From assembly GCA_964626265.1 (NCBI GenBank), contig CAZVCG010000012.1, positions 1-52,093 on the forward strand: DNA of 52,093 bases. Reading direction: 5' to 3'. The notes under the pieces were generated by a model. The model saw nothing but the letters and a program-made list of their open reading frames with translations. It ran no database searches and was not told the origin of the DNA. Below are positions 1 to 52,093 of this stretch, in pieces. Numbering within the stretch: position 1 is the stretch's first letter; each line of letters opens with the position of its first letter. The stretch comes from an uncultured Rhodospirillaceae bacterium. GTDB lineage: Bacteria; Pseudomonadota; Alphaproteobacteria; UBA9219. The position numbers were made by a program, and so were the translations under genes.

Positions 1-22
1 ATTCCCTTGAATCATCAATCGC

Positions 23-37
23 TTAACGCTAGGTTAA
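23..37. promoter_or_regulatory. CtrA-box-like motif TTAA-N7-TTAA
   Basis: TTAA-cgctagg-TTAA exactly matches the alphaproteobacterial CtrA consensus; the regulated gene would lie off-window. Confidence 0.35.
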
Positions 38-73
38 TTGGGTCTGGACCCTAAGTGGATTATTTGGCCTGCC

Positions 74-757
74 TTAACCGAATTCACCCGGCGGGGGGTC
101 GATGGGGACGTTGAGTTCCTCAAGCAACAGCTCTTCGTTCGTGAGCTTCATCTGGCCGATGGTGAAGTGTTCCGGCGCGCCGAGTTCGGGGTCGTACACG
201 TCCATTTCATAGGGCGCGACCTTGATGTCGGTGCGGAACAGCGCGTTCTTGAAAACGACCGTGCAGGTCATCGTGAACAGGTTGTCGCGGCCAATGCCTT
301 TATAAGTCACGGGCATCAGGTTGGCGGCGACGTCGGCTTTTTCCTTGTCGTTGGCGTCGGGCAGCCAGACGACGTCTTCCGGATTTTCCACGATGATGAA
401 ACGGCCCAGCTGGCCGCGCACGTAGTGGAAGAAGAACTTGGCATAGGGGATGAGCGTCTTGCGGTCGAGCTTGATCGGCGCGCGTTCGTTGACGCTGTAA
501 ATAGGCTCGTTCGTCCAGTTCATCAGGCTTACGTCGCCGGGCTTATAGAGCATATAACGCACGTTCGGCGGCGGCAGCGTCATGTCGGTGAGCGCATAGA
601 ACTTGTGTTCGGGGTAAAAGGGCAGGGGAGCAACCTGAACCAAAGTCTTGTCGAGCGGCAGGGTGACGGGCGCGATTTCGGGGGCTATGGCGGCCAACAG
701 CTCTTTCGTAGCGTCGGGGGTAAGCGCTTCAAAAACAAGATCTTTCATTGAAAACAA
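74..757 (-). CDS. hypothetical protein
   Basis: 227-aa ORF with protein-like composition, co-directional with and 66 bp downstream of the Hsp70-family gene. Confidence 0.8.
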   Translation of the reverse strand: MFSMKDLVFEALTPDATKELLAAIAPEIAPVTLPLDKTLVQVAPLPFYPEHKFYALTDMTLPPPNVRYMLYKPGDVSLMNWTNEPIYSVNERAPIKLDRKTLIPYAKFFFHYVRGQLGRFIIVENPEDVVWLPDANDKEKADVAANLMPVTYKGIGRDNLFTMTCTVVFKNALFRTDIKVAPYEMDVYDPELGAPEHFTIGQMKLTNEELLLEELNVPIDPPPGEFG

Positions 758-823
758 CTCCTGAGGACAAACTAGCTCTGTAGTGTAAGGCCGTAAGGTT
801 AGCGAATTATTGAAAGCCTGTCA

Positions 824-3361
824 TCAGGTCTTCACAATCGTCGCCAGTTCGTTGGCGACGTCGCTGGCGCTCAGCGAAATGCGCGCGTCGAGCATACGGC
901 TGACAAGGTCGCGCAGGCCGTCCTTATCGCCCGCGGCGCGCAGCTTTTCGCCGTCGGCGACCATGGCCTTGAACTCGTGCCGGTCCGGGAACAGAAACGG
1001 TTCTTTCGACAGGCGCAGGAACCACGTCAGGACGTAATCCGGATCGCGCCACGCGATGCTGAAGAACAACGTGCGCATGTCGCCGAGGCGCATTCTGGCC
1101 ACATCGAACGACGACGCGTTGTCGTCGTCCACGATCTTTTGGACGGCCTGGGCGTAATTGTCGAAGCGCTCGTTTTCTTCGTTGTTCGCCTTGCCGCGTA
1201 CCACGCGGTTATAGGCGGCGATCATCTTGCCGAGCTGGCGTTGCAGCATCGGTCCTCCGTGTTTCTTTGCCAGACGCGCGATGTCCTGACGGATGAAGCG
1301 TACTTCCTCGACGACGCGGCGAAGGGCTTCGGGATCGCTTGCGCCTTCTCCGAGCATTTCGCTTTGTTCGTCTATTCGCGTTTTCAAAAGTTGGACTTCG
1401 GGGCCGCCTTCGGGGCCGAGCGCAGCCGCCAAATCGCCCCAGTCTTCTTCGCCGCGTTTCAGCACTTCGGCTGCGAAGGCCGTGCCGTTCTTTTCGTCAA
1501 ACGAGATTTCGCCCGCTTGCGGCGCGTAGAAGCGCGGCACGCGCAAATCGAGCGCATTAGCGGGCAGACGCACTGTGGCTTGCAGGATGCCGCCGTCGCT
1601 CATGCGCCAGTCGAAAATAATCGGGTCGCCCGCGCGGATGACGTTGCCGGGCGGCAAATCCTGGCCCTCGATGCGGAAGAGGCCGACGCAAAGGTTCAGG
1701 TCAATGCGTTCCGGATATTCTACTTGAAACAGCTCGAAATTGATCGAGCCGGCGCCGCCGGACTTCAGGTCGCGGCCCGCCAAGAATTTCGCCTGGCCCG
1801 TTGCGGGCAGCGCCGCGCCTTTCTTGATGAGCGGGTGCAGTATGTTTTCTTTTGAATCCGGCTTGGCCAAAGCCTTGACGGCGATAGTCTGGGCGGCATG
1901 AATGATGCCTGCCGTGGCGATGACGCGCGTGATGACCAAAATGTGATCGTGTTCGGCGAGATGATGGCCGGACTCGTCCATGACGCGGACGGCGAACTCG
2001 TGCGCACCAGCCTTGGAAAGCGGCACCATGATTGTCAGATTGTCGGCCAGCGGCAGAAGGCCGGAATCCCAACGTTCGGTCGTCAGGCGGATCTGGCGCG
2101 GCTTGTCGAGCTGTTCCGCCACGCGCACCGTAATTACGGTCTTTTCCTCCGAGGTGCGCTGGGCGTAATCGAACACGAGACGCGGCTCTTTGGGCGTAGG
2201 AGTCGAGGCCAACGCCGGCTTCGGCGCGCTGCCACCGGGGGCTGTTTTGGCGTCGTCGCTGTCCCACTCGCGGCTTTCGCAGTAATAGGCGGCACCAATG
2301 GCAACAGCCGTCATGGGATCTGTCTTCAGGTCGGCGGCGATGCCGAGCTCATTCGACACCATGTGGCGGATCATGGGCGTGCGCGTAGGTCCGCCAATGA
2401 ACACGATGCGGTCGATGTCTTCGCGCGCCACTTTGTTCTCTTCGAGCATCGCCTTGATCATGTCGATGGTCTGTGTGACAGGCTCGCGGATCAATTCTTC
2501 GAGTTGCGCACGGGTGATCGGCGCGTCGAGGAAGATTTCGGCTTCGCTCTGATCCATCATGCGGACTTCGTCGTCCGAGGCGAAAATGGAGGCTTCTTCG
2601 AGCGAGGATAAATCAATCTTGGCTTTTTCGGCGGCCATCTGCGCGATGCGGATCAAACGGCGGTAGGCCGGATCGCGCATGAAATTGTCGGGAAGGTCGA
2701 AGTTGGCGATCAGCCACGGGCGGATGATATCGCTTACGATTTTGCGATCGAAATCGCGACCGCCGAGCATGTTGATGCCCTGCTGCGCGACGATAGTAAC
2801 TTCGCCGTCGACGGATTCGGCCAGCGCCACGTCGAACGTGCCGCCACCCAAATCGTAAATCAGGAATTTGCCGGAACGTTTCGCGCCCGCCATCGAAGCC
2901 AGCGCGGCGGCGACGGGTTCTTGCAGCAAGTCGACGCGTTCGAGGCCTGCGGCTTTCGCGGCGCGCAGCGTGGCCTCGGACTGCATCTGGTTGAAGGCGG
3001 CGGGAATCGTAATGATCGCGCCGTCGAAACTTTCTTCGCCTGTTTCCGTGGTAGCCTGATTGAGCAATTGGCGGATGATGTCGGCCGAGCATTCTTCGGG
3101 GGTTAGCGAAAGGTCGGCATCCTTGATTTCGATCGGCGTGGCCGTGCCCATCAGGCGTTTGAAACCGCTGGCGACGTTTTCAGGATTGATCAGGCCCTGA
3201 TCATAGGCGCGGCGGCCATAAAGGCGATGCCCGCGCTTATCGACGTAAATGACCGAAGGAAGGACCTCGCCCCCGTCTGCGGGACGGAACACGCGAACGT
3301 CGCCGTCCACGAAACCCGCGATAACGCTATTCGACGTACCAAGATCAATGCCGATATACAT
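824..3361 (-). CDS. atypical Hsp70-family protein with long non-canonical C-terminal region
   Basis: GIDLGTSNS, TIPAAF, EPVAAA, DLGGGTFD, GGRDFD and AEKAKIDLS ATPase motifs; start placed at MYIGIDLG (ATG 3361). Confidence 0.9.
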   Translation of the reverse strand: MYIGIDLGTSNSVIAGFVDGDVRVFRPADGGEVLPSVIYVDKRGHRLYGRRAYDQGLINPENVASGFKRLMGTATPIEIKDADLSLTPEECSADIIRQLLNQATTETGEESFDGAIITIPAAFNQMQSEATLRAAKAAGLERVDLLQEPVAAALASMAGAKRSGKFLIYDLGGGTFDVALAESVDGEVTIVAQQGINMLGGRDFDRKIVSDIIRPWLIANFDLPDNFMRDPAYRRLIRIAQMAAEKAKIDLSSLEEASIFASDDEVRMMDQSEAEIFLDAPITRAQLEELIREPVTQTIDMIKAMLEENKVAREDIDRIVFIGGPTRTPMIRHMVSNELGIAADLKTDPMTAVAIGAAYYCESREWDSDDAKTAPGGSAPKPALASTPTPKEPRLVFDYAQRTSEEKTVITVRVAEQLDKPRQIRLTTERWDSGLLPLADNLTIMVPLSKAGAHEFAVRVMDESGHHLAEHDHILVITRVIATAGIIHAAQTIAVKALAKPDSKENILHPLIKKGAALPATGQAKFLAGRDLKSGGAGSINFELFQVEYPERIDLNLCVGLFRIEGQDLPPGNVIRAGDPIIFDWRMSDGGILQATVRLPANALDLRVPRFYAPQAGEISFDEKNGTAFAAEVLKRGEEDWGDLAAALGPEGGPEVQLLKTRIDEQSEMLGEGASDPEALRRVVEEVRFIRQDIARLAKKHGGPMLQRQLGKMIAAYNRVVRGKANNEENERFDNYAQAVQKIVDDDNASSFDVARMRLGDMRTLFFSIAWRDPDYVLTWFLRLSKEPFLFPDRHEFKAMVADGEKLRAAGDKDGLRDLVSRMLDARISLSASDVANELATIVKT

Positions 3362-3755
3362 TTGTTCTATATAGCCTGTATTGCTTAACGAAGGTTTGCC
3401 CAATTGTTGCAATTAGGTAAAGATTATGCAAGTGGCTCAATAGGTTAAAGGACCTAGGCGTTAACCATAAATTGACAAAGAAAGCCTTGCTTGTCCGCAA
3501 CGTCGCATGTGCCTTGAAAGGACCGAAAGTAATTCGAGCAAAATATTCAACGAAACTATAAAAAAGACGGTTTTTCAGAATGAGGTTTTTTGCTCATGCA
3601 AAAAAATTTCCATTCGATTATACATGCAGATTAATAGAATGCTAACAAGTGTGAACATTGATTGAAACTGAAAATTTTTTCAGGCTATCGACTCAAGCAA
3701 AATAGATCCTGTCTTCTTTGCTTTATTTTTCTCCCGATTTCATCAATAATGCCGC

Positions 3756-4175
3756 ATGAGCTGCAAACCCAATCAGCATCGAATATCGAACATGCTGCGA
3801 ACCGCAGGTGTTCGTCCGACCCAGCAACGTACGGCACTAGCGTCATATCTCTTCAACGGCATGCATAAGCATGTGACGGCTGAGATGATCTATGCCGCTA
3901 CGCGGAAGGGCCGCTCTTCAGTTTCGCTAGCCACCGTGTACAACAATCTGCATCAATTCGCCGAGGCGGGTTTGTTGCGCGAGATATTGGTCGATCAGAA
4001 GTTCCGCTATTTCGACACGAACGTGACGGAGCATTTCCATTTCTTCGATGAAGATACAGGCCGCTTGTCCGACGTGACGGACATGAATATGCGTTTAAAG
4101 AAATTGCCGCCCATTCCTCACGGCAAACGCGTGATGAGCGTTGACGTCGTCATCAGACTTTCAAAAGACAATTAA
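3756..4175 (+). CDS. irr: Fur-family regulator, Irr type
   Basis: RPTQQR, SLATVYNNLHQF and FDTNVTEHFHFFDED (HxH motif); start may be 3792. Confidence 0.8.
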   Translation: MSCKPNQHRISNMLRTAGVRPTQQRTALASYLFNGMHKHVTAEMIYAATRKGRSSVSLATVYNNLHQFAEAGLLREILVDQKFRYFDTNVTEHFHFFDEDTGRLSDVTDMNMRLKKLPPIPHGKRVMSVDVVIRLSKDN

Positions 4176-4184
4176 GCTGACTCG

Positions 4185-5201
4185 TCAATCTGAGCGCTGA
4201 CGCAAAGCTTCGTCGGCTTGCGCGATGATTTCCTGCAGAATGGCGGCAACGGGTTTTTCTTCCGTCACCATGCCGACGCTTTGACCCGCCATGACCGAGC
4301 CGTTCGCGACATCGCCGTCGATCGCTGCGCGGCGCAAAGCGCCCGCCCAGAAATGCTCAATCTCAAGCTGCGCCGCTTCTTTTGAAAGTTCGCCGTTGTC
4401 GAAACGCGCGATGACTTCGCGTTGTTTGTCGAGAAACGCGCGCACGCCTTCGTTGACGATGGCTCGGACGGGGATGACTGGAAAACGCGGATCAAGTTGC
4501 GGCGACGGTTGCGCGTCGCGCGCGGCGGCGCGGATGAAGGCCTTTTTGAAATCAGGATGTGCAACGCATTCCGTCGCGCACACGAAACGTGTACCGAGCT
4601 GGACGCCCGCCGCGCCCATTTCGAGAAAAGAGAGCATAACTTCGCCGCGGCCAATGCCTCCCGCCACGAAAACGGGAACTTCGCGAATGTTAGGCAGTAT
4701 TTCTTGAGCCAGAACCGTCGTGCTAACCGTGCCGATGTGGCCGCCCGCTTCGGAACCTTCGATCACAAGCGCATCCGCGCCGGAACGGATCATGCGTCTG
4801 GCCAGAACGAGGGCAGGGGCGAAGCAAACGGCTTTTGCGCCGCCGTCTTTAATGCGCTTGATAATAGGGCCCGACGGCACGCCGCCCGCCAGCACGATGT
4901 GGCTGACTTTTTCCTCAAGGCATACATCGACAAGTTTTTCCAGTTCAGGGTGCATGACGATCAGGTTGACCCCGAACCGTTTTCGGGTGAGCGCTTGCGT
5001 GGCCTTGATCTCCTCGCGCAACCTATCCGGCATCATCGAGCCGCATGCCAGCACGCCGAACCCGCCTTCGTTTGAAATCGCGGCGACAAGGTTGCGTTCG
5101 CTGATCCACGTCATCGCGCCTGCCATAATGGCGAGTTCCGTTCCTAGGAAATCGCAACCGCATCGCATTAAACCGGTTAAATGTGGGGAAATCATTACCA
5201 T
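4185..5201 (-). CDS. NAD(P)H-dependent flavin oxidoreductase (2-nitropropane dioxygenase/FabK-like)
   Basis: EGSEAGGHIG, VFVAGGIG, GVQLGTRF and MAGQSVG motifs. Confidence 0.9.
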   Translation of the reverse strand: MVMISPHLTGLMRCGCDFLGTELAIMAGAMTWISERNLVAAISNEGGFGVLACGSMMPDRLREEIKATQALTRKRFGVNLIVMHPELEKLVDVCLEEKVSHIVLAGGVPSGPIIKRIKDGGAKAVCFAPALVLARRMIRSGADALVIEGSEAGGHIGTVSTTVLAQEILPNIREVPVFVAGGIGRGEVMLSFLEMGAAGVQLGTRFVCATECVAHPDFKKAFIRAAARDAQPSPQLDPRFPVIPVRAIVNEGVRAFLDKQREVIARFDNGELSKEAAQLEIEHFWAGALRRAAIDGDVANGSVMAGQSVGMVTEEKPVAAILQEIIAQADEALRQRSD

Positions 5202-5920
5202 GGCAAAATTTCACCGTCGCATCGCAGGAATTGTCCTGACTGATCTAAAGATAATTTATCAATGACATTGCGCATGCCTTTGACGCTCTCTTCGGGCGTC
5301 AGGCGGGCATTTTTGCCGCCCATGTCCGTTTTGACCCAATCGGGATGCAGGCTTACTACAATAATTTTTTCATTTAGCAAACTTTGCGCAACATCGCGCA
5401 TGGCCATATTCAGGGCGGCTTTGCTGGTGCAGTAAGCGATATAGCCTGTATAGGCTTTTTCAATCGACCCCATGATGCTGGAAACCATTATGACTTTGCC
5501 GTTCGCGCACCGGAGATTCGGTAACAGCGCTTGCGTAACCATAACGGGCGCAATGGCATTAATGCGCAAAACTTTTTCCCACGATCGCGGATCAATAGTC
5601 CCAAAAGCCTGTGTCATGTCGTCCGAGTCGTCAGAGGCGGAATAGGCAGGATTGTTCCCAGAAAGGATTCCTGCGTTGTTAATTAATACATCAACAGCTT
5701 CATCTTTGATCTTTCCGGCGAGTTGAGAGATGCTTGAGTCATCGGCAACGTTCAGCGGTTCAATCCGAACGGACGGGTTTCCCGCCGCCAAGGCTTTTAG
5801 TTCCACTGCTTTTTCAGGAGCGCGGCACGTGGCGATAACATCCCACCCATCAGCCGCATATTGCCGTGCAAACTCGAAACCGAGTCCCCGGTTGGCGCCT
5901 GTGATAAGTACAGTTGGCAT
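5195..5920 (-). CDS. SDR oxidoreductase (CsgA-like)
   Basis: TGANRGLG, NNAG and YCTSK (YxxxK); stop lies inside the 5' end of the next CDS (7-bp overlap). Confidence 0.9.
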   Translation of the reverse strand: MPTVLITGANRGLGFEFARQYAADGWDVIATCRAPEKAVELKALAAGNPSVRIEPLNVADDSSISQLAGKIKDEAVDVLINNAGILSGNNPAYSASDDSDDMTQAFGTIDPRSWEKVLRINAIAPVMVTQALLPNLRCANGKVIMVSSIMGSIEKAYTGYIAYCTSKAALNMAMRDVAQSLLNEKIIVVSLHPDWVKTDMGGKNARLTPEESVKGMRNVIDKLSLDQSGQFLRCDGEILPW

Positions 5921-5923
5921 TAC

Positions 5924-7159
5924 TTAGGCCGCGTCCAGCTCAAAAGCGGTGTGTAAAGAGCGCATGGCGAGTTCCGCGTATTCCTCGGCGATAAGCACGC
6001 TGATGCTGATTTCCGACGTTTCGATCGCCTGAATGTTGATGTTCTTGTCCGCCAAAGTCTTGAACATGGTCGAGGCCACGCCCGGGTGGCTGCGCATCCC
6101 GACTCCGACCAGCGAGATTTTGACGACGGTCTTGTCGCTGAGCAAATCGGCGTAGGCGATGTCTTTTTGTTCCGATTCCAAGACCTGGCGGGCGCGATCG
6201 ATATCGCTGCGTCCTACAGTAAATGTGATGTCGGTCGTTTTGCCGTCGTCGGATGACGTTTGTACGATCATGTCGACGTTGATTCCCGCGCGCGCCAGCG
6301 CGCCGAAGACGGTCGCGGCCACGCCGGGGCGGTCGGCAACCTTGCTCAGCGTGACTTTGGCTTCGTTGGAAGCCAGCGCGACGCCGGTGACGACTTTCTG
6401 TTCCATCTTTTTATCCTCGTCGGTGACTAGGGTTCCGGGAAATTCGCTGCCGATGCTATTGCTGAAGGTCGACAAGACCTGAACCGGCACGCGGTAGCGC
6501 ATGGCCATTTCGACGGAGCGCGTTTGGAGCACTTTCGCGCCCAGCGAGGCCAGTTCCAGCATTTCGTTATATGCGACTTGCGAGAGCTTGCGCGCCTTGC
6601 TGACGATACGCGGATCGGAAGTGTAAACGCCGTCGACATCCGTATAAATATCGCAGCGGTCGGCTTTGAGCGCGGCGGCAAGCGCGACCGCCGAGGTATC
6701 CGACCCGCCGCGTCCCAGCGTGCTGATGCTGCCGTTTTCCGTCACGCCTTGAAACCCCGCCAATACGGCAATTTCGCCTTGTTCAAGGTGGCGGCGGAGG
6801 TTGGCGGCGTTGATGTCGAGAATGCGCGCCTTGTTGTGCATCGAATCCGTCCGCAAAGGGACTTGCCAGCCTTGCCATGAACGCGCGATAAGCCCGCGCT
6901 GTTCCAATGCCAGCGCCATAAGGCCTGCCGTGACTTGTTCGCCCGTGGCGACGACGGCATCGTGTTCGCGAGGATTGGGGCGGGGCGTTATGCTCCTGCA
7001 GAAATTGATGAGTTGATCCGTGACCCCGGCCATAGCCGATACGACCACGGCAACCTTGTTGCCAAGCTTGACTTCAGCCGCGACCTTGCTGGCTGCGTTC
7101 TTGATGCGCTCAATGTCGCCGACCGAGGTTCCGCCGAATTTGACTACGATTAATGCCAT
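5924..7159 (-). CDS. lysC: aspartate kinase
   Basis: VKFGGTSV, TLGRGGSDTSA and DVDGVYTSDPR; two C-terminal ACT domains. Confidence 0.97.
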   Translation of the reverse strand: MALIVVKFGGTSVGDIERIKNAASKVAAEVKLGNKVAVVVSAMAGVTDQLINFCRSITPRPNPREHDAVVATGEQVTAGLMALALEQRGLIARSWQGWQVPLRTDSMHNKARILDINAANLRRHLEQGEIAVLAGFQGVTENGSISTLGRGGSDTSAVALAAALKADRCDIYTDVDGVYTSDPRIVSKARKLSQVAYNEMLELASLGAKVLQTRSVEMAMRYRVPVQVLSTFSNSIGSEFPGTLVTDEDKKMEQKVVTGVALASNEAKVTLSKVADRPGVAATVFGALARAGINVDMIVQTSSDDGKTTDITFTVGRSDIDRARQVLESEQKDIAYADLLSDKTVVKISLVGVGMRSHPGVASTMFKTLADKNINIQAIETSEISISVLIAEEYAELAMRSLHTAFELDAA

Positions 7160-7292
7160 GCAATGATCCGAATTTAAGGCGAACGGCTATCAAAGCATAA
7201 AATCAGATATTTGCAATATGCTGCATTGCACATAAGATGAAAAATGATAAAAAAATGAAGTCATTACCAATTTTTAGTTGTCAGGAAGGGTT

Positions 7293-8057
7293 ATGCCTCG
7301 CACTAATTCCTCAAGCGTAGCCATAGATGAGATAGAGCGTTTTTCCGCGCTGGCGGAAGACTGGTGGAATCCGGACGGCGCTTTCCGGTTTTTACACAAA
7401 ATGAGTCTTGTTCGCATTTCGTATATAGAAAAGCGCGTTTATAGCCATTTTAGGAAAGCCGCGACTTGCGCCGGCTCTTTGAAGGGGTTGAGCGTTTTGG
7501 ACGCAGGATGCGGCGGCGGCCTTTTGGCCGAGGCGATGGCCGAGCGCGGCGCGAAGGTTACGGGAATCGACGCCTCGGAAGCCACAATAAAGGTAGCGCG
7601 CCGCCATGCGGCGAAACGAGGGCTGAAAATCGATTACCGCTGCGGCGCGGTCGAGGACGCGGTCAAGGGCCGCGAACGCTTCGATGTCGTCACGGCCATG
7701 GAGGTAGTCGAGCATGTGCCTGAACCGGATTCTTTTTTGAAAAGCCTTATAAGCCTTATGAAGCCCGAAGGGCTTCTTATCCTCGCCACCGTCAGCCGCA
7801 CGGCGCGAAGTTTTTTCCTCGGCGTTCTGGCGGCGGAATACGTGTTGAACTGGATTCCGCCCGGCACGCACCGCTGGTCGAAATTTCTCCGTCCGTCAGA
7901 GCTTGTTGCGAAACTGGAGACCTTTGGGCTGGAAGCCGAGAACATGAGCGGCGTCGTGTTCGACCCGCTAACCGAAGCGTTCCGGCTTAGCGCTCACAAT
8001 CTGCGCATCAACTATTTGCTTTCCGCTTCACGGCCTCGATCTGGTGGCTCATGTTAA
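7293..8057 (+). CDS. ubiG: ubiquinone biosynthesis O-methyltransferase
   Basis: WWNPDG, LDAGCGGGLL, MEVVEHV and PGTHRWSKF; divergent from lysC as usual in alphaproteobacteria. Confidence 0.92.
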   Translation: MPRTNSSSVAIDEIERFSALAEDWWNPDGAFRFLHKMSLVRISYIEKRVYSHFRKAATCAGSLKGLSVLDAGCGGGLLAEAMAERGAKVTGIDASEATIKVARRHAAKRGLKIDYRCGAVEDAVKGRERFDVVTAMEVVEHVPEPDSFLKSLISLMKPEGLLILATVSRTARSFFLGVLAAEYVLNWIPPGTHRWSKFLRPSELVAKLETFGLEAENMSGVVFDPLTEAFRLSAHNLRINYLLSASRPRSGGSC

Positions 8058-8255
8058 CCGTAAGCGGCCTGTGCAAATGTGACACTTCAGATTCGGCTTG
8101 GAAAAAAAGTGGATGAAAGTTATAATTTTTCTTGCAATTGCCTGTACATTATGGTGTTCACAGGGTTCGTTCAAAGTCCGGCAAGGCAGCTATGCGTAAC
8201 CGGGTTGCGGCGGAAGTGGGCTTAACCACTATTTTTGTTGCCGGTGGAGGACACG

Positions 8256-8783
8256 ATGACGGTACGTGCTCTTCCGATTCGGGATAGGAATGGTCGATCT
8301 GGCCGGGGGCTTGCCCCTGTGAGCGCTACGCCGAAACGATCCGAATTGGATTATACGAAAGCTGCTGCGGCGTTGGAAAACGCCCTTCAAAAGGATCATT
8401 TCATCAGGGATGAGTTCGGCAACAAGTTTGCCGGGCGCCACATCATTATTGACCTGCACGGGGTGCATGGTCCGTTGCTGGCCGACCTTGAGTTGATCAA
8501 GGCCACGCTCATCCGCGCCGCGAAGGTGGCCGGAGCGACGCTTCTCAATATCGATCTGCACACGTTCGAGCCCAACGGCGGGATTTCCGGCATCGCGGTT
8601 CTGGCCGAGTCGCACATCAGCATCCACTCGTGGCCGGAAAACGGCTATGCGGCGATCGACGCGTTCATGTGCGGCGATGCGCGGCCGGAACGGACCGTGG
8701 CCGTTTTGCGCGAAGCCTTTCGTCCTACCAACATCCAGCTTACAGAACTCAAGCGCGGCATGATGGAGACCGCGGATGGATAA
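8256..8783 (+). CDS. speD: S-adenosylmethionine decarboxylase proenzyme
   Basis: LAESHISIHSWPE self-cleavage motif and FMCG; GGAGG RBS at 8246-8250. Confidence 0.93.
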   Translation: MTVRALPIRDRNGRSGRGLAPVSATPKRSELDYTKAAAALENALQKDHFIRDEFGNKFAGRHIIIDLHGVHGPLLADLELIKATLIRAAKVAGATLLNIDLHTFEPNGGISGIAVLAESHISIHSWPENGYAAIDAFMCGDARPERTVAVLREAFRPTNIQLTELKRGMMETADG

Positions 8784-9648
8784 ATATTACGTCGAGGGCG
8801 AGCAATCGTCCCCCGGCCTAATCCAGAAGCTCCGCTGCGATAATATACTCTGCGAAGAAAAGACGCCTTTTCAGGACATCGTGATTTTCACGAATCCCGT
8901 GTTCGGCGTCGTCCTTGCGCTCGATAATGTCATCCAAACTACTGAAAATGACGAGTTTATTTATCACGAGATGATGACGCATGTTCCGGTTTTGGGACAT
9001 GGCTCGGTCGAGCGCGTTCTTGTCATCGGCGGCTGCGATGGCGGCATTCTCCGCAACGTTTTGAGGTATCCGAACGTCCGTGAAGCCGTGATGGTCGAGA
9101 TCGATGAGCGCGTCATCGAATTGTCGAAAAAACATTTACCGAAACTATGCCGCAAAGCTTTTGAGGATTCCCGCGCGAAGGTCATTATCGGCGACGGCTT
9201 TAAGTATGTCGCTGAAACTCAAGAAAAATTCGACATTCTGTTCATCGATTCGACGGATCCCGTAGGTCCCGGCAAATGCCTGTTCACGCCCGATTTTTAC
9301 CGTAATTGCAAGCGTTGCCTGACGCCGGGCGGCATCGTGACGGCGCAAAGCGGCGTGCCGTTTTTATTGCCGGAAACGCCGCGCACGCTTAACGCGAGCC
9401 TAAGGCCTGTTTTTGCCGATGTCGCTTTTTATCTGTGCGACATCCCTTCGTTCGTGTGCGGCCCTGCGGCTTTCGTATGGGCCAGCGACAACACGGCAAT
9501 GCGCCAAACGGACGCAAGCGTTATCGAGCAGCGGTTGAAAGAGTCCGGGATCGACGACCTGAAATACTTTACGCCTGAACTGTTCAAGGCCGCTTTCGCG
9601 TTGCCAAAGTATATCCGGGACAGCATCGCGATGAAGCCCGCCAGTTAA
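8776..9648 (+). CDS. speE: polyamine aminopropyltransferase, divergent paralog
   Basis: YHEMMTH, IGGCDGG, VEID and DSTDP; overlaps the speD stop. Confidence 0.85.
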   Translation: MDKYYVEGEQSSPGLIQKLRCDNILCEEKTPFQDIVIFTNPVFGVVLALDNVIQTTENDEFIYHEMMTHVPVLGHGSVERVLVIGGCDGGILRNVLRYPNVREAVMVEIDERVIELSKKHLPKLCRKAFEDSRAKVIIGDGFKYVAETQEKFDILFIDSTDPVGPGKCLFTPDFYRNCKRCLTPGGIVTAQSGVPFLLPETPRTLNASLRPVFADVAFYLCDIPSFVCGPAAFVWASDNTAMRQTDASVIEQRLKESGIDDLKYFTPELFKAAFALPKYIRDSIAMKPAS

Positions 9649-9674
9649 CCAACCAAGCACAAGTAAGGAGCGAC

Positions 9675-10535
9675 ATGGAAGAACGCAATTTTTATAACGA
9701 GACGCTGTATCCGGATGTCGGCCAGCGTTTCAGGATCAAGCGCGTGTTGTTCGAAAGCGGGACGGGCTTGCAGCATCTGGTGATCTTCGAAAACGAAGTC
9801 ATGGGCAAGATCATGGCGCTCGACGGCGTTATCCAGACGACGATGGCGGACGAGTTCGTCTATCATGAAATGCTCACGCATGTGCCGATCATGGCGCACG
9901 GCGCTGCCAAACGCGTGTTGATCATCGGCGGGGGCGACGGCGGCATGTTGCGCCATTGCCTGATGCATAAAGCCGTCGAAAAGGTCACGATGGTCGAGAT
10001 AGATCGCAGCGTCGTGGATATGTCATTGCAATGGCTGCCCGAGATTTCATCCGGCGCTTTCGACGATCCTCGCGCGGATCTTGTGATCGACGACGGCTGC
10101 AAGTTCGTGAAAAACGCCAAGGACAAATACGATGTGATCATCGTCGACTCCACCGATCCGGTGGGGCCGGGCGCCGTGCTGTTCACCAGCGAGTTTTACG
10201 CCGATTGCCACAACTGCCTGACGCAGGGCGGTATCTTGGTGACGCAAAACGGCGTGCCGTTCTTCCAGCCTGAGGAGCTTTTCAACACGCATCAGCGCCT
10301 CAAGCCTATATTCAAGGACGCATGGTTCTATGTCGCGCCAGTGCCGACGTATTACGGCGGGTTCATGACGTTTGGCTGGGCCTCGGACAATGCTGCCTTG
10401 CGCCAGCAGGAGGTGGCCGACATCGCCAAGCGTTTTGGTCCGACGGGGATCAAGACGAAGTATTATAACCCCGAAATCCACGTCGGCGCGTTCGCCTTGC
10501 CCCAATTCATCAGGGAAAAGATGAACGCGAAATAG
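9675..10535 (+). CDS. speE: polyamine aminopropyltransferase (spermidine synthase)
   Basis: YHEMLTH, IGGGDGG, DSTDP and VPTYYGG; AAGGAG RBS. Confidence 0.95.
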   Translation: MEERNFYNETLYPDVGQRFRIKRVLFESGTGLQHLVIFENEVMGKIMALDGVIQTTMADEFVYHEMLTHVPIMAHGAAKRVLIIGGGDGGMLRHCLMHKAVEKVTMVEIDRSVVDMSLQWLPEISSGAFDDPRADLVIDDGCKFVKNAKDKYDVIIVDSTDPVGPGAVLFTSEFYADCHNCLTQGGILVTQNGVPFFQPEELFNTHQRLKPIFKDAWFYVAPVPTYYGGFMTFGWASDNAALRQQEVADIAKRFGPTGIKTKYYNPEIHVGAFALPQFIREKMNAK

Positions 10536-10568
10536 GCGAGCGTTAACTATAAGATAGGGCGGTAAAGT

Positions 10569-10697
10569 CCCCCTCCCCTTGCGGGAGGGGGTAGGGGAGG
10601 GGTATATAAAGATTTCAATTTACCCCCTCACCTGCAAAAACTAATGGTTTACTGCGTAAACAAAAGTTTTTGCTTCCTCTCCCTCCAGGGGAGAGGG
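10569..10697. repeat. palindromic element family B, copy 1 (CCCCTCCCCTTGCGGGAGGGG type)
   Basis: terminal hairpins ccccctcccc-ttgc-gggaggggg and cctctccc-tccag-gggagaggg; shares accccctcacctgca with the copy near 44172. Confidence 0.8.
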
Positions 10698-10722
10698 CCA
10701 AAATATAACCATTACCGTTAGC

Positions 10723-10752
10723 CTTGACTTGCCTTTAGGCTTGCCCCTATAA
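10723..10752 (+). promoter_or_regulatory. sigma70-type promoter upstream of rpmB
   Basis: CTTGACT, 17-nt spacer, CTATAA; close to the alphaproteobacterial CTTGAC...CTATAT consensus. Confidence 0.5.
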
Positions 10753-10872
10753 AGCCCCGCTTGGAAGAGATTGGGAGCGGGTTGCGCTCCTTAAACGCTT
10801 GCCGCCACAAAAGGCGCGGCGATAATCAGGAAACAGATGGAAAAAGGCCCGGCCCAGCCGGAGGAGGTTCAA

Positions 10873-11166
10873 ATGGCTCGTGTATGCGCAGTGACAGGCA
10901 AAAAGCCCCGCTTTGGCAATAAGGTCAGCCACGCCAACAACAAGACGCGCCGCCGCTGGCAGCCGAACCTTCAGGTGTGCTCGTTCCCGTCCGAGATTTT
11001 GGGCAAGAGCGTCACGCTGCGCCTGACGGCCAACGGCATCCGCACGATCGAGCACAACGGCGGCGTTGATGCATGGCTTTTGACCACGCGCCCCTCGCGC
11101 CTTTCCGAAGACGCGCTCAAAATCCGCAAAGCCCTGCAAAAGAAGCAGGCAGCCAAAGCGGCGTAA
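10873..11166 (+). CDS. rpmB: 50S ribosomal protein L28
   Basis: [32 protein letters not shown]; GGAGGAGG RBS. Confidence 0.97.
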
Positions 11167-11323
11167 GAGCCCACAATTTTTTGCCGAGCAAAAACGTTTT
11201 CAACGTCAGTTGGCATGGAAGCCGCAAAATGCGGACAGGAACAGGATGATGCGCTTAGGCCAGCGCGGCGCAGTTGCGAGCAACGGCAAGGCTTGCGGGT
11301 AAAAATTCATAATTGTGTCGATG

Positions 11324-11430
11324 TGTCATCCCCGCGAAAGCGGGGATCCAGCGCCGCATGTCAATGCGGCAAAAGAGTCATGTGGCTCGCAGACGCTCGC
11401 CACTGGATTCCCGCTTCCGCGGTAATGACA
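11324..11430. repeat. palindromic element family A (TGTC/CGTC-tagged REP doublet, 107 bp)
   Basis: tgtcatccccgcgaaagcggggatcca ... ggattcccgcttccgcggtaatgaca; colinear with 21000-21106. Confidence 0.9.
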
Positions 11431-11463
11431 CTAATGGATAATTCCACCCAAGCAGTAAATGCG

Positions 11464-11515
11464 CTGGATTCTAAGTGGAGCCTACCCCGGGCAACGGCAC
11501 GTGGCGGGAATGACA
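11464..11515. repeat. family A right-half element
   Basis: ggattc..tggagcctaccccg...gggaatgaca resembles the right half of 28150-28292. Confidence 0.6.
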
Positions 11516-11578
11516 AGTTTATTGGTCGTCGTTTAACAGAGCTTGCCTAATAGTCGCTGTTCTTTATAACAACACCCC

Positions 11579-12241
11579 ATGACTTCATCCTCCACCATCA
11601 TCGCCATTGACGGCCTGTCGGCCAGCGGGAAGGGCACGTTGGCCAAACGGCTGGCGGCGCATCTCGGCTATGCGTATCTCGACACAGGGCTGCTGTACCG
11701 CGCGGCGGGCATGATGGCCAAGGAGGCGGGCGTACCGCTCGACGACATGTCCGGGCTGGCTGCCTATGCCGGACGCATGGACGTGAAAGCCCTTATTGAC
11801 CGTCTTAACGATGAAGCCCTGCGCGGCGACGAAGCGGCTCATGCGGCCTCCAAAGTTGGGCCTGTTAAGGAAATTCGTGCTGCCCTTTTGAAATTCCAGC
11901 AGGATTTCGCCCATCACCCGCCCGGTGGTGAGAAGGGGGCTGTGCTGGACGGAAGGGATATCGGGACGATTATAGCCCCCGAAGCACCCGTTAAAATCTT
12001 TGTCACGGCCAGCGTCGAAACCCGCGCAAAACGGCGGTTTCTGGAGTTGCAGGGGCGGGGGATAGGTGCTACTGAAGCCGAAGTTCTTGCGGATATGCGG
12101 GCGCGTGACGAGCGCGACCAGACGCGAGCCACGGCTCCGGCCAAACCGGCCGATGATGCGGTCATCCTCGACACAACGAGCATGAATGCGGATCAGGCCT
12201 TTGAGGCGGCTTTGGCTATCGTAAAGGACAAGCTCAAGTAA
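11579..12241 (+). CDS. cmk: cytidylate kinase
   Basis: IAIDGLSASGKGT, YLDTGLLYR and VLDGRDIGT; directly upstream of rpsA. Confidence 0.96.
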   Translation: MTSSSTIIAIDGLSASGKGTLAKRLAAHLGYAYLDTGLLYRAAGMMAKEAGVPLDDMSGLAAYAGRMDVKALIDRLNDEALRGDEAAHAASKVGPVKEIRAALLKFQQDFAHHPPGGEKGAVLDGRDIGTIIAPEAPVKIFVTASVETRAKRRFLELQGRGIGATEAEVLADMRARDERDQTRATAPAKPADDAVILDTTSMNADQAFEAALAIVKDKLK

Positions 12242-12445
12242 ATTGGGCCGCTGGCGTGGCGCCGGCAACGGATAGATTTTGAAAACAGGCGGGCCCCGCT
12301 TTCAGCCCCGGTGATCAGGTTTAACCGCAAACACAAACGCCCCTCGGGGCAAAAACGAAAGCGGCGGGGTCTCCCCGCGACGGAACCGGAGGCGCTTTCG
12401 GCGCAGGTTCCCGGCCTTTCGGGGCCTGAAAGAGAAAACATCTAC

Positions 12446-14215
12446 ATGGCTAAATCACAAACAAAACGCATCGGACGCGAAGACCTTTCTGTCGTCAAAG
12501 CGACGCATGCTCCTGGCGAAAGCTTCGCCGAACTGCTCGAAGGTTCCTTCGGCAAGCGGGGCGGCATGGAAGGCAGTGTCATCAAGGGCAAGATCGTTGC
12601 CGATGACGGCGACTATTACGTTATCGACGTCGGCCTGAAATCCGAAGGCCGCGTTCTGAAGAAAGAATTCGCTCTCCCCGGTATGACGCCGGAAGTCAAG
12701 ATCGGCGATCTCGTCGAAGTTTTCCTCGAACGCATGGAAGACCGCAACGGCGAAGCCTCGCTGTCGCGCGAGAAAGCCAAGCGCGAGGAAAGCTGGACGG
12801 TTCTCGAAAAATCTTTCGAGAAACAAGAACGCGTCACCGGAATCATTTTTGGCCGCGTCAAGGGTGGCTTCACGGTTGACCTCAGCGGCGCTGTGGCGTT
12901 CTTGCCGGGCTCGCAAGTCGACATTCGCCCCGTACGCGATATCACGCCGCTCATGGGCACGCCCCAACCGTTCCAGATTTTGAAGATGGATCGCCAACGC
13001 GGCAACATCGTCGTTTCGCGCCGCGCCGTGCTTGAAGAAAGCCGCGCTGAAGCGCGTTCGGAACTCGTAGCCAACCTTAAGGAAGGTCAAGTGCTCCAAG
13101 GCGTCGTCAAGAACATCACCGATTACGGCGCGTTCGTCGATCTTGGCGGCGTGGACGGCCTGTTACACGTCACCGACATCGCGTGGAAGCGCGTCAATCA
13201 TCCTTCCGAAGTGCTGCAAATCGGCCAGCAGGTCACCGTGCAGGTCATCCGCTTCAACGCCGACACCCAGCGCATCAGTCTCGGCATGAAGCAGCTCGAA
13301 GCCGATCCTTGGGAAGGCGTCGTGTCTCGTTATCCGGCCAACCTGCGCCTCAAGGGCCGCGTGACCAACATCACCGATTATGGCGCTTTCGTCGAGTTGG
13401 AACCGGGGATCGAAGGTCTCGTTCACGTTTCGGAAATGTCTTGGACGAAGAAGAACGTGCATCCGGGCAAGATCGTTTCGACCTCGCAGGAAGTCGAAGT
13501 CATGGTGCTCGACGTCGATATGTCCAAGCGCCGCATTAGCCTGGGCCTCAAGCAGGTCACCGAAAATCCATGGGAGAAGTTCCGCGATACGTACAAGGTC
13601 GGCGATACGCTTTCGGGCGAAGTCCGCAATACGACCGAGTTCGGCCTTTTCGTGGGTCTGCCCGGCGATATCGACGGCATGGTCCATATGTCCGACCTTT
13701 CGTGGGACAAGCCTGGCGAAGAAGCCATTCAGGCTTATCAAAAAGGCCAGACGGTCGAGGTCAAGATCCTCGATATCGACGCCGAGAAAGAGCGTATCAG
13801 CCTTGGCATCAAACAGCTGACCAAAGATCCGTTTGAAAACGTCGTCGTCAACTTCAAGAAGGGCGATGTCGTCACCTGCACCGTCAGCGCGATTGCCGAA
13901 AACGGCATCGAGGTCACGCTTGGCGACACGGCAGGCGGCTTCACCGGCTTCATCAAGCGCAACGATCTTGCGCGCGATCGCTCCGAACAGCGTCCCGACC
14001 GCTTCGCTGTCGGTGAAAAGGTCGACGCCAAGATCACCAACATCGACAAGGCTGCTCACAAGGTCACGTTGTCGATCAAGGCGCGCGAGGCTGACGAGGA
14101 AAAGCAGGCGATGGCTGAATACGGCTCGTCCGACTCTGGTGCATCGCTCGGCGACATTCTGGGAGCCGCCATCAAGCGTGCCCAGAAGAAGAAAGCCGAC
14201 AAAGACGGAGAATAA
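12446..14215 (+). CDS. rpsA: 30S ribosomal protein S1
   Basis: repeated S1 domains (NITDYGAFVDLGG, VTNITDYGAFVEL); start placed at MAKSQTK. Confidence 0.97.
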   Translation: MAKSQTKRIGREDLSVVKATHAPGESFAELLEGSFGKRGGMEGSVIKGKIVADDGDYYVIDVGLKSEGRVLKKEFALPGMTPEVKIGDLVEVFLERMEDRNGEASLSREKAKREESWTVLEKSFEKQERVTGIIFGRVKGGFTVDLSGAVAFLPGSQVDIRPVRDITPLMGTPQPFQILKMDRQRGNIVVSRRAVLEESRAEARSELVANLKEGQVLQGVVKNITDYGAFVDLGGVDGLLHVTDIAWKRVNHPSEVLQIGQQVTVQVIRFNADTQRISLGMKQLEADPWEGVVSRYPANLRLKGRVTNITDYGAFVELEPGIEGLVHVSEMSWTKKNVHPGKIVSTSQEVEVMVLDVDMSKRRISLGLKQVTENPWEKFRDTYKVGDTLSGEVRNTTEFGLFVGLPGDIDGMVHMSDLSWDKPGEEAIQAYQKGQTVEVKILDIDAEKERISLGIKQLTKDPFENVVVNFKKGDVVTCTVSAIAENGIEVTLGDTAGGFTGFIKRNDLARDRSEQRPDRFAVGEKVDAKITNIDKAAHKVTLSIKAREADEEKQAMAEYGSSDSGASLGDILGAAIKRAQKKKADKDGE

Positions 14216-14240
14216 AAACCTTTTATAACTCCATGAAACG

Positions 14241-14273
14241 AGCCGCAGGAGACGACCCTCCTGCGGCTTTTTT
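14241..14273 (+). terminator. intrinsic terminator after rpsA
   Basis: 11-bp stem agccgcaggag/ctcctgcggct followed by a T run. Confidence 0.9.
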
Positions 14274-14363
14274 ATTGGGAAATGCGGAATATCTTTGCAT
14301 GTCAAGAACTTGTTAACTGTTCCGGAACATACTTTTTCCGTCTAAAACATATTATGTAACCCT

Positions 14364-14801
14364 ATGATCGAAATTTCACAACTTAAGGTTCTTCTCGTCG
14401 ACGATCATATGCTGGTTCAACAGTATGTGAAAAATGTCTTGCTGGAATTCCATATTGCGGACATCACGTGTTGCAAGGATGGCAACGAGGCGGTCGATCT
14501 TATCGAAAAAGCCTATTTCGTCAAAAAGCCCTATGACATCGTTTTTCTTGATTGGAACATGCCGACGGTTAACGGCATCGGTGTGCTATCGTATATCCGC
14601 CGCAAAAAGGAATACGAGGATATGGCGGTCGTGATGCTCACGGCTGAGGCTGACATGCCTAACATCGTGAAAGCGATCAACATCGGCGCGACATCCTATA
14701 TCGTTAAGCCGACGACGGCTGGCGAGATACGCAAGAAGGTTCTTGAGGTTTATGAGTGGCTCAAGAAAAAGCGCGAAAAAGTTATAAATAGGCATAAATA
14801 A
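14364..14801 (+). CDS. single-domain CheY-like response regulator
   Basis: LLVDD, FLDWNMP (phosphoacceptor Asp), MLTAE and YIVKP. Confidence 0.9.
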   Translation: MIEISQLKVLLVDDHMLVQQYVKNVLLEFHIADITCCKDGNEAVDLIEKAYFVKKPYDIVFLDWNMPTVNGIGVLSYIRRKKEYEDMAVVMLTAEADMPNIVKAINIGATSYIVKPTTAGEIRKKVLEVYEWLKKKREKVINRHK

Positions 14802-14933
14802 TTTACCTCTCGTTTTTTGCAAAATGCAATTAACTTTGTAAGTTATTAAGGGTACAACAAAATAACGCAAAATAGCATATTATTTGAAAGGCAATGATTG
14901 ATTGTTGAGATATAGTCCGGATTATTATACTTA

Positions 14934-15722
14934 TTGAATATGGATAATAATATTCTGGATTCTTTCTCAAAATTAGGCCTTAAGCGCGACGAAGCCAAAG
15001 TTTATTTGGAATGTTTGGGCGATAAGGAAAACGGCCTTTTTGTTCATGAAATCGTCAAACGAAGCGGCATCAAACGCAGCACGGTCGATATTATAATTAG
15101 AAGGCTGTTGAAGAAGAAATTCTTAAGCGGCAAAAGCAAGGGACTCAGAAAGCAATATGTTTCGGCGCCGCCAAACGAGCTCTTGTTTGCATTCCAGCGC
15201 AATCTCGTAAAATTCCGAAAAATAGTTCCAGAACTAATGTCTTTGGACAAAAGCCATCTCGAGGCTTCGGTGACCTATTACGAAGGTCGGTCCGGCATCA
15301 AGGCGGTTTATGACGAAATAATACTGGCTCTGCGCGGGCTGCCGAAAAAAGAGCGCATCAATTACGTCATTACGTCCGGCATCGACATTGAGACCATTTA
15401 TCCGAATTTCGAGCATGAACACATCGCGCGCCGCTGGCGCGAGGGAATTTCGGTGCGCTTGTTGACTCCCAAGGGCTGTTCGTTTGCCGTTGGGGCGCCG
15501 AGCCGGAAAAAGGTCCGCGAGGTAAAAACTTACGACAAGAAAGAATTTCCCTTCGAAATAGAGCTTAGCCTCGCAAATGACAAAACGATGCTCGTGTCGA
15601 ATTTTCAGCCGATGTGCGGGGTGGTCATTCACAGCAAGATCGTGACGGATTCGCTCAGGTCCATATTCAACATGCTATGGGATTATCTGGGTAAGCCCGA
15701 ACCAGTAAAAGAGGGCGCGTAA
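14934..15722 (+). CDS. TrmB-family winged-helix transcription regulator, paralog 1
   Basis: LGLKRDEAKVYLECL...EIVKRSGIKRSTV helix-turn-helix plus TrmB-like C-terminal domain. Confidence 0.75.
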   Translation: MNMDNNILDSFSKLGLKRDEAKVYLECLGDKENGLFVHEIVKRSGIKRSTVDIIIRRLLKKKFLSGKSKGLRKQYVSAPPNELLFAFQRNLVKFRKIVPELMSLDKSHLEASVTYYEGRSGIKAVYDEIILALRGLPKKERINYVITSGIDIETIYPNFEHEHIARRWREGISVRLLTPKGCSFAVGAPSRKKVREVKTYDKKEFPFEIELSLANDKTMLVSNFQPMCGVVIHSKIVTDSLRSIFNMLWDYLGKPEPVKEGA

Positions 15723-15724
15723 GC

Positions 15725-16519
15725 ATGCTTAAGAAAGAAAACTATATCGAGATCATGCGCCATTTGGGGTTGGGGCGCGACGAAGCCCAAATCTATTTGG
15801 CGTGCTTGCAAAACAAACAAGGATTGTTCGTCCACGAAATCGTGACGCGCAGCGGCGTAAATCGCAGCACGACGGATGTTTGCATAAAACGATTGCTCGA
15901 TAAGAATTACTTATCCCGCTTTCAAGAGGGCCGTCGTAGTAAATTCGTCGCGACAAGCCCGGAAAGGATTCTCGTTGAATTCCAAAGAAGTATCGAAGGA
16001 TTGAGCGCCGTTTTGCCCAAACTGTTAAAAGGCAACGACAAGCAGGACAAAACCCAGGTTTCCTTTTTCAAGGGCCTGAACGGCATGGCATCGATTCATA
16101 AGGACATCGTGCGCACGATGGAAAATCTCCCGCCGGACAAACAAACGCTGCACATTCTGACGGAAGGCAAATCAATGGAAAAAGCCATGCCGGACTTGCA
16201 CAGGGAGTTCATCTTACCGACGGTAAAAAAGCGCATAAAAAAGCGCGTTCTGGCCATGAAAAAACCCCGGCATGAAACCTGGAACACGGACAGCAGCGTA
16301 TTGCGCGAAACCAAGCACTTTGACGGCAACAGGTATCCTTGTTCTTCAGACATATTGATCGCCCACGACAAGATATTTTTCGTTTCGGCCAAGGAACCTG
16401 TTGGCGGCATTACTATAAAAAACGAAAGAATCGCCTCATCTTTTCAATCATTATTTTCCATGCTTTGGGAATTACTTGGCCCTGTCGATCCAGACGTGAA
16501 GGCCCATAAGACGCGATAA
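15725..16519 (+). CDS. TrmB-family winged-helix transcription regulator, paralog 2
   Basis: LGLGRDEAQIYLACL...EIVTRSGVNRSTT; aligns with paralog 1. Confidence 0.75.
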   Translation: MLKKENYIEIMRHLGLGRDEAQIYLACLQNKQGLFVHEIVTRSGVNRSTTDVCIKRLLDKNYLSRFQEGRRSKFVATSPERILVEFQRSIEGLSAVLPKLLKGNDKQDKTQVSFFKGLNGMASIHKDIVRTMENLPPDKQTLHILTEGKSMEKAMPDLHREFILPTVKKRIKKRVLAMKKPRHETWNTDSSVLRETKHFDGNRYPCSSDILIAHDKIFFVSAKEPVGGITIKNERIASSFQSLFSMLWELLGPVDPDVKAHKTR

Positions 16520-16656
16520 AAAGCCCCAAAAAAAGCGAGTCATCGAAAACGTGTTGCGCCCCAAAGGGTTAAACAAGCCGCCGCTTGACTCTAGTGAGAG
16601 GCTTTGGCAATTTCTTTAAGACTCACATGTTTCCTAACAGCTCGCGGAGAGCCCCG

Positions 16657-16956
16657 ATGACCAAGTCCGACCTCATCCTGCGTCTTGCCGAAAAATATCC
16701 TCATTTGCTGCAGAGGGATATTGAACGCATCGTTAACACCGTATTCGACGAAGTGTCGAATGCGTTGGCGCGCGGTAACCGTGTGGAGCTGAGGGGGTTC
16801 GGAGCTTTCTCGATCAAGCGCCGTGAATCCCGCCAGGGACGCAACCCTCGCACGGGCCAGACGGTTCATGTCGCCGCCAAGTGCGTACCGTTTTTCAAGA
16901 CGGGCAAGCAACTGCGCGACCGCCTGAACGGCATTGAAGGAACCGCGGACGACTAG
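16657..16956 (+). CDS. ihfB: integration host factor subunit beta
   Basis: [18 protein letters not shown] and GRNPRTG. Confidence 0.95.
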
Positions 16957-16987
16957 GTTTGATCCTGAGATCGAGTCCAGAAATTTC

Positions 16988-18139
16988 CTATCGGCGCGAT
17001 GCGCCTTGGATTACGTGTTGTCTCAGAATAAGAAGGCCTTTTAGTGCGCTTGACGGAAACAGCTTTATGACCGTCTTGATGTGACGGGTTCCCAACCGAT
17101 GCCATCTAAATACGACATTGGCAAGCCTTCCTTTAAAGGTTCGTGCGAAGCTAAAGACTGGCAATTCACGGACATCTGTCGCGTTGCGAAATTTGTAGTC
17201 TTCAGTGCCGCGCATGAAGTCGAATTCTTTTATGCCGTTATCAATGGCCCAATACATTGAATGCATGAAAACCAAAAGACCTGTCGAATAACTGCGCCAT
17301 TCCGGATCGTAACTCGTGAAATAGCATTGCAGCGTAGAACGTTCGATAAAACCAAACAAATGGGAAACGGGCTTGTCGCCACACTTAAGCACCCCCAGAA
17401 ACATTTTGCCCTGTTCGGCTGCGCGCAACACCATACGATGGAAAATTTCCTTAATGTGAGGGTTCGAAAATATGCCGACTTTTCTGCAATCATGAAACCA
17501 TGCCGTTTTGTGCTGCACCATCGTGTCGATGAGATCCTTGGGAGCGGGAGATGTGCGGATAATCTCAAAACTTACCGGTCCTTTCTGTTTGAGCTTTTTG
17601 CTTTTAACATTAAAGTTGCGCCTTTGTTTGGGCCTGCACGACGCGCGCCATGCGTCGCCATTTTTCCACGTGAGCGAAATATAGGGCGCGTTGTTAAACT
17701 CTGATATAACGGCAAAAGAGGCAAGGTGTTCGGCATCGCGTGAAGCTGGGCGAACGTCTTTAATTAACGCAAGATCGTATAAGGAACTGTTGCGGGCCGT
17801 TTCCCATAGCGCCGATACGACATCGTCATCTTCGGCCAGCGTTGAGCAGTAGTCGTAAATTTCGTTACCTGCCCATTCGAGAATTCGGGTGTAGCATCGT
17901 TTTTCAACCATAAGAGGAAGGATGCCCACAAGCCGCTCATTGCGCGTCGCCGTGACAATATGTAAGGAACGGCGACTGTTTTGGCCAATCGTTTCCCACC
18001 AGTCGCGAATCCAGTCATAACAACTGAACAGATGCGCTTCCGTGCGTGATTGCAAGGCTCGCCAATCATCCGCTATCGCGTCCATATCGCGATCATCCGA
18101 AAGAATACGGCACGTGATGGAAAGATCCGCCAACTTCAA
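16988..18139 (-). CDS. GNAT-family acetyltransferase (CelD/BcsL-like)
   Basis: HLFSCYDW, ILPLM, YDYC, YSTGLL and FDFMRGTEDYKFR. Confidence 0.8.
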   Translation of the reverse strand: MKLADLSITCRILSDDRDMDAIADDWRALQSRTEAHLFSCYDWIRDWWETIGQNSRRSLHIVTATRNERLVGILPLMVEKRCYTRILEWAGNEIYDYCSTLAEDDDVVSALWETARNSSLYDLALIKDVRPASRDAEHLASFAVISEFNNAPYISLTWKNGDAWRASCRPKQRRNFNVKSKKLKQKGPVSFEIIRTSPAPKDLIDTMVQHKTAWFHDCRKVGIFSNPHIKEIFHRMVLRAAEQGKMFLGVLKCGDKPVSHLFGFIERSTLQCYFTSYDPEWRSYSTGLLVFMHSMYWAIDNGIKEFDFMRGTEDYKFRNATDVRELPVFSFARTFKGRLANVVFRWHRLGTRHIKTVIKLFPSSALKGLLILRQHVIQGASRR

Positions 18140-18195
18140 TCTCGCCCTGTTGGGAAATAGCTCATGCTGAGCCTATTGATAATATCATGCGAGTT

Positions 18196-18975
18196 TCAAA
18201 TACGCCAGCCGGTATGAATAACGGCGATCCCGCCGCTAAGGTTAACCCAACGAACCCTTTCAAACCCTGCTTTTTTCATGCGTTTGGTTAAAGAGGCTTG
18301 GTCGGGAAACTTTCTGATGCTTTCCGCGAGGTACTGATACGCGTTGCGATCGTCAGCCACATATTGCCCCAACCACGGAAGGACGCTGAAACTATAACGC
18401 TCATACAGTTTTTTCATCCACGGACTCACATTGGGGCTGAACTCAAGGCAGAAAAAACGCCCGCCCGGCTTAAGGACGCGGAAAAATTCGGTCAGCGCTG
18501 TATCGATTTTCGTGACGTTGCGCAGCCCAAACGCGATGCAAACGGTATCAAAGCTGCGGTTGGGGAAGGGCAAGCCCTCGGCGTTACCGGCGATCCATCT
18601 TATTTCTTTCAACCATCCCTGATCGATGGCTTTGGCCCGTCCTTCTTTCATCATCGCGGGGTTGATGTCACAGACGGTTATGTGCGCCTTTTCCTCTGAA
18701 CGTGCGGCGCAGCGCAAAGCGATATCGCCCGTCCCGCCCGCAACGTCCAATATCTTTTGCCCCTTGCGCGGGTTCATCTTTGCAACAAGACGGCGTTTCC
18801 AAAGCCGATGCAAACCGCCTGACATTAGGTCATTCATCAGGTCGTAGTGTGGGGCGACCGACTTGAACACGCGGCTTACGCGGGCGGTTTTGTCGTCGGG
18901 CTTTACGCGCTCAAACCCAAACCATGCGCTTTCGGGATTAAATCGTTCCGGTTTGATGCGACGCTTGGCCGTCAT
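18196..18975 (-). CDS. ubiE: ubiquinone/menaquinone biosynthesis C-methyltransferase
   Basis: YDLMNDLMSGGLHRLWK, LDVAGGTGD, AFGLRNVT and YQYLAESIRKFP. Confidence 0.95.
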   Translation of the reverse strand: MTAKRRIKPERFNPESAWFGFERVKPDDKTARVSRVFKSVAPHYDLMNDLMSGGLHRLWKRRLVAKMNPRKGQKILDVAGGTGDIALRCAARSEEKAHITVCDINPAMMKEGRAKAIDQGWLKEIRWIAGNAEGLPFPNRSFDTVCIAFGLRNVTKIDTALTEFFRVLKPGGRFFCLEFSPNVSPWMKKLYERYSFSVLPWLGQYVADDRNAYQYLAESIRKFPDQASLTKRMKKAGFERVRWVNLSGGIAVIHTGWRI

Positions 18976-18978
18976 CGT

Positions 18979-20211
18979 TCAACCCTGCGTTGTTTTTGTA
19001 GCTGGCGGTTGCCCGAGCATTGCGCCGTAAAGTTCGGTCACCGAGGCGCACCATTTTTCCTGAGGGAACGCGTTCGCCATAAAGGCTCGCGTGCGCTTGG
19101 CGAGGTCGATGCGCTGAACGCCCGTCATCTGAACGGCTTCATCCAACGCCTGAGTCAAGACTTCGACATTGTCGGGCGGAACGATCCATGCCGTTTCGCC
19201 GCCTTTGACCATTTCTGCGTTAGCGCCGCATTCGGTGACGATGACAGGCCGACCCATGGCTTGTGCGGCGAGCAATTCCATTGCATGTCCGCGCGGCAAT
19301 GTGTTCGTGGCGAGAACAAGCGTCGAAAGCCAGCAAGCCGCAGGCCAATCGGCGCAGTGATCGGGCATGACGACGCGTCCTTCAAGACCGCTCATTAAAA
19401 TCTGTTGTTCGATGTCAACGCGCGTGCCGGGCGACTTGCGGTCATCGCCGACCATCACCGTGAACACGTCCGTGCGCTTCAAATTTTTCAACGCTTGCAA
19501 AAGCTGGCGGTGACCATAGCCGGGAGCCAACGGCGTTGCCATGACAAGGATCGTGGCCTGTTCGGGCAACCGCCACAACTCGCTTAGTTTCTGCAAACGT
19601 TCCGGCGACACGCGGGCGGCATCGAACCAGCCCAGATCGATGCCGGGCGGTACATGATAGAGGCGGTCTCCTGAAAGCTTGTGATCCTGCTTGAGATGTT
19701 CGGCCATGTATCGCGTCGGCACGCGGAACCAAAATCCGCGTTGGGCCGCCAGTTTCAAAAGCCGGGCGTTGCGGCGGGTGGTCGGCGCGGGGTCTTCGAC
19801 ATCAAGCAATAACGGCAAGCGGTGAGATTTAGCCAACCCCAGGGCATGCGGAAGTATATCGAGGCCGTGAACGTGGATTAGGCTTGGTTTCTCGCGCTGG
19901 AACAGCGCTTCAAGTTGCACGCGGCTGCGCCAGCGGGCGAAGATATGCCGCTTGTTGATAGGCATTCTTGTGTGGCGCACGGCCGCGCGCTCAGCCTCCA
20001 TGACCAGCGCGCCGCCCGCAGAGGCGACGACAGGCCGCCAGCCGCTGCGGTGGGTTTGAATGGCTAGATCGACGACTTCTCGCGCCTCCGCGTCGATGCC
20101 TAAATCAGCCGCAAGGTGCAATACCGTCGAGCGCACGGTGCGCGGGGGCGCTTTGCGCGAGGCGTTGTGTACAGGATCGTTCCTGCTAGATTGCAAGGCG
20201 GCGGATAACAT
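18979..20211 (-). CDS. glycosyltransferase family 4
   Basis: GT-B pattern, EAQAMGRPVI-like LAAQAMGRPVI, GETAWIVPP; start uncertain. Confidence 0.8.
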   Translation of the reverse strand: MLSAALQSSRNDPVHNASRKAPPRTVRSTVLHLAADLGIDAEAREVVDLAIQTHRSGWRPVVASAGGALVMEAERAAVRHTRMPINKRHIFARWRSRVQLEALFQREKPSLIHVHGLDILPHALGLAKSHRLPLLLDVEDPAPTTRRNARLLKLAAQRGFWFRVPTRYMAEHLKQDHKLSGDRLYHVPPGIDLGWFDAARVSPERLQKLSELWRLPEQATILVMATPLAPGYGHRQLLQALKNLKRTDVFTVMVGDDRKSPGTRVDIEQQILMSGLEGRVVMPDHCADWPAACWLSTLVLATNTLPRGHAMELLAAQAMGRPVIVTECGANAEMVKGGETAWIVPPDNVEVLTQALDEAVQMTGVQRIDLAKRTRAFMANAFPQEKWCASVTELYGAMLGQPPATKTTQG

Positions 20212-20229
20212 GTGCGAGTCGTCAGAATC

Positions 20230-21027
20230 ATGAGCGAAAAACCAATGTTCCTCACTCTACCGGATAGGAAGCTAGCCTATCAACAAGTCCTTGGAAACAG
20301 GGATATTTGCTCAAAAAACGGCCTATTTTTCCTAGGCGGATACGCCTCAGACATGACGGGCAGCAAGGCTACGTTTCTGGCAGAACGAAGCGCGGCGGCG
20401 GGCAGGGGGCTGACACGGTTCGATTACAGTGGCCACGGCCAGTCCAGCGGGGCTTTTATTGATGGCACGATAGGCGGTTGGTTTCAGGACGCCTTGGCCG
20501 TTTTCGACCAGCTAACCACGGGGCCGCAGGTGCTGGTGGGCTCCAGCATGGGGGGATGGATCGGCCTTTTGCTGGCGCGGGCAAGGCCGGAACGCGTGGC
20601 GGGCTTTGTGGGCATCGCCGCAGCGCCGGATTTCACGGTGGATCTTATCGAACGCTATTTGTCGCCCGAACAACAAGAAGATTTACGACGCGACGGCGTG
20701 ACTTACGACGAAAGTGGCGGGCCTGAGCGGCGTGTGCCGATTACTCAAAAGCTGATCGACGAAGGGCGAAATCACCTTTTGTTGCGCGGACAGTTGGGGG
20801 TGGATTGCCCGATGCGTTTGCTGCAAGGCCTACAGGACACTGAAGTGCCGTGGCAAACCGCGCTCAGAATAACGGAAACGGTCGCGGCGCAAGACGTGCG
20901 CGTCACGCTCATCAAGGACGGCAACCACAGCCTCAGCAGGCCGGAGGATTTAGAGGTGTTGTGGCGTGAGGTGGAAGGATTAGCTGATAGTTACGATGGT
21001 GTCATTCCCGCGAAAGCGGGAATCTAG
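20230..21027 (+). CDS. alpha/beta hydrolase
   Basis: RFDYSGHGQS, GSSMGG nucleophile elbow and DGNHSLSR; last codons come from a REP element. Confidence 0.9.
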   Translation: MSEKPMFLTLPDRKLAYQQVLGNRDICSKNGLFFLGGYASDMTGSKATFLAERSAAAGRGLTRFDYSGHGQSSGAFIDGTIGGWFQDALAVFDQLTTGPQVLVGSSMGGWIGLLLARARPERVAGFVGIAAAPDFTVDLIERYLSPEQQEDLRRDGVTYDESGGPERRVPITQKLIDEGRNHLLLRGQLGVDCPMRLLQGLQDTEVPWQTALRITETVAAQDVRVTLIKDGNHSLSRPEDLEVLWREVEGLADSYDGVIPAKAGI

Positions 21028-21106
21028 CGCCGCATGTCCATGCGGCACATGAGTCTTATGGCTCGCGGACGCTCGCCGCTGGATCCCCGCTTGCGCGGGG
21101 ATGACA
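21000..21106. repeat. palindromic element family A (107 bp)
   Basis: tgtcattcccgcgaaagcgggaatct ... ggatccccgcttgcgcggggatgaca. Confidence 0.9.
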
Positions 21107-21116
21107 AAAGATAAAC

Positions 21117-21950
21117 CTATTCCTCCACCCTCACTCTCCACCCCGTATACGTGACGTATATTCGCGCTTCGGCGTTCTGGTGCGGCGGGGCGAGGGGGGC
21201 GTTCATGCTCTGCCAGATAACATAAGTGTCGTCGGTGTCGGAAAGTTGCGTGCCCGTGCCTTGCTCGGCTTCGTCATACGGCATGTTGGCGGCGAAGAAG
21301 CGGCTAAAGCGAGGCGAGGCGTCGAACAATTCGCCATACACGGGGTTGCCATAAATCACGTAGATTTTCTTGGATGGATTGGCCGCCAGCGTATTTTCGA
21401 TGTTCGTCACGACGCGCTTCATCAGCTTTTTGAAAAACGGGTTGCACAAGTAGACGACCACGTCGCCTTCGGGCAACAAGGTTTGCGCCGCATCGCCTTC
21501 GATCACAGTGATGGGCGTGCGCTCGGAAAAACGCTCGTTCATAATAGCCGCGTTGGCCCGCGCGATGGCGGCGAGTTTGGGCGAAAGCTCAACGCCTATA
21601 ATCTCGCGCAACGGAAACTCGCTGGCCACGGCCAGCACACGCCCCTTGCCGCAGCCGATATCGACCAGCGCGAAAGTTTCGAGGTTCGGGATGAGGCGCA
21701 AAATCTTACGGATGATGCTCGGTTGCGATCCGGCATAGCCTGTGCTGTACAGATCGGCGGTTGAATTGCTTGAGCGCAACGCCGCGCCGAAGATCGAGCC
21801 GCTGGTGTCGATGCCATACTGGTCGTCGACGGGGTGCGGCAATGGCGGCTTGAAACGACGCGCCGGATCGAATCGCCGGAACGTGTTGAACATCACCCCC
21901 CGCCAAGGCATGACGAAGAGGTAACGGTAAAGGCGGAGAAAGAAAGTCAT
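21117..21950 (-). CDS. class I SAM-dependent methyltransferase
   Basis: LVDIGCGKGR, GVELSP, IEGDA and YLCNPF. Confidence 0.8.
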   Translation of the reverse strand: MTFFLRLYRYLFVMPWRGVMFNTFRRFDPARRFKPPLPHPVDDQYGIDTSGSIFGAALRSSNSTADLYSTGYAGSQPSIIRKILRLIPNLETFALVDIGCGKGRVLAVASEFPLREIIGVELSPKLAAIARANAAIMNERFSERTPITVIEGDAAQTLLPEGDVVVYLCNPFFKKLMKRVVTNIENTLAANPSKKIYVIYGNPVYGELFDASPRFSRFFAANMPYDEAEQGTGTQLSDTDDTYVIWQSMNAPLAPPHQNAEARIYVTYTGWRVRVEE

Positions 21951-21992
21951 CGTTTTTTCAAGGCAACTTTTCCACTAAGAAGAATTATAGCA

Positions 21993-22769
21993 TCATCCCA
22001 AATGAGGGTTGCTTGTCGTATTTTTTCCAACAGCTAAATTCAACTGAGCCACAATTTCCTCCTCGTGCAAATCGTTGTTGAGCATGATTTGGGCGCCTAA
22101 TAATTCCCGCGCGGCGAGGACGAGGCAGGCTTCGATGCGTTCGCTGCGCTCGGGGTTTTGCATCATATAGCGGTCGAAAAGGTCGGCGACGTTGTGGCGC
22201 ATACGGCTTGCGATACGCGCCTGGCGCACGGCGTGATGGACATCGAGAACGATCGCATGCGCTCCCGTTTTTTCCTTCGCCTTGCGAAAAGCCTCGCGCA
22301 AATAGGCGGGCACATGAAACGCGGCCGCTGAACGCTCGCTACGCCCCCAATGAAACGCCAGCGCGCGCAAGCCGTTGTGCCCGACGACGATCAGCTTTTT
22401 ATCCGGCGCGCGGAAGCGCGCCACGTCCCAGCGGATCAGCGCGTTCATAAAAAACGGTAGCACTGCCCCCATACGCGGATAAAGCGCGAGAAAGGCGCTT
22501 TCCTGCAAATGGTCGAAAAGGCCTTTCTGGATGCTGGAACTTTCGTTCGTCGGGCGGCTTGAGAAGAAACGCTTGCGCTTTTCCACATTCCCGCCCCTTT
22601 TGCGGATAAATCGTTCCAATACATTGGCTACATGGTCTTTACCGGAAGCGTCCGTGCCCAATAACAGGATTACGTCGGGAATGTCATGCGGCGCGTGGAA
22701 AAAAGACATTAGCGCGCGCACATTTATTGGCGTTTTTCTTTGCGGCGCTGGTGCCAGCGTTTCAGCCAC
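21993..22769 (-). CDS. hypothetical protein, nucleotide-kinase-like P-loop
   Basis: LLLGTDASGKD Walker-A-like motif and IVLDV..AVRQARI; start may be 22709. Confidence 0.6.
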   Translation of the reverse strand: MAETLAPAPQRKTPINVRALMSFFHAPHDIPDVILLLGTDASGKDHVANVLERFIRKRGGNVEKRKRFFSSRPTNESSSIQKGLFDHLQESAFLALYPRMGAVLPFFMNALIRWDVARFRAPDKKLIVVGHNGLRALAFHWGRSERSAAAFHVPAYLREAFRKAKEKTGAHAIVLDVHHAVRQARIASRMRHNVADLFDRYMMQNPERSERIEACLVLAARELLGAQIMLNNDLHEEEIVAQLNLAVGKNTTSNPHLG

Positions 22770-23176
22770 TCAAGCACTTTTTCAGAGGAAAAATACATGA
22801 GAACGGCAGCCACCGCGCCGACGATCGTCGTTCCGGTCAGCATCGTGATGAAAAAATGAGGGCCGAGCGCGAAAAAGCTCTTAAGGCTGCGCACGGCCAT
22901 GAAATCTGGCAGAGGCTCGTCCGCTCCGCCCACGATCAGATGGCCGATGAAATAGCAGAAGGTGTAAATCGGTATGTAGGTAAAGGGATTCGAAATGGCC
23001 GTCGCGGCGGCGGCGACGATCTTGTTGCCGCGAACGATATGGCTGATGATGAGGGAAAGGATGATTTGCAGGCCGAACAGGAACGCAAAAGCGAAAAATG
23101 TCCCAACGGCCAAGCCTCGCGCTATCGATTCCGGCGTGTCTTTCACGTGGGCGATTTTATGGGTCCATTCGAGCAT
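22724..23176 (-). CDS. DUF2062-family membrane protein
   Basis: PESIARGLAVG and ISNPFTYIPIY. Confidence 0.8.
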   Translation of the reverse strand: MLEWTHKIAHVKDTPESIARGLAVGTFFAFAFLFGLQIILSLIISHIVRGNKIVAAAATAISNPFTYIPIYTFCYFIGHLIVGGADEPLPDFMAVRSLKSFFALGPHFFITMLTGTTIVGAVAAVLMYFSSEKVLEWLKRWHQRRKEKRQ

Positions 23177-23285
23177 CGGTTCCAGCTCCGTTATATGACG
23201 GTTCCATCCAGTCGTTCAACGTCGATTCAACAAAAAGTTATACGTATATTTCTAGCTAAACCCGATTGCGCGCCAGCGCTTCAGG

Positions 23286-23867
23286 TTAACCTCTATTGAA
23301 AAAAATTACGCCCAGCGTCACCAGCGCGACGGTCGCCCAGCCCAAGCGATCGACGTACTTGTGCAAGGCGGCTTCCATCTTTGGCCCTCCCCAGGCCATA
23401 AGAGCGGCGACAAGATAAAATCGCGCTCCGCGGCCAATGGCCGAGGCCAGAACGAAAGGCCCGAAAGCCATGGAAAGAGCCCCGGCGGCGATAGTGAAAA
23501 CTTTATAGGGGATGGGTGAAAACCCCGCCACAAAAACCGCCCAAAACCCATAATCGCCGAACCACTTTACCGCCGTTTGATAGGTATCCCAATAATGGCT
23601 TTCCCGCAAATAGGGTTCGATGGCCGAAAAGGCGAAATAGCCGATGGCATAGCCGAGCATTCCGCCCAAAACCGAGGCCGCTGTCGTCAGGAACGCGAAC
23701 CGCCAAGCTCGTTTTGGCGCGGCGAGACACATCGGCGCGAGCATGACGTCGGGAGGGATAGGGAAAAAGGAGGATTCGGCAAAGCTCAAGCCGCCCAGAA
23801 ACCATGGAGCCTTGGGATGGCGCGACCAAGCCATCGTCCGGCTGTAAAGTGCTGAAAAGATTTTCAT
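23286..23867 (-). CDS. DedA/YqaA-family (VTT) membrane protein
   Basis: SFAESSFFPIPPDV, SPIPYKVFT and RGARF. Confidence 0.9.
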   Translation of the reverse strand: MKIFSALYSRTMAWSRHPKAPWFLGGLSFAESSFFPIPPDVMLAPMCLAAPKRAWRFAFLTTAASVLGGMLGYAIGYFAFSAIEPYLRESHYWDTYQTAVKWFGDYGFWAVFVAGFSPIPYKVFTIAAGALSMAFGPFVLASAIGRGARFYLVAALMAWGGPKMEAALHKYVDRLGWATVALVTLGVIFFNRG

Positions 23868-23977
23868 AAAAACGCTTTCTGTCAGGAACTTGCCGCTCAA
23901 AGGCGGAGCAGGCCTTTGGCTTAGTCAAAGGCCGGCCTTCTGGCAAGACGCGATTTTAAGACAGATATTTGCGGCAT

Positions 23978-24445
23978 TTATATGTTTAAAGCCGCGTTCA
24001 GCCGCCAGAGAGACGCGTTGAGAACGGCGGCGAAAGAAACCCACAGAGCATAAGGGATGAAAAGCCATGCGGCGGTTCTATCTTCGTTCCATGCGCGCCT
24101 GATAAAGGCAAAGATCGCTCCCAACAAAAGAACGATGACCGCGAATGCGCCGCCGATGCTGTGCGCGCCGAAAAAGACAGGCGACCAGAGAAAATTCAAA
24201 AACATTTGCGCGAACCAAAGTTTCATGGCCTGCCCACTTCTTTCGCGCATCCATGTGCGGTAACCCGCCACGGCGATCATAATGTAAAGAGCCGTCCACA
24301 CAGGCCCAAACACCCAGTTCGGCGGATTGAAAGACGGTTTGACGAGTTGTTCATACCATTCGCCCGGCTGCGTCATCGAGCCAATGGCCGAGCCGATGCC
24401 CAAAACGGCGAAAAGAAAAACGGCAAGAACCGCAACAGGTTTCAT
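23978..24445 (-). CDS. tspO: TspO/MBR tryptophan-rich sensory protein
   Basis: WYEQLVKPSFNPPNWVFGPVWT, LNFLWSPVFFG and PYALWVSFA; AAGGAG RBS. Confidence 0.92.
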   Translation of the reverse strand: MKPVAVLAVFLFAVLGIGSAIGSMTQPGEWYEQLVKPSFNPPNWVFGPVWTALYIMIAVAGYRTWMRERSGQAMKLWFAQMFLNFLWSPVFFGAHSIGGAFAVIVLLLGAIFAFIRRAWNEDRTAAWLFIPYALWVSFAAVLNASLWRLNAALNI

Positions 24446-24638
24446 GATGTTCTCCTTTAACCGAGATTCCGCGAACATTATACGGCAAAATTGTGTCAAG
24501 GGGAGAGAGGAATTGATTATAAATGCATTTTCAAAATCACAAAGGCGTAAAGAGGTTTATTCTTGACCAAGCGTAGAAAAATATATTAGAAGTATGTAAT
24601 ATAAAGTGGACGCAAACCCTTTCGCACAGGAGGCGACT

Positions 24639-24923
24639 ATGAACAAAACATTTTCAATGCTGGCTCTTGCCTTGACCTTGCTCGGCGCGCCTGCCATGGC
24701 TCAAGCGGCTGAACCGGCCGCGCCGCTCGGCCCGGTAGCGACGGCGTGCAAGGACGACATCGCCAAACTTTGCGCCGGCAAACCGCATGACGGCGAGGTG
24801 CGGGCGTGTCTTGAAAGCCAGAAAGACAAAGTGACCGAATCCTGCCGCCATGCTCTTGAAACGACGGGCGGCGGCCATGGCAAAGGGATGGGCATGGGTC
24901 AAGGCAACATGCAGCGCCAATAG
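24639..24923 (+). CDS. secreted cysteine-rich repeat protein
   Basis: signal peptide then C-KDDIAKLC...CL......C pattern; AGGAGG RBS. Confidence 0.75.
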   Translation: MNKTFSMLALALTLLGAPAMAQAAEPAAPLGPVATACKDDIAKLCAGKPHDGEVRACLESQKDKVTESCRHALETTGGGHGKGMGMGQGNMQRQ

Positions 24924-24946
24924 TTTGCAAGACGGCGTGAAAACGG

Positions 24947-24969
24947 AAAGCCCCCGCAAGGGGGCTTTT
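24947..24969. terminator. bidirectional intrinsic terminator
   Basis: aaagccccc-gcaa-gggggctttt between convergent genes. Confidence 0.85.
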
Positions 24970-24990
24970 ACGTGGATATTCCCTTAAAGA

Positions 24991-25326
24991 TTACGCCGCG
25001 CTGCGGAACATAAAGAATGCCGCGCCCACCATGCATAGACCCGCGTAAAGATAGTTCCAGCTTAACGGCTTATCCATATACCAATAAGCAAACGCAGCAA
25101 AAACGACCATTGTGATGATTTCCTGTATGACCTTGAGCTGGCCAAGCGAAAATACGCCATACCCAATGCGGTTCGCGGGCACCTGCAGGCTGTATTCGAA
25201 AAATGCGACGCCCCAGCTCATGAGGATGGCGAGAAACAGCGGCTTGTTCTGCATGTCTTTCAAATGGCCGTACCACGCGAAAGTCATGAAAACGTTGGAG
25301 GTCAGCAGTAAAAGAATGGTTCGCAT
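24991..25326 (-). CDS. DMT-family small membrane protein
   Basis: SNVFMTFAWYGHLK, EYSLQVPANRIG and LKVIQE. Confidence 0.88.
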   Translation of the reverse strand: MRTILLLLTSNVFMTFAWYGHLKDMQNKPLFLAILMSWGVAFFEYSLQVPANRIGYGVFSLGQLKVIQEIITMVVFAAFAYWYMDKPLSWNYLYAGLCMVGAAFFMFRSAA

Positions 25327-25530
25327 GACGATGTCCCGATAATGCGAGCTTTGTGGAAAGTAAAACGGCCCGAAGCCTAAACCCTGTCTTTGGGGATGTC
25401 CAGCTCATTGGGATATTAAGAACATAGAGGCCAGCAGGCGGATTAATTCAATAACATGAGGTTTTCAGCCAAAAAAACGGGGTTTTCATCCGGCTGCAGA
25501 AACGCTAATTGAAGGGGTACGCGAGACGAT

Positions 25531-25551
25531 TGCGGAGGGGTGGCCGAGTGG
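25531..25551 (+). repeat. 21-bp duplicate of the tRNA-Ser 5' end
   Basis: tgcggaggggtggccgagtgg identical to 25634-25654. Confidence 0.85.
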
Positions 25552-25636
25552 CCGAGCGAGCGGTTGCGAGAAACGCAGAGCGAGCCGGAAAAGTTTCAAC
25601 CACGAGGTTGCGTTTTCGTAAAGTAAAAGGATATGC

Positions 25637-25729
25637 GGAGGGGTGGCCGAGTGGTTGAAGGCGATCGCCTGGAAAGCGGTTATACGGTGTTGAGCCGTAT
25701 CGTGAGTTCGAATCTCATCCCCTCCGCCA
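25637..25729 (+). tRNA. tRNA-Ser(GGA)
   Basis: acceptor stem GGAGGGG/CCCCTCC, anticodon loop CTGGAAA, long variable arm, TTCGAAT T-loop, G discriminator and encoded CCA. Confidence 0.95.
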
Positions 25730-25923
25730 TTTAGTCTTAGGCCCAGAGAACGGTAAGGTTCGCGGGGCTAGATAGTGGCCAATATTAAAGGGTTATGAGG
25801 ATATGTGACTCTCTGAGTTGCGGCCTCTGAGGCCAAACAAGCACCGTCATATCCTAAATTACCCGAAATTCTCCGGTGTCTCCTTCGGCGGTACGGCACG
25901 CGTTCTAAAGAACATCTCAATGA

Positions 25924-26205
25924 ATTAAGTCCCCTTTTCGTAAAGTGTTGCCTAAAATAGGCCATACGAAAGGAACTTCGAAAGGGAAAGCTTTAAAATA
26001 CGTTTTGGGCAAGCGAGATTTCTATTGCGGACAAAAAGCGGTATATATTGGCGATGACGCATTCAACGACAGCTCTCTTCAATTCGTTCGCGAGCGAAAC
26101 GGCGAGTTGATTCACGTCGGCAAAGGGAATCCTGAGGGCTACGCCTGTTTATCCGGGCCAGAGGAAGTCATAGCCTATTTGCGAGAAATCGTTGAAATGG
26201 CCTGA
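25924..26205 (+). pseudogene. C-terminal fragment of a HAD-IIB phosphatase (trehalose-6-phosphate phosphatase-like)
   Basis: KGKAL, YIGDD, IHVG and GPEEVIAYL; no N-terminal DxDGT motif, in-frame TGA at 25921. Confidence 0.5.
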
Positions 26206-26285
26206 TTTTCCGCCATTATTCAATAAGATCATGTTTGTAAGGTCGTGATAATTTAGGGTATGATCGCAGCTTTAGGAAGCCCTTC

Positions 26286-27278
26286 ATGAAACGCCTTTTC
26301 ACCCCTTCGGAACGCCCGGACACCGACGACACGTTCGTCCTTTCCGCCGTCGTGCCGTGTTTTAACGAAGCCGAAGGTTTGCGCGAGTTGTGGCGGCGGC
26401 TGTCCGCCGCGTGCCGCGAGACGGTGGGGAAATCCTACGAAATCATCCTCGTCAATGACGGCTCGACGGATTCCACGTGGGCCAAGATGAACCTGCTAGC
26501 CGAAGAAGACAGCCATATCATCGCCGTCAATTTGTCGCGCAACCACGGGCATCAACTGGCGCTCAGCGCAGGGCTATCCATCGCGCGCGGCGATCATGTG
26601 TTCGTTATCGATGCCGATTTGCAAGACCCGCCGGAACTGCTCGGCAAAATGCTCGACCTGATGAACCAGGGCGCGGACGTCGTTTACGGCCAGCGTACGC
26701 ACCGCAACGGCGACACGTGGTTCAAGCGCGTGACGGCCAAGGCCTTTTACAAGCTGCTCGGTAAACTGGGCGAGGTTCCCATTCCGTCCGAAGCCGGAGA
26801 TTTCCGCCTGATGAGCCGCCGCGCGGTCGACATTTTGAACAACATGCCGGAGCGCAGCCGCTACATCCGCGGCATGGTGAGCTGGATCGGGCTTCGGCAA
26901 GTCGCGCTGCCGTATGAACGCCAGCCGCGCTTTGCGGGCAAGACGCATTATCCGTTGGGTAAAATGGTGCGGTTCGCCATCGACGCCGTGACGGGCTTTT
27001 CCATCGTGCCGCTACGTATGGCGTCCTATATGGGCGCGGCCATCGGCATCGCTGGTTTGCTCCTTCTGATTTACGTGCTGTTGGCGTGGATAGCGGGCGA
27101 AACCGTGCAAGGCTGGACATCGCTCATGGTCGTCGTACTCGTGATCGGCGGCGTGCAGCTCATCAGCCTCGGCGTGTTCGGCGAATATCTCGGCCGCATG
27201 TATATCGAATCCAAACACCGCCCGCTCTTCATCATCGACAAGATCGTGAACCATGAAAAACCCGCGCCGAGAGTTTAG
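26286..27278 (+). CDS. polyprenol-phosphate glycosyltransferase, GT2 (GtrB/YkoT-like)
   Basis: VVPCFNE, VNDGSTD, LSRNHGHQLAL, DADLQDPPE, GDFRLM and two C-terminal TM helices. Confidence 0.92.
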   Translation: MKRLFTPSERPDTDDTFVLSAVVPCFNEAEGLRELWRRLSAACRETVGKSYEIILVNDGSTDSTWAKMNLLAEEDSHIIAVNLSRNHGHQLALSAGLSIARGDHVFVIDADLQDPPELLGKMLDLMNQGADVVYGQRTHRNGDTWFKRVTAKAFYKLLGKLGEVPIPSEAGDFRLMSRRAVDILNNMPERSRYIRGMVSWIGLRQVALPYERQPRFAGKTHYPLGKMVRFAIDAVTGFSIVPLRMASYMGAAIGIAGLLLLIYVLLAWIAGETVQGWTSLMVVVLVIGGVQLISLGVFGEYLGRMYIESKHRPLFIIDKIVNHEKPAPRV

Positions 27279-28129
27279 GCAGCTGAATAATCCAACGCCA
27301 AATCCAACACGGGCGCGCTGTGGGTGATCCAGCCGGATGAAATTACGTCCACGCCCGTAGCGGCGATGGCGCCGATGTTCGCGGGCGTGACGTTGCCCGA
27401 AGCTTCCGTCGTAAACTTGCCGTTCACCATCTTCACCGCTTGCGTGAGCATCGCCGCATCCATGTTGTCCAAAAGCACCGCGTCGATGGACAGGTTTAAC
27501 GCGTCGCGCAACTGGTCGAGCGTATCGACTTCAAGCTCGATTTTCACCAGATGCCCGGCGGCGGCCCGCGACTTTTCAACCGCCGTGCGAATGTTTCCTG
27601 CTGCGGCGATGTGGTTGGCCTTGATCAAGGTCGCATCGTCCAAGCCCATGCGGTGATTGAACCCCCCGCCAGCGCGTACGGCGTATTTCTCCAGCGCGCG
27701 AAGGCCCGGCGTCGTCTTGCGCGTGCACGCTACGCGCGTATTATGCGGCTTTACGGCGTCCACCAATGACCGCGTCGCCGTGGCGATGCCGCTCAAATGT
27801 CCGAGAAAGTTCAGCGCCACCCGTTCGCCGGTCAAAATCGCGCGCATCGGCCCTTCGACGACGGCCAGGGCTTCGCCCGCTTGCACCGTATCGCTGTCGT
27901 TTTTCTTGGCCGTAAACCGCACGCCGCTATCCAACAATTGAAACGCCAGCCGCGCGCATTCCATGCCTGCGATGACGCCCGCTTTCCTCGCGACAATCTG
28001 CGCGCGGCCCTGCTGCGCCGCTGGAATGATCGCGTCGGTCGTGATGTCGCCCGCGCGGCCAAGATCCTCCGCCAGCGCAAGATGCACCAGCGGCTCAAGC
28101 ATATCGTGGGGAAGAGGGGAGAGGGGCAT
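27275..28129 (-). CDS. nadC: nicotinate-nucleotide pyrophosphorylase (quinolinate phosphoribosyltransferase)
   Basis: [31 protein letters not shown] and LLDNM. Confidence 0.96.
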
Positions 28130-28149
28130 GGTTGCGCCTATTGCCTGAT

Positions 28150-28292
28150 TGTCATCCCCGCGAAAGCGGGGATCCAGTGGGAGAGTCCGTAGTCACAAGC
28201 GGATATTTATATGTGCCGTCCGTCCCGATTGCCAGATACACTGGATTTCGGCTGGAGCCTGCCCCGTGCAGCGACACGGGGCCGGAATGACG
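28150..28292. repeat. palindromic element family A forming the nadB 3' end
   Basis: tgtcatccccgcgaaagcggggatcca ... gccggaatgacg. Confidence 0.88.
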
Positions 28293-29807
28293 TAAAAGGT
28301 TGGCGTCTTGGGCCGGAAAATCCGTGCGGCAATGCGCGCCGCGGCTTTCTTCGCGGTGAAGCGCGGCAGTCGCGATCATCAAACCCACAAGAGCCATGCC
28401 CGAATGCGCCGCGAGCGGCGTGAGCGCGTCTATTGCTTGCTCCAAGCCTTCTTTGTCCCTCAACACGCCGACGTGTTTTTCCATGATGGCGCGGATGGTT
28501 CCGGCCGTGTCATCCCCGCGAAAGCGGGGATCCGGTTGCGAGCGTCCGCGAGCAGTTAAAGTAGCTAACGGCGTCTCATAGCTATGGCCGTTCTTTGATT
28601 CATATGGCGCGTTGACACGCGCCGCTGGATTCCCGCTTTCGCGGGAATGACAATTTTCAATCCCCTTTGCCACCTTCAACCCGAACACCACCGCTTCCAG
28701 CAAGGAGTTGCTCGCGAGGCGGTTCGCGCCGTGCAATCCCGTTGCCGCGACTTCGCCGCACGCCCATAGGCCGTTCAAGTTTGTGCGCCCATCGGCATCC
28801 GTCGCCACGCCGCCCATGTGGTAATGCGCCGTGGGCCGCACGGGGATCGGCTGTCGCGTCGGGTCAAGCCCAGCGCCAAGGCACAACCTGTAAATCGTCG
28901 GAAAGCGTTGCGCGAAATCGGGGATCATCCGCGCATCCAAAAACACGCGCCGCCCCTGCTGTAATTGCGCCCAGATTGCGCGCGCCACGATGTCGCGCGG
29001 CGCAAGCTCGTCGTGTTCCGAGCCGTTCATGAACCGCTCGCCGCGATCGTTGATCAATACCGCGCCTTCGCCGCGCAGGGATTCGCTTGCCAGCGGCATC
29101 GGGTCGAGGCCAACGTCGATGCCTGTCGGATGAAACTGCACAAACTCCAGATCGCGCAACGCTGCGCCAGCACGTGCCGCCAGCAAAATACCTTGTCCCC
29201 ATGAGCCATGTGGATTGGTTGTATGTGGCCACAATGCGCCCACGCCGCCCGTCGCCAAAACGATGTTGTCCGTCGCTATATGTTCTGTCTTGCCGTTGCC
29301 CACATACGTCACGCCTGTCACGCTGTTAGCATTGGTGGTGATCGCCGTCGCGTTGGCATCGTCGATCACCGTGATCGAAGGCGTTTTCAAAGCGCGCGCG
29401 GCTAAGGCTTTCGTCACCGCCGCGCCCGTACCGTCGCCATCGGCATGGACGACGCGGCGACGACCGTGGCCGCCTTCCAGACAAACGTCAATCTCGCCAG
29501 CGCGGTTTTTGTCGAACGCGACGCCCCAATCCATCAATTGTTGAATGGCCGCAGGCGCGGCTTGCGTCACCATGCGCACGATGGCGGGGTCGCACAATCC
29601 CGCGCCTGCCGCTATCGTATCCTGCGCATGAAGTTCCGGCGTGTCGTCCGGCCCCATCGCGGCGGCGATGCCGCCTTGAGCCAAAATGCTGCTGCTTTCC
29701 TGCCCGATCGTCTTACGCGTGAGCACGATAACGGGCTGCGGCGCCATCGCGAGCGCAACCGTCAATCCGGCGATACCGGAACCTATGATGACGGGGGGCT
29801 GGCTCAT
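28152..29807 (-). CDS. nadB: L-aspartate oxidase with two REP-derived segments
   Basis: IIGSGIAGL, AQGGIAAA, QFHPT, HYHMGG, GLHGANRLASNSLLE and ESRGAH. Confidence 0.96.
   Translation of the reverse strand: MSQPPVIIGSGIAGLTVALAMAPQPVIVLTRKTIGQESSSILAQGGIAAAMGPDDTPELHAQDTIAAGAGLCDPAIVRMVTQAAPAAIQQLMDWGVAFDKNRAGEIDVCLEGGHGRRRVVHADGDGTGAAVTKALAARALKTPSITVIDDANATAITTNANSVTGVTYVGNGKTEHIATDNIVLATGGVGALWPHTTNPHGSWGQGILLAARAGAALRDLEFVQFHPTGIDVGLDPMPLASESLRGEGAVLINDRGERFMNGSEHDELAPRDIVARAIWAQLQQGRRVFLDARMIPDFAQRFPTIYRLCLGAGLDPTRQPIPVRPTAHYHMGGVATDADGRTNLNGLWACGEVAATGLHGANRLASNSLLEAVVFGLKVAKGIENCHSRESGNPAARVNAPYESKNGHSYETPLATLTARGRSQPDPRFRGDDTAGTIRAIMEKHVGVLRDKEGLEQAIDALTPLAAHSGMALVGLMIATAALHREESRGAHCRTDFPAQDANLLRHSGPVSLHGAGSSRNPVYLAIGTDGTYKYPLVTTDSPTGSPLSRG
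28508..28652. repeat. palindromic element family A inserted in frame in nadB
   Basis: tgtcatccccgcgaaagcggggatcc ... ggattcccgctttcgcgggaatgaca. Confidence 0.92.
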
Positions 29808-30799
29808 TTCACCCCGATCATCCGCTCGACGGATTTCCGCGCGTCGGCGGCGATAGCTTCGGGGATCGTGATTTCATGCGTCATCGTTTCCAGCGACGCG
29901 CGAATCTTTTTCAGCGTGATGAGCTTCATATGCGGGCACATCTGGCAAGGGCGCACGAAATCGATTTCCGGATGCTGCGCGGCGATGTTGTCGCTCATTG
30001 AGCATTCGGTCATCAGCAAAGCCTTGGAAGGACGCTTAGCTTCGATCCAGTCGATCATCTGCGCGGTCGATCCGGCGTAATCGGCCACCTTGATCACGTC
30101 CGGCGGGCATTCCGGATGCGCCAGAACCGTCAGCCCCTTGTGCTGGTCGCGATACGCCTTGATTTCATCCGCCGAAAAACGTTCGTGCACTTCGCAACGC
30201 CCGCGCCACGGAATGATCTTCACGTTCGTCTGCGCAGCGACGTTGAGCGCGAGATATTCGTCGGGGATCATGATGACTTCCGGCACGCCGAGCGACTCCA
30301 CGATCTTCTTCGCGTTGCCGGAGGTGCAGCAAATGTCGGAAACCGCCTTCACGGCGGCGGAGGTGTTCACATACGTCACCACAGGAACTCCCGGATGTTT
30401 TTTCTTGAGCGCGATCACGTCCTCCGGCGTGACGGAATCCGCCAGCGAACATCCGGCCTTCGGGTCAGGCGTCAACACGGTGCGTGACGGGTTGATGAGC
30501 TTCGCCGTCTCGGCCATGAAATGCACGCCCGCGACGACGATCACGTCGGCTTGCGTTTTCGCGGCTTCGCGGGCGAGGGCGAGCGAGTCCCCCATAATGT
30601 CGGCGACGCCGTGAAAGATTTCCGGCGTCATATAATTGTGGGCGAGAATGATCGCGTTGCGCTCTTTCTTCAGGCGCTGAATATCCAGAACGTCGGCGGC
30701 GAACGTCGCCCACTCTTCGGGGGGGACGACGTTCCTCACCTTCGCGTAGATTTCCGCCGTGGCCTCAAGAGCCTTGTTAACGGAACTGAAAGCGTCCAT
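29804..30799 (-). CDS. nadA: quinolinate synthase A
   Basis: LAHNY, GDSL, HFMAETAK, AGCSLA, CEVH, AHPEC and CPHMK. Confidence 0.97.
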   Translation of the reverse strand: MDAFSSVNKALEATAEIYAKVRNVVPPEEWATFAADVLDIQRLKKERNAIILAHNYMTPEIFHGVADIMGDSLALAREAAKTQADVIVVAGVHFMAETAKLINPSRTVLTPDPKAGCSLADSVTPEDVIALKKKHPGVPVVTYVNTSAAVKAVSDICCTSGNAKKIVESLGVPEVIMIPDEYLALNVAAQTNVKIIPWRGRCEVHERFSADEIKAYRDQHKGLTVLAHPECPPDVIKVADYAGSTAQMIDWIEAKRPSKALLMTECSMSDNIAAQHPEIDFVRPCQMCPHMKLITLKKIRASLETMTHEITIPEAIAADARKSVERMIGVK

Positions 30800-30802
30800 A
30801 AA

Positions 30803-30823
30803 TTATGCTCCTTTTGAGCATTA
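30803..30823. promoter_or_regulatory. NadQ operator-like palindrome overlapping the nadA RBS
   Basis: ttatgctcc-ttt-tgagcatta, a 21-bp imperfect palindrome. Confidence 0.75.
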
Positions 30824-30876
30824 ATAGGCCATAAAAAATATGCCGAGGTCCCGCGCGAGTCCTGAGCACAGCTTTT

Positions 30877-30897
30877 ATATAGTCACAGTGAGCATAA
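30877..30897. promoter_or_regulatory. second NadQ operator-like palindrome
   Basis: atatagtca-cag-tgagcataa; same 9-3-9 geometry as 30803-30823. Confidence 0.6.
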
Positions 30898-30940
30898 TGT
30901 GTCAAACTTGTAACCAAAAAGTTAAGAAAGTTAAGGCGTT

Positions 30941-32023
30941 ATGAACATCAAAACCCCCGAAAACGTCGGAATCGAACTCAGCGCCGTCATCGTGGCGGTT
31001 ACGCGCAACGAGCCTCAGGTTATGTTGTTGCCGTCCCGCGCCTTGCCTTCGGGGCCTTTCAGCACCCATCACCGCACGCTGGAGCAGGGGCTTCGCGCAT
31101 GGGTCGATGCCCACATCGGCCTCAAGCTCGGCTACGTCGAACAGCTTTACACGTTTGCCGACAAGGACCGCACTGCCGACAACATGCGCGCCGTATCCAT
31201 CGGTTATTTGGCTTTGGCGCGCGCGCCTACGGTGAAAAACGGCGATCAGGAAAAAGAAACTCTAAAAATATTTCCTTGGTACGATTTTTTTCCGTGGGAA
31301 GACCGCCGCAAAGGCGTGCCGGCCGTAACGGATCACATCTTAAAAGCTTTGACGCAATGGAAAGCCGCTGCACCGGATGCCGCCACCCGCAAAGCGCGCG
31401 ATAACCGCATCGCCATCAACTTTCCCAAAGACCCCCGCGCTTGGAACGAAGAACTCGTTTTGCAGCGTTACGAACTTCTATGGGAAGCGGGATTGATCGA
31501 GGAGGCGCAAAGGCATTTTTTGAGCGAGAAAAGCGTTGCAGGTAAGCACGGTAAAACTCCCTCCCCCTTGCGGGGAGGGTTGGGGAGGGGGGCAAACGAC
31601 TGGGCAGAGAATATGGCTTTATATCCAAAAAACTCTGCCAAGCGGATGGCCCCCACCCCTAACCCCTCCCGCGAGGGGAGGGGGATTTTCATCCCCGGCC
31701 TGTCCATGCCGCACGATCATCGCCGCATTCTTGCGACGGGCATCGCACGGTTGCGCGCCAAGATCAAATACCGTCCCGTCGTGTTCGAACTGATGGCCGA
31801 ACGCTTCACGCTTCTACAATTGCAGAATACCGTCGAAGCGCTGGCGGGCTTGCGTTTGCACAAGCAAAACTTCCGCCGCCTTGTGCAAGGGCAGGGGCTT
31901 GTCGAGGAAACCAGCGGAACGACAAGCGACACGCGCGGCCGTCCGGCGAAACTCTTCGCCTTCCGCCATGATGTCTTGCGCGAACGCGCCGCCGCAGGGA
32001 CTAAGCTGCCGCGTAGTGGTTAG
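30941..32023 (+). CDS. nadQ: Nudix-like NAD biosynthesis regulator NadQ (COG4111), with in-frame palindromic insertion
   Basis: LGYVEQLYTF, DHRRILATG, KYRPVVFELM and LHKQNFRRLV; divergent from nadABC. Confidence 0.88.
   Translation: MNIKTPENVGIELSAVIVAVTRNEPQVMLLPSRALPSGPFSTHHRTLEQGLRAWVDAHIGLKLGYVEQLYTFADKDRTADNMRAVSIGYLALARAPTVKNGDQEKETLKIFPWYDFFPWEDRRKGVPAVTDHILKALTQWKAAAPDAATRKARDNRIAINFPKDPRAWNEELVLQRYELLWEAGLIEEAQRHFLSEKSVAGKHGKTPSPLRGGLGRGANDWAENMALYPKNSAKRMAPTPNPSREGRGIFIPGLSMPHDHRRILATGIARLRAKIKYRPVVFELMAERFTLLQLQNTVEALAGLRLHKQNFRRLVQGQGLVEETSGTTSDTRGRPAKLFAFRHDVLRERAAAGTKLPRSG
31557..31684. repeat. palindromic element family B inserted in frame in nadQ
   Basis: ctccctcccccttgcggggagggttggggagggg ... 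ccccacccctaacccctcccgcgaggggagggg. Confidence 0.88.
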
Positions 32024-32177
32024 CTTTAAACTGGAATTTGCTTAAATAAATCGCCTTTCGCTTCATATTTATTAAGGAAAAGTTACGCCTCTCGTCACAT
32101 ATTCCCCTTAACCATTTCGAAAGCGGGCCTGACTATACTTCGCGAGCCGCGCTCACGAATTAAGCCACGATATTCTC

Positions 32178-33857
32178 ATGATTAAACGCCTCACTATCGC
32201 CAACTTCGTCATCATCGACAAGCTTACGGTCGAGTTCGGCGAAGGCCTGACCGTCGTTACGGGCGAAACCGGCGCCGGCAAATCGATCCTGCTCGATGCG
32301 ATGGGGTTAATACTCGGCGACGAGCCCGATCGCGAGGCCATCCGGCAAGGCACCGATGAATCTTCGTTCGAAGCCGTATTCTGGCCGCCTCAGGGCCATC
32401 CGGTATGGGAGTTTTTGGCGAAACATGAAGGGCTGCAATCAAACACCACCGACATTCAGATCCGCCGCGTCTTCGATCGCAATCAAAAAGACGAAATCGT
32501 CGTGAACGGGGTCATGGTCGCGTTGCCATTCTTGAAAGAGCTTGGCGTATACCTTGTCGAAATCCACGGCCAGTTCGCTAACCAGAATTTCCTCTCGCCG
32601 GAATCCCAGCTTAATTTGCTGGACGCTTTCGGCAACTATCCGCCGGGCATTCTGGAAAACGTCGCGAAAGCGTGGGACGACATCGGGCGGCTCACCAAGG
32701 AGCTTGAGGACGAACAGAAATTCCTCGCCGTGGCCGAGCGCGAAAAAACAGGCATCCAACGCCTTGTGGCCAAGGTCGAAAAGCTCGGCCTCAAAAAAGG
32801 CCTTGTCGAAGATCTGAAAGCCCAACTCGCCTATCTGTGCAACCGTCGCGACATCCGCGAGCTGTTTCAGACGATCAACGCCCAACTTGTCGCTCAATCC
32901 GGCGCGGAATTGTCGCTCGCGCGTGTCGACAGGCTTCTGGCGGGGCAAAAAGACCCCGTGCTCGACAAAATGAAGGAATGCGTCAAAATCGCGTACGAGA
33001 AAACGCACGAAGCTGCACAGGAAATGCAGGCTCTCGCCCCGAAATACCTCGATATCGACACCAGCAAAATACAAACGCTGGAAAAACAGCTTGGCGACAT
33101 CAAGGCCATCTCCGACGAATGCAAAATCGTGCCCGAAAAAATGTTCGATCATTACGAGATGCTGTCGAAACGCCTGGCGCGCATCATCGCCGCGCCCACG
33201 AAAATCCGCGAGCTTAACGACCAGCTCATCAAAGCGCGCGAGTTCTACCGCCATCATGCTCACATTTTGACCGAAGAACGCGAAAAGGCTGCGGAACGCC
33301 TCAGCGACGCCATCACCTCGGAAATGGCGCCGCTGAAACTGCTCAGCGCGCAAGCCAAGATCGAAGTGACGGAGGACACGAACAAGCCGACCGCGCGCGG
33401 CATCAACGAGATCATCTTCACGGCGCGCATGAACCCCGGCATGCCGTTCAGCCCCATCGCCGAAACGGCGTCGGGCGGCGAATTGGCGCGTTTGATATTG
33501 GCGATCAAGATGATCCTACAGCAAGTTCAATCCGTCTCCACGCTGGTCTTCGACGAAATCGACACCGGCATCGGCGGCGCGGCTGCGGCTGCGGTTGGCG
33601 GGCGCATAGCCAAGCTGGCCGCGTCCACGCAAATCCTCGTCATTACGCACAGCCCGCAAGTCGCTTCGCGCGGCAAGCAGCATTTTCACGTCAGCAAGCG
33701 AATTGACGGAAATTCGACGCGCACGTTCGTTGACCTGTTGTCCTACGAAAAACGCGTCGAGGAAGTTTCGCGTATGTTGGCGGGCGAAGTCCCGACCGAC
33801 CAATCGATGGCGGCGGCCAAGACCTTACTTGAGGAAGCCTTCAAGGCTGGCGGCTAA
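32178..33857 (+). CDS. recN: DNA repair protein RecN
   Basis: TGETGAGKS, EIHGQ, ASGGELAR, FDEIDTG and ITHSPQVA. Confidence 0.95.
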   Translation: MIKRLTIANFVIIDKLTVEFGEGLTVVTGETGAGKSILLDAMGLILGDEPDREAIRQGTDESSFEAVFWPPQGHPVWEFLAKHEGLQSNTTDIQIRRVFDRNQKDEIVVNGVMVALPFLKELGVYLVEIHGQFANQNFLSPESQLNLLDAFGNYPPGILENVAKAWDDIGRLTKELEDEQKFLAVAEREKTGIQRLVAKVEKLGLKKGLVEDLKAQLAYLCNRRDIRELFQTINAQLVAQSGAELSLARVDRLLAGQKDPVLDKMKECVKIAYEKTHEAAQEMQALAPKYLDIDTSKIQTLEKQLGDIKAISDECKIVPEKMFDHYEMLSKRLARIIAAPTKIRELNDQLIKAREFYRHHAHILTEEREKAAERLSDAITSEMAPLKLLSAQAKIEVTEDTNKPTARGINEIIFTARMNPGMPFSPIAETASGGELARLILAIKMILQQVQSVSTLVFDEIDTGIGGAAAAAVGGRIAKLAASTQILVITHSPQVASRGKQHFHVSKRIDGNSTRTFVDLLSYEKRVEEVSRMLAGEVPTDQSMAAAKTLLEEAFKAGG

Positions 33858-34037
33858 TACTTAAGTTTTACCAACTATTTGATATATTTATACATATTGA
33901 ACGTGAAAGTAATTCGCGTTATTCTTTCATGGAAAAACCCTACCCTGATGGCTATAGTTGTCGCGCTCGCTAAAATATTGCTATTTCGTCGTTTTAATAG
34001 ATTTTTTGGCGTCGGGGACATTTTGAAGGAATGAATA

Positions 34038-35432
34038 ATGAGTGCGGCAGGCGTAAATAAGGCCTATGTATATCGTGGCTATGACCGCTCGCCGTCGAAC
34101 GTTCTTCTGATACAACCAATTTATTCATGGAAGGCTCCCCCCAAAAAATCGCGCGCGCTATCCGCTCTATCTTCCTTGTGGAACAGAACCAAAGAGCAGG
34201 TAACGGCGGTCGCTTCGAAGATCAAGCCCGTCTCTAAACCCGTCTTGACGCGCTGCGCGGCGTATGGGGTGGCGTTCGCGCTGGTGACGACAAGCCTCTT
34301 GGGATCGTTTAACGCAAAACCGGCGCGTTCATTTATATCGAATCTATTTTCCGTTTCAAATGTGGCGGCGGCGGAGACGGAGCGCTACACGGTATCCGAT
34401 CCTGTGACGGGCGACGTGACGGAACATGAAGTCTCGCCGGACGACATTGATGCGCAGGGCTTTGAAGTCGATAATCCGGTTTCCAAACCCAAAGTGGTTA
34501 TAACCAATTATCAACAGCGCGAAAACGCCGATCCCAAAAGCTCAAAGGAATCGAAAGAGTCAAAGAAAGAGCTGACGCCCGCCCAGTTGGTCGAAAAAGC
34601 GTTTTACAGCCATAAATGCGGCGAAGAAACGGTTCCCGTCCATTATTTCGGCGAACTTCCGGAGGAGGTTCAGCGAATGCTCCTTGAGGCTGCGCAAAAG
34701 AAATCGCTTAAGGCCGTCATGGAGGCCAGCCAACAGGCCGCTGAAATACTGGCGTCAAAAGCGCGGCAATTTGGCCCTGAATACATGCGCATCGCTCTGC
34801 GCCTTTTCCGTCTGGCGGGCGAACGAAAGGAAGAAATACAAAAAAGAAAAGAAATAATGGCTGCCAAAAAACTTGCCCAAAAACCGGAAAAGGAACGTGA
34901 CCAAAAGCCGGAAAAGAGGAAACGCAAAGCCCAAACCCTTTCGCAAGCCGCAGCGTCCTCAGGGGATCAGGAAGAGGCCAAAGCCGCTCCCGAAAAAGAA
35001 GCGCAGGCCGTCGCGCCTTCTGCAAGCGTCGCTACCGGAAAGATTTTTGTCATGCCCGACGTTTACGCGTCTTTGCCGGAAAATCTGAAGCAAAGGATCG
35101 ACAGCGCGGCGAAAACGGGCGGCGTCCGGCGGCAAGCGGTCGTCGAGAGCGACATCGGGAATTTTTTTGGTAACGTCAAGCGCGATTGGGAAAAGGCCGA
35201 AACCTTCGCCTGTCGCGGCGCGTCCCGCATGGAAGAAGCGGGATTGCTCGACACCAAACTCGGCCATTTGCTGAACGGCAATTGCGCCTATTCAAGATTA
35301 CTGAATCGCGGAATCTCGCCCGCTTATTATCAGGCCCTAAAGACGCCCAAGGATAGTTTGTTCTGCAAACCGTTCCTCGCTCGCGTCATGAAAACAAAAA
35401 CCTACCGTCTTATGTTTGGTCTGAGACGCTGA
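34038..35432 (+). CDS. hypothetical membrane-anchored protein
   Basis: 464-aa ORF with one hydrophobic segment, charged low-complexity linkers and weak Sel1-like stretches. Confidence 0.7.
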   Translation: MSAAGVNKAYVYRGYDRSPSNVLLIQPIYSWKAPPKKSRALSALSSLWNRTKEQVTAVASKIKPVSKPVLTRCAAYGVAFALVTTSLLGSFNAKPARSFISNLFSVSNVAAAETERYTVSDPVTGDVTEHEVSPDDIDAQGFEVDNPVSKPKVVITNYQQRENADPKSSKESKESKKELTPAQLVEKAFYSHKCGEETVPVHYFGELPEEVQRMLLEAAQKKSLKAVMEASQQAAEILASKARQFGPEYMRIALRLFRLAGERKEEIQKRKEIMAAKKLAQKPEKERDQKPEKRKRKAQTLSQAAASSGDQEEAKAAPEKEAQAVAPSASVATGKIFVMPDVYASLPENLKQRIDSAAKTGGVRRQAVVESDIGNFFGNVKRDWEKAETFACRGASRMEEAGLLDTKLGHLLNGNCAYSRLLNRGISPAYYQALKTPKDSLFCKPFLARVMKTKTYRLMFGLRR

Positions 35433-35560
35433 GTAAAATTGCGCGTGAATGAGATGTCGCATGTTCCCTCACCAGGAAAACGTAATGTTCGCTGTTTCGC
35501 TGCTCACTAACGTTTTCTATAGCCATTTAACCTTTCATGGGGCCAAACTGCCGCAGCGAG

Positions 35561-35636
35561 GGGGACACAATAAAAAAGGCTCCGCCAATCATTTGGCTTT
35601 TGAACGGCCTTCTGTTGCCTTTTTTATTGTGTCCCC
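35561..35636. repeat. perfect 20-bp inverted repeat with 36-nt spacer (terminator-like or MITE-like)
   Basis: ggggacacaataaaaaaggc at 35561-35580 and gccttttttattgtgtcccc at 35617-35636. Confidence 0.85.
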
Positions 35637-35647
35637 ATTGCTTCCCT

Positions 35648-36276
35648 TCACCTGCTTCTTGATTCAATAAAAAGATAAACGGCTGTATCCTCACCTTCAA
35701 GGGAATAGGATAATTTGCGTATCGCCTCGATATACGCATCAGACTCTAAAGCTTTGACTCGCTCCTCTAAGGATTCAACGGTTTCATCATCTCGCAAAGC
35801 GATGCGAACCTGCGTGACGATTGGTCCCGTGTCGTATTCTTTGTCGATTAGGTGTACTGTAACGCCGGATTCTTTTTCCTTCGCGGCGATGACGGCTTCA
35901 TGCACCCGTCTGCCATACATGCCCTGACCGCCAAACTTCGGCAATAAGGAGGGGTGTGAATTTAAAATCTTCCTGTCAAACTTTTCTAATGTGACCGGTC
36001 CGATTTTTTTCATGAACCCGGCCATCACGACAAGCTCTGAATTATGTTTTGTCAAACAATCGCAAATCGCTTGGTCGATATTGTCTTCGCCGACAGTTTT
36101 TTGTTGATCACATACGAAGGAACGCCAAAGCGTTCGGCCACTTTTAATACGCCCGCGTCGGGGTTATTCGTAATCACGACCGAAGGAACGAAGCCGAGAT
36201 TCTCTTTTTCGTTTCGCTCCATCATGACGCGAAACGCGGTGCCGTTGTGCGAGGCGAGAAAGCCGATGCGGGTCAT
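35648..36276 (-). pseudogene. purN: phosphoribosylglycinamide formyltransferase split by a frameshift
   Basis: N-part RIGFLASHNGT...NNPDAGVL and C-part NSHPSLLPKFGG...GVTVHL..EYDTGPI are joined by adding one A at the A6 run (36097-36102). Confidence 0.85.
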
Positions 36277-36324
36277 AATGTCCAGTCGATCCTGTAAACC
36301 AATTAACCAATTTCGGGAGTCTGA

Positions 36325-36470
36325 GTGACGATTTTTTCACCCGGGCGGGTGAAGATTTCGGCATTTTTGCCCAAAAAAAAGGAAGATTTCGGCATTATCC
36401 CGTAAAATTCGTGCCGATCTCGGCATTATTTGAAAAACGCCCTTTTTCGGAATCATGCCAAAATCGTCAC
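36325..36470. mobile_element. 146-bp MITE-like element with 11-bp terminal inverted repeats and three 31-bp phased internal repeats
   Basis: gtgacgatttt/aaaatcgtcac; gaagatttcggcatt-like units at 36351, 36382 and 36413. Confidence 0.45.
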
Positions 36471-36473
36471 CCG

Positions 36474-37808
36474 TTAACCGTTTTCGATCTTCGCGCCGAG
36501 GGCGTTCATAAGGTCTACAAATCCCGGAAAGCTGGTGGCGATGAAACTGCCGTCGTCGATGCGAATGGGGGAGGGGGTGGCCATGCCGAGGACGAGGAAG
36601 CTCATGGCGATGCGATGGTCCATGGCCGTCTCGATCGTCGCGCCGCCCTTGGGAGGCTTGCCGTTGCCACGCACGATCAGGTCGTCGCCTTCGATCGCGG
36701 CATCCGCGCCGCAGGCCCTAAGCCCTTCGAATACAAGCTGTAATCTGTCGCTTTCCTTCACGCGCAATTCGCCGAGGTTCTGCATCCGCGTCGTGCCTTT
36801 GGCACAGGCGGCGGCCATGGCGAGAATGGGGTACTCGTCCACCATGCTCGGCACGCGGTCGGCAGGCACCGCAATTCCCTTGAGGCTTCCAGCTGTTACG
36901 GTCAGATCGGCGACAGGCTCGCCGCCCGCTTCGCGCCGGTTGGCGAACCGGATATCCGCGCCCATTTCCTTTAAAGTTTCAACTAACCCCGCGCGCCGCT
37001 TGTTCAATCCGACGTTCTTTAACGTGATGGATGAGCCGGGCCGGATCAGCGCGGCGACCATCGGGAACGCTGCGGAGCTGATGTCCGAGGGGACGATAAT
37101 CTCTTGCCCTTTCAAAGAACTAGGCCCTTCGACGGATATCGCCTCCGCGCCATCGGGCAGCTTTTCAATCGTCAGTTTCGCGCCGAAATGACGCAGCATA
37201 TTTTCGGTATGATCGCGCGTCGGGACAGTTTCGATGACCGTCGTGACGCCTTTTGCGCTCAATCCGGCCAGTAAAACGGCCGATTTCACTTGTGCGGAGG
37301 CTACGGGGAGCTTGTAGGTGATGGGAGAGGGGCTTTTTGCGCCACGAACCGTCAGCGGCATCCGCCCTCCTTCCTGCGCTTCAAAGGACGCGCCCATTTG
37401 CTCTAAAGGCTTGATAACGCGGCCCATTGGGCGCTTTTGTAGCGAGGCGTCGCCCGTGAAACGGCTGGAAAAGGGCCTTGCGCCCAAAAGGCCGATGAGC
37501 AAACGTGCCGAGGTGCCGCTGTTGCCCATGTCGAGGATCTCGGTTGGTTCAACAAGGCCGTCTAAGCCTTTGCCTTTTATGGTCCAAACGTTGCCTTCCT
37601 TAGAGATGACTGCCCCCAGCGCACGCAATGCGGCGACGGTATGAAGCACGTCCTCGCCCTCCAAAAGCCCCCTAACGGTGGTTGTGCCGGAGGCGATTCC
37701 GCCCAGCATAATCGAGCGGTGGGAGATGCTCTTGTCGCCGGGGGGCGTCAAATCGCCCTTCAGGGTGCCGGAGGTATGGGAAATGAAGGGGTTAGCGACG
37801 TTTGTCAT
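36474..37808 (-). CDS. aroA: 3-phosphoshikimate 1-carboxyvinyltransferase (class II EPSPS)
   Basis: PGDKSISHR, DMGNSGT, SAQVKSA, RDHTE, RVKESDR and DHRIAMS. Confidence 0.97.
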   Translation of the reverse strand: MTNVANPFISHTSGTLKGDLTPPGDKSISHRSIMLGGIASGTTTVRGLLEGEDVLHTVAALRALGAVISKEGNVWTIKGKGLDGLVEPTEILDMGNSGTSARLLIGLLGARPFSSRFTGDASLQKRPMGRVIKPLEQMGASFEAQEGGRMPLTVRGAKSPSPITYKLPVASAQVKSAVLLAGLSAKGVTTVIETVPTRDHTENMLRHFGAKLTIEKLPDGAEAISVEGPSSLKGQEIIVPSDISSAAFPMVAALIRPGSSITLKNVGLNKRRAGLVETLKEMGADIRFANRREAGGEPVADLTVTAGSLKGIAVPADRVPSMVDEYPILAMAAACAKGTTRMQNLGELRVKESDRLQLVFEGLRACGADAAIEGDDLIVRGNGKPPKGGATIETAMDHRIAMSFLVLGMATPSPIRIDDGSFIATSFPGFVDLMNALGAKIENG

Positions 37809-37960
37809 GGCGGTCTTATACCAAAAACGGGAGGTTAAGACAGGCCCTTTCGCCCGGAATCGCAAGGCCTCCATTCAAGAGTTTGACAGGCCGCATGTTT
37901 CATGGCAAGGGACAGCCCTTTCCGAGTCCAGGTGCGAAAAACGGTTCAGGAGGCGAGACA

Positions 37961-38287
37961 GTGGCCAAAGCGGAATGGGGTACCAAGCGGATCTGCCCGC
38001 ATTGCGGAACGCGTTATTATGACATGAAAAAGAAGCAGCCGGCCTGCCCGAGCTGCGGCGCCGTGTATGATCCTGAAGCCTTGACGAAAACGCGCCGCGG
38101 ACGTCCCGCGCCGGTGGAAGAAAAACGCAAGTCCATTCCCGCGCCGGACATCATTGACGATTTGCCGCTGGTCGACGGCGACGAGGCGGAATCATCCGTC
38201 ATCGAAGATGCCGACGAGCTGGCCGACGATGTGGACGTCGATGAAGTCGTCGAAGTCGAAGAGGACGAACGCGCCGACGACCGCTAA
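37961..38287 (+). CDS. FYDLN-acid domain protein (TIGR02300 family)
   Basis: WGTKRICPHCGTRYYD..CPSCG with acidic tail; GTG start after AGGAGG; divergent from aroA. Confidence 0.88.
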   Translation: MAKAEWGTKRICPHCGTRYYDMKKKQPACPSCGAVYDPEALTKTRRGRPAPVEEKRKSIPAPDIIDDLPLVDGDEAESSVIEDADELADDVDVDEVVEVEEDERADDR

Positions 38288-38302
38288 ATCAATAACCGTA
38301 AG

Positions 38303-38887
38303 CTATTCTTCGTCGAGTTCCGCTTCACCGCCCATAACTTCCTTAACCGTGTCGAACCCGAAGCCTGCGCGGGCGAGGGTGGCGAAGTCTTTGCTTTTTA
38401 GTTCTTGCGGCGTGGCGCGTTGCGGGCCTGTGGACGTGCGGCGGTAGGGGCCTAGGCCTCGGTGTTTCGCGAACGCTCGCGCGGCTTTTAGTTCCTCGTC
38501 TTCGTTCGATGCGCCTTCTTCGGGTTCCAAGGCTTTTTCGATCAGCGAAGGAGCGATGCCCTTTAAACGCAACTTTTCCGTGATACGGCGCGCGCTGCGT
38601 CCGGAACGGCGCAAGCTGCTCACTTTCATCGACGCGAAGGCTTCGTCATTGACCGCGCCTGTTTTCTTGTGCTGGTCGATGATTTTGGCGATGGATTTTT
38701 TCAGCTCTTCCTGTTTCGCATGATCGGCGGCGAAATCGGGATGCACCATCGCGGCGTGGCGCATGCGGTTTTCAAGCACGCGGCGTAGGCTGGCCTCGGA
38801 CGCGGCGTAGCGGCTGAGGTAATAAAGCGCAACGTTGGCCAGATAGTCCGGCGTCGGTATCTTGATGCGTTTCTTCTTTCGCGGCAT
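38303..38887 (-). CDS. recX: RecX-family regulatory protein
   Basis: ALYYLSRYAASEASL, VNDEAFA, KLRLKGI and LARAGFGFD. Confidence 0.8.
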   Translation of the reverse strand: MPRKKKRIKIPTPDYLANVALYYLSRYAASEASLRRVLENRMRHAAMVHPDFAADHAKQEELKKSIAKIIDQHKKTGAVNDEAFASMKVSSLRRSGRSARRITEKLRLKGIAPSLIEKALEPEEGASNEDEELKAARAFAKHRGLGPYRRTSTGPQRATPQELKSKDFATLARAGFGFDTVKEVMGGEAELDEE

Positions 38888-39040
38888 GGCGCGAGAATAG
38901 CAGGATTTTCAAATATTAGGAAACAATGGAGACAACGACGGGGACACAACAGAATATCCTGATGCCGCAGTATAGGTTATCGGGCGGCAATAATGTGTCA
39001 TTTTGCCTTCGTCGTCTTTACCGTCCGTCTTCAAGATAAG

Positions 39041-39472
39041 CTAATATGATGGACCGCTCCTGCCGCCAGGCCTGCGTCTCATGCCGTCGTCGCGTCTGAC
39101 CGGCCCTTGCCGGAAATGATGCCCGCGATGTCGATGGTCGCGAAACTCGTGGAAACGATCAAAATGACGACGCAGATTGCGGTGATGATGTCTATGCCCG
39201 CGTCTGAAATCGTCATCGTCATTAAAGATAATTATGCTACCTCCATAAGGAACGTAGCCATAACCATGGCCATAGCCGTAACTTCCTCCATAACCGCGGT
39301 AGTCGTCGTTATAGTAGGTACTGGGATAGCCGACATAACCGACGCAACCGTAACTTAACAGGCTTGCGGCGGCTACGGCGAAGCTGCCCGCCAGCATAAC
39401 GCCTCGCCTTTTTGCTTGTTCGTTGGTCAAGCAAAGAGAGGCATATGCCCTCTTGAAAATATCTCTTATCAT
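39041..39472 (-). CDS. hypothetical Gly/Tyr- and His/Arg-rich lipoprotein-like protein
   Basis: hydrophobic stretch ending LLSYGC, then low-complexity tail. Confidence 0.55.
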   Translation of the reverse strand: MIRDIFKRAYASLCLTNEQAKRRGVMLAGSFAVAAASLLSYGCVGYVGYPSTYYNDDYRGYGGSYGYGHGYGYVPYGGSIIIFNDDDDFRRGHRHHHRNLRRHFDRFHEFRDHRHRGHHFRQGPVRRDDGMRRRPGGRSGPSY

Positions 39473-39630
39473 GTTATCAGCCCTCCTGGCCGGCGAATGC
39501 GATAATGATAATCGGCGCAGACATCAGGCTACCACAATTAACCCAGCCAAACAAACATTCCCCACCATTAAGCATGATGCTAACAATGGCATTCCAGACA
39601 GCAGACAACGCCAGATGAAATGAGGTTAAC

Positions 39631-40140
39631 GTGACGGAATCCGGATTCAAAAAGTTTTTTCCCGTGTCGTGGGAGGAGTTGCACCGCAACGCCAAAGCTT
39701 TGGCGTGGAAACTGCTTGACCTTGGCCCATGGAAGGGATTGATCGCTGTGACGCGCGGCGGTCTTGTTCCGGCGGCTGTCGTCGCGCGAGAGCTGGATAT
39801 ACGCATGATCGAAACGGCGGCGGTGGTCGGCTATCAGCCGGACGACTCGAACCCGGGTGCGGCGTTGGAAGCGAAGATCATCAAGCACGCGGCCAACGTC
39901 GGTGACGGCGAAGGGTGGTTGGTTGTTGACGATTTGGTCGATACGGGGCGGACGGCTGACGTGTTGCGCAAATTGATGCCCAAGGCGCATTTCGCGACGG
40001 TTTATGCCAAGCCCCTCGGGATGCCTCTGGTCGATACGTTCGTGACGGAAGTGAGTCAGGACACATGGATTTACTTTCCGTGGGACATCGAGCCGCAATT
40101 CGCGCACCCGATCGCGACGCAGCGAAAAAATTCCAAATAG
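39631..40140 (+). CDS. gpt: xanthine phosphoribosyltransferase
   Basis: VSWEELHR, AVTRGGLVPA, VVDDLVDTGRT and WIYFPWD. Confidence 0.93.
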   Translation: MTESGFKKFFPVSWEELHRNAKALAWKLLDLGPWKGLIAVTRGGLVPAAVVARELDIRMIETAAVVGYQPDDSNPGAALEAKIIKHAANVGDGEGWLVVDDLVDTGRTADVLRKLMPKAHFATVYAKPLGMPLVDTFVTEVSQDTWIYFPWDIEPQFAHPIATQRKNSK

Positions 40141-40141
40141 C

Positions 40142-41332
40142 ATGAACGTAAAACTGCCGACCATCCGCCTGCAGCCTGCGCGGCATAAACGCGCGATGGC
40201 GGGGCATCCGTGGATTTATTCGAACGAAGTCGTGATGGACAGCGCTGCTAAGACGCATGATGCAGGCGCGCTTGCGAAGTTCGCGGCGCATGACGGTCAG
40301 GTGATCGGCATCGGCAGTTTTAATCAGCATACGTTGATCGCGGGGCGTGTATTTACGCGCGAGCCGTTGGCGGCGATTGATGCAGCATGGTTCCAGAAAC
40401 GGTTTGAAAACGCGCTGGCGTTGCGCGCGAAATTAATCGTCGAGCCTTATTGCCGTTTGGTTCATGCCGAAGCCGACGGCTTGCCGGGTTTGATCGTGGA
40501 CCGTTTCGGCGATTATTTGAGCGTTCAGCTCAATACAGCGGGAATGCAAAAACTTTGGCTGGAGATCGAGGGCGCGCTGGTGAACGCGTTCAATCCGAAG
40601 GCCATCGTTTTGCACAACGAAAGTTCGATACGCGCTTTGGAGGGTTTGGAGCGCAAGGTCGAGGTGGCGCGCGGTTCCATCGACGGGCCTGTCGAGGTAC
40701 ATGAAAACGGGTTGACGTATTTTGCCGATTTGGTCGGCGGACAGAAAACGGGATGGTATTTCGATCAACGCGATAATCATGCGTTGGTGGCGCGATATGC
40801 GAAGGGCGAGCGCGTTTTGGATTTGTATTGCCATGCGGGCGGCTTTGGTTTGCTGGCGGCGCGGGAAGGGGCCGAGCGCGTGATCGGCGTGGATTCGTCG
40901 CAGGCCGCTTTGGATCTGGCGTACAAGGCCGCCGCGAAAAACGACTTGGCGCCGGTTTGCGAATGGCGAAACGCGGACGTGTTCGAGGAATTGGAGCGTC
41001 TTGGCGCGGCGAAGGAAAAATTCGGCATCGTGATCGCCGATCCGCCGCCGTTCGTGAAATCGCGCAAGGACATCATGAGCGGCGCGCGCGGTTACCGTAA
41101 ATTGGCGCGTTTGTCGGCAGGCGTGACGGCGCAGGAAGGCTTGCTGTTCATCGCGTCGTGCAGCCATAACATGAGCCTTGAACAATTCACAGAGGAAGTT
41201 GCGAAGGGGTTATCCGAAGCGCGGCGCGAAGGGCGCATTCTCTACACTGTGTTCGCCGCGCCCGATCATCCCGTTCATCCGCATTTGCCCGAAAGCGCGT
41301 ATTTGAAGGGGTTGTTGGTGCGGGTGGGGTAG
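40142..41332 (+). CDS. RlmI-like class I SAM-dependent rRNA methyltransferase
   Basis: GHPWIYSNE, EADGLPGLIVD, GQKTGWYFDQRDN, DPPPF and YLKGL. Confidence 0.9.
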   Translation: MNVKLPTIRLQPARHKRAMAGHPWIYSNEVVMDSAAKTHDAGALAKFAAHDGQVIGIGSFNQHTLIAGRVFTREPLAAIDAAWFQKRFENALALRAKLIVEPYCRLVHAEADGLPGLIVDRFGDYLSVQLNTAGMQKLWLEIEGALVNAFNPKAIVLHNESSIRALEGLERKVEVARGSIDGPVEVHENGLTYFADLVGGQKTGWYFDQRDNHALVARYAKGERVLDLYCHAGGFGLLAAREGAERVIGVDSSQAALDLAYKAAAKNDLAPVCEWRNADVFEELERLGAAKEKFGIVIADPPPFVKSRKDIMSGARGYRKLARLSAGVTAQEGLLFIASCSHNMSLEQFTEEVAKGLSEARREGRILYTVFAAPDHPVHPHLPESAYLKGLLVRVG

Positions 41333-41355
41333 GTTGAGGTTCATAATTAATTATG

Positions 41356-41488
41356 TGTCATTCCGGGGCGCGCATTAGCGCGAACCCGGAATCCCGTTTG
41401 TTTTTATATTTCTTAAAATAAAACGGGATTCCGGATCCATTTTCTTTCGCCCGCCAAGCGGTCGAAAAGAAAATGTTCCGGAATGACA
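41356..41488. repeat. TGTC-tagged palindromic element, family A variant
   Basis: tgtcattccggg...cccggaatcc ... ggattccgg ... ttccggaatgaca between convergent genes. Confidence 0.75.
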
Positions 41489-41506
41489 TAACGGAGATGT
41501 TATGCC

Positions 41507-42763
41507 TTACACTATCTTCTCAAACCACGCGGCGAGTTCGAGGTGCGTGGACCATAAAAACTGGTCAACGGGCAGGAGGGCTTTGAGCGCATAGCCGCCT
41601 TGCGTGAGGATGCGCGCGTCGCGCGCGAATGTCGACGGGTCGCAACTGATTGCCACGATGGTTGGCACGGTGCTGTTGGCGAGTTGCATCGTCAAAGCTT
41701 TTGCGCCGCCGCGCGGCGGGTCGAAGATGACGGCGTCGAACGCGCCGAGTTCATCGGCTTTGAACGGATCGCTTATCAAATTGCGTTGTTCGACGTGCCA
41801 ATTGGGATTTTGCTTGACGACGCGGCGCAGGGAGTCGAGCGCGGCGCCGTCGAGGTCGGAGAAATTGACTTTCTTCGCTTTCGGCATCGACAAGCCGAAG
41901 CCGCCGAGGCCGCAGAACAAATCCATGATCTTCGCGCTGTCGCCGATCGCGTCCCGCGTGAAGCCGATGAGCGCGTTTTCGCCGGAAACAGTAGCCTGTA
42001 AAAACGAGCCGGGTGGGAAGGGGACTGGCGTTTTGCCGTAAGTGACGAAAAGAGGCTGGCGGTGCGCGATGGGTTCGACAGGGCTGCGGTCCCATTTGCG
42101 CCACGACAATTGTGCGATGTTCAGGTTTTCGGCGAGGATCGCCAGTTCTTGCCGTTGGTCGAGGCCGAGCGGTGGGCCGCCGATTAGGACGACGTCGAAA
42201 CCTTCCGGCAACGCGGTGATCTGCACGTCGCAAGATTGGCCTTGCGGCAGCCACGACGGCAACGCATCGCGCAGTTTTTGGACGAATGCCGTGAGATCGG
42301 GAAGCAAAACGGTGCATTCTTTCAAGTCGATCAATTCGTGGCTACGCCATGCGTTGAAACCCAAAATAATTCCTTGCGGCGCGTGTTCCGCCGCCAGCCG
42401 CGCGCGGCGGCGCGTGCCCGTAGCCGTCACGACGGCGGGATAAAAAGGTATGTCGGTGAAGGCTGCGGCTTCGAGCGCGTGTTTAAGCTGTTCGACCTTC
42501 CAAGCCGTGACCGCCGCGCCTTTCATGTGCTGCAAGCGGCAGCCGCCGCAATGCGGGTAATGGTGGCACGGGGGTTTGATGCGCGTGCCGTTGGGCTCTA
42601 GAATGGCTTCGATAGCGGCGCGTTGCTGACCACTGCCGTTTTCTGCTAAACGGACGCGGACGCGCTCATGCGGCAAGGCGCCGGCCACGAACACGGTTTG
42701 GCCGCCGTGGTGGGCGATGCCGTCGCCTTGGGCGCCGAGGTCGTCGATGGTGAGTTCGAGCAA
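41507..42763 (-). CDS. RlmD/TrmA-family RNA m5U methyltransferase
   Basis: CHHYPHCGGC Fe-S motif, FLQAT, DLFCGLG, DPPRGG and ISCDP. Confidence 0.9.
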   Translation of the reverse strand: MLELTIDDLGAQGDGIAHHGGQTVFVAGALPHERVRVRLAENGSGQQRAAIEAILEPNGTRIKPPCHHYPHCGGCRLQHMKGAAVTAWKVEQLKHALEAAAFTDIPFYPAVVTATGTRRRARLAAEHAPQGIILGFNAWRSHELIDLKECTVLLPDLTAFVQKLRDALPSWLPQGQSCDVQITALPEGFDVVLIGGPPLGLDQRQELAILAENLNIAQLSWRKWDRSPVEPIAHRQPLFVTYGKTPVPFPPGSFLQATVSGENALIGFTRDAIGDSAKIMDLFCGLGGFGLSMPKAKKVNFSDLDGAALDSLRRVVKQNPNWHVEQRNLISDPFKADELGAFDAVIFDPPRGGAKALTMQLANSTVPTIVAISCDPSTFARDARILTQGGYALKALLPVDQFLWSTHLELAAWFEKIV

Positions 42764-42859
42764 GGATTTCCACGTTTGCTTGGTGGCGGAATTTTGGCGG
42801 TTCTATCTCAAATGTTACGATAAGATGCAACTTTAATAATGTTAAGGAGTTTCAAGATC

Positions 42860-43351
42860 ATGCGCGGGTATTTTGGCGTGGGCGTTGAGGAAATCAGCAA
42901 GAGTTTCAACCTCGGCAATCTGGTGCGGACGACACACGCGTTCGGCGGGAGTTTCTTTTTCACGATCAACGCATCGGTGAATTACCACGACATCAAGACG
43001 TCGGACACGTCGCACGCGGACATCCATATGCCGTTTTACACATATAAAAACGTGAATGAGTTCACGTTGCCTAAGGATTGTTCGCTGGTCGGCGTGGAAT
43101 TGTTGGACGACGCGGAGGAATTGCCGAGCTTTAGGCATCCGTTGCGGGCGGCTTATGTGCTGGGGCCGGAAAAGGGGAGTTTGTCGCCCGCGCTGGTGGC
43201 GCGGTGCGATCACATCGTGAAAATTCCGATGAAGTTTTGCGTGAACGTTGGCGTCGCTGGCGCGCTCGTGATCTACGACCGGATGATCAGCCTCGGCCAG
43301 CACGCCGAACGGCCCGTGCGGGTTGGGGGGAGTAGGCGGTTGAAAGGCTAG
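42860..43351 (+). CDS. SpoU/TrmH-family RNA methyltransferase
   Basis: NLGNLVRT, YVLGPEKGSL and CVNVGVAG. Confidence 0.88.
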   Translation: MRGYFGVGVEEISKSFNLGNLVRTTHAFGGSFFFTINASVNYHDIKTSDTSHADIHMPFYTYKNVNEFTLPKDCSLVGVELLDDAEELPSFRHPLRAAYVLGPEKGSLSPALVARCDHIVKIPMKFCVNVGVAGALVIYDRMISLGQHAERPVRVGGSRRLKG

Positions 43352-43374
43352 AGATTAAAAAGGCAATTATGCCA

Positions 43375-43824
43375 TCAGGGTTCAGGGCGATGCAAATCAG
43401 GTACGCTATAGCTTGAGGGTTTGGTGGCGTTGTTCGATAAATCCTTCAAGAGCCTCATAGCCAGTGCGGCTTTGTCTTTAGGGACAAACAAGTGATCATG
43501 GAAAAAAGCGGATACGGGATTAACGCTTATATCATTTTTAGCCAAGCACGACGCTATAACAGCCATAAACCCCACAGCTTCCAGCGAAGAATGTATATTT
43601 AACGTAATCATGCGGGATGGAAAGGCGTAATCCAAACCAGCTTCTTTGGCATCCCGTTCGCGAAGGATTAATGTCGTACCTTCTTTTTCCTGAAATAAAG
43701 CCTGCGGTGATATATTGCGTGGAAGCGAAAATTCTTTTGGCGTTGTGCAGAAAACGAAAACGTCTTCCTGCAACTCAGGTTCCATAGCCCGTATGAGGGT
43801 CTCAAGATTGTTTTCGCCAAGCAT
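43375..43824 (-). CDS. ACT-domain protein (DUF2241-like)
   Basis: LETLIRAMEPEL, FQEKEGTTLI, HSSLEAVGF and SAFFHDHLFV; AT-rich. Confidence 0.85.
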   Translation of the reverse strand: MLGENNLETLIRAMEPELQEDVFVFCTTPKEFSLPRNISPQALFQEKEGTTLILRERDAKEAGLDYAFPSRMITLNIHSSLEAVGFMAVIASCLAKNDISVNPVSAFFHDHLFVPKDKAALAMRLLKDLSNNATKPSSYSVPDLHRPEP

Positions 43825-43944
43825 AAAAATACCCTACTTGTTGTTTGTTTAAAGTGCTGAAGTGGCTATCAAATGTAATGATTTAAGCCCGCCTTCGCCT
43901 TTTGGGCTTCGGCGCGGCAATTTTGTTCGCAAAGCGAACAAAAT

Positions 43945-44020
43945 TGGTGGACCTGAACGGGATCGAACCGTCGACCTCCTCATTGCGAACGAGGCGCTCT
44001 CCCAGCTGAGCTACAGGCCC
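43945..44020 (-). tRNA. tRNA-Ala(CGC)
   Basis: reverse strand GGGCCTGTAGCTCAGCTGGGAGAGCG...TTCGCAA...GGTTCGATCC...TCCACCA, 76 nt. Confidence 0.95.
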
Positions 44021-44042
44021 ATTTTACATGTGGGCGGCCCTC

Positions 44043-44071
44043 TTTATGGGCAACAGGGGCTTTCCTGTCAA
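44043..44071 (-). promoter_or_regulatory. sigma70-type promoter of tRNA-Ala
   Basis: TTGACA-17 nt-CATAAA on the minus strand. Confidence 0.6.
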
Positions 44072-44127
44072 TGATCCTTTATAATCCCATGGTCTGCGCA
44101 ATTTCTCCAAGGAAGCGAGGAAAAGTT

Positions 44128-44210
44128 CCGCTCCCCTTGAGGGAGGGGATAGGGTAGGGGTAGATGAAAGAAACCCCCTCACCTGCAGGAAAGCGACACT
44201 TGCAAGAGGG
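44128..44210. repeat. palindromic element family B, partial copy
   Basis: ctccccttgagggaggggatagggtagggg ... accccctcacctgca shared with the 10569 copy. Confidence 0.7.
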
Positions 44211-44256
44211 CTTTCAGGGCTTTAGCTTGGGCCATCTTAACGAAAGGACACGAGCC

Positions 44257-44562
44257 ATGGGCATCTTGACCTCACTCCTTGCGGCGGCCTTCGAAGTAAT
44301 TGACATCGTCCTGACCCTCTATGTCTGGGCGTTGATCATCGGGGCTGTGCTGAGCTGGCTTGTGGCGTTCGACGTTCTGAACACCCGCAATAGGTTCGTG
44401 CAGGTGGTGGGCGATTTCACCTACCGGATCACGGAGCCTGCCTTGCGGCGCATCCGCAGGTTCGTGCCGATCATGGGCGGACTCGACCTTTCGCCGCTCG
44501 TTCTCATCCTCATCGTCATGTTCGTTCAATCGTTTCTAAGGCGTTTGGTGATCACGTTATGA
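44257..44562 (+). CDS. YggT-family membrane protein
   Basis: [22 protein letters not shown] and GGLDLSPL. Confidence 0.92.
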
Positions 44563-45434
44563 CAGCGAGGATAATCGACGGCAAGGCCATGGCGGCCAAG
44601 GTGCGCGAAGAGTGCGCCGCGCATGCTGCCGACATGAACAAGTGGTGGAACATCACGCCGGGGCTTGCCGTCGTTCTGGTCGGCGACAATCCCGCAAGCC
44701 AGGTTTACGTGCGCAATAAGGTCCGCGCGTGCGAAGAGGCCGGTTTCCGCTCGTATAGCCAGAAGTTGCCGGAAACCGCAACGCAGGAAGAAGTTCTTGA
44801 ACTGATTGCAGAGCTGAACGCCAACCCGCAGGTGAACGGCATTCTGGTGCAAATGCCTTTGCCGCCGCAGGTCAACGCCAACGCCGTGATAAACGCGATT
44901 GATCCTTTAAAAGACGTCGACGGCTTTCATCCCGTGAACGTCGGTCGTATGGTCACGGGCATGATGAGTCTCGCGCCCTGCACGCCGACAGGGTGCATGA
45001 TGATGATCCGCGAGATCATTCCCGACTTGCGCGGGCAACGCGCCGTTGTCGTCGGGCGCTCGAACATCGTCGGCAAGCCCGTGGCGATGATGTTGCTTCA
45101 AGCCGATTGCACCGTGACGATCGCTCATTCCAAAACGCGCGACTTGCCGGAAGAATGCCTCAAGGCGGATATACTGGTCGCGGCCGTCGGCCAGCCGCAA
45201 CTCATCCGCGGCGACTGGATCAAGCCCGGCGCGGTGGTGATAGACGTTGGCATCAACCGAGGCGTACCGGATGTCGATGGAAAATCCAAACTGATCGGCG
45301 ACGTGGCGTTCAGCGAGGCCGTTGAAGTCGCGGGCGCGATCACGCCTGTGCCGGGCGGCGTGGGGCCGATGACGATCGCCTGCTTGCTGCAAAATACGCT
45401 TCAAGCGACAATGATGCAGACGGGATGGGGATAA
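44559..45434 (+). CDS. folD: bifunctional methylenetetrahydrofolate dehydrogenase/cyclohydrolase
   Basis: [29 protein letters not shown] and [11 protein letters not shown]. Confidence 0.97.
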
Positions 45435-45592
45435 TTTCCGTCGGCCAATCCGTTGTGGCGGAAAAAACAGAAAATTTTACCCTAAAAAATTGCGGAAATT
45501 TGGCGTTAACCATTTAAGTTAGGCGCGGGGTCACACAATTGCCCTATTTGTTTTATAGTCTTTAGCCTTTCCAACAAGTTGGGCTGAGCGAC

Positions 45593-46654
45593 GTGATGAG
45601 TTTAACACGCCGAGGTTTCCTGTTTTTGGTTAGAGCTTCCGCCATTGCCTTGGGGGCGAGGGTGGTGGGGGCGCCTCTGGCGGAGGCGAACATCAGCCCA
45701 ACAAAACCCACAAAGCGTCAAATCGAAGCTTTTGAGCTCTTTCCCAAGGCGCTGGAAACCCGATTGGCGCATAAATGCGTTGACATCGAGCAACTTACAG
45801 GGCTTCCGGCCGAAGACGCGTTAACCTGCGCTTTCGACGAAACGCGTCTTGGCATTCATACGAAAGGGCGCGGAATCGTCGAGATCATCGATCAAACGTT
45901 TCTCGACATGGCCGCAAATTATGGAAGCGATTACAAGGAACAAATAGCGTTTCATGAAGAAATCGACGAAATCCTGAAAGCGGAGCGGCGCAGGCAGCAA
46001 GAGGCAAGACATAAGCCTAAAAACGAGCTTAGGCCTTCCCGAAAAAATTCCCGCAAGCAAACCAAAACCCTCACGAAGATTCACGACGACAGGCCTTCGC
46101 ATGTGCTTGATCTTTATGCGAAGGTGATGGATCCGACAAACAAACCGGAACCAAAAACAATCAGAGAAAAATGCCGCGACCTCGCAGGTTGTGATTTGAT
46201 GACTCTTCGGCAAAAAGTCCTGAAAACGCGCGACAATCACTATGTATCTCTTGTCTTCACGGCGCGCCGGTTGATGGACGATCGGCAAGCTCTTGAGGTT
46301 GAGCTAAGGAAAAAGGGCCTTTCGCATGTATTTTATACGTATAAAGACTATCTTTGCCGCATTCTGCATATATGGCCGGGTTATGCGAAAGAGATTTTAA
46401 CAAGTCCCCCGGGCGTACCTATCCTTAAAATAACCAAAACCCCAAGCGTGCTTGAGACCCATAATTGCCCCATGGATATAAGCGTCGGCGCGTTTTTGAA
46501 AAGGCATAACGCAATTTACGCTGGGGTTAGGCGGGTTTTTTCATACTGTTTGGCTATGGCCGAAGTTACGCACGACCTTAGGTCGGATTTGCCTGAAAAA
46601 TCAGAACATAAAATGCCCCATAATTACAAGCCGCAAGCGTTTACCATTCATTAA
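45593..46654 (+). CDS. exported protein with a divergent lytic-transglycosylase-like domain
   Basis: TRRGFL Tat-like signal; AFDET...GIVEIIDQTFLDMAANYG and RQKVLKTRDN resemble alphaproteobacterial SLT proteins. Confidence 0.55.
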   Translation: MMSLTRRGFLFLVRASAIALGARVVGAPLAEANISPTKPTKRQIEAFELFPKALETRLAHKCVDIEQLTGLPAEDALTCAFDETRLGIHTKGRGIVEIIDQTFLDMAANYGSDYKEQIAFHEEIDEILKAERRRQQEARHKPKNELRPSRKNSRKQTKTLTKIHDDRPSHVLDLYAKVMDPTNKPEPKTIREKCRDLAGCDLMTLRQKVLKTRDNHYVSLVFTARRLMDDRQALEVELRKKGLSHVFYTYKDYLCRILHIWPGYAKEILTSPPGVPILKITKTPSVLETHNCPMDISVGAFLKRHNAIYAGVRRVFSYCLAMAEVTHDLRSDLPEKSEHKMPHNYKPQAFTIH

Positions 46655-46657
46655 GTA

Positions 46658-46692
46658 TTATCCACGATTCCTGTGGATATGTTTGTTGATAA
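46658..46692. promoter_or_regulatory. cluster of three DnaA-box-like 9-mers
   Basis: ttatccacg (46658), tgtggatat (46672) and tgttgataa (46684), each 8/9 to TTWTNCACA or its complement. Confidence 0.4.
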
Positions 46693-46945
46693 ACGTGGGA
46701 GTCGCCTCATGAACCCGCACGATTCCTTGGATTCTTAAGGGTTGCCTAAAAATTGGGCATGACTCATAACCGTTTGAAACACGAAACAAAATTTGTGACG
46801 AAAGCGTGTTTTCCGTTTTACAACGCAAAATATATGCACTGCATGGCGTTTCACGACGAGGTTGTGAACAAACCCATGGCCCGCTAAGCCGGGAAAACCG
46901 AAGAGTCAAGGGTTAATGAAAGGTAAATTACAAAAAATCGTTAGA

Positions 46946-47671
46946 TCAAGATATAGACTCGTTGAGGTGGGTGCCGCAATCGACGCGCAAAACTTCACCT
47001 GTAATCGCTGGGTTTTCGAGTAGAAAGCGGACGGTAGAAGCGACTGCTTCCGGTGGCGTCGCTATACCTAGTGGGGCGGCAGCGACAAGCTTGGCAAAGT
47101 GCGCATCGGATTGCCGAGGACTTTTCATAACCGGACCGGGCGCGACCGCGTTTATGCGTACGCGTGGCGCGAGCGAAAGAGCCATAACGCGAGACATTTG
47201 GAACAGGCGCACGCGGCTCGTACGGTAGGCGTTCATAAAATCCGGTATCGGCGTAGCGTCCAATATGTTTACGACAGCGCCCGTAGTTCCTGCGGGCAGG
47301 TTTTTAACAAGACAATTGATCAGCTTTACGGGCGCTTCAAAATTGACGGCGTTATGGCGCGAACCGTCAGGATCGGAGTCATCGCGATCAAACAGGCTGG
47401 CGTTGTTGACCAGCGCAGTGAGCGAATATCCTGCGGCGATGAGCGAAGGGATTAAACCGCCTACGGCATCGTGGTTAGCTAAGTCAGCTTGCACAATGTC
47501 GGCTTTGCGTCCCATGGCGCGGATTGCTTTTGCAGTTTCTTCAGCTTCCGCGCGCGAGGTGTTGTAATGCACGGCGATATTCCAACCGGCTTCGGCCAGA
47601 TGTAGCGCGATTACGCGGCCCAAACGTTTGGCGGCACCGGTGACGAGGACGAAGTTGTTGTTGGCAGTCAT
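46946..47671 (-). CDS. SDR oxidoreductase (pteridine reductase/FolM-like)
   Basis: TGAAKRLG, IAVHYNTS, NNAS, YRTSR (catalytic Lys replaced by Arg) and RINAVAPG. Confidence 0.85.
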   Translation of the reverse strand: MTANNNFVLVTGAAKRLGRVIALHLAEAGWNIAVHYNTSRAEAEETAKAIRAMGRKADIVQADLANHDAVGGLIPSLIAAGYSLTALVNNASLFDRDDSDPDGSRHNAVNFEAPVKLINCLVKNLPAGTTGAVVNILDATPIPDFMNAYRTSRVRLFQMSRVMALSLAPRVRINAVAPGPVMKSPRQSDAHFAKLVAAAPLGIATPPEAVASTVRFLLENPAITGEVLRVDCGTHLNESIS

Positions 47672-47889
47672 AAGAAGGTCTTGTTTGAGTTTCGCCAGCC
47701 ATGCTCGACATATTTTATGCCAAGTTGAACGGCGTTGATGCCGGAATGGTCATACTCAACAACATTATGTGGCAAATTTAAGAGCGGAAAAAAGTCAAAA
47801 CCGTCGCATTTGCGCGGTTCGGCGTTCGTAATATCGCTTTGTATCTGCTTTATGTGCAAGGCGACGGGTAGAGATAAGCTATTGGTCAT
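47668..47889 (-). CDS. small hypothetical protein, 73 aa
   Basis: ATGA overlaps with both the trmJ-like stop and the SDR start. Confidence 0.6.
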   Translation of the reverse strand: MTNSLSLPVALHIKQIQSDITNAEPRKCDGFDFFPLLNLPHNVVEYDHSGINAVQLGIKYVEHGWRNSNKTFL

Positions 47890-48650
47890 TTGCCGCCGTT
47901 GCCTTTGCGCGGGCCGGTTGAAAGCGCCTTGATCACGCCGTGCCATGTGCGGATTTCCTGTTCCGTCATTTCGGCGCGTTGAAGCATGTTTTGCAGGCTG
48001 CGCGCCATGGTGGGTTTCATCTCGGGAGTCGAGAAAAAGCTGGTTTCGTCGAGCAATGTTTCGAGGCGGTGGTAGAAGTTCAGGTATTCCTCGCGCGTCG
48101 CGGGGCGGCTTTTGCCCATGTCGATTTGCGCGGGCGGGGTGCCGTCGTTCGCCTGATACCATTCATAACCGATGAGCAACACCGTTTGCGCGAGGTTCAG
48201 CGACATGAACTCTGGGTTGAGCGGGATGGTGATCTTGGCGTTGGCTAGCACGATGTAATCGTTGATGAGGCCCATGCGCTCCGGCCCGAACATGACGCCG
48301 ACCTTTTGGCCGCCGTCGATGTGCTCTTTCATGTCGGGGATGGCGGCGCGAGGCGTCATGATCTTGTTGACCATGTCGTGCGAGCGCGACGTGGTGGCAT
48401 AAACGTAATTCAGGTCAGCGATGGCTTCTTGCACCGTGTCGAACAGGCGGGCGGATTTAAGAATATCGTCAGCACCCGAAGCGGCGGCCTCCATGCGTTG
48501 TTGATGCACTGTGCCGAGCGGCCACGGGTCGCGCGGCGCGACGATCCGCAGCTCAGGCAAAGCGCAATTCGCCATGGCGCGCGCCGTCATGCCGATATTT
48601 TCGACCAGTTGCGGATGGACGAGGATGATGACGGGACGGGACATGGGCAA
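47886..48650 (-). CDS. trmJ: tRNA/rRNA 2'-O-methyltransferase, TrmJ/LasT family
   Basis: ENIGMTARAMANC, ASGA, FGPERMGL and SLNLAQ. Confidence 0.88.
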   Translation of the reverse strand: MPMSRPVIILVHPQLVENIGMTARAMANCALPELRIVAPRDPWPLGTVHQQRMEAAASGADDILKSARLFDTVQEAIADLNYVYATTSRSHDMVNKIMTPRAAIPDMKEHIDGGQKVGVMFGPERMGLINDYIVLANAKITIPLNPEFMSLNLAQTVLLIGYEWYQANDGTPPAQIDMGKSRPATREEYLNFYHRLETLLDETSFFSTPEMKPTMARSLQNMLQRAEMTEQEIRTWHGVIKALSTGPRKGNGGK

Positions 48651-48706
48651 GGATTATCAGATATCCATATGACTAGCCAAGTCCATGAATTTATAAGGCT
48701 TTCAGT

Positions 48707-49255
48707 TTAACCGTTCGTCGGCTTTTGGGCCGCCGCTTTGAGAATAATCCTTGTCGTCCTTGCGGGATTGTGGGGATCGTCCGTGACGTATTCTTTGTCC
48801 AGAAAGCCTTTCACCTTGTTGGGCTCAATGCCTGCTCTTACAATTTCCCGATGTCTTACTCGCTAAGTATCCGGGGTCGCTTCAGAATAGCACGCATAAG
48901 AGGGCACCACATGTTCCGTTACAGTTGGGGGGTCTGTGCGGCTGTCGGTAAAAGAACGTACTGGCGAGAAAGGCGTATCGCTTAAACATCTATCGACTTC
49001 TTTCCGTTGCAAGGAACCTTGGCGGTGAATGACGCTGTATTCCCTGCCTACAGGGAAATAGGGCTTGTGAATTTCGATGAAAAGCTCGTTGAGCGAAGGT
49101 TCCGTCAGGCCGTTATTCGGCGAGGGCGCGGTCGTATTAAACGTTATGAGCGTATGGCCGCCATCCTTGCGCGGGATGTCAGCGTCGAATCTCAACGGCA
49201 CGGCCCCCATGACACGTTCATACTGTTTCAAAAGAGCAATCATGTTTGTCTCCAA
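48707..49255 (-). pseudogene. hypothetical ORF with an internal TAG (48863-48865)
   Basis: 130-codon ORF followed in frame by 51 further sense codons. Confidence 0.3.
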
Positions 49256-49375
49256 AATTTTCTTCGGCTACGTCGGCATTAGCCCAGCGGCGGACAAATG
49301 CTATCATGCGCCGCTATTCTTGCAGACAGGACGTGCCTAGCGCAACAGCGGGGTTTGGTTAACGCTCGCGCAAAG

Positions 49376-51046
49376 TTAGGCCACCTTTAACTTAACGGTA
49401 GGCATGGCCGCCATTTTAGGCGCATTTTGGCCAAGTTGATCGAAGGCAAGCCTATAGTTGTATGCGTCCACCAAAGCCATCAACGATGCGCCGATGATGT
49501 CTTTCGAAATGCCGATGGTCGTCCAACGCTTTTTGGTGCGTTTGTCCATCACGTCCAGAACCACGCAAGTCGTCGCTCCCGCCGCTTCTTTAGGGTTTAA
49601 GATGGCGACGTTGTAATCGACGAGCTTAAGGTTCTCCATTTCCGGATAGTTGCCATTCATGGCGTTGCGCATGGCGCGATCCAGCGCGAAAACAGGTCCG
49701 TCGCCCACGGCTTCACCCGATACTTCGAGGCGTTGCATCTCGGCGGTCAATTCCTTGCCCGCAATTTTCATTAACACTGAAGCCCGCGCGACGTTGCGCA
49801 GTTTGCCGTCGTCGTCGAATTCGCCTTCGTCAACGATACGGAATTTCTTGACCTCGAAGGGCCTTTTGAGACGTCCGAGTTTCCGCAAGGCCAAAACGGC
49901 AAAGCTCGCCTCTGCAAGTTCGTAGGAATAGCCTTCGTCTTCCCTCTTTTTAACGGAGGCAAGAAGCTCTTTTAGTTTCGGGTCTTTGGGATCGACATCG
50001 ATGCCGTGAGCCTCAAGATTGATAAGAAGGTTCGCTGCGCCTGCCTGATCGGACACAAGAATTTGCCGTTCATTGCCAACGGTTTCCGGTTCGATATGTT
50101 CATAAAGCTTGGGATTCTTCCTGACGGCTTGACCGTGAACACCGCCTTTGTGCGCGAATGCGTCCGCGCCGACATAAGGTGCGCGGGGATTGCGCTTGAG
50201 GCGCATTAAGTCGGCAAAATCGTCCGCGAGCTTTTTAAGGCCGCCAAGATTTTCTTTGGCAAAACCGAGAGTATAACCCATTTTCAACACGAGATTGGAC
50301 ATGATCGTGTTGAGGTTGGCGTTGCCGCAACGTTCGCCTAACCCGTTGAGCGTTCCTTGCACCATGCGGCATCCGGCGCGGACGGCTTCTTGCGTGTTTG
50401 CGTCGGCGAGGCCGCCGTCGTTATGGCAATGGATGCCAAGACGCGCTCCGGGGATTTCCTTTTTCACGGTTGTGACGATTTCGAACACTTCGTGAGGCAA
50501 CATGCCTCCGCGGGTGTCGCACAGGACAAGCCAATCCGCGCCTGCTTCATGAGCTGCCCGCAAACATTTCAGGGCGTAAGCGGGATTGTCCTTATAACCG
50601 TCGAAGAAATGCTCGGCGTCGAATACGAATTCCTTACCGAGGCTTTTAGCGTAGGTGACACTGTTACGGATCATCTCCAGATTTTCGTCTTCGGTCGCGC
50701 CCAAGGCTTCGGTCACATGGGCCATCCACGTTTTGCCGAACAAGCAGATAGTGTTGGCGTTGCTATGGACAACCTTTCGAAAACCTTCGTCGGTTTCTGG
50801 AGTTAGGCCTTTTTTGAGCGTCATACCGAAGGCCGTGAAACGGGCGTTTTTCAAATTCGGCGGATTTTTGAATAGATCATTATCCGTTTCGTTTGCGCCG
50901 GGCCAGCCGCCCTCGACATAGTCGATGCCGAAAAGGTCGAGCCACCGCGCAATGGTTTTCTTATGCCTGGGTGAATATTTTACGCCCGGCGTCTGTCCGC
51001 CGTCACGAAGACTGGTGTCAAATACATATACGCGATTGTCCGACAT
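49376..51046 (-). CDS. cimA: citramalate synthase
   Basis: DTSLRDGGQ, YVEGGWPGAN, FDAEHFFDG, GERCGNA and AHKGGVH; downstream of cysS. Confidence 0.92.
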   Translation of the reverse strand: MSDNRVYVFDTSLRDGGQTPGVKYSPRHKKTIARWLDLFGIDYVEGGWPGANETDNDLFKNPPNLKNARFTAFGMTLKKGLTPETDEGFRKVVHSNANTICLFGKTWMAHVTEALGATEDENLEMIRNSVTYAKSLGKEFVFDAEHFFDGYKDNPAYALKCLRAAHEAGADWLVLCDTRGGMLPHEVFEIVTTVKKEIPGARLGIHCHNDGGLADANTQEAVRAGCRMVQGTLNGLGERCGNANLNTIMSNLVLKMGYTLGFAKENLGGLKKLADDFADLMRLKRNPRAPYVGADAFAHKGGVHGQAVRKNPKLYEHIEPETVGNERQILVSDQAGAANLLINLEAHGIDVDPKDPKLKELLASVKKREDEGYSYELAEASFAVLALRKLGRLKRPFEVKKFRIVDEGEFDDDGKLRNVARASVLMKIAGKELTAEMQRLEVSGEAVGDGPVFALDRAMRNAMNGNYPEMENLKLVDYNVAILNPKEAAGATTCVVLDVMDKRTKKRWTTIGISKDIIGASLMALVDAYNYRLAFDQLGQNAPKMAAMPTVKLKVA

Positions 51047-51134
51047 AATAACCTCAAATTGAAAAACAGATTCATGACCGCCTTGGGCGGTGGGGCAGAG
51101 TCAAATTGTGGGTGAGGCCGCGTGTGTTTCCTGC

Positions 51135-51233
51135 TTACGCAGGAATAATAATCGCAATAATAATCGCGTTGATGCGCGCCGCAGTGGATGCGGTCGTAAG
51201 GCTGTTATCCGATGTGATAAGAGCGTTGCGCAT
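51135..51233 (-). CDS. Ile/Thr-rich leader peptide of cimA (32 aa)
   Basis: MRNALITSDNSLTTASTAARINAIIIAIIIPA*; six ATT codons among the last nine sense codons. Confidence 0.8.
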   Translation of the reverse strand: MRNALITSDNSLTTASTAARINAIIIAIIIPA

Positions 51234-51240
51234 GGGAGGC

Positions 51241-51269
51241 AGTGTAAGAATCCGCCCCTGATTTGTAAA
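51241..51269 (-). promoter_or_regulatory. sigma70-type promoter of the cimA leader
   Basis: TTTACA-17 nt-TACACT, with 7 nt between the -10 and the leader ATG. Confidence 0.5.
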
Positions 51270-51327
51270 GAGGCGATTTAGTTGCGCCAAAGAGTTTGGT
51301 TAACGGTGTGACATTTACCTTAACGTC

Positions 51328-51355
51328 AAAAAAAGCCCCTCCCTTGCGGGAGGGG
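51328..51355 (-). terminator. intrinsic terminator after cysS (family-B-like hairpin)
   Basis: cccctccc-gcaa-gggagggg followed by c and T7 on the minus strand. Confidence 0.85.
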
Positions 51356-51378
51356 AAAAGATGAATCTTTAATTACCT

Positions 51379-52093
51379 TTATTCCCTGCGCCACGTGGTG
51401 CCTTGTGGGCCGTCTTCGAGAATAACGCCTTGCGCGGCGAGCGTATCTCTAATTCGATCCGCTTCGGCGAAGTTCTTGGCTATGCGCGCGGCTAGGCGAG
51501 CGGCGATCTGTGCCTCAACCTCTTCATTCGAAGGTCCGCTTGTCACGCTACCCTTAAGCCATGCTTCGGCGTCTTGCTGAAGAATGCCCAGCGCATCGCC
51601 GCATGCGAGGATCTGCGCCTTAAATCTGGCTTGAGCAGCGGGCGCGTTGGCGCGGTTGAGTTCGTTGACGAGCTCATGCACTACTGAAATCGCCAGCGGC
51701 GTGTTCATGTCGTCAAGCAACGCGTTTTCGAACGCCTCCGGCGGCGTTGTTTTATCCGCCTTAACCGATGCCACATTGCGCAACGCGCCATACCAGCGGT
51801 CGAGCGTGGTTTTCGCATGCTTCAGGCCATCAATGGTGAAATCAAGCGGCGAGCGGTAGTGCGTAGAGAGCAAAGCAAGGCGCAAGGCTTCGCCCGGCGC
51901 TTCGGCCAGCAGGTCGCGGATGGTGAAAAAGTTGCCGAGCGATTTCGACATCTTTTCGCCGTTCACGATCAAAAAGCCGTTGTGCGCCCAGTATTTCGAA
52001 AACAGCGGCGTGCCGTTGGCGCAACGGCTTTGCGCGATTTCGTTTTCGTGGTGCGGGAAGATGAGGTCAAGCCCGCCCGCGTGAATGTCGAAC
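51379..52093 (-). CDS. cysS: cysteine--tRNA ligase, C-terminal part (runs off the window)
   Basis: [26 protein letters not shown] and THYRSP. Confidence 0.97.

Follow-up and report, generated by a model that had tools for sequence, protein, structure and literature searches.

A CGTC-1 REP dimer that very probably became coding sequence in the inter-domain linker of nadB

Introduction

The nadB gene of an uncultured alphaproteobacterium contains a palindromic doublet that reads through in frame, which raises the question of whether a repeated DNA hairpin has become part of the protein sequence of a core metabolic enzyme. Rickettsia palindromic elements (RPEs) are reportedly the subject of work by Ogata et al. 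(Science, 2000; Genome Res, 2002) and by Claverie & Ogata (2003). The first-pass annotation of the 52,093-nt stretch of DNA analysed here (the window) had proposed that a mobile hairpin adds 48 aa to L-aspartate oxidase. Our best explanation, which we hold with high confidence, is that a head-out CGTC-1 REP dimer became nadB coding sequence in the inter-domain linker. Of the proposal, an in-frame hairpin in an apparently functional nadB was upheld, whereas mobility and a plain 48-aa addition were not.

Results

Composition and reading frame of the doublet

The doublet extends between the outermost tags of an inverted pair of REP units (TGTC...GACA), located at 28508 and 28652, exactly as first annotated (Table 1). 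Its minus-strand translation, CHSRESGNPAARVNAPYESKNGHSYETPLATLTARGRSQPDPRFRGDD, is flanked in NadB by ...RLASNSLLEAVVFGLKVAKGIEN and TAGTIRAIMEKHVG, and base 145 opens the codon for Thr434. The stop-free reading from CHSRESGNP to PDPRFRGDD was likewise borne out: the frame in use is the sole stop-free frame of the doublet, with 2-4 stops in each of the five others. NadB would yield the tryptic peptide NGHSYETPLATLTAR. The doublet transcript folds at -77.8 kcal/mol vs -45.4 +/- 4.0 for shuffles (z -8.2), with the outer 21 bp of the hairpin paired. Inside the operon mRNA, a hairpin of -78 kcal/mol could have regulatory effects.

Table 1. Positions of REP elements and nad genes in the window
Feature	Position	Strand	Remarks
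Canonical 107-nt CGTC-1 dimer	11324..11430	.	intergenic, rpmB / cmk
Canonical 107-nt CGTC-1 dimer	21000..21106	.	between convergent genes
nadC, quinolinate phosphoribosyltransferase	27275..28129	-	start 22 nt past nadB stop
REP singlet at nadB 3' end	28150..28177	+	supplies nadB stop and tail
nadB, L-aspartate oxidase, 551 aa, intact	28152..29807	-	ORF; between nadA and nadC
CGTC-1 REP dimer, 145 nt, read as NadB residues 386-433	28508..28652	-	repeat identity, open frame, folding
3' REP unit, inverted	28508..28535	+	TGTC ATCCCCGC GAAA GCGGGGAT CCGG; minus-strand peptide PDPRFRGDD
Sub-terminal spacer arm (GCTCGCGGACGCTCGC)	28536..28553	-	common to 107-nt copies, 46 nt at 91%
Central stretch, about 38-43 nt, nadB copy only	28554..28595	-	encodes roughly SKNGHSYETPLATL
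Sub-terminal spacer arm with own small hairpin (GCGCGTGTCAACGCGC)	28596..28624	-	common to 107-nt copies, 56-57 nt at 84-86%
5' REP unit (coding sense)	28625..28652	-	TGTC ATTCCCGC GAAA GCGGGAAT CCAG; read CHSRESGNP
nadA, quinolinate synthase	29804..30799	-	Pfam NadA 6.8e-112; stop overlaps nadB start

Allowing <=3 mismatches, the window contains 7 copies of the 20-nt hairpin core ATTCCCGCGAAAGCGGGAAT, compared with 0.02 expected, and the arms of the nadB doublet are 84-91% identical over 46-57 nt to the two 107-nt copies. A core count so far above expectation, together with the arm identity, identifies the doublet as a repeat rather than a product of chance. The 52-kb window holds three dimers and one singlet of REP units in total. 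CGTC-1 REPs are defined by an unpaired 5' CGTC or TGTC tag (CCTC accepted), by a stem of 8 bp that starts with AT and encloses a loop of 4 nt, and by a short, unpaired, CCA-like tail (PMC3733652). All seven units in the window start with TGTC; their stems are ATTCCCGC, ATCCCCGC or ATTACCGC, without mismatch in six units and with a single mismatch in one, their loops are GAAA, GGAA or GCAA, and their tails are CCAG (5/7), CTAG (1/7) or CCGG (1/7). Judged by sequence, the repeat units of nadB are CGTC-1 REPs, with 7/7 units fitting the published definition.

The same family has been equated with the Neisseria dRS3/NTS repeats, the Ssn-related motif (SRM) and R. conorii RPE-6 (Di Nocera, De Gregorio & Rocco 2013, BMC Genomics 14:522, PMC3733652). 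When the NTS sequence CGTCATTCCCGCGMAVGCGGGAATCYRG (from PMC11893778) was used as a query, the 5' REP unit was identical at 27/28 positions; two of the seven units match the NTS 28-mer at <=1 mismatch, and six fit the degenerate SRM pattern, which gives 7 hits in the window vs 0.4 in shuffles. In Neisseria, NTS/SRM hairpins are cleavage targets of SsnA, a GIY-YIG single-strand nuclease (Chenal et al. 2025, Nat Commun 16:2388, PMC11893778). Ssn is a single-domain GIY-YIG nuclease (cd10448), and its gene is often flanked by the motif (PMC11893778). A simple GIY..YIG pattern scan of the window ORFs gave one unconvincing hit and no convincing ssn candidate.

The doublet had been called complete. 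It does have two inverted units with their spacer arms, but it carries 38 extra central bases compared with the 107-nt doublets. This central stretch is a gap in every other dimer copy aligned, and neither the rest of the window nor a set of 204 fetched loci contains a match to it; in contigs with the depth of the organism, 28553 is followed by CATA and then directly by 28596. Without the central stretch, the used frame meets a TGA in the second REP unit, so the 38-nt centre is needed for the open frame; the 107-nt copies, translated in frame f1, terminate ...SPLSRG*. Moreover, 145 nt is 3n+1 and not a multiple of 3, so that a plain insertion cannot be in frame and an accompanying indel is required. 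The in-frame state would thus have needed at least one further indel, most likely the loss of ~70 nt of native linker, with insertion and deletion in a presumed order.

The origin of the centre bears on whether the doublet arrived as one element. Two REP-bearing half elements might instead have landed separately, leaving the central 38-42 nt as a remnant of the native linker, which would account for its absence from all canonical copies and its lack of a match elsewhere. If the centre is counted as native, moreover, the part of the linker outside the element grows from 14 to about 27 aa, near the family minimum of 30, and REP singlets do occur in the window, as at the 3' end of nadB. We nevertheless regard two landings as unlikely: both arms carry sub-terminal parts of the spacer (57 and 46 nt), which form one uninterrupted stretch in the 107-nt dimers, the lone singlet observed has no spacer part, and the centre itself contains palindromic features (CATAGCTATG; AACGGC...GCCGTT), unlike homolog linkers. 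DNA is, besides, often inserted between the partners of REP dimers, giving spacers of 20-100 bp (PMC3733652).

REP units at gene ends and the question of mobility

Coding sequence also meets REP units elsewhere in the window. A hydrolase gene (20212..21027) terminates in VIPAKAGI* within the dimer at 21000-21106. At the 3' end of nadB, the TGA stop (28152-28154) is the TCA of the TGTCAT tag of the singlet, which also encodes the last 8 codons (TGSPLSRG). A second, decayed dimer as the source of the C-terminal tail was considered, given a suggestive unit at 28241-28292 (CGTC ATTCCGGC, a 28-nt hairpin, GCCGAAAT CCAG), and rejected: when 28181-28300 was aligned locally with the canonical copies, the score was at the level of shuffles, and only the singlet at 28150-28177 is claimed here.

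Mobility of the element found no support. CGTC REPs are reported to be associated with neither RAYTs nor any other transposase (PMC3733652), neither a target-site duplication nor any extended terminal pairing is present in the aligned flanks of the three dimers, and the searches gave no empty-site allele. The search for an empty-site ortholog covered proteins, in which the best full-length homolog was 65% identical, and metagenome contigs, in which nothing exceeded 54% identity. Reads of six DNA runs contained no joint that removes the element; the joints in reads that appear to skip 42-92 are those of other REP copies.

Identity and integrity of the host gene

The nadB product has the Pfam domains FAD_binding_2 (1.4e-84) and Succ_DH_flav_C, and matches the NadB structures 2e5v and 1chu in the PDB at E about 1e-88. 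Its AF2 model (pTM 0.90, mean pLDDT 88.8) has E. coli NadB 1knp as best Foldseek match, with TM 0.81/0.84. By alignment, E111, H226, R271, H328 and R363 correspond to E121, H244, R290, H351 and R386 of E. coli NadB, and all five catalytic residues are invariant across 117/117 homologs, in agreement with the earlier remark that the catalytic motifs remain. The features of an L-aspartate oxidase are therefore all present, namely both domains, the E/H/R/H/R residues and nadA and nadC as neighbours. The operon order nadA-nadB-nadC is unbroken, and an NrtR/NadQ-like regulator adjoins. The listed differences between nadB and contigs of metagenome runs (n=56) fall mostly at third codon positions (44/56), with 40 synonymous vs 16 non-synonymous; by this measure, nadB is under purifying selection.

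These data also weigh on the possibility that nadB is inactivated or decaying, its open frame a remnant in an organism that relies on NAD salvage. Two segments of the gene are REP-derived, one in the linker and one forming the C-terminal tail with the stop, and nadB was found in none of the RNA runs checked for it, as decay would have it. However, the one open frame among the six of the insert is the frame in use, the 61 residues that are invariant in the 117-homolog alignment are retained along with the catalytic ones, and substitutions are biased towards third positions and synonymous changes. With nadA and nadC intact, the operon order kept and a confident predicted fold in addition, we judge decay to be very improbable. 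NadB looks functional, given the catalytic residues, the operon and the fold, and would be enzymatically active; the dimer is presumably transcribed and translated together with nadB in vivo.

Support for the locus in metagenomes

Independent contigs from two hot-spring runs, X1 and X2, span the right junction with 0 differences. Contigs connecting the element and its unique centre with unique nadB sequence were obtained from X1 (28331-28575), X2 (28432-28649) and an activated-sludge run, X3 (28377-28619). We considered whether an X3 contig represents a ~97% identical strain and rejected this, its differences being confined to the repeated arms, with unique sequence unaffected; the contig is treated here as coming from the same or a ~99% identical organism, with possible mixing of unitigs in the arms. 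X3 also contains a relative that is 85-89% identical, with gapless contigs over both junctions (28330-28548 with 25 differences; 28584-28777 with 29 differences), although the contigs of this relative do not include the middle of the element. For the window's own population, the left junction is spanned by the assembly only, besides the contig of this relative. The element would have been fixed before the split of lineages that are now 11-15% apart in nadB DNA.

An assembly artefact, by which a repeat was collapsed or mis-joined into nadB, might be suspected from the REP arms. Logan unitigs break there, and in the source metagenomes the arms exceed the flanks 20- to 200-fold in depth, a value summed over organisms. 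Such an artefact is nonetheless scarcely credible, since contigs of three runs tie unique nadB to the element and its centre, the diverged relative spans both junctions, and a mis-join seldom yields an open frame between correctly ordered NadB segments. The nadB element is real and old.

Replacement of the native linker

The insertion site had been placed in a variable linker that precedes the C-terminal helical domain, which the homologs confirm: the segment corresponding to G376-R439 ranges from 30 to 94 aa among 117 homologs, with a median of 38. In the NadB of the window it is 62 aa long, of which 14 aa lie outside the element. An element-free linker of 14 aa against a homolog median of 38 means that the element replaced most of the native linker, and the proposed addition of 48 aa shrinks to a net gain of ~24 aa. 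Accordingly, the homologs do not show the clean ~48-aa gap that the first-pass annotation had expected in orthologs, and its proposal would by its own terms fail; the DNA identity to other repeat copies proves the element origin despite this.

In the AF2 model, the insert is adjoined or partly entered by two helices (366-391 and 432-445), and residues 397-421 have pLDDT below 50, so that the suggested structural check places the ends of the insert on the flanking helices. The first six element codons (CHSRES) would prolong the final helix of the FAD domain, and the last codons (GDD) would lie at the start of the first C-terminal-domain helix. The ~35 residues in the middle are predicted to form a disordered surface loop that would take over the job of the native linker. 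The element would most likely be a selectively neutral passenger, neutrality being assumed, at a site that tolerates any sequence.

Recurrence of palindromic repeats in the NadB linker

CGTC-1 dimers occur in the same NadB linker in at least three lineages. At six loci the dimer starts 22-29 nt past the same conserved Gly codon, with at least three independent gains, and 14-22 native linker residues stand beside the dimer at all six, compared with at least 30 in repeat-free homologs. Across these lineages, the dimer spacers are unrelated in sequence, length and frame. About 100 of the 117 homologs have a linker without a recognisable repeat. In the nearest relatives (e.g. P0003), a G-rich palindrome, 'family B', seems to lie in the same linker, as seen in the peptides PLRGGLGRG / NLPREGGG only.

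We tentatively entertain, while doubting it, that the NadB linker of this clade is a site repeatedly built and overwritten by palindromic repeats and not a passive tolerant loop. If so, REP/SRM elements would insert or recombine there in a targeted way, much of the 'native' hypervariable linker would be decayed REP DNA, and repeats would be a regular source of linker sequence.

Recurrence also bears on whether the element was kept for a function, be it an mRNA hairpin acting on transcript stability or on the ratio of nadA, nadB and nadC, a new interaction of the peptide loop, or an Ssn nuclease target with an effect on recombination around the nad locus. The hairpin has very high stability, the element is kept at the same junctions in the relative diverged by 11-15%, dimers recur in the same linker, a second unit lies at the nadB/nadC junction, and SsnA cuts such hairpins in Neisseria (PMC11893778). 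Yet the insert is predicted to be disordered, the spacers differ between lineages in every respect noted above, most homologs have no recognisable repeat in the linker, and the lack of any way to excise the element precisely would explain its retention equally well. Di Nocera et al. argued against functional constraints on intragenic REPs (PMC3733652), and we consider a retained function quite unlikely.

Discussion

The head-out dimer in nadB resembles the published CGTC-1 REPs in forming inverted dimers with structured 20-100-bp spacers, in the preference of the family for Alphaproteobacteria, and in the placement of units near gene 3' ends, where they provide stop codons (PMC3733652). It differs in that the published target genes do not include nadB, and in that the dimer replaces a linker rather than merely decorating the protein. 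At 48 aa, it lies at the upper end of the published range (dimers 20-30 aa, clusters 43-82 aa; PMC3733652). The supplement of that study lists the intragenic peptides CHSRESGNP, VIPAKAGI and DSRFRGND, and CHSRESGNP is given for the R. conorii gene RC1314 (PMC3733652). The parallel with Rickettsia that had been drawn from the sequence is therefore more literal than claimed, CGTC-1 being equated with RPE-6 and CHSRESGNP standing in an R. conorii gene; the family identity is taken from PMC3733652, together with this listed peptide. As with RPEs, which lie in frame within housekeeping enzymes at fold-compatible places, the nadB element is a palindromic repeat in frame and its ORF is fold-compatible in the predicted model, with putative functional compatibility. 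In contrast to Rickettsia RPEs, the host is an uncultured alphaproteobacterium of hot-spring and activated-sludge metagenomes, and the classical RPE-1 is longer and unrelated in sequence.

Other small palindromic repeats share the architecture but not the family. REPINs, which RAYT transposases mobilise, likewise consist of an inverted REP pair with a spacer that forms one long hairpin, and their singlets resemble decayed remnants (Bertels & Rainey 2011, PMC3116915); the REPIN/RAYT system has a GTAG tag and a paired RAYT gene with REPs on either side, whereas the nadB units are tagged TGTC/CGTC. QMITE1 of Coxiella is also a small, non-coding palindromic repeat that generates in-frame fusions and new C-termini (Wachter et al. 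2018; reviewed in PMC10969869), but belongs to an unrelated sequence family. The nadB dimer has inverted ends as MITEs do, but lacks a target-site duplication and a known related IS.

The nadB case adds a further example to a phenomenon already described in 2000-2013, and offers a clean, dated instance outside Rickettsia of a REP hairpin pair turned into core-enzyme protein sequence. Two aspects are rarely spelled out. A REP repeat can stand in for a native linker, beyond decorating it, and, because one of the six REP frames has a stop, frame compatibility is set by spacer length modulo 3. We know of no enzyme that mobilises CGTC/SRM repeats, and the recurrent occupation of the NadB linker provides a place to test the insertion or recombination specificity of these repeats. 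For annotation, the peptides CHSRESGNP, VIPAKAGI, SFPRKRES, WIPAFAGMT and DSRFRGND inside real proteins should be read as REP-derived, and stop codons and C-terminal tails beside CGTC-1 repeats can be secondary.

A REP pair in frame within nadB replaces most of the native linker

The peptide CHSRESGNPAARVNAPYESKNGHSYETPLATLTARGRSQPDPRFRGDD stands between ...NSLLEAVVFGLKVAKGIEN and TAGTIRAIMEKHVG in the NadB encoded in the window, and its coding DNA is 28508-28652, exactly the bases assigned to a palindromic doublet by the first-pass annotation, whose observation of an in-frame repeat copy within nadB was confirmed as a whole. Solved L-aspartate oxidases match this NadB at E about 1e-88. The 145-nt element has a single frame out of six without a stop, and it is the frame used by nadB. 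The catalytic motifs remain, as had been claimed: all 61 columns invariant among 117 homologs are kept, including E111, H226, R271, H328 and R363, which align with E121, H244, R290, H351 and R386 of the E. coli enzyme. The AlphaFold2 model (mean pLDDT 88.8, pTM 0.90) has E. coli NadB (1knp) as its top structural match (TM 0.81/0.84). In this model, helix 366-391 extends six residues into the insert, residues 397-421 have pLDDT below 50, and helix 432-445 begins in the insert's last codons.

The insert had been described as adding 48 amino acids; the insert itself stands, but not the simple addition. The segment from G376 to R439 spans 30-94 residues in the 117 homologs (median 38) and 62 in the query, of which only 14 lie outside the element, namely nine of the preceding helix and five ahead of IR. 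Where the next helix normally opens with "..PEER..", the query has the element's RFRGDD instead. Most of the linker was thus substituted, and on balance the protein is about 24 residues longer. Because 145 nt is 3n+1, insertion alone would have broken the frame; a concurrent deletion of some 3n+1 native-linker nucleotides would agree with both this arithmetic and the missing native linker. Reading the canonical 107-nt dimer from CHSRESGNP leads to ...SPLSRG and a stop, the sole stop-containing REP frame, and the 38-nt centre of the nadB element shifts the second unit to the open DPRFRGDD frame.

Features of the nad region, repeat copies in the window, and homologous loci (L) with dimers in the linker of NadB homologs (P)
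Feature	Position or locus	Strand	Description
nadA	29804-30799	minus	operon with nadB and nadC
nadB	28152-29807	minus	551 aa; FAD_binding_2 and Succ_DH_flav_C domains
nadC	27275-28129	minus	starts 22 nt downstream of nadB
NrtR/NadQ-type regulator	30941-32023		divergent from nad operon
107-nt doublet	11324-11430		repeat copy matching nadB element
107-nt doublet	21000-21106		repeat copy matching nadB element
REP singlet	28150-28177		CGTC-1; gives nadB last 8 codons (TGSPLSRG) and TGA stop (28152-28154)
Putative decayed REP unit	28241-28292	minus	nadB 3' end; suggestive
Linker dimer	L001 (P0007)		106 nt; begins at the same linker codon and in the same frame as in the window
Linker dimer	L003 (P0066)		short spacer; different frame
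Linker dimers	L002, L004, L005 (P0069, P0090, P0097)		window's composite type; SFPRKRES...WIPAFAGMT frame; decaying in L005

The element belongs to a described REP family

The 20-nt hairpin core occurs seven times in the window at ≤3 mismatches (0.02 expected), and the element's predicted RNA fold reaches -77.8 kcal/mol (z-score -8.2 against shuffles). The nadB element matches the two 107-nt doublets at 84-86% over 56-57 nt on one side and 91% over 46 nt on the other; its 38 extra central bases are missing from both. In source-metagenome contigs that match the organism in depth, 28553 is joined to 28596 through CATA alone; this corresponds to the canonical element at other genome sites. The 107-nt composite element runs REP, CCAGCG, small hairpin, ..CATATG.., small hairpin, CGCTGG, REP. 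It is conserved in its entirety among alphaproteobacterial MAGs that are only distantly related (L002 2636-2742, L004 about 1436-1548, L005 about 1431-1532); therefore the propagated entity seems to be the whole dimer rather than the single REP unit.

CGTC-1 REPs, defined by a CGTC or TGTC tag, an 8-bp stem whose first two bases are A and T, a loop of 4 nt and a CCA tail, have been equated with Neisseria dRS3 and R. conorii RPE-6, and CGTC repeats predominate in Alphaproteobacteria (Di Nocera et al. 2013, PMC3733652). A script requiring the exact CGTC-1 features picked out seven units in the window, each tagged TGTC, and no further match. The 5′ unit in nadB is identical to the NTS query of Chenal et al. 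2025 (PMC11893778) at 27 of 28 positions, and the degenerate Ssn-related motif of that study fits six of the seven window units; its pattern gave 7 window matches versus 0.4 in shuffles. GTDB genomes have at least 119 stretches with the exact 29-mer GTCATYCCCGCGAAAGCGGGRATCCAGCG, sphingomonads, Lysobacteraceae and Burkholderiales being among the carriers, so the repeat is widespread and already described. MAGs with this 29-mer (L006-L124) include many Proteobacteria and others labelled Dehalococcoidia, Omnitrophota, Acidobacteria, Desulfobacteraceae and Phycisphaerae; either the 29-mer is very widely spread or bins are contaminated.

Intragenic CGTC dimers are known to encode 20-30 aa and clusters 43-82 aa, with stop codons supplied by repeat ends; dimer spacers are structured (20-100 bp), and extra DNA is often inserted between the partners (Di Nocera et al. 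2013, PMC3733652). In the supplement of that study, R. conorii genes are listed with the internal peptides CHSRESGNP, VIPAKAGI and DSRFRGND, and nadB is not among its genes with intragenic repeats. The kind of event proposed in the first-pass annotation therefore holds, with phenomenon and family both already published; that the hairpin is "mobile" is a supposition. Di Nocera et al. 2013 (PMC3733652) link CGTC REPs to no transposase. The new points are modest: linker replacement, frame arithmetic, insert age and recurrent use of one NadB site.

Age of the insert

The organism is present at about 4x depth in two hot-spring metagenome runs (X1 and X2), with contigs across the right junction identical to the window. 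An activated-sludge run (X3) contains the same organism or one roughly 99% identical, together with a relative at about 85-89% identity, whose contigs connect unique nadB sequence with each arm without a gap (28330-28548, 25 differences; 28584-28777, 29 differences). Of the 56 listed nadB differences, 44 affect the third base of a codon; 40 are synonymous and 16 non-synonymous. On this sequence evidence, the insert predates the split from this relative, and nadB has been kept under purifying selection.

Recurrent occupation of one NadB site

CGTC-1 dimers were found at the DNA level in the same linker of other NadBs (L001-L005). In a tree built with the linker columns left out, the carriers fall in separate parts, and well-supported branches force at least three changes; P0069, P0090 and P0097 form one clade and probably share one event. 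Counted from the sequences, the left junction lies 22-29 nt past the Gly376 codon in all six loci, and the right junction precedes the IR codon by 6-38 nt. This recurrence may mean that insertion is targeted, that an old insert has been overwritten repeatedly, or simply that the site is tolerant and inserts are trimmed.

Peptides suggest that a second, G-rich palindrome family occupies the linkers of the nearest relatives (P0002-P0004, P0013, P0014). The window holds an unrelated G-rich/C-rich palindromic repeat of the CCCCTCCCCTTGCGGGAGGGG type at 10560-10602, 44118-44160 and 31557-31684, the last within the NadQ/NrtR-like gene; peptides such as PLRGGLGRG and NLPREGGG in the linkers of P0003, P0004, P0013 and P0014 resemble translations of this type of repeat. 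A second NadB loop, in the FAD/capping region (query residues about 150-160, alignment columns about 170-230), carries repeat-like inserts in some homologs: DPRFHGDD in P0036 and P0085, and G-rich palindrome-like peptides in P0080 and P0094.

Gene ends made by REP units

A REP singlet forms the end of nadB (table). The NadB tail (residues 516-551) has low confidence in the AlphaFold2 model, and these 35 aa are predicted to be disordered. The nadB-nadC gap is 22 nt, versus overlap or abutment in four homologous loci (L001-L004). The putative decayed unit consists of CGTC ATTCCGGC, a 28-nt insert containing a separate CCCGTG/CACGGG hairpin, and GCCGAAAT CCAG, read as RHSG...SRNP; compared with shuffles, it lacked significance. 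With the singlet included, the span would be 143 nt, similar to the linker dimer. Elsewhere in the window, an alpha/beta-hydrolase gene (20212-21027, plus strand) finishes in ...VIPAKAGI within the dimer 21000-21106, its TAG stop deriving from a CTAG tail variant that replaces CCAG, and 11 nt separate the opposite end of this dimer from the end of a convergent methyltransferase gene.

Follow-up and report, generated by a model that had tools for sequence, protein, structure and literature searches.

A dispersed palindromic repeat translated in the inter-domain hinge of the regulator NadQ, most likely as a tolerated passenger

In an uncultured alphaproteobacterium (genome of 1.93 Mb, 54% G+C, 69 contigs), the gene for the regulator NadQ is read in frame through a long palindromic DNA element, which raises the question of where this element came from and whether the peptide it adds plays any part in the regulator. 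The locus lies in the window, by which we mean the whole stretch of DNA analysed (52,093 nucleotides, contig C12 of this genome); G000 designates the genome under study and G001 its sister species. In our view it is very likely that a copy of a dispersed, bipartite palindromic repeat was inserted into nadQ after the two sister species split, and that it is translated as a tolerated passenger loop in the NadQ hinge.

NadQ (COG4111) was defined as a putative NAD regulator clustering with NAD genes (Rodionov et al. 2008, PMC2330246). In the protein studied here, the Pfam domain NrtR_WHD is found at residues 281-341 (E = 4.9e-19), and PDB 7Q91 ('NADQ transcription factor') is matched with E = 1.3e-88 in two blocks, comprising query residues 11-191 and 254-359. 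All the 80 invariant columns of an alignment with 117 homologs are kept, and the AlphaFold2 model, built on 117 homologs, is confident for both domains (mean pLDDT 84, pTM 0.82). A divergent open reading frame of 331 residues adjoins nadQ and has an ATGCTC-N5-GAGCAT palindrome (30805-30821) at its start; from its sequence we take it to be nadA, and given this reading the clustering with NAD genes is also found at this locus. Judged from sequence and predicted structure, the host protein is a NadQ (COG4111) regulator in which both characteristic domains are recognised.

Table 1. Features of the nadQ locus (positions in the window).
Feature	Position	Strand	Description
Putative nadA	29804-30799		Divergent ORF, 331 aa
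nadQ (COG4111) regulator gene	30941-32023	+	ORF, 360 aa; N-terminal Nudix-like domain and C-terminal NrtR-type winged helix
Whole family-B palindromic element	31544-31692	+	Length ~150 nt; in-frame reading gives K202 to ~I251
Left module	31559-31590	+	Inverted repeats I2 and I3; pattern match
Inner stem	31602-31639	+	GGGCAGAG/CTCTGCC with 23-nt A/T-rich loop; variable centre, unconserved among copies
Right module, inverted	31650-31684	-	Minus strand: CCCCTCCCC-TCGC-GGGAGGGG-TTA-GGGGTGGGGG
Terminator-like site in nadQ	31663-31693	+ (sense)	8-bp GC-rich hairpin, then GATTTTCATC; consensus scan, predicted

The two blocks matched by 7Q91 are separated by 62 unmatched residues (192-253), against a linker of seven residues in the solved protein. 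Within this segment, residues 206-248 (TPSPLRGGLGRG...PTPNPSREGRG, in full TPSPLRGGLGRGANDWAENMALYPKNSAKRMAPTPNPSREGRG), encoded by the stop-free nucleotides 31556-31684, are flanked by RYELLWEAGL and DHRRILAT, and the frame is intact. A sequence-only reading of this DNA had described an in-frame addition of about 43 residues at this place, and the segment, its flanks and its uninterrupted frame within the 360-residue ORF are as described there. The size has to be corrected, however, as a family profile made from six genomic copies matches at ~31541-31695 (nhmmer, E = 4.6e-46), and the conserved ends AAGCACGGTAAAA... and ...GGGGGATTTTCAT (31544-31692) are included in the family-B element, so that the added peptide amounts to about 50 residues (K202 to ~I251) and not 43. 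The ends common to the aligned family-B copies read AAGCRCGGTAAAAyTCCC... and ...GGGGARTTT. By our approximate delimitation, the element has 149 nt, which is not a multiple of three.

The same reading had stated that the linker is variable in COG4111 proteins, which agrees with our alignment, where the interval I186-H258 has 17-30 residues in 109 of the 117 homologs, versus 73 here. Orthologs in 20 related genomes match only NadQ residues 1 to ~191 and ~250 to 360, and the segment occurs in none of the 116 close homologs retrieved by a search of 5.8 billion proteins. The ortholog comparison for an empty site that had been suggested was extended to the DNA level: the stretch from ELLWE to DHRRILAT, which contains the linker, is 105-120 nt long in ten other genera, from which the segment is absent, 192 nt in G001 and 267 nt here. 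Conservation of the segment in orthologs that lack family-B repeats had been named as the refuting observation, and it is not seen, as none of the orthologs examined retains the segment.

At the DNA level the element is a nested palindrome, with arms of 57 nt each (31553-31609 and 31633-31689) that are 74% complementary, each having its own perfect 8-bp hairpin. The nested stem-loop claimed earlier, with its inner ggcagag/ctctgcc pairing, is thus borne out by folding: as RNA the element reaches -95.5 kcal/mol, compared with -64.7 +/- 4.6 in 200 shuffles, none of which folds as well (z = -6.6), and folded as DNA it gives z = -5.5. A hairpin of this strength (-95 kcal/mol) within an mRNA could have consequences. 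The element arm is a C8-loop-G8-TTR-G8 unit. In the left module, the C-stem CCCTCCCC (31559-31566), a CTTGC loop and the G-stem GGGGAGGG (31572-31579) are followed by TTG and the mirror G-stem GGGAGGGG (31583-31590). The right module contains the inverted repeat I4 (31663-31670 / 31676-31683) and a four-tract G-quadruplex motif on the minus strand.

For the ITxF search, Holder et al. (2015, PMC4666352) defined an intrastrand triplex by three consecutive blocks whose stems measure 6-15 nt and whose loops measure 1-6 nt, with no more than one mismatch and with the third block a mirror image of the purine block. Read from its sequence, the left module conforms to a class II (C-G-G purine-motif) triplex, with eight perfect triads and loops of 5 and 3 nt. 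In addition, GGGGAGGGTTGGGGAGGGGGG fits the canonical G-quadruplex pattern (G3+ N1-7, four tracts). With G-quadruplexes allowed, the minimum-energy structure predicted by ViennaRNA is a three-tetrad quadruplex, and the left module folds at -28.8 kcal/mol, versus -22.1 for the hairpin. By these patterns and predictions, three structures are open to the left module, namely a hairpin, an intrastrand triplex and a G-quadruplex.

These structures bring up the alternative that the element acts as a nucleic acid within nadQ, in which the hairpin together with GAUUUUCAU, or a G-quadruplex or triplex, would cause partial termination, ribosome pausing or RNase cleavage; less full-length NadQ would then be made, leading to a tuned de-repression of the NAD genes, an effect compatible with a passenger peptide. 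The extreme fold, the gain in module stability when quadruplexes are permitted and the terminator-like site on the sense strand point in this direction. However, a consensus scan finds terminator-like sites in the region no more often than expected by chance from shuffled sequences, the T-tract of the site in nadQ is short and interrupted, and the PIT/BoxC motifs, to which the modules are similar (see below), are reported to have acted neither as terminators nor as promoters in E. coli (Holder et al. 2015, PMC4666352). The element is also found inside essential-type genes (RNase R and Hda), where strong termination would be harmful. In the only RNA run found, the share of the sampled words was 0.05. 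Taken together, we regard a role of this kind as unlikely.

An explanation by artefact or decay, in which the insert would stem from an assembly chimera formed at the repeat or nadQ would be a pseudogene, has in its favour that the genome is a metagenome-type assembly of 69 contigs and that the repeat modules recruit very deep unrelated contigs (depth > 400). Nevertheless, two hot-spring metagenome runs provide independent Logan contigs that match 31357-31622, 31516-31681 and 31645-31883 without a single difference, the first two crossing the left junction and the third the right junction, and in a separate study an activated-sludge run yielded a contig that matches 31379-31619 with three differences. 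Among the Logan contigs examined, none joins the flanks without the element. The assembly at the nadQ insert is sound. As for decay, nadQ could be a very recent pseudogene, although all the 80 invariant family residues are kept; the open frame, the confidently modelled domains and the palindrome at the start of the divergent putative nadA also argue against a decaying gene. Artefact or decay is, in our view, a highly improbable explanation.

The structure prediction that had been suggested for the insert gave pLDDT values below 50 only at residues 207-240, which are modelled as coil, and at the last three residues of the protein. According to sequence and model, the regulator is intact apart from the insert, which is predicted to form a disordered loop at the hinge joining its two domains.

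The comparison with the sister species adds a second case of hinge expansion. The 76 nt of extra linker DNA in G001 give no match to the family-B profile, even with all nhmmer filters off, and the possibility that they represent a decayed family-B copy was rejected, since they belong to a different repeat family. The G001 hinge holds a ~76-nt copy of this other dispersed repeat, family C, with the consensus CCTCTCCC-loop-GGGAGAGG-AAGCAAAA-variable hairpin-TTAGTTTTGC-AGGTGAGGGG, which has about ten copies in G000, one of them in the window at 10623-10695. Family C in G001 begins 27 nt nearer to the domain boundary than family B in G000. When the respective repeats are removed, the ELLWE-to-DHRRILAT stretch has 118 nt in G000 and 116 nt in G001, which is the normal length, so that each genome serves as the empty site of the other.

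Two more homologs with long linkers, L168 and L169, checked as DNA, also have repeat inserts at this hinge, with z = -5.4 and -11.2 on folding, one having a short B-type doublet of inverted modules and the other a module plus a reversed family-C element. Read from these sequences, the NadQ hinge has been colonised at least four times independently, by two repeat families, and the presence of repeat inserts in G000, G001 and two further lineages identifies it as a recurrently colonised, permissive site.

Family B is dispersed in the genome, with six further full-length relatives of 73-79% identity (about seven full-length copies in all) and ~20 solo arm modules besides these. Among the copies the arms are conserved and the centre is variable. 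The copies have the features of a MITE: 57-nt inverted arms, a length of ~150 nt, no transposase gene and seven full-length dispersed copies. The element is present in 37 of the 55 genomes, and in 11 of the 20 genera, of the same family-rank group. The sequence-only reading had presented it as a second, independent repeat family that donates peptide, and this holds, as the sequence of family B shows no relationship to family A, the CGTC-type repeat found elsewhere in the window, and the NadQ that carries family B is intact.

Three of the seven full-length copies lie in frame in confirmed genes, namely those for NadQ, RNase R (RNB and S1 domains) and an Hda homolog. The copy in RNase R has the same orientation and frame as that in NadQ and gives the peptide GKIPSPLRGGLGRG...APTPDPSREGRG, and the copy in the Hda homolog, in the opposite orientation, gives PSPLAGEVRWGG...PPLPIPPREGKG. 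Related module-based copies are found in frame in PepN, in a PIG-L-family deacetylase and in a LexA-like repressor, where the copy again occupies a linker, the one that joins the HTH domain to the S24 domain. With NadQ included, at least six genes with in-frame module-based copies are confirmed.

The RNase R insert is missing from G001 and four other relatives. The absence of both the NadQ and the RNase R inserts from the sister species leads us to infer that these insertions postdate the split. Comparison of the nadQ and RNase R genes of G000 and G001 was also considered as a source of a nucleotide-exact empty site or target duplication, but the flanking sequences have diverged too far for this. 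A general absence of stops from all frames of the element was also discarded as an idea, as each copy is open in only 1-4 of the six frames, and this in turn indicates that in-frame survival reflects selection after insertion.

These observations are best accounted for by the following sequence of events. The element would be a dispersed, non-coding, bipartite palindromic repeat, behaving like a MITE or REP element, in which two inverted C8-loop-G8-TTR-G8 modules surround a variable centre. It would have entered nadQ after the split from the sister species and persisted there because the hinge between the two domains is flexible, the reading frame was kept and that frame contains no stop. Translation would yield a disordered Pro/Gly/Arg/Ser-rich loop of about 50 residues, leaving both domains intact, and the peptide would be tolerated as a passenger, its presence owing nothing to a selected function. 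Selection would act as a filter on insertions, such that only in-frame, stop-free copies located in permissive loops of needed genes survive. The term passenger is used because the segment is unconserved and predicted to be disordered; a function confined to this lineage would be an unlikely alternative.

The main alternative for the peptide itself is that the Pro/Gly/Arg-rich loop lengthens the hinge adaptively, altering DNA binding, dimer geometry or the effector response of NadQ. The insert does lie exactly between the effector domain and the DNA-binding domain, it contains five Arg and four Lys in 50 residues, and expansions of the hinge have recurred within this family of proteins. An effect of the loop on DNA or effector binding had likewise been proposed from the sequence, but it is not supported: the insert is species-specific, missing even from the sister species, and the loop is predicted to be disordered (AlphaFold2). 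The conserved peptide stretches are only the translated DNA arms, with the centre varying freely, and since both orientations are used there is no single functional peptide. In the other lineages, the inserts held by the same hinge are unrelated in sequence and orientation, which speaks for tolerance rather than a specific function. We consider an adaptive role very unlikely, and on sequence and structural model the peptide is most likely a tolerated passenger.

A precedent for repeats that are translated in this way is provided by the Rickettsia palindromic elements (RPEs), which are also dispersed palindromes of ~150 bp, many of them in frame inside unrelated housekeeping genes. According to Ogata et al. 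(2000, 2002), as summarised in PMC10969869, RPE copies undergo translation and seem to be compatible with the fold and function of their host proteins, and the same source gives nearly half of the copies in R. conorii as in-frame fusions (PMC10969869). The likeness to RPEs is behavioural only. Family B is very G/C-rich and has modules of the triplex/G-quadruplex type. The host differs as well, being apparently an uncultured alphaproteobacterium of hot-spring and wastewater metagenomes and not a Rickettsia, and family-B copies are read in both orientations, so that there is no single 'RPE peptide'. By this analogy, the NadQ insert is a further case of translated palindromic repeats, a phenomenon first described in Rickettsia.

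The modules themselves resemble the BoxC / PIT / TMECO motifs, defined as CCCTCNCCC-N3-6-GGGNGAGGG-N3-GGGNGAGGG and described as class II purine triplexes, with 3610 TMECO occurrences in 262 proteobacterial genomes, sometimes as inverted pairs, and a function that is not known (Holder et al. 2015, PMC4666352). Both have a C-rich stem, a short loop, a G-rich stem, a 3-nt TTA-type loop and a mirror G-rich stem, and both are dispersed as highly conserved copies, some of them in closely spaced inverted pairs, with a wide phylogenetic spread. In contrast, TMECO has 9-nt tracts (CCCTCNCCC / GGGNGAGGG) where the module has 8-nt tracts (CCCTCCCC / GGGGAGGG / GGGAGGGG), and in E. coli K-12 TMECO is, according to Holder et al. 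(2015, PMC4666352), 'always located intergenically', whereas the NadQ copy lies within coding sequence. A regex search of the whole genome with the strict TMECO pattern gave no matches at zero or one mismatch and six at two mismatches, and a scan for the genome's own 8-nt-tract variant gave four exact copies. TMECO / BoxC in the strict sense was rejected, given that the pattern is unmatched within one mismatch and that the NadQ copy and at least five others are not intergenic but lie in frame inside confirmed genes.

Kaplan et al. (2016, PMC5100583) interpreted the same E. coli loci as G-quadruplex-hairpin switches and gave their core as GGGAGAGGGTTAGGGTGAGGG. These HPG1/HPG2 elements share with the module the four-tract G-run, the TTA middle loop, a pairable 5' C-rich flank and the occurrence in opposite-strand pairs, and they differ in their core (GGGAGAGGGTTAGGGTGAGGG versus GGGGAGGGTTRGGGAGGGG here) and in that all the E. 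coli members are intergenic (PMC5100583). A scan of 31300-31950 against Rfam, with E up to 10, returned no matching family, the only matches being generic ones of a long hairpin to miRNA precursor models, far below the gathering scores of these models. Also rejected as relatives were the G-rich heptamers that Rehm (2015) described from Xanthomonas and Nostoc, in which the simple sequence GGGNATC is repeated in tandem. The module core sequence was not found in literature full text.

The exact 31-nt module pattern (27 fixed bases), scanned over one genome per bacterial and archaeal species, is present in at least 120 contigs, with a chance expectation of ~1e-4. Among the matches listed, the module occurs in Bacteroidota, Chloroflexota, Cyanobacteria, Planctomycetota, Armatimonadota, Actinomycetota and the alpha-, beta- and gamma-proteobacteria, and inverted doublets are also found in Rhizobium and Novosphingobium. 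By sequence comparison, the module is a variant of the BoxC / PIT / triplex-motif class, and not TMECO itself.

How such modules spread may be connected with a nuclease gene. The only DUF559 gene of the genome (C2:15191-14808) is bracketed by perfect 33-nt inverted modules (CCCCTCCCCTTGCGGGAGGGGTTAGGGGAGGGG), with subterminal ATAGCGCGA / ATAAGCGCGA that resemble the ATAAGCGC ends of the family-B copies. This cassette sits behind the end of a GGDEF-type gene, the last ~20 nt of which are duplicated beyond the cassette. DUF559 is found in 33 of the 55 genomes of the family, and in 29 of the 37 that have the element versus 4 of the 18 that lack it (Fisher p = 1e-4, a test that ignores phylogeny). 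Of the 30 DUF559 loci fetched in the family, 10 have modules on both sides, always in the same geometry, and another 5 have them on a single side. Between G000 and G001 the cassettes are non-syntenic, have no flanking similarity and are only 50% identical, housekeeping orthologs being 73-91% identical. Across phyla, a DUF559 gene lies within 200 nt of the module at 3 of the 120 loci listed, where ~0.06 would be expected, and in E. coli K-12 a TMECO motif is found 168 nt downstream of ycjD. Most module copies are located far from any DUF559 gene.

From these data we put forward, tentatively and as a possibility less likely than not, that the modules are the inverted ends of selfish cassettes whose sole gene codes for a DUF559 (Vsr-like PD-(D/E)XK) nuclease, and that gene-less doublets such as the NadQ insert are non-autonomous derivatives, spread by the nuclease or by repair at its cuts. 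The simplest form of such a derivation, in which the NadQ element would be an internal-deletion product of the DUF559 cassette, was rejected, as the two have no more in common than the modules and a subterminal motif of 8 nt, the centre being dissimilar by eye.

By analogy, the association with DUF559 suggests a nuclease-repeat partnership of the REPIN-RAYT type. As in REP/REPIN-RAYT systems and MITEs, the units are short, non-autonomous and palindromic, and often form inverted doublets, and as in REPIN-RAYT a single-copy nuclease-type gene, here DUF559, is flanked by the same units. In contrast, there is no RAYT/IS200-type transposase, the candidate partner being a Vsr-like PD-(D/E)XK nuclease, and the family-B units have no GTAG or CGTC tag. 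The proposed system would differ from REPIN-RAYT both in its enzyme and in its recognition structure, which would be triplex/G-quadruplex-forming.

As a single finding, that NadQ joins the proteins tolerating a translated palindromic repeat matters little. Its inter-domain hinge accepts 25-50 extra disordered residues, which is of use to those who engineer or crystallise the regulator. We know of no function assigned since the 1990s to the BoxC / PIT / triplex-motif class, and to our knowledge no explanation of how it arose and spread has emerged in about 30 years; if the link to DUF559 is true, it would provide a mechanism and a testable enzyme for these repeats. The recurrent colonisation of the hinge and the DUF559 association are the parts worth further work. 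Together, the data amount to a clean natural experiment in the lengthening of protein linkers by selfish repeats, with four independent colonisations of one hinge, at least six invaded genes in a non-Rickettsia genome of 1.9 Mb, and a class of repeats that extends across phyla.

The gene for RNase R in the genome under study (C17:10212-12482) carries two distinct repeat inserts, one of family B, the palindromic element also found in the NadQ hinge, and one of family A, the CGTC-type repeat of the window, both of which are in frame. RNase R of the sister species has neither the family B nor the family A insert. The NadQ hinge of the sister species holds a single in-frame copy of another repeat, which we called family C. 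This repeat, present in about 10 copies in the genome under study, is built as a C-stem/G-stem unit resembling TMECO, a published triplex-motif class, with a variable compensating hairpin placed ahead of the last G-tract, and is frequently adjoined by a family B module.

Between nadQ and the divergent 331-aa ORF, which we take to be nadA, lies a palindrome, TTATGCTC-CTTTT-GAGCATTAA, which is a likely NadQ operator.

The DUF559 gene, coding for a Vsr-like nuclease, is present as a single copy in the genome and forms a cassette preceded by the stop of a GGDEF-type gene, the final ~20 nt of which (ggccgcaaccgcgtcgaggc) occur a second time past the far side of the cassette. A DUF559 gene, ycjD, is also found in the DNA fetched from E. 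coli K-12; given 23 TMECO/BoxC motifs over 4.6 Mb, one would lie as near to ycjD as observed with a probability of ~0.002 by chance.

Positions of repeats, inserts and putative regulatory sites (C, contigs of the genome under study; L, fetched DNA stretches)
Feature	Position	Remark
Further solo family-B-type modules	window 44113-44163; 51335-51355	apparently intergenic
Family C repeat, ~76 nt	window 10553-10606; 10623-10695; sister-species nadQ, L002:2076-2151	second repeat besides family B
Palindrome	window 30803-30824	at start of divergent ORF
Extra GAGCAT half-site	window 30890-30895	
DUF559 cassette	C2:14688-15386	outside window; perfect 33-nt inverted triplex/G4 modules on both sides
TMECO/BoxC motif	L167:5206-5240 (E. 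coli K-12 NC_000913.3 ~1351205-1351239)	168 nt downstream of ycjD
RNase R family B insert	residues 78-129, Met-start protein	108-159 of stop-to-stop frame
RNase R family A insert	about residues 192-242, Met-start protein	CGTC/REP-type (HPRESGDP...LDSRFRGNDA)

In an uncultured Bacteroidales MAG, a module at a contig end (L021:7832-7897) is immediately followed by an Illumina adapter, AGATCGGAAGAGC..., which is contamination of the public assembly.

In the hot-spring metagenomes (runs X1, X2 and X4), the left module of the NadQ element (window 31555-31592) draws contigs at depths of 80-450, against a depth of about 4 for the genome itself, and is thus plentiful in other, far more abundant members of the community.

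Follow-up and report, generated by a model that had tools for sequence, protein, structure and literature searches.

A single-copy module of DnaA boxes and an IHF consensus in an intergenic spacer: a candidate DARS-type site conserved across the Alphaproteobacteria

In the window, by which we mean the whole stretch of 52,093 nucleotides that was analysed, the spacer between the stop codons of two converging genes (positions 46655-46945) contains a conserved module some 260 bp long, in which DnaA boxes, a palindrome and an IHF consensus are held at nearly fixed distances from one another. The module is conserved across the Alphaproteobacteria (the class being judged from the named relatives), it keeps its anatomy and spacing independently of the genes that flank it, and it is not an origin of replication, an RNA gene or a coding gene. 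Judging from its layout, we consider it on balance probable that the module is a DARS-type nucleoprotein site for DnaA and IHF, present in single copy; the binding of DnaA and IHF, the exchange of nucleotide and any role for methylation are what we infer from the arrangement of its motifs. A datA/DARS-like DnaA locus was one of the explanations offered in the initial annotation of this spacer, and the core, the placement of the IHF site and the distal box, and the conservation of a single copy across the class all favour that reading. The features referred to below are:

46655-46917, + strand: whole conserved module, about 260 bp; match to the sequence model R1 with 154 bits
46658-46666, + strand: DnaA box I, TTATCCACG; 8/9 to TTATCCACA; inverted relative to boxes II and III
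46666-46670: GATTC (a GANTC site), which shares the final base of box I and extends into the 5-bp I-II spacer ATTCC
46672-46680, - strand: DnaA box II, TGTGGATAT; 8/9 to TTATCCACA; invariant core of the module alignment A1
46684-46692, - strand: DnaA box III, TGTTGATAA; 8/9 to TTATCCACA; 3 bp past box II and oriented as box II
46699-46765: four further GANTC sites (46699, 46721, 46730, 46761), in variable spacers
46742-46759: palindrome TTGCCTAAAAATTGGGCA, +71 from the box II start; conserved
46767-46779, - strand: IHF-consensus 13-mer TTTCAAACGGTTA; 12/13 to WATCAANNNNTTR; +95 from the box II start
46863-46871, - strand: distal DnaA box IV, TGTGAACAA; 8/9 to TTATNCACA; +191 from box II
46903-46911: GAGTCAAGG block with a GANTC site, +231 from the box II start; conserved at the family level
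45593-46654, + strand: orphan ORF of 353 aa with a Tat-like signal, in the position usually occupied by uvrC
46946-47671, - strand: SDR (short-chain dehydrogenase) gene, the usual right-hand neighbour of the module
16657-16929: IHF beta gene, within the window

The description of the locus as lying between convergent genes is literally true, as the ORF at 45593-46654 is read rightwards and the SDR gene at 46946-47671 leftwards, and the stretch 46655-46945 is the spacer between their two stops. The stop codon of the ORF ends 3 bp ahead of box I. This ORF belongs to no Pfam family and has no real homologues in the family.

The core of the module (46658-46692, or -14 to +20 counted from the start of box II) consists of boxes I to III, all within 35 bp, in the order box I, 5 bp, box II, 3 bp, box III. 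The inverted pair ttatccacg/tgtggatat seen earlier corresponds to boxes I and II, and these two, together with the box at 46684, each match TTATCCACA at eight of nine positions as had been claimed. The further 8/9 box reported at 46863 stood up only in part: TGTGAACAA matches TTATCCACA at 7/9 and reaches 8/9 only against the relaxed consensus TTATNCACA. The initial annotation had also allowed that similar clusters might be common, and this turned out not to be the case. DnaA-box matches with at most one mismatch numbered 338 in the 1.93-Mb genome, three boxes within 400 bp occurred at only three loci, and the geometry of an inverted box, 5 bp, a direct box, 3 bp and another direct box was found once in the whole genome, at 46658-46692. 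Among relatives, box II is the most conserved block class-wide and in most cases a perfect TGTGGATAA; this holds for five of seven family modules, the window copy being an 8/9 match. Box I is kept as TATCCAC or TATCCCC, while box III is degenerate in sequence and fixed in position (TGT...AA).

DARS sites are defined by three DnaA boxes, of which box I is opposite to boxes II and III and box II is a consensus box (PMC6868365, PMC5742627), and their box I-II spacer measures 5 bp (PMC6868365). The core of DARS1, which lies in the bioD-uvrB spacer of E. coli (MG1655), reads TTATCCACT-ATTCC-TGTGGATAA-CCA-TGTGTATTA, compared with TTATCCACG-ATTCC-TGTGGATAT-GTT-TGTTGATAA in the window, the ATTCC spacer being identical. 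DARS1, DARS2 and the window have equal box-start offsets of 14 and 12 bp, with box I inverted in each. Outside the core the likeness is to DARS2, in the rppH-mutH spacer of E. coli, at which IHF is required (PMC4245941, PMC11724364). The IHF site IBS2 of DARS2 starts at +95 from box II, exactly as the IHF 13-mer of the window does, and its box V, a perfect DnaA box, lies at +197, compared with +191 for box IV of the window and a class mode of 199-201. Both have the IHF site on the box III side, and both are intergenic and away from the origin (PMC4245941, PMC11724364). At the sequence level, then, the window copy presents a three-box cluster with an inverted box I, spacings of 5 and 3 bp, a consensus-like box II and an IHF site.

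There are also clear differences from the two E. coli sites. DARS1 is 101 bp long and needs no IHF, whereas the module has a further 200 bp that are conserved, with the IHF site, the palindrome and the distal box. Both DARS1 and the canonical module adjoin a nucleotide-excision-repair gene, but the neighbour of DARS1 is a downstream uvrB and that of the module an upstream, divergent uvrC. The palindrome (GCCTAAAAATTGGGC) fits the 15-mer Fis-type pattern G-N2-Y-A-W5-T-R-N2-C and lies nearer the core than does the IHF site; in DARS2 the order of accessory elements differs, as its Fis-type element lies beyond the IHF site. Moreover, in contrast to DARS2, the module belongs to a class in which a stand-alone Fis is not general, its usual neighbours are uvrC and the SDR gene, and it contains GANTC (CcrM) sites, one of them often in the I-II spacer.

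The spacing of the elements is kept with considerable precision. In the family alignment, conserved blocks alternate with spacers that vary in sequence and have nearly fixed lengths. Across 57 loci the distance from box II to the palindrome was 71 +/- 0.5 bp and that from box II to the IHF core 101-103 bp, while the distance from box II to box IV was bimodal, at either 199-201 bp (the class mode) or 190-191 bp (which includes the window), so that the two lengths of the arm between the IHF site and box IV differ by about one helical turn. The IHF consensus occupies an equivalent position class-wide, and in 37 of 54 uvrC-linked loci it was found at +92 to +98. Fixed spacing and helical-turn phasing of this kind fit a DNA-protein assembly, not an RNA.

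A DNA search with the 1.5-kb folD-SDR gap gave no match in 30 relatives, and since the relatives were too distant for BLAST, protein-anchored synteny and a profile were used. With the SDR protein as anchor, six of ten family genomes had a perfect or near-perfect DnaA box 240-320 bp past the SDR stop, oriented as in the window. R1, a sequence-only model of the module, matched in 262 of 401 genomes drawn evenly from the class (about two thirds) and in 44 of 55 family genomes; the one other genome of the window's genus gave no module match. The matches were nearly always present in single copy and usually ran from box I through box IV. When species genomes were scanned with the core pattern TATCCACG-N5-TGTGGATAA-N3-TGT, at least 120 loci were recovered compared with about 4 expected by chance, with uvrC on the left in 56 of them, uvrB on the right in 15 and neither gene in 49. 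Among the matches listed, the named loci with uvrC on the left were from Alphaproteobacteria (Azospirillum, Magnetospirillum, Paracoccus, Tagaea, Pelagibius, Rickettsiales), those with uvrB on the right were from gammaproteobacteria (Photobacterium, Pseudoalteromonas, Paraglaciecola, Idiomarina) and resembled DARS1, and those with neither gene included Pseudomonas, Comamonas, Thioalkalivibrio and Burkholderiales. The loci with neither gene often had an IHF site at about +105 and a box at about +187. As the pattern loci fall in alpha, beta and gamma groups, the architecture is common to the three classes, with a spacing specific to each.

The genes around the module vary. In 26 of the 29 top class loci outside the window's genome the left neighbour was uvrC, transcribed away from box I and starting about 40-250 bp from it, and the right neighbour was usually the SDR gene. 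Among 32 family loci, nine had both uvrC and the SDR gene, eleven only uvrC and twelve only the SDR gene, the last group comprising eight genera and including the window. These SDR-only loci retain every motif block and spacing without an adjoining uvrC, and identity among their SDR proteins is as low as 42-53%. The module has thus stayed intact while different lineages separated it from uvrC or from the SDR gene, which argues for selection on the module itself and not merely on a uvrC promoter; the module is probably more than that. In the window no uvr gene adjoins the module and no gene reads leftwards out of it, and the uvrC of this genome is on another contig (C4:56647-58527), where no DnaA boxes were found upstream of it.

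With regard to methylation, all six GANTC sites previously listed in the 291-bp spacer (46666, 46699, 46721, 46730, 46761 and 46903) are present, and a seventh lies at 46956. GANTC occurs genome-wide at a density of 1 per 430 bp, and across the whole window it is under-represented (125 observed, 222 expected). The cluster in the module is the second-densest within 300 bp in the genome, the densest being at C7:3064-3400. By a simple-count Poisson estimate about 0.4 stretches of such density are expected genome-wide, and the cluster alone is therefore unusual rather than decisive. In orthologous modules a GANTC recurs at just two positions, one in the box I-II spacer and one in the GAGTCAAGG block. 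The former is the only position that recurs class-wide, being present in 7 of 25 scored modules and, as judged by eye, in about a third of 30 aligned class loci. The positions of the four sites in the variable spacers are not conserved; two relatives, G002 and G011, have a GANTC near 46730 and 46761, respectively. The scored modules contained on average 1.5 GANTC sites per 240 bp compared with 0.4 in their flanks, and the window copy had the most of them all. The earlier concern that the genome might lack ccrM can be set aside, for it encodes GcrA and a CcrM-type methyltransferase of full length, which matches the Caulobacter CcrM model with 597 bits over positions 2-349 of 350. Methylation by CcrM may tune the putative DnaA/IHF site, and we conjecture that the action of the module is sensitive to methylation.

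The other proteins that such a site would call for are encoded as well, namely DnaA, IHF alpha, IHF beta and HU. There is also a gene for a 97-aa Fis-like protein; it follows dusB immediately, which is where E. coli has fis. Such a stand-alone protein was found only in some lineages of the class; in most genomes the best match to the Fis-like domain was the C-terminus of a protein of about 480-500 aa, apparently NtrC, and the idea that a small Fis-like protein accompanies the module class-wide was accordingly rejected. In E. coli DnaA, Gln208 is needed for DARS-dependent ADP release. In the DnaA of the window's genome a Tyr aligns at this column, with a Gln at +1, and Leu290, Phe239, Lys243 and Arg285 are kept. 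The Tyr would be a caveat for a head-to-head interface strictly like that of E. coli.

On the model we propose, DnaA would bind its best box, box II, and recruit, across the spacer of 5 bp, a second DnaA head-to-head on the inverted box I, while a third would join head-to-tail on box III. IHF would bend the DNA at +95 and thereby return to the core the DnaA of the distal box IV (+191), perhaps together with a palindrome-bound protein (+71). The strained head-to-head DnaA dimer would release ADP and leave DnaA able to rebind ATP. CcrM methylation at the GANTC of the I-II spacer and at the crowded sites could make the assembly dependent on recent replication of the locus. Since the core is that of a DARS, reactivation of DnaA appears the most likely direction.

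The opposite direction would be that of datA, a negative site at which DnaA is titrated or, together with IHF, the hydrolysis of DnaA-bound ATP is stimulated. Like the module, with its four boxes and IHF consensus in single copy, the datA locus of E. coli has a cluster of DnaA boxes and an IHF site, which in datA is essential, and it exerts its effect on DnaA at a distance from oriC (PMC5742627), as we suppose the module to do. It is characterised by a specific arrangement of its boxes 7, 2 and 3 around one IHF site. However, datA inactivates DnaA, and the signature of DARS, an inverted box I at a distance of 5 bp and then box III after 3 bp, is found alike in DARS1 and matched exactly by the core of the module; we therefore hold a datA-like role to be rather improbable. 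A greater, though still low, probability attaches to the view that the module is a uvrC promoter or leader controlled by DnaA and IHF, of which the window copy would be a leftover after uvrC moved away. The module abuts the start of uvrC in most genomes, so that operator and DARS roles are inseparable there, and DARS1 is likewise the promoter region of uvrB, where DnaA regulates transcription (PMC6015884). Against this view, a relic without function should have decayed over the divergence seen in the flanking SDR proteins, yet motifs and spacing are retained in the twelve family loci without uvrC; nor does the present uvrC carry boxes upstream or any gene lead leftwards out of the module. Control of uvrC would be compatible with a DARS role wherever uvrC adjoins, and it is insufficient to account for the orphaned copies.

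That the module is a relocated chromosomal origin (oriC), as the initial annotation had proposed among other things, is hardly credible and was rejected. In favour of an origin, the G+C content is lowered around the module (45% in 46001-47000 compared with 55% for the contig), and DnaA boxes occur there together with an IHF site and GANTC sites. The GC skew of the genome is well behaved, with one sign along most of the larger contigs, and along contig C12 it is positive throughout, with the cumulative minimum at the contig start; the earlier impression that both sides of the spacer are G-rich was borne out in this genome-wide check, the skew being positive on either flank. No switch was seen at the orthologous module of the relative G002 either, where the skew is uniformly negative over 200 kb, and in ten further complete genomes the 40-kb skews round the module showed no strong switch, only weak and mixed ones (7 versus 3). 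The flanking genes converge, where those of an alphaproteobacterial origin would diverge, and the absence of an origin context noted at the outset was confirmed; of the neighbourhood conserved at such origins (hemE / RP001-like, aroE, coaE), the RP001-like, aroE and coaE genes lie by another spacer, which is a more conventional candidate:

C20:17347-18214: origin candidate spacer of 0.87 kb, AT-rich, with five DnaA boxes

This spacer has a G+C of 0.33-0.41 in its right-hand part and lies about 2 kb from a cumulative-skew minimum. It is flanked by rho (- strand) on one side and on the other by a pyruvate-phosphate-dikinase-regulator-like gene, the RP001-type gene that adjoins the Caulobacter origin, with aroE and coaE next to it. 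Very improbable, too, is the suggestion that the spacer holds a promoter and an sRNA gene under the control of DnaA and GcrA/CcrM, read either rightwards from TTGCCT-17-CATAAC (46742-46770) or leftwards from the 3' end of the SDR gene. The letters at 46742-46770 can be taken as a weak -35/-10 pair, and the crowding of GANTC sites would suit GcrA, which acts on methylated promoters (PMC4647560). However, the -10 candidate is not conserved; only its AAC is kept, and this is part of the IHF motif. Sigma-70 hexamers conserved beyond the IHF and palindrome motifs were found on neither strand. With -2.35 kcal/mol and not one compensatory pair, the consensus fold of the module is negligible, Rfam gave no match at gathering level or at E values up to 10, and promoter and terminator scans of the module were at shuffle level, the lone 'terminator' match being the inverted boxes I and II. 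The sRNA promoter proposed earlier is thus not supported, and spacers that vary in sequence and not in length, with arms differing by a helical turn, suit the phasing of DNA and protein better than an RNA. A conserved small ORF was likewise rejected, since in several relatives every one of the six frames of the module is interrupted by stops.

Returning to the reading as a DARS-type site, we put forward more tentatively, as a possibility that we would not yet expect to hold in full, that the module is an alphaproteobacterial DARS which regenerates ATP-DnaA, shares a common ancestry with the gammaproteobacterial DARS1 and DARS2, and is gated by GANTC in those species that bear CcrM. Common ancestry is suggested by the core, the IHF site at +95 and the distal box at about +200, which occur in both. 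If this were true, the DARS system would be older than the divergence of the alpha, beta and gamma classes, and methylation of the GANTC in the I-II spacer would tie DnaA reactivation to fork passage and to remethylation in late S phase. The Alphaproteobacteria are, to our knowledge, the class with the best-studied bacterial cell cycle. In the searchable literature we found no account of ATP-DnaA regeneration in this class, nor of a DARS-type site; sequences similar to DARS have been mentioned in a review for 'many proteobacterial species' (PMC10380432). A single-copy module in about two thirds of the sampled class genomes is a concrete and testable candidate for such a site, and the window copy, in which uvrC has been lost and every motif and spacing kept, amounts to a natural experiment.

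Of the near-CtrA site reported in the initial annotation, the letters TTAA-N7-TAAA are indeed present at 46913-46927. The match is weak, and we take it as chance because 683 CtrA-like sites with one mismatch occur in the genome and it is absent from orthologous modules. Finally, alphaproteobacterial promoters regulated by DnaA, such as that of gcrA, resemble the module in having DnaA boxes in a spacer that is not an origin. The module differs from promoters of the gcrA type in that here it drives no gene and that it has a fixed architecture of about 220-260 bp class-wide, independent of its neighbours. The upstream region of gcrA in the window's own genome contains three DnaA boxes too.

The module, a conserved and DARS-like non-coding stretch of about 260 bp (window 46655-46917), usually lies between uvrC on its left and a short-chain dehydrogenase (SDR) gene on its right. 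In several alphaproteobacterial genomes among the matches listed, uvrB follows on the right-hand side at a distance of 3-5 kb from the module and has the same orientation as the SDR gene (L072, L084, L088, L094, L108, L153, L189 and L191, all from named or MAG Alphaproteobacteria), so that the DARS-like core sits between uvrC and uvrB in these genomes. This position is of interest because DARS1 of E. coli is the uvrB upstream region. At those core loci among L072-L191 that have uvrB on the right or no adjoining uvr gene, the named members of which are beta- and gammaproteobacteria, IHF consensus sites tend to lie around +105 to +107, counted from box II, and an additional DnaA box is usually situated near +187. 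These loci thus have the same architecture as the uvrC-linked module, whereas the spacing is different.

In G001, the only other genome of the genus, no match was found to the module, the 1.5-kb gap or the SDR gene (the latter at E below 1e-30). This assembly is 96% complete and consists of about 170 contigs, and this absence could reflect either loss or an assembly gap. In the window itself, the usual place of uvrC is occupied by an orphan reading frame:

45593-46654, + strand, orphan ORF of 353 aa

It carries a twin-arginine-like signal (TRRGFL) and has a lower G+C content, and its last 100 or so codons are putative. The ORF belongs to no Pfam family, and the genomes of the family yielded just two matches to it, both weak and partial.

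With regard to the origin of replication, the best candidate for the real oriC of this genome lies outside the window, in a spacer of 0.87 kb on another contig:

C20:17347-18214, candidate oriC spacer; rho (- strand) on one side, an RP001-like kinase/pyrophosphorylase gene (+ strand) on the other, followed by aroE and coaE

The spacer contains five DnaA boxes, with a perfect one at 18045, and its right-hand part has a G+C content of 0.33-0.41. Along this contig, cumulative skew reaches its minimum about 2 kb from the spacer. Two further box clusters were found outside the window. Three DnaA boxes, one of them perfect, lie upstream of gcrA (C38:1300-1480), an arrangement that agrees with the DnaA control of gcrA known from Caulobacter, while the other cluster (C21:4212-4490), the third locus with three one-mismatch boxes within 400 bp, is situated inside open reading frames.

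The genome also encodes a stand-alone Fis-like protein:

C11:32511-32801, - strand, Fis-like protein of 97 aa, directly downstream of dusB

The fis gene of E. coli is likewise located downstream of dusB. In other genomes of the class, its counterpart is the C-terminal DNA-binding domain of a protein of about 480-500 aa, apparently NtrC, with which the Fis-like protein shares 60-70% identity, and its gene is followed by that of a sensor kinase of NtrY-like appearance. The Fis-like protein looks like an NtrC reduced to its Fis-type domain.

GANTC, the CcrM methylation site, is strongly depleted in the window as a whole (125 sites versus 222 ± 12 in dinucleotide-preserving shuffles). The highest density in the genome is found outside it, at C7:3064-3400 (12 sites in 300 bp), which may be a promoter region under strong CcrM/GcrA control. 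This cluster is flanked by a family-less protein of 167 aa and a UbiK-like coiled-coil protein, and from its sequence we take an adjoining gene to be lgt.

Follow-up and report, generated by a model that had tools for sequence, protein, structure and literature searches.

A probable isoleucine-codon leader peptide upstream of cimA, with a probably leaderless start and no conserved terminator, in uncultured bacteria

Isoleucine synthesis by the citramalate route begins with the gene cimA. In the window, by which we mean the whole 52-kb stretch of DNA analyzed here, taken from a hot-spring metagenome, a short ORF rich in isoleucine codons lies directly upstream of cimA on the minus strand. This arrangement raises the question of whether the ORF is a leader that senses the supply of isoleucine and, if so, how it could act on cimA. 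A sequence-only reading had proposed a probably leaderless leader peptide that senses isoleucine and threonine without a classic terminator, and all the features that it named were present at their positions (Table 1).

The product of the downstream gene scored 573 bits against the citramalate synthase model TIGR00977 (cutoff 450) and contained the Pfam domains HMGL-like, HCS_D2, and LeuA_dimer. The terminator of the upstream cysS gene keeps cysS transcription apart from the cimA leader. This terminator was the sole match in an Rfam 15 cmscan of positions 50800–51500 at E-values up to 10, which returned neither a T-box nor a leader family such as Thr_leader, Leu_leader, His_leader, or Trp_leader. 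The earlier guess that comparative studies might already have predicted cimA leaders was not confirmed by Rfam, and no cimA leader was found in the searchable literature. GGGTGAGG/CCTCACCC was present once in the whole window. RNA runs were searched for the window and for the related locus L092, and neither was present in any of them; the runs with the organism of locus L094 gave two 151-nt contigs, which covered only the 5' end of cimA.

Table 1. Features of the cimA leader region in the window, in the direction of transcription.
Feature	Positions	Strand	Remarks
cysS intrinsic terminator (CCCCTCCC-GCAA-GGGAGGGG + T7)	51328..51355	-	8 pairs, 7 of them G-C; T-run
Promoter-like pair: -35 TTTACA (51269-51264), 17-nt spacer, -10 TACACT (51246-51241)	51241..51269	-	predicted
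Leader ORF, 32 codons + TAA, MRNALITSDNSLTTASTAARINAIIIAIIIPA*	51135..51233	-	ATG 51233; stop TAA 51137-51135; homologous ORFs at 16 other loci
5'-terminal helix, 5' strand (AUGCGCAACGC)	51223..51233	-	start codon included
5'-terminal helix, 3' strand (UGCGGCGCGCAUC)	51171..51183	-	just upstream of Ile run 1; pairing also in MFE folds
Small hairpin CGCGAU-UAUU-AUUGCG	51153..51168	-	Ile run 1 (51164-51156) in and around the loop
Ile run 2, AUU AUU AUU	51144..51152	-	last codon overlaps the 5' arm of the stop hairpin
Stop hairpin P1, UUCCUGC / GUAA / GCAGGAA	51128..51145	-	TAA stop (51137-51135) in the loop; dG -10.5 kcal/mol
Unstructured C-rich, G-poor tract	51083..51127	-	candidate Rho loading zone; 45 nt with 22 C and 6 G
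Hairpin ACCGCC-CAA-GGCGGU	51077..51091	-	lineage-specific, shared with L114
U-run UUUUU	51062..51066	-	RNA polymerase may pause or be released here; 67-74 nt past the leader stop; TTTTT 10 nt past the ACCGCC/GGCGGT hairpin
cimA, 556-aa citramalate synthase	49376..51055	-	SD GAGG (51055-51052); ATG 51046

An isoleucine-codon ORF at 17 loci

The window peptide is encoded with eight Ile codons, including those of a tandem GCG-ATT-ATT-ATT duplication at 51167-51144, and four Thr codons (ACA, ACG, ACC, and ACT, each synonym once). A profile search of 1.84 billion proteins returned 11 such peptides with E-values from 2e-10 to 3e-4. The same element was found at 16 further loci, 15 of them having DNA, which gives 17 loci with the window; most of the counts below refer to 16 members. 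Since the same ORF architecture recurs at 16 other loci, the element is more than chance. The leader precedes cimA or a cimA remnant at 14 of the 15 DNA-backed relatives, and the order cysS–leader–cimA–trmJ is common to deeply divergent uncultured lineages. The hosts are uncultured bacteria, with the two named source genomes labelled Alphaproteobacteria and Bdellovibrionales, and locus L114 is a close relative of the window. The metagenome-assembled genomes with loci L081, L084, and L114 are GCA_028716765.1, GCA_050180745.1, and GCA_964649675.1, respectively. The CimA proteins of the leader family are only about 50% identical, yet the features of the leader are kept. In a CimA tree, leader-bearing and leader-free genes separate at one branch with 100/100 support. 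Among 80 leader-free cimA orthologues, an Ile-rich upstream ORF was found at five loci against three on the reverse complement, which is not above this control.

The family peptides are 32–38 codons long, contain five to nine Ile residues each, in two runs, and end in ..II(I)x(x)IIIPA-stop at the 17 loci. IIPA-stop is invariant across all family members; the last Ile codon thus lies two codons before the stop, with only Pro-Ala between the second run and the stop. Thr varies from zero to four per peptide, and its codons are not conserved. Ile alone is conserved, and the part of the earlier proposal that concerned threonine sensing therefore fails, while the two Ile runs that a comparison of upstream regions was meant to probe recur throughout the family. 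The codons of these runs are AUU 78 times, AUC 13 times, and AUA three times (AUU, 83%); the adjacent cimA genes prefer AUC (4 AUU and 15 AUC in the window cimA). The leader RNA folds with a z-score of -3.7 against shuffles.

Instead of a leader, the ORF might be the gene of a small hydrophobic protein with a function of its own, or an antisense ORF reading IIIAIII might be the real gene; we regard either possibility as highly improbable. The tail AIIIAIIIPA is indeed hydrophobic, and a plus-strand ORF at 51106-51261 reads ..AGIIIAIIIAL... However, a membrane helix would tolerate Leu or Val, whereas the runs are almost purely Ile and the peptide outside them is not conserved. The antisense frame has no start codon in 5 of the 16 members, and the 16 non-AUU codons inside the Ile runs are all synonymous on the minus strand and would be Met if read on the other strand, so that sense AUC turns the antisense Ile runs to Met. 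The antisense ORF was rejected on these two grounds. Furthermore, the promoter geometry and the link with cimA fit the minus-strand ORF.

Comparison across the family thus establishes the ORF, its isoleucine specificity, and its association with cimA. As the sequence-only reading had suggested in its isoleucine part, the element is very probably an Ile-codon leader peptide tied to cimA. The same comparison suggests that the ORF is, in all likelihood, a ribosome-operated isoleucine sensor controlling cimA, and that the leader very probably switches cimA on when charged isoleucine tRNA is short.

Start, helices, and G-poor tract of the leader RNA

In the window, no SD-like word lies between the -10 box and the leader ATG. 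With the -10 box ending 7 nt before the AUG, transcription is expected to start at this codon or beside it. A -10 box ending 6–8 nt before the ATG without an SD was found in 14 of the 16 members against 1.4% of 2867 control ATGs, and an SD-like word at -15 to -4 was absent in 15 of the 16. The retention of this geometry is in line with the leaderless start read from the window alone; we consider the leader start to be very probably leaderless.

Three helices accompany the ORF. The 5'-terminal helix, which includes the AUG, is stronger between the strands of the same member (mean duplex energy, -12.1 kcal/mol) than with the partners of other members (-10.4 kcal/mol; permutation p=0.00035), the shuffled control being -7.8 +/- 2.7 kcal/mol, and compensatory variants were present in L083, L084, L092, L106, and L115. 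When the sequences were read, the hairpin around Ile run 1 was found to be kept with changed pairs (GCGAU/AUCGC in L081, GCAAU/AUUGC in L106, GCCA/UGGC in L104, and AUGCC/GGCAU in L084). The stem of the stop hairpin is identical in 16/16 members, with no compensatory change among the 16 sequences, and its loop varies (GUAA, AUAA, UUAA, CUAAG, GUAAA, or GUAG; dG -9.2 to -11.7). RNAalifold supported the stop hairpin as the only structure in the short-spacer subgroup and found none over the full leader ORFs because the helix registers differ between members. For the ACCGCC/GGCGGU hairpin named in the sequence-only reading, the comparison gave no support to a role as a conserved element; apart from L114, the other members have unrelated hairpins at its position.

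The 3' arm of the stop hairpin, once freed, found no alternative partner better than those of shuffled arms (z about 0), and an ermC-like switch (1:2, 2:3, 3:4) through this arm was rejected on that account. Self-pairing of the two CAAUUUG copies in the window was also discarded, as it is not retained in the close relative L114. Pairing between an A-run and a U-run is present but weak in L082, L083, L094, and L115.

The 45-nt tract after the stop hairpin is unstructured and G-depleted in 16/16 members (G, 10.1%; C, 34.2%; local MFE, -0.2 to -7). Its conserved core, at 51127-51101 in the window, consists of an A-run, ACAC, CGGCCUCACCC (in the window CCUCACCC, at 51117-51110), and CAAUUUG. G accounts for 10% of the family tract versus 32% of the 5'UTRs of leader-free cimA genes, and a 45-nt stretch with five or fewer G occurs in only 5% of 80 such 5'UTRs. 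The C-rich, G-poor tract described for the window is therefore a family-wide property, and the G-poor zone extends from -30 to +60 relative to the leader stop. CCUCA within the tract could also base-pair with the SD of cimA. We rejected a second reading frame across the tract, whether giving a frameshift product or starting at ACG; on reading the sequences, single-base indels were seen to move the tract relative to any single frame from member to member.

In 12 of the 16 members, a U-run begins 31–39 nt (about 36) past the stop. A terminator scan of the window found no hairpin with a U-tract from the leader stop to cimA; on the minus strand, the sole terminator-like match after the cysS terminator was a weak hairpin around Ile run 1, inside the ORF. 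The comparison of members shows no conserved intrinsic terminator and no conserved RNA switch in the family, with marginal terminator candidates in L082, L113, and L114 only. The claim that the leader lacks a classic terminator thus extends from the window to its relatives.

Possible output of the leader

Rho-dependent attenuation stays the leading model of the output because the C-rich, G-poor tract is family-wide. As the best output mechanism, we tentatively favor, at rather less than an even chance, the shielding of a Rho loading zone by a ribosome parked on the Ile codons. Transcription would start at or next to the AUG of the 32-codon ORF, and a 70S ribosome would therefore have to enter at the naked 5' end of the growing transcript. 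After a further 55 nt or so, the transcript would fold back to pair with the AUG, and we infer that this probably allows one pioneer ribosome per transcript. At the end of the ORF, this ribosome would meet two runs of wobble-read AUU codons and Pro-Ala-stop, with the stop in the loop of the invariant hairpin. When Ile-tRNA is plentiful, the ribosome would reach the stop and leave, and the stop hairpin would refold. A G-poor zone of about 90 nt, comprising the Ile-run region, the hairpin, and the C-rich tract, would then be naked, and Rho could load on it and end transcription at the U-rich pause or in early cimA; weak pairing between CCUCA in the tract and the SD of cimA may add to this effect by delaying translation. 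When Ile-tRNA is scarce, the ribosome would be parked on the Ile codons at the end of the ORF, where it would melt the hairpin and occupy the 5' third of the zone. The RNA still exposed would not suffice for Rho as the polymerase moves past the decision point, and cimA would be transcribed and translated.

With the last Ile codon two codons from the stop, the ribosome would be parked where those of tnaC, speFL, and cruR shield a rut site. However, when the A site of the ribosome holds the last Ile codon, the RNA should be covered only to about the stop codon. The C-rich core begins about 10 nt beyond this edge, so the shielding would be partial. It would also depend on the U-rich Ile region belonging to the loading zone, and Rho binds AUU repeats poorly. 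Two further observations stand against the model: it leaves the invariance of both arms of the stop hairpin unexplained, and the tract can pair with the cimA SD or start, with good compensatory cases in L086, L084, L092, and L106.

Masking of the cimA ribosome-binding site is the main rival to Rho shielding, a possible but rather unlikely one in our judgment. The C-rich tract (CCUCACCC and the flanking ACAC) would be an anti-SD that pairs with both the SD and the start codon of cimA and so blocks initiation, stalling at the Ile runs would relieve the block through some refolding with the freed 3' arm of the stop hairpin, and any transcriptional effect would be secondary polarity. Within single members, pairing between the tract and the SD region does reach -7 to -11 kcal/mol, and own partners beat those of other members, although marginally (p=0.04 for 11 lineages; 0.10 for all 15). 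Pairing is compensatory between CUACUCAUC and GAUGGUAG in L086, on a newly created ribosome-binding site, and between AUCUUA and UAAGAU in L084, and L092 and L106 pair CACAGAACG with CGUUCUGUG across a GUG start at -21 and -22 kcal/mol; in short-spacer members, a local hairpin additionally covers the SD. The logic is that of ermC and of mycobacterial leaderless polycysteine sORFs, and there is a precedent (10.1101/834739). In wider windows, however, own pairing (-11.5) was no different from cross pairing (-10.9) or shuffled pairing (-10.1 +/- 3.2), and folding of the free RNA leaves the SD about 50% unpaired in about half of the members, the window among them. The tract lies at least 19 nt past the stop, beyond the reach of a ribosome stalled at an Ile run, and, as no partner of the released hairpin arm is conserved, no path of relief can be seen. 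Thermodynamic models with the ribosome masking Ile run 1, Ile run 2, or the stop did not open the SD consistently, and the depletion of G over 45 nt is left unexplained by an anti-SD.

The leader could also control mRNA decay, which we consider improbable. A ribosome parked near the end of the leaderless leader would block 5'-end-dependent decay by RNase E or RNase J, and the cimA message would be stabilized under Ile starvation, the G-poor, AU/C-rich single strand being the cleavage zone. Stall-induced stabilization of erm mRNAs is a precedent, and the absence of both a terminator and an RNA switch agrees with this reading, as does a helix-closed 5' end followed by a long single-stranded A/U/C-rich tract. 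Yet a stalled ribosome leaves the tract uncovered, and the 5'-terminal helix and the stop hairpin would guard the 5' end even without stalling. Classical attenuation, in which the variable spacer hairpins (ACCGCC/GGCGGU in the window) would be cryptic or weak terminators with an antiterminator missed by the alignments, is quite improbable. A hairpin precedes AUUUUAUU in L082, the hairpin shared by L114 and the window is directly followed by UUUU in L114, and L113 has a weak hairpin with AAUUUUAUUU. Against this, most members, the window included, have no U-tract after the hairpin, there is no homology among the spacer hairpins, the stop hairpin is the only structure with RNAalifold support, and no segment competes with the spacer hairpins.

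A further reading starts from the core of the tract, CGRCCUCACCC, which is the exact antisense of tRNA-Ile(GAU) positions 39–50, a segment that runs from the 3' strand of the anticodon stem through the variable loop into the first base of the T stem. That the leader pairs with its cognate tRNA or mimics the partner of this tRNA is very improbable, and so is the resulting combination of a hungry-codon sensor with direct tRNA-Ile pairing or mimicry. The match to the tRNA-Ile of E. coli and Methylobacterium is 11–12 nt exact in four members, a length reached by 0–1 of 100 shuffles, and that of the window tract is 8 nt exact, or 11 pairs with one G-U by hand alignment. Against it, four of five alphaproteobacterial tRNA-Ile genes read GCGUG rather than GGGUG, the matched region is engaged in base pairs once the tRNA has folded, and GAGGUCG is shared with other tRNAs. 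If true, tRNA-Ile pairing would give a role to the invariant sequence of the tract, which neither Rho loading nor SD masking explains.

Relation to known attenuators

Sensing of charged tRNA through a leader peptide is textbook knowledge (ilvL/ivbL, thrL, hisL, trpL, and leuL). Like these systems, the cimA leader is a short ORF enriched in codons of the end product directly upstream of a biosynthetic gene, with the regulatory codons close to the stop and the stop at or in a hairpin, and the position of the ribosome would report charged tRNA. Unlike trpL, hisL, and ilvL, it has no SD, no conserved terminator, and no antiterminator, and its target gene is cimA; an antiterminator sharing bases with a terminator was not found with RNAalifold, the arm-partner test, or the ribosome-masking folds. 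Leaderless leader peptides of ilvB, leuA, and trp exist in Corynebacterium.

In Ms5788A, a sequence of the sORF pairs with the downstream SD, and a stalled ribosome unmasks the SD directly (10.1101/834739). The cimA leader resembles these leaderless polycysteine sORFs in that no intrinsic terminator would be required and stalling would raise the expression of the downstream gene. It differs from Ms5788A in phylum, amino acid, and target gene; moreover, the 3' end of the cimA-leader ORF pairs locally with GCAGGAA immediately past the stop, and the ribosome would not reach the candidate anti-SD.

The output that we favor, shielding of a Rho loading zone, is closest to that of tnaC, speFL, and cruR, uORF-dependent Rho attenuators in which a parked ribosome shields the rut site (reviewed in PMC12360218). 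In the cimA leader, too, the ribosome would be held at the extreme 3' end of the ORF, there is no intrinsic terminator and no RNA switch, and a candidate loading zone, judged by composition (C-rich, G-poor, and unstructured), abuts the 3' end of the uORF from just past the stop in 16/16 members. Arrest in tnaC, speFL, and cruR depends on the nascent peptide with a small molecule or metal, whereas the cimA leader would use hungry Ile codons; it has no evident arrest motif, has a probably leaderless start and an invariant stop-codon hairpin, and its dependence on Rho is a prediction. In mgtL and corL of Salmonella, proline-codon-dependent or Mg-dependent translation sets Rho access via RNA refolding (PMC12360218). 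The speed of translation of a short ORF would likewise decide Rho termination in the cimA leader; however, mgtL and corL use alternative stem-loops that hide or expose rut, and no alternative pairing was found in the cimA leader.

The cimA leader combines a probably leaderless start, a 5' AUG helix, an invariant stop-codon hairpin, and the lack of both a terminator and a detectable switch, features that no described attenuator unites. The probably leaderless start lies here in a proteobacterial-type lineage, and the 5' AUG helix closes after about 55 nt, perhaps allowing one ribosome per transcript. If the parked ribosome is itself the antiterminator that shields the Rho zone, hungry-codon sensing would be joined to a tnaC-type output, and attenuation would be shown to work without competing hairpins. 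Being short and modular, the element could find use as an Ile-responsive part. With this leader, the citramalate route to isoleucine would gain a dedicated regulator.

An isoleucine-codon leader inherited with cimA

The gene downstream of the leader is a citramalate synthase gene (NCBIfam TIGR00977, 573 bits, cutoff 450). The elements from which a sequence-only reading had composed a leader-peptide attenuator are present in the window: eight Ile and four Thr codons with a tandem GCG-ATT-ATT-ATT in the leader ORF; TTTACA-17-TACACT ending 7 nt 5' of its ATG, with no Shine-Dalgarno (SD) sequence; a hairpin, UUCCUGC-GUAA-GCAGGAA (-10.5 kcal/mol), with the leader stop codon in its loop (the stop hairpin); a C-rich, G-poor tract 3' of it (45 nt with 22 C and 6 G); and an ACCGCC/GGCGGU hairpin, 10 nt beyond which lies a U-run. 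A scan of the window gave no hairpin-plus-U-tract from the leader stop to cimA, in agreement with the claimed absence of a classic terminator. The 201-nt leader is more stably folded than 200 of 200 shuffles (z = -3.7), and an Rfam 15 search of the leader region gave no match in the leader.

Features of the cimA leader locus in the window
Feature	Position	Strand	Remarks
cysS	end at 51379	-	upstream neighbour of the leader
cysS terminator	51355-51328	-	terminator scan
Leader ORF, 32 codons, MRNALITSDNSLTTASTAARINAIIIAIIIPA	ATG 51233, stop 51137-51135	-	sequence reading
5' helix AUGCGC/GCGCAU	51233-51228 with 51177-51172	-	pairing in the window
Small hairpin around the first Ile-codon run, with adjoining AUUAUUAUU	51153-51168	-	
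Tract core, CGGCCUCACCC	51101-51127	-	
cimA, 556 aa	start 51046	-	TIGR00977; domains HMGL-like, HCS_D2, LeuA_dimer
Antisense ORF, 51 aa, reading ..AGIIIAIIIAL..	51106-51261	+	opposite the leader
gltX-cysS-(leader)-cimA-trmJ/SpoU methylase	47886-52092		gene order

The IIIAIII of the antisense ORF arises because (AUU)n in reverse complement gives AUA codons. We rejected this ORF as a true gene, as its start codon is missing in 5 of the 16 loci with DNA and its Ile changes to Met where the sense strand departs from AUU.

Upstream of the best 80 cimA loci of species-representative genomes (Rhodospirillales and allies, approximately 50% identical), an Ile-rich ORF was not found above background (5 loci, vs 3 on the reverse complement). 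The nearest CimA proteins of a large protein collection do have an Ile-rich upstream ORF, and the contigs of 85%, 58%, 53%, and 54% identical CimA each carry a small ORF with the C-terminus IIIxIIIPA or IIISLIIPA. The stop-hairpin DNA pattern retrieved eight leader loci from metagenome contigs, of which seven had not been found before; the remaining 18 pattern-matching stretches held no such leader ORF. A 12-peptide profile searched against 1.84 billion proteins yielded 11 leader peptides (E 2e-10 to 3e-4), five of them new, and on their contigs the leader again lies upstream of cimA, often in the order gltX-cysS-leader-cimA-trmJ. The total is 17 leader loci, 16 of which have DNA (the window and 15 others; hereafter, members). 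The gene order of the window is kept in L083, L112, L114, and the context of P0128, a locus without DNA; in lineages with this order, the CimA proteins are only approximately 50% identical.

The C-terminal block is the sole conserved part of the leader peptide, and within it only Ile is kept. The members have 5–9 Ile and 0–4 Thr per peptide, which argues against the threonine sensing proposed together with that of isoleucine. The Ile runs contain 78 AUU, 13 AUC, and 3 AUA codons, and thus every departure from AUU is synonymous on the - strand; the neighbouring cimA genes favour AUC (4 AUU and 15 AUC in the window cimA). When 48 CimA proteins were placed in a maximum-likelihood tree, a single branch with 100/100 support parted the 12 leader-bearing from the 36 leader-free proteins, indicating that the element is old and was inherited with cimA. 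The proposed tie between an Ile-codon leader and cimA is upheld by this split and by the Ile block, which is kept in 17 loci and absent above background in the 80 leader-free loci. On this comparative ground, we take the ORF to be a genuine Ile-codon leader of cimA, and it very probably acts as an isoleucine sensor.

A probable leaderless start closed by a 5' helix

In 14 of the 16 members, the -10 hexamer of the best -35/-10 pair ends 6–8 nt 5' of the leader ATG, as against 1.4% of 2867 control ATGs from the same loci, and no SD-like word precedes the leader ATG in 15 of the 16. The leaderless start suggested earlier for the window therefore gains strong comparative support, with the transcript predicted to begin at the leader AUG.

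The earlier reading did not include a second feature of this region, in which nt 1–12, the AUG among them, form a helix with the stretch immediately 5' of run 1 (the first of two Ile-codon runs). The mean energy of this helix is -12.1 kcal/mol with the own partner, -10.4 with the partners of other members (permutation p = 0.00035), and -7.8 +/- 2.7 with shuffled partners. Compensating variants are GCGCAAAG/CUUUGCGC in L083, GCACAGC/GCUGUGC in L084, and AUGAGC/GCUCAU in L092. The conserved MRNA N-terminus of the leader peptide is explained by this helix. Access of a 70S ribosome to the 5' AUG would end once approximately 60 nt are transcribed; since the AUG would be open only until then, we infer a single pioneer ribosome per transcript, moving in step with the polymerase. 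The small hairpin around run 1, with its adjoining segment, appeared terminator-like in a consensus scan; one may speculate that transcripts without a ribosome would be cut short there by a weak terminator within the ORF.

A proposed route from a parked ribosome to cimA expression

The stop-hairpin stem is identical in 16 of 16 members, with varying loops (GUAA, AUAA, UUAA, CUAAG, GUAAA, GUAG). It is followed in conserved order by an A-run, ACAC, a CGRCCUCACCC-like element, and CA.AUUUG, and a U-run starts 31–39 nt past the leader stop in 12 of 16 members; the hairpins that precede the cimA SD are unrelated among members. The lack of a classic terminator extends to the family, as no conserved intrinsic terminator was found among the members and only L082, L113, and L114 have marginal candidates. 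In every member the tract lacks structure (MFE -0.2 to -7 over 48 nt) and is poor in G (G 10.1%, C 34.2%); G amounts to 25% in the N-terminal portion of the leader ORF and to 32% in leader-free cimA 5'UTRs, only 5% of which have a 45-nt window with five or fewer G. Aligned on the stop, the G-poor zone extends over -30 to +60, with the 3' arm of the stop hairpin as its sole interruption.

Under Ile-tRNA shortage, the ribosome would park 2–9 codons ahead of the leader stop, and this parked ribosome is the one invariant consequence of the shortage. With the usual ribosome footprint, an A site on run 2 (the second run) must melt the stop hairpin, which stays closed when the ribosome is on run 1. 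RNAalifold supported only the stop hairpin among pairings, no downstream partner for its freed 3' arm was better than for shuffled arms, and in folds that masked a ribosome at either Ile run or at the stop, the cimA SD was not consistently opened. As no RNA alternative was found, the effector is most likely the parked ribosome itself. After normal termination of leader translation, the whole G-poor zone of approximately 90 nt (U-rich Ile region, small hairpin, C-rich tract) would be naked, a layout like rutA-boxB-rutB of lambda tR1. Rho would then halt transcription, either at the U-run or in the first part of cimA. A parked ribosome would leave approximately 25 nt free, and no more, when the polymerase is at the U-run, so that Rho loading would be prevented and cimA made. 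In tnaC, speFL, and cruR, a ribosome held at the uORF end shields an adjacent rut site (PMC12360218); we favor shielding of Rho loading since these uORF-dependent Rho attenuators are the closest precedent.

Involvement of Rho is plausible from these features, and shielding of its loading zone by the parked ribosome is a tentative proposal that we consider somewhat more apt to fail than to hold. The ribosome would shield the zone only in part, Rho binds AUU repeats poorly, and the model leaves the strict invariance of both stop-hairpin arms without explanation. The main rival, which could coexist with Rho, is that the tract masks the cimA ribosome-binding site (RBS). Its CCUCA core is predicted to pair with the SD, marginally better with own than with cross partners in narrow windows (p = 0.04 to 0.10) and with good compensatory cases in L086, L084, L092, and L106; however, in wide windows the pairing is indistinguishable from shuffles, folding leaves the SD approximately half open in many members, including the window, and no way of relieving the masking can be seen. 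We give less weight to control of mRNA decay, to a cryptic terminator, and to a functional peptide. In metatranscriptome sludge runs containing the organism of locus L094, two 151-nt contigs were confined to the cimA 5' end; none of the RNA runs searched contains the window, which comes from hot-spring metagenomes, or L092.

The tract core, CGACCUCACCC(U), is antisense to positions 39–50 of tRNA-Ile(GAU), the reference being E. coli ileV/Methylobacterium-type GGGUGAGGUCG, from outside the leader-bearing lineages. The exact match to E. coli ileV is 11–12 nt in L081, L104, L112, and L113 (shuffles as long, 0–1 of 100) and 8 nt in the window. Methylobacterium has the same segment as E. coli; Azospirillum, Sphingobium, Ensifer, and Paracoccus have GCGUGAGGUCG. 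The resemblance may be chance, because the common UGAGG is also SD-like, and a functional antisense to this tRNA is, judged from sequence, very improbable.

Unusual loci and known leader-peptide systems

In L086 (metagenome contig Ga0209340_1015454), the leader precedes an ORF of at least 101 aa whose sole match is to LeuA_dimer, the regulatory domain at the C-terminus of CimA (E 5e-5); this gene is a cimA cut down to the LeuA_dimer region with the leader retained, and an altered tract, CUACUCAUC, complements the new RBS region of the gene, GAUGGUAG. In L113 (Ga0485107_556037, 1004–1342), a 113-aa ORF that has no Pfam match and is not cimA comes after cysS and the leader, on a contig of only 1.3 kb that ends before any cimA could appear. 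In P0128, no identity was assigned to the downstream product. Among relatives with named genomes, L081 (GCA_028716765.1) is the closest. Its cysS and leader are separated by the gene of a ParE toxin and that of a 75-aa partner (814–1325), both on the opposite strand; the leader and its promoter are intact.

Our literature search found no cimA leader peptide. The leader would work like a leader-peptide attenuator, yet three features that define the classical family are missing: initiation from an SD, an intrinsic terminator, and an overlapping antiterminator. A leaderless sensory sORF, as predicted here, is also present in the polycysteine system of mycobacteria; there it is the sORF that pairs with the downstream SD (10.1101/834739), which is not so in the cimA leader. 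The geometry is shared with the tnaC type, in which an arrest peptide does what hungry codons would do here. The cimA leader is a variation on a known kind of leader-peptide regulator.
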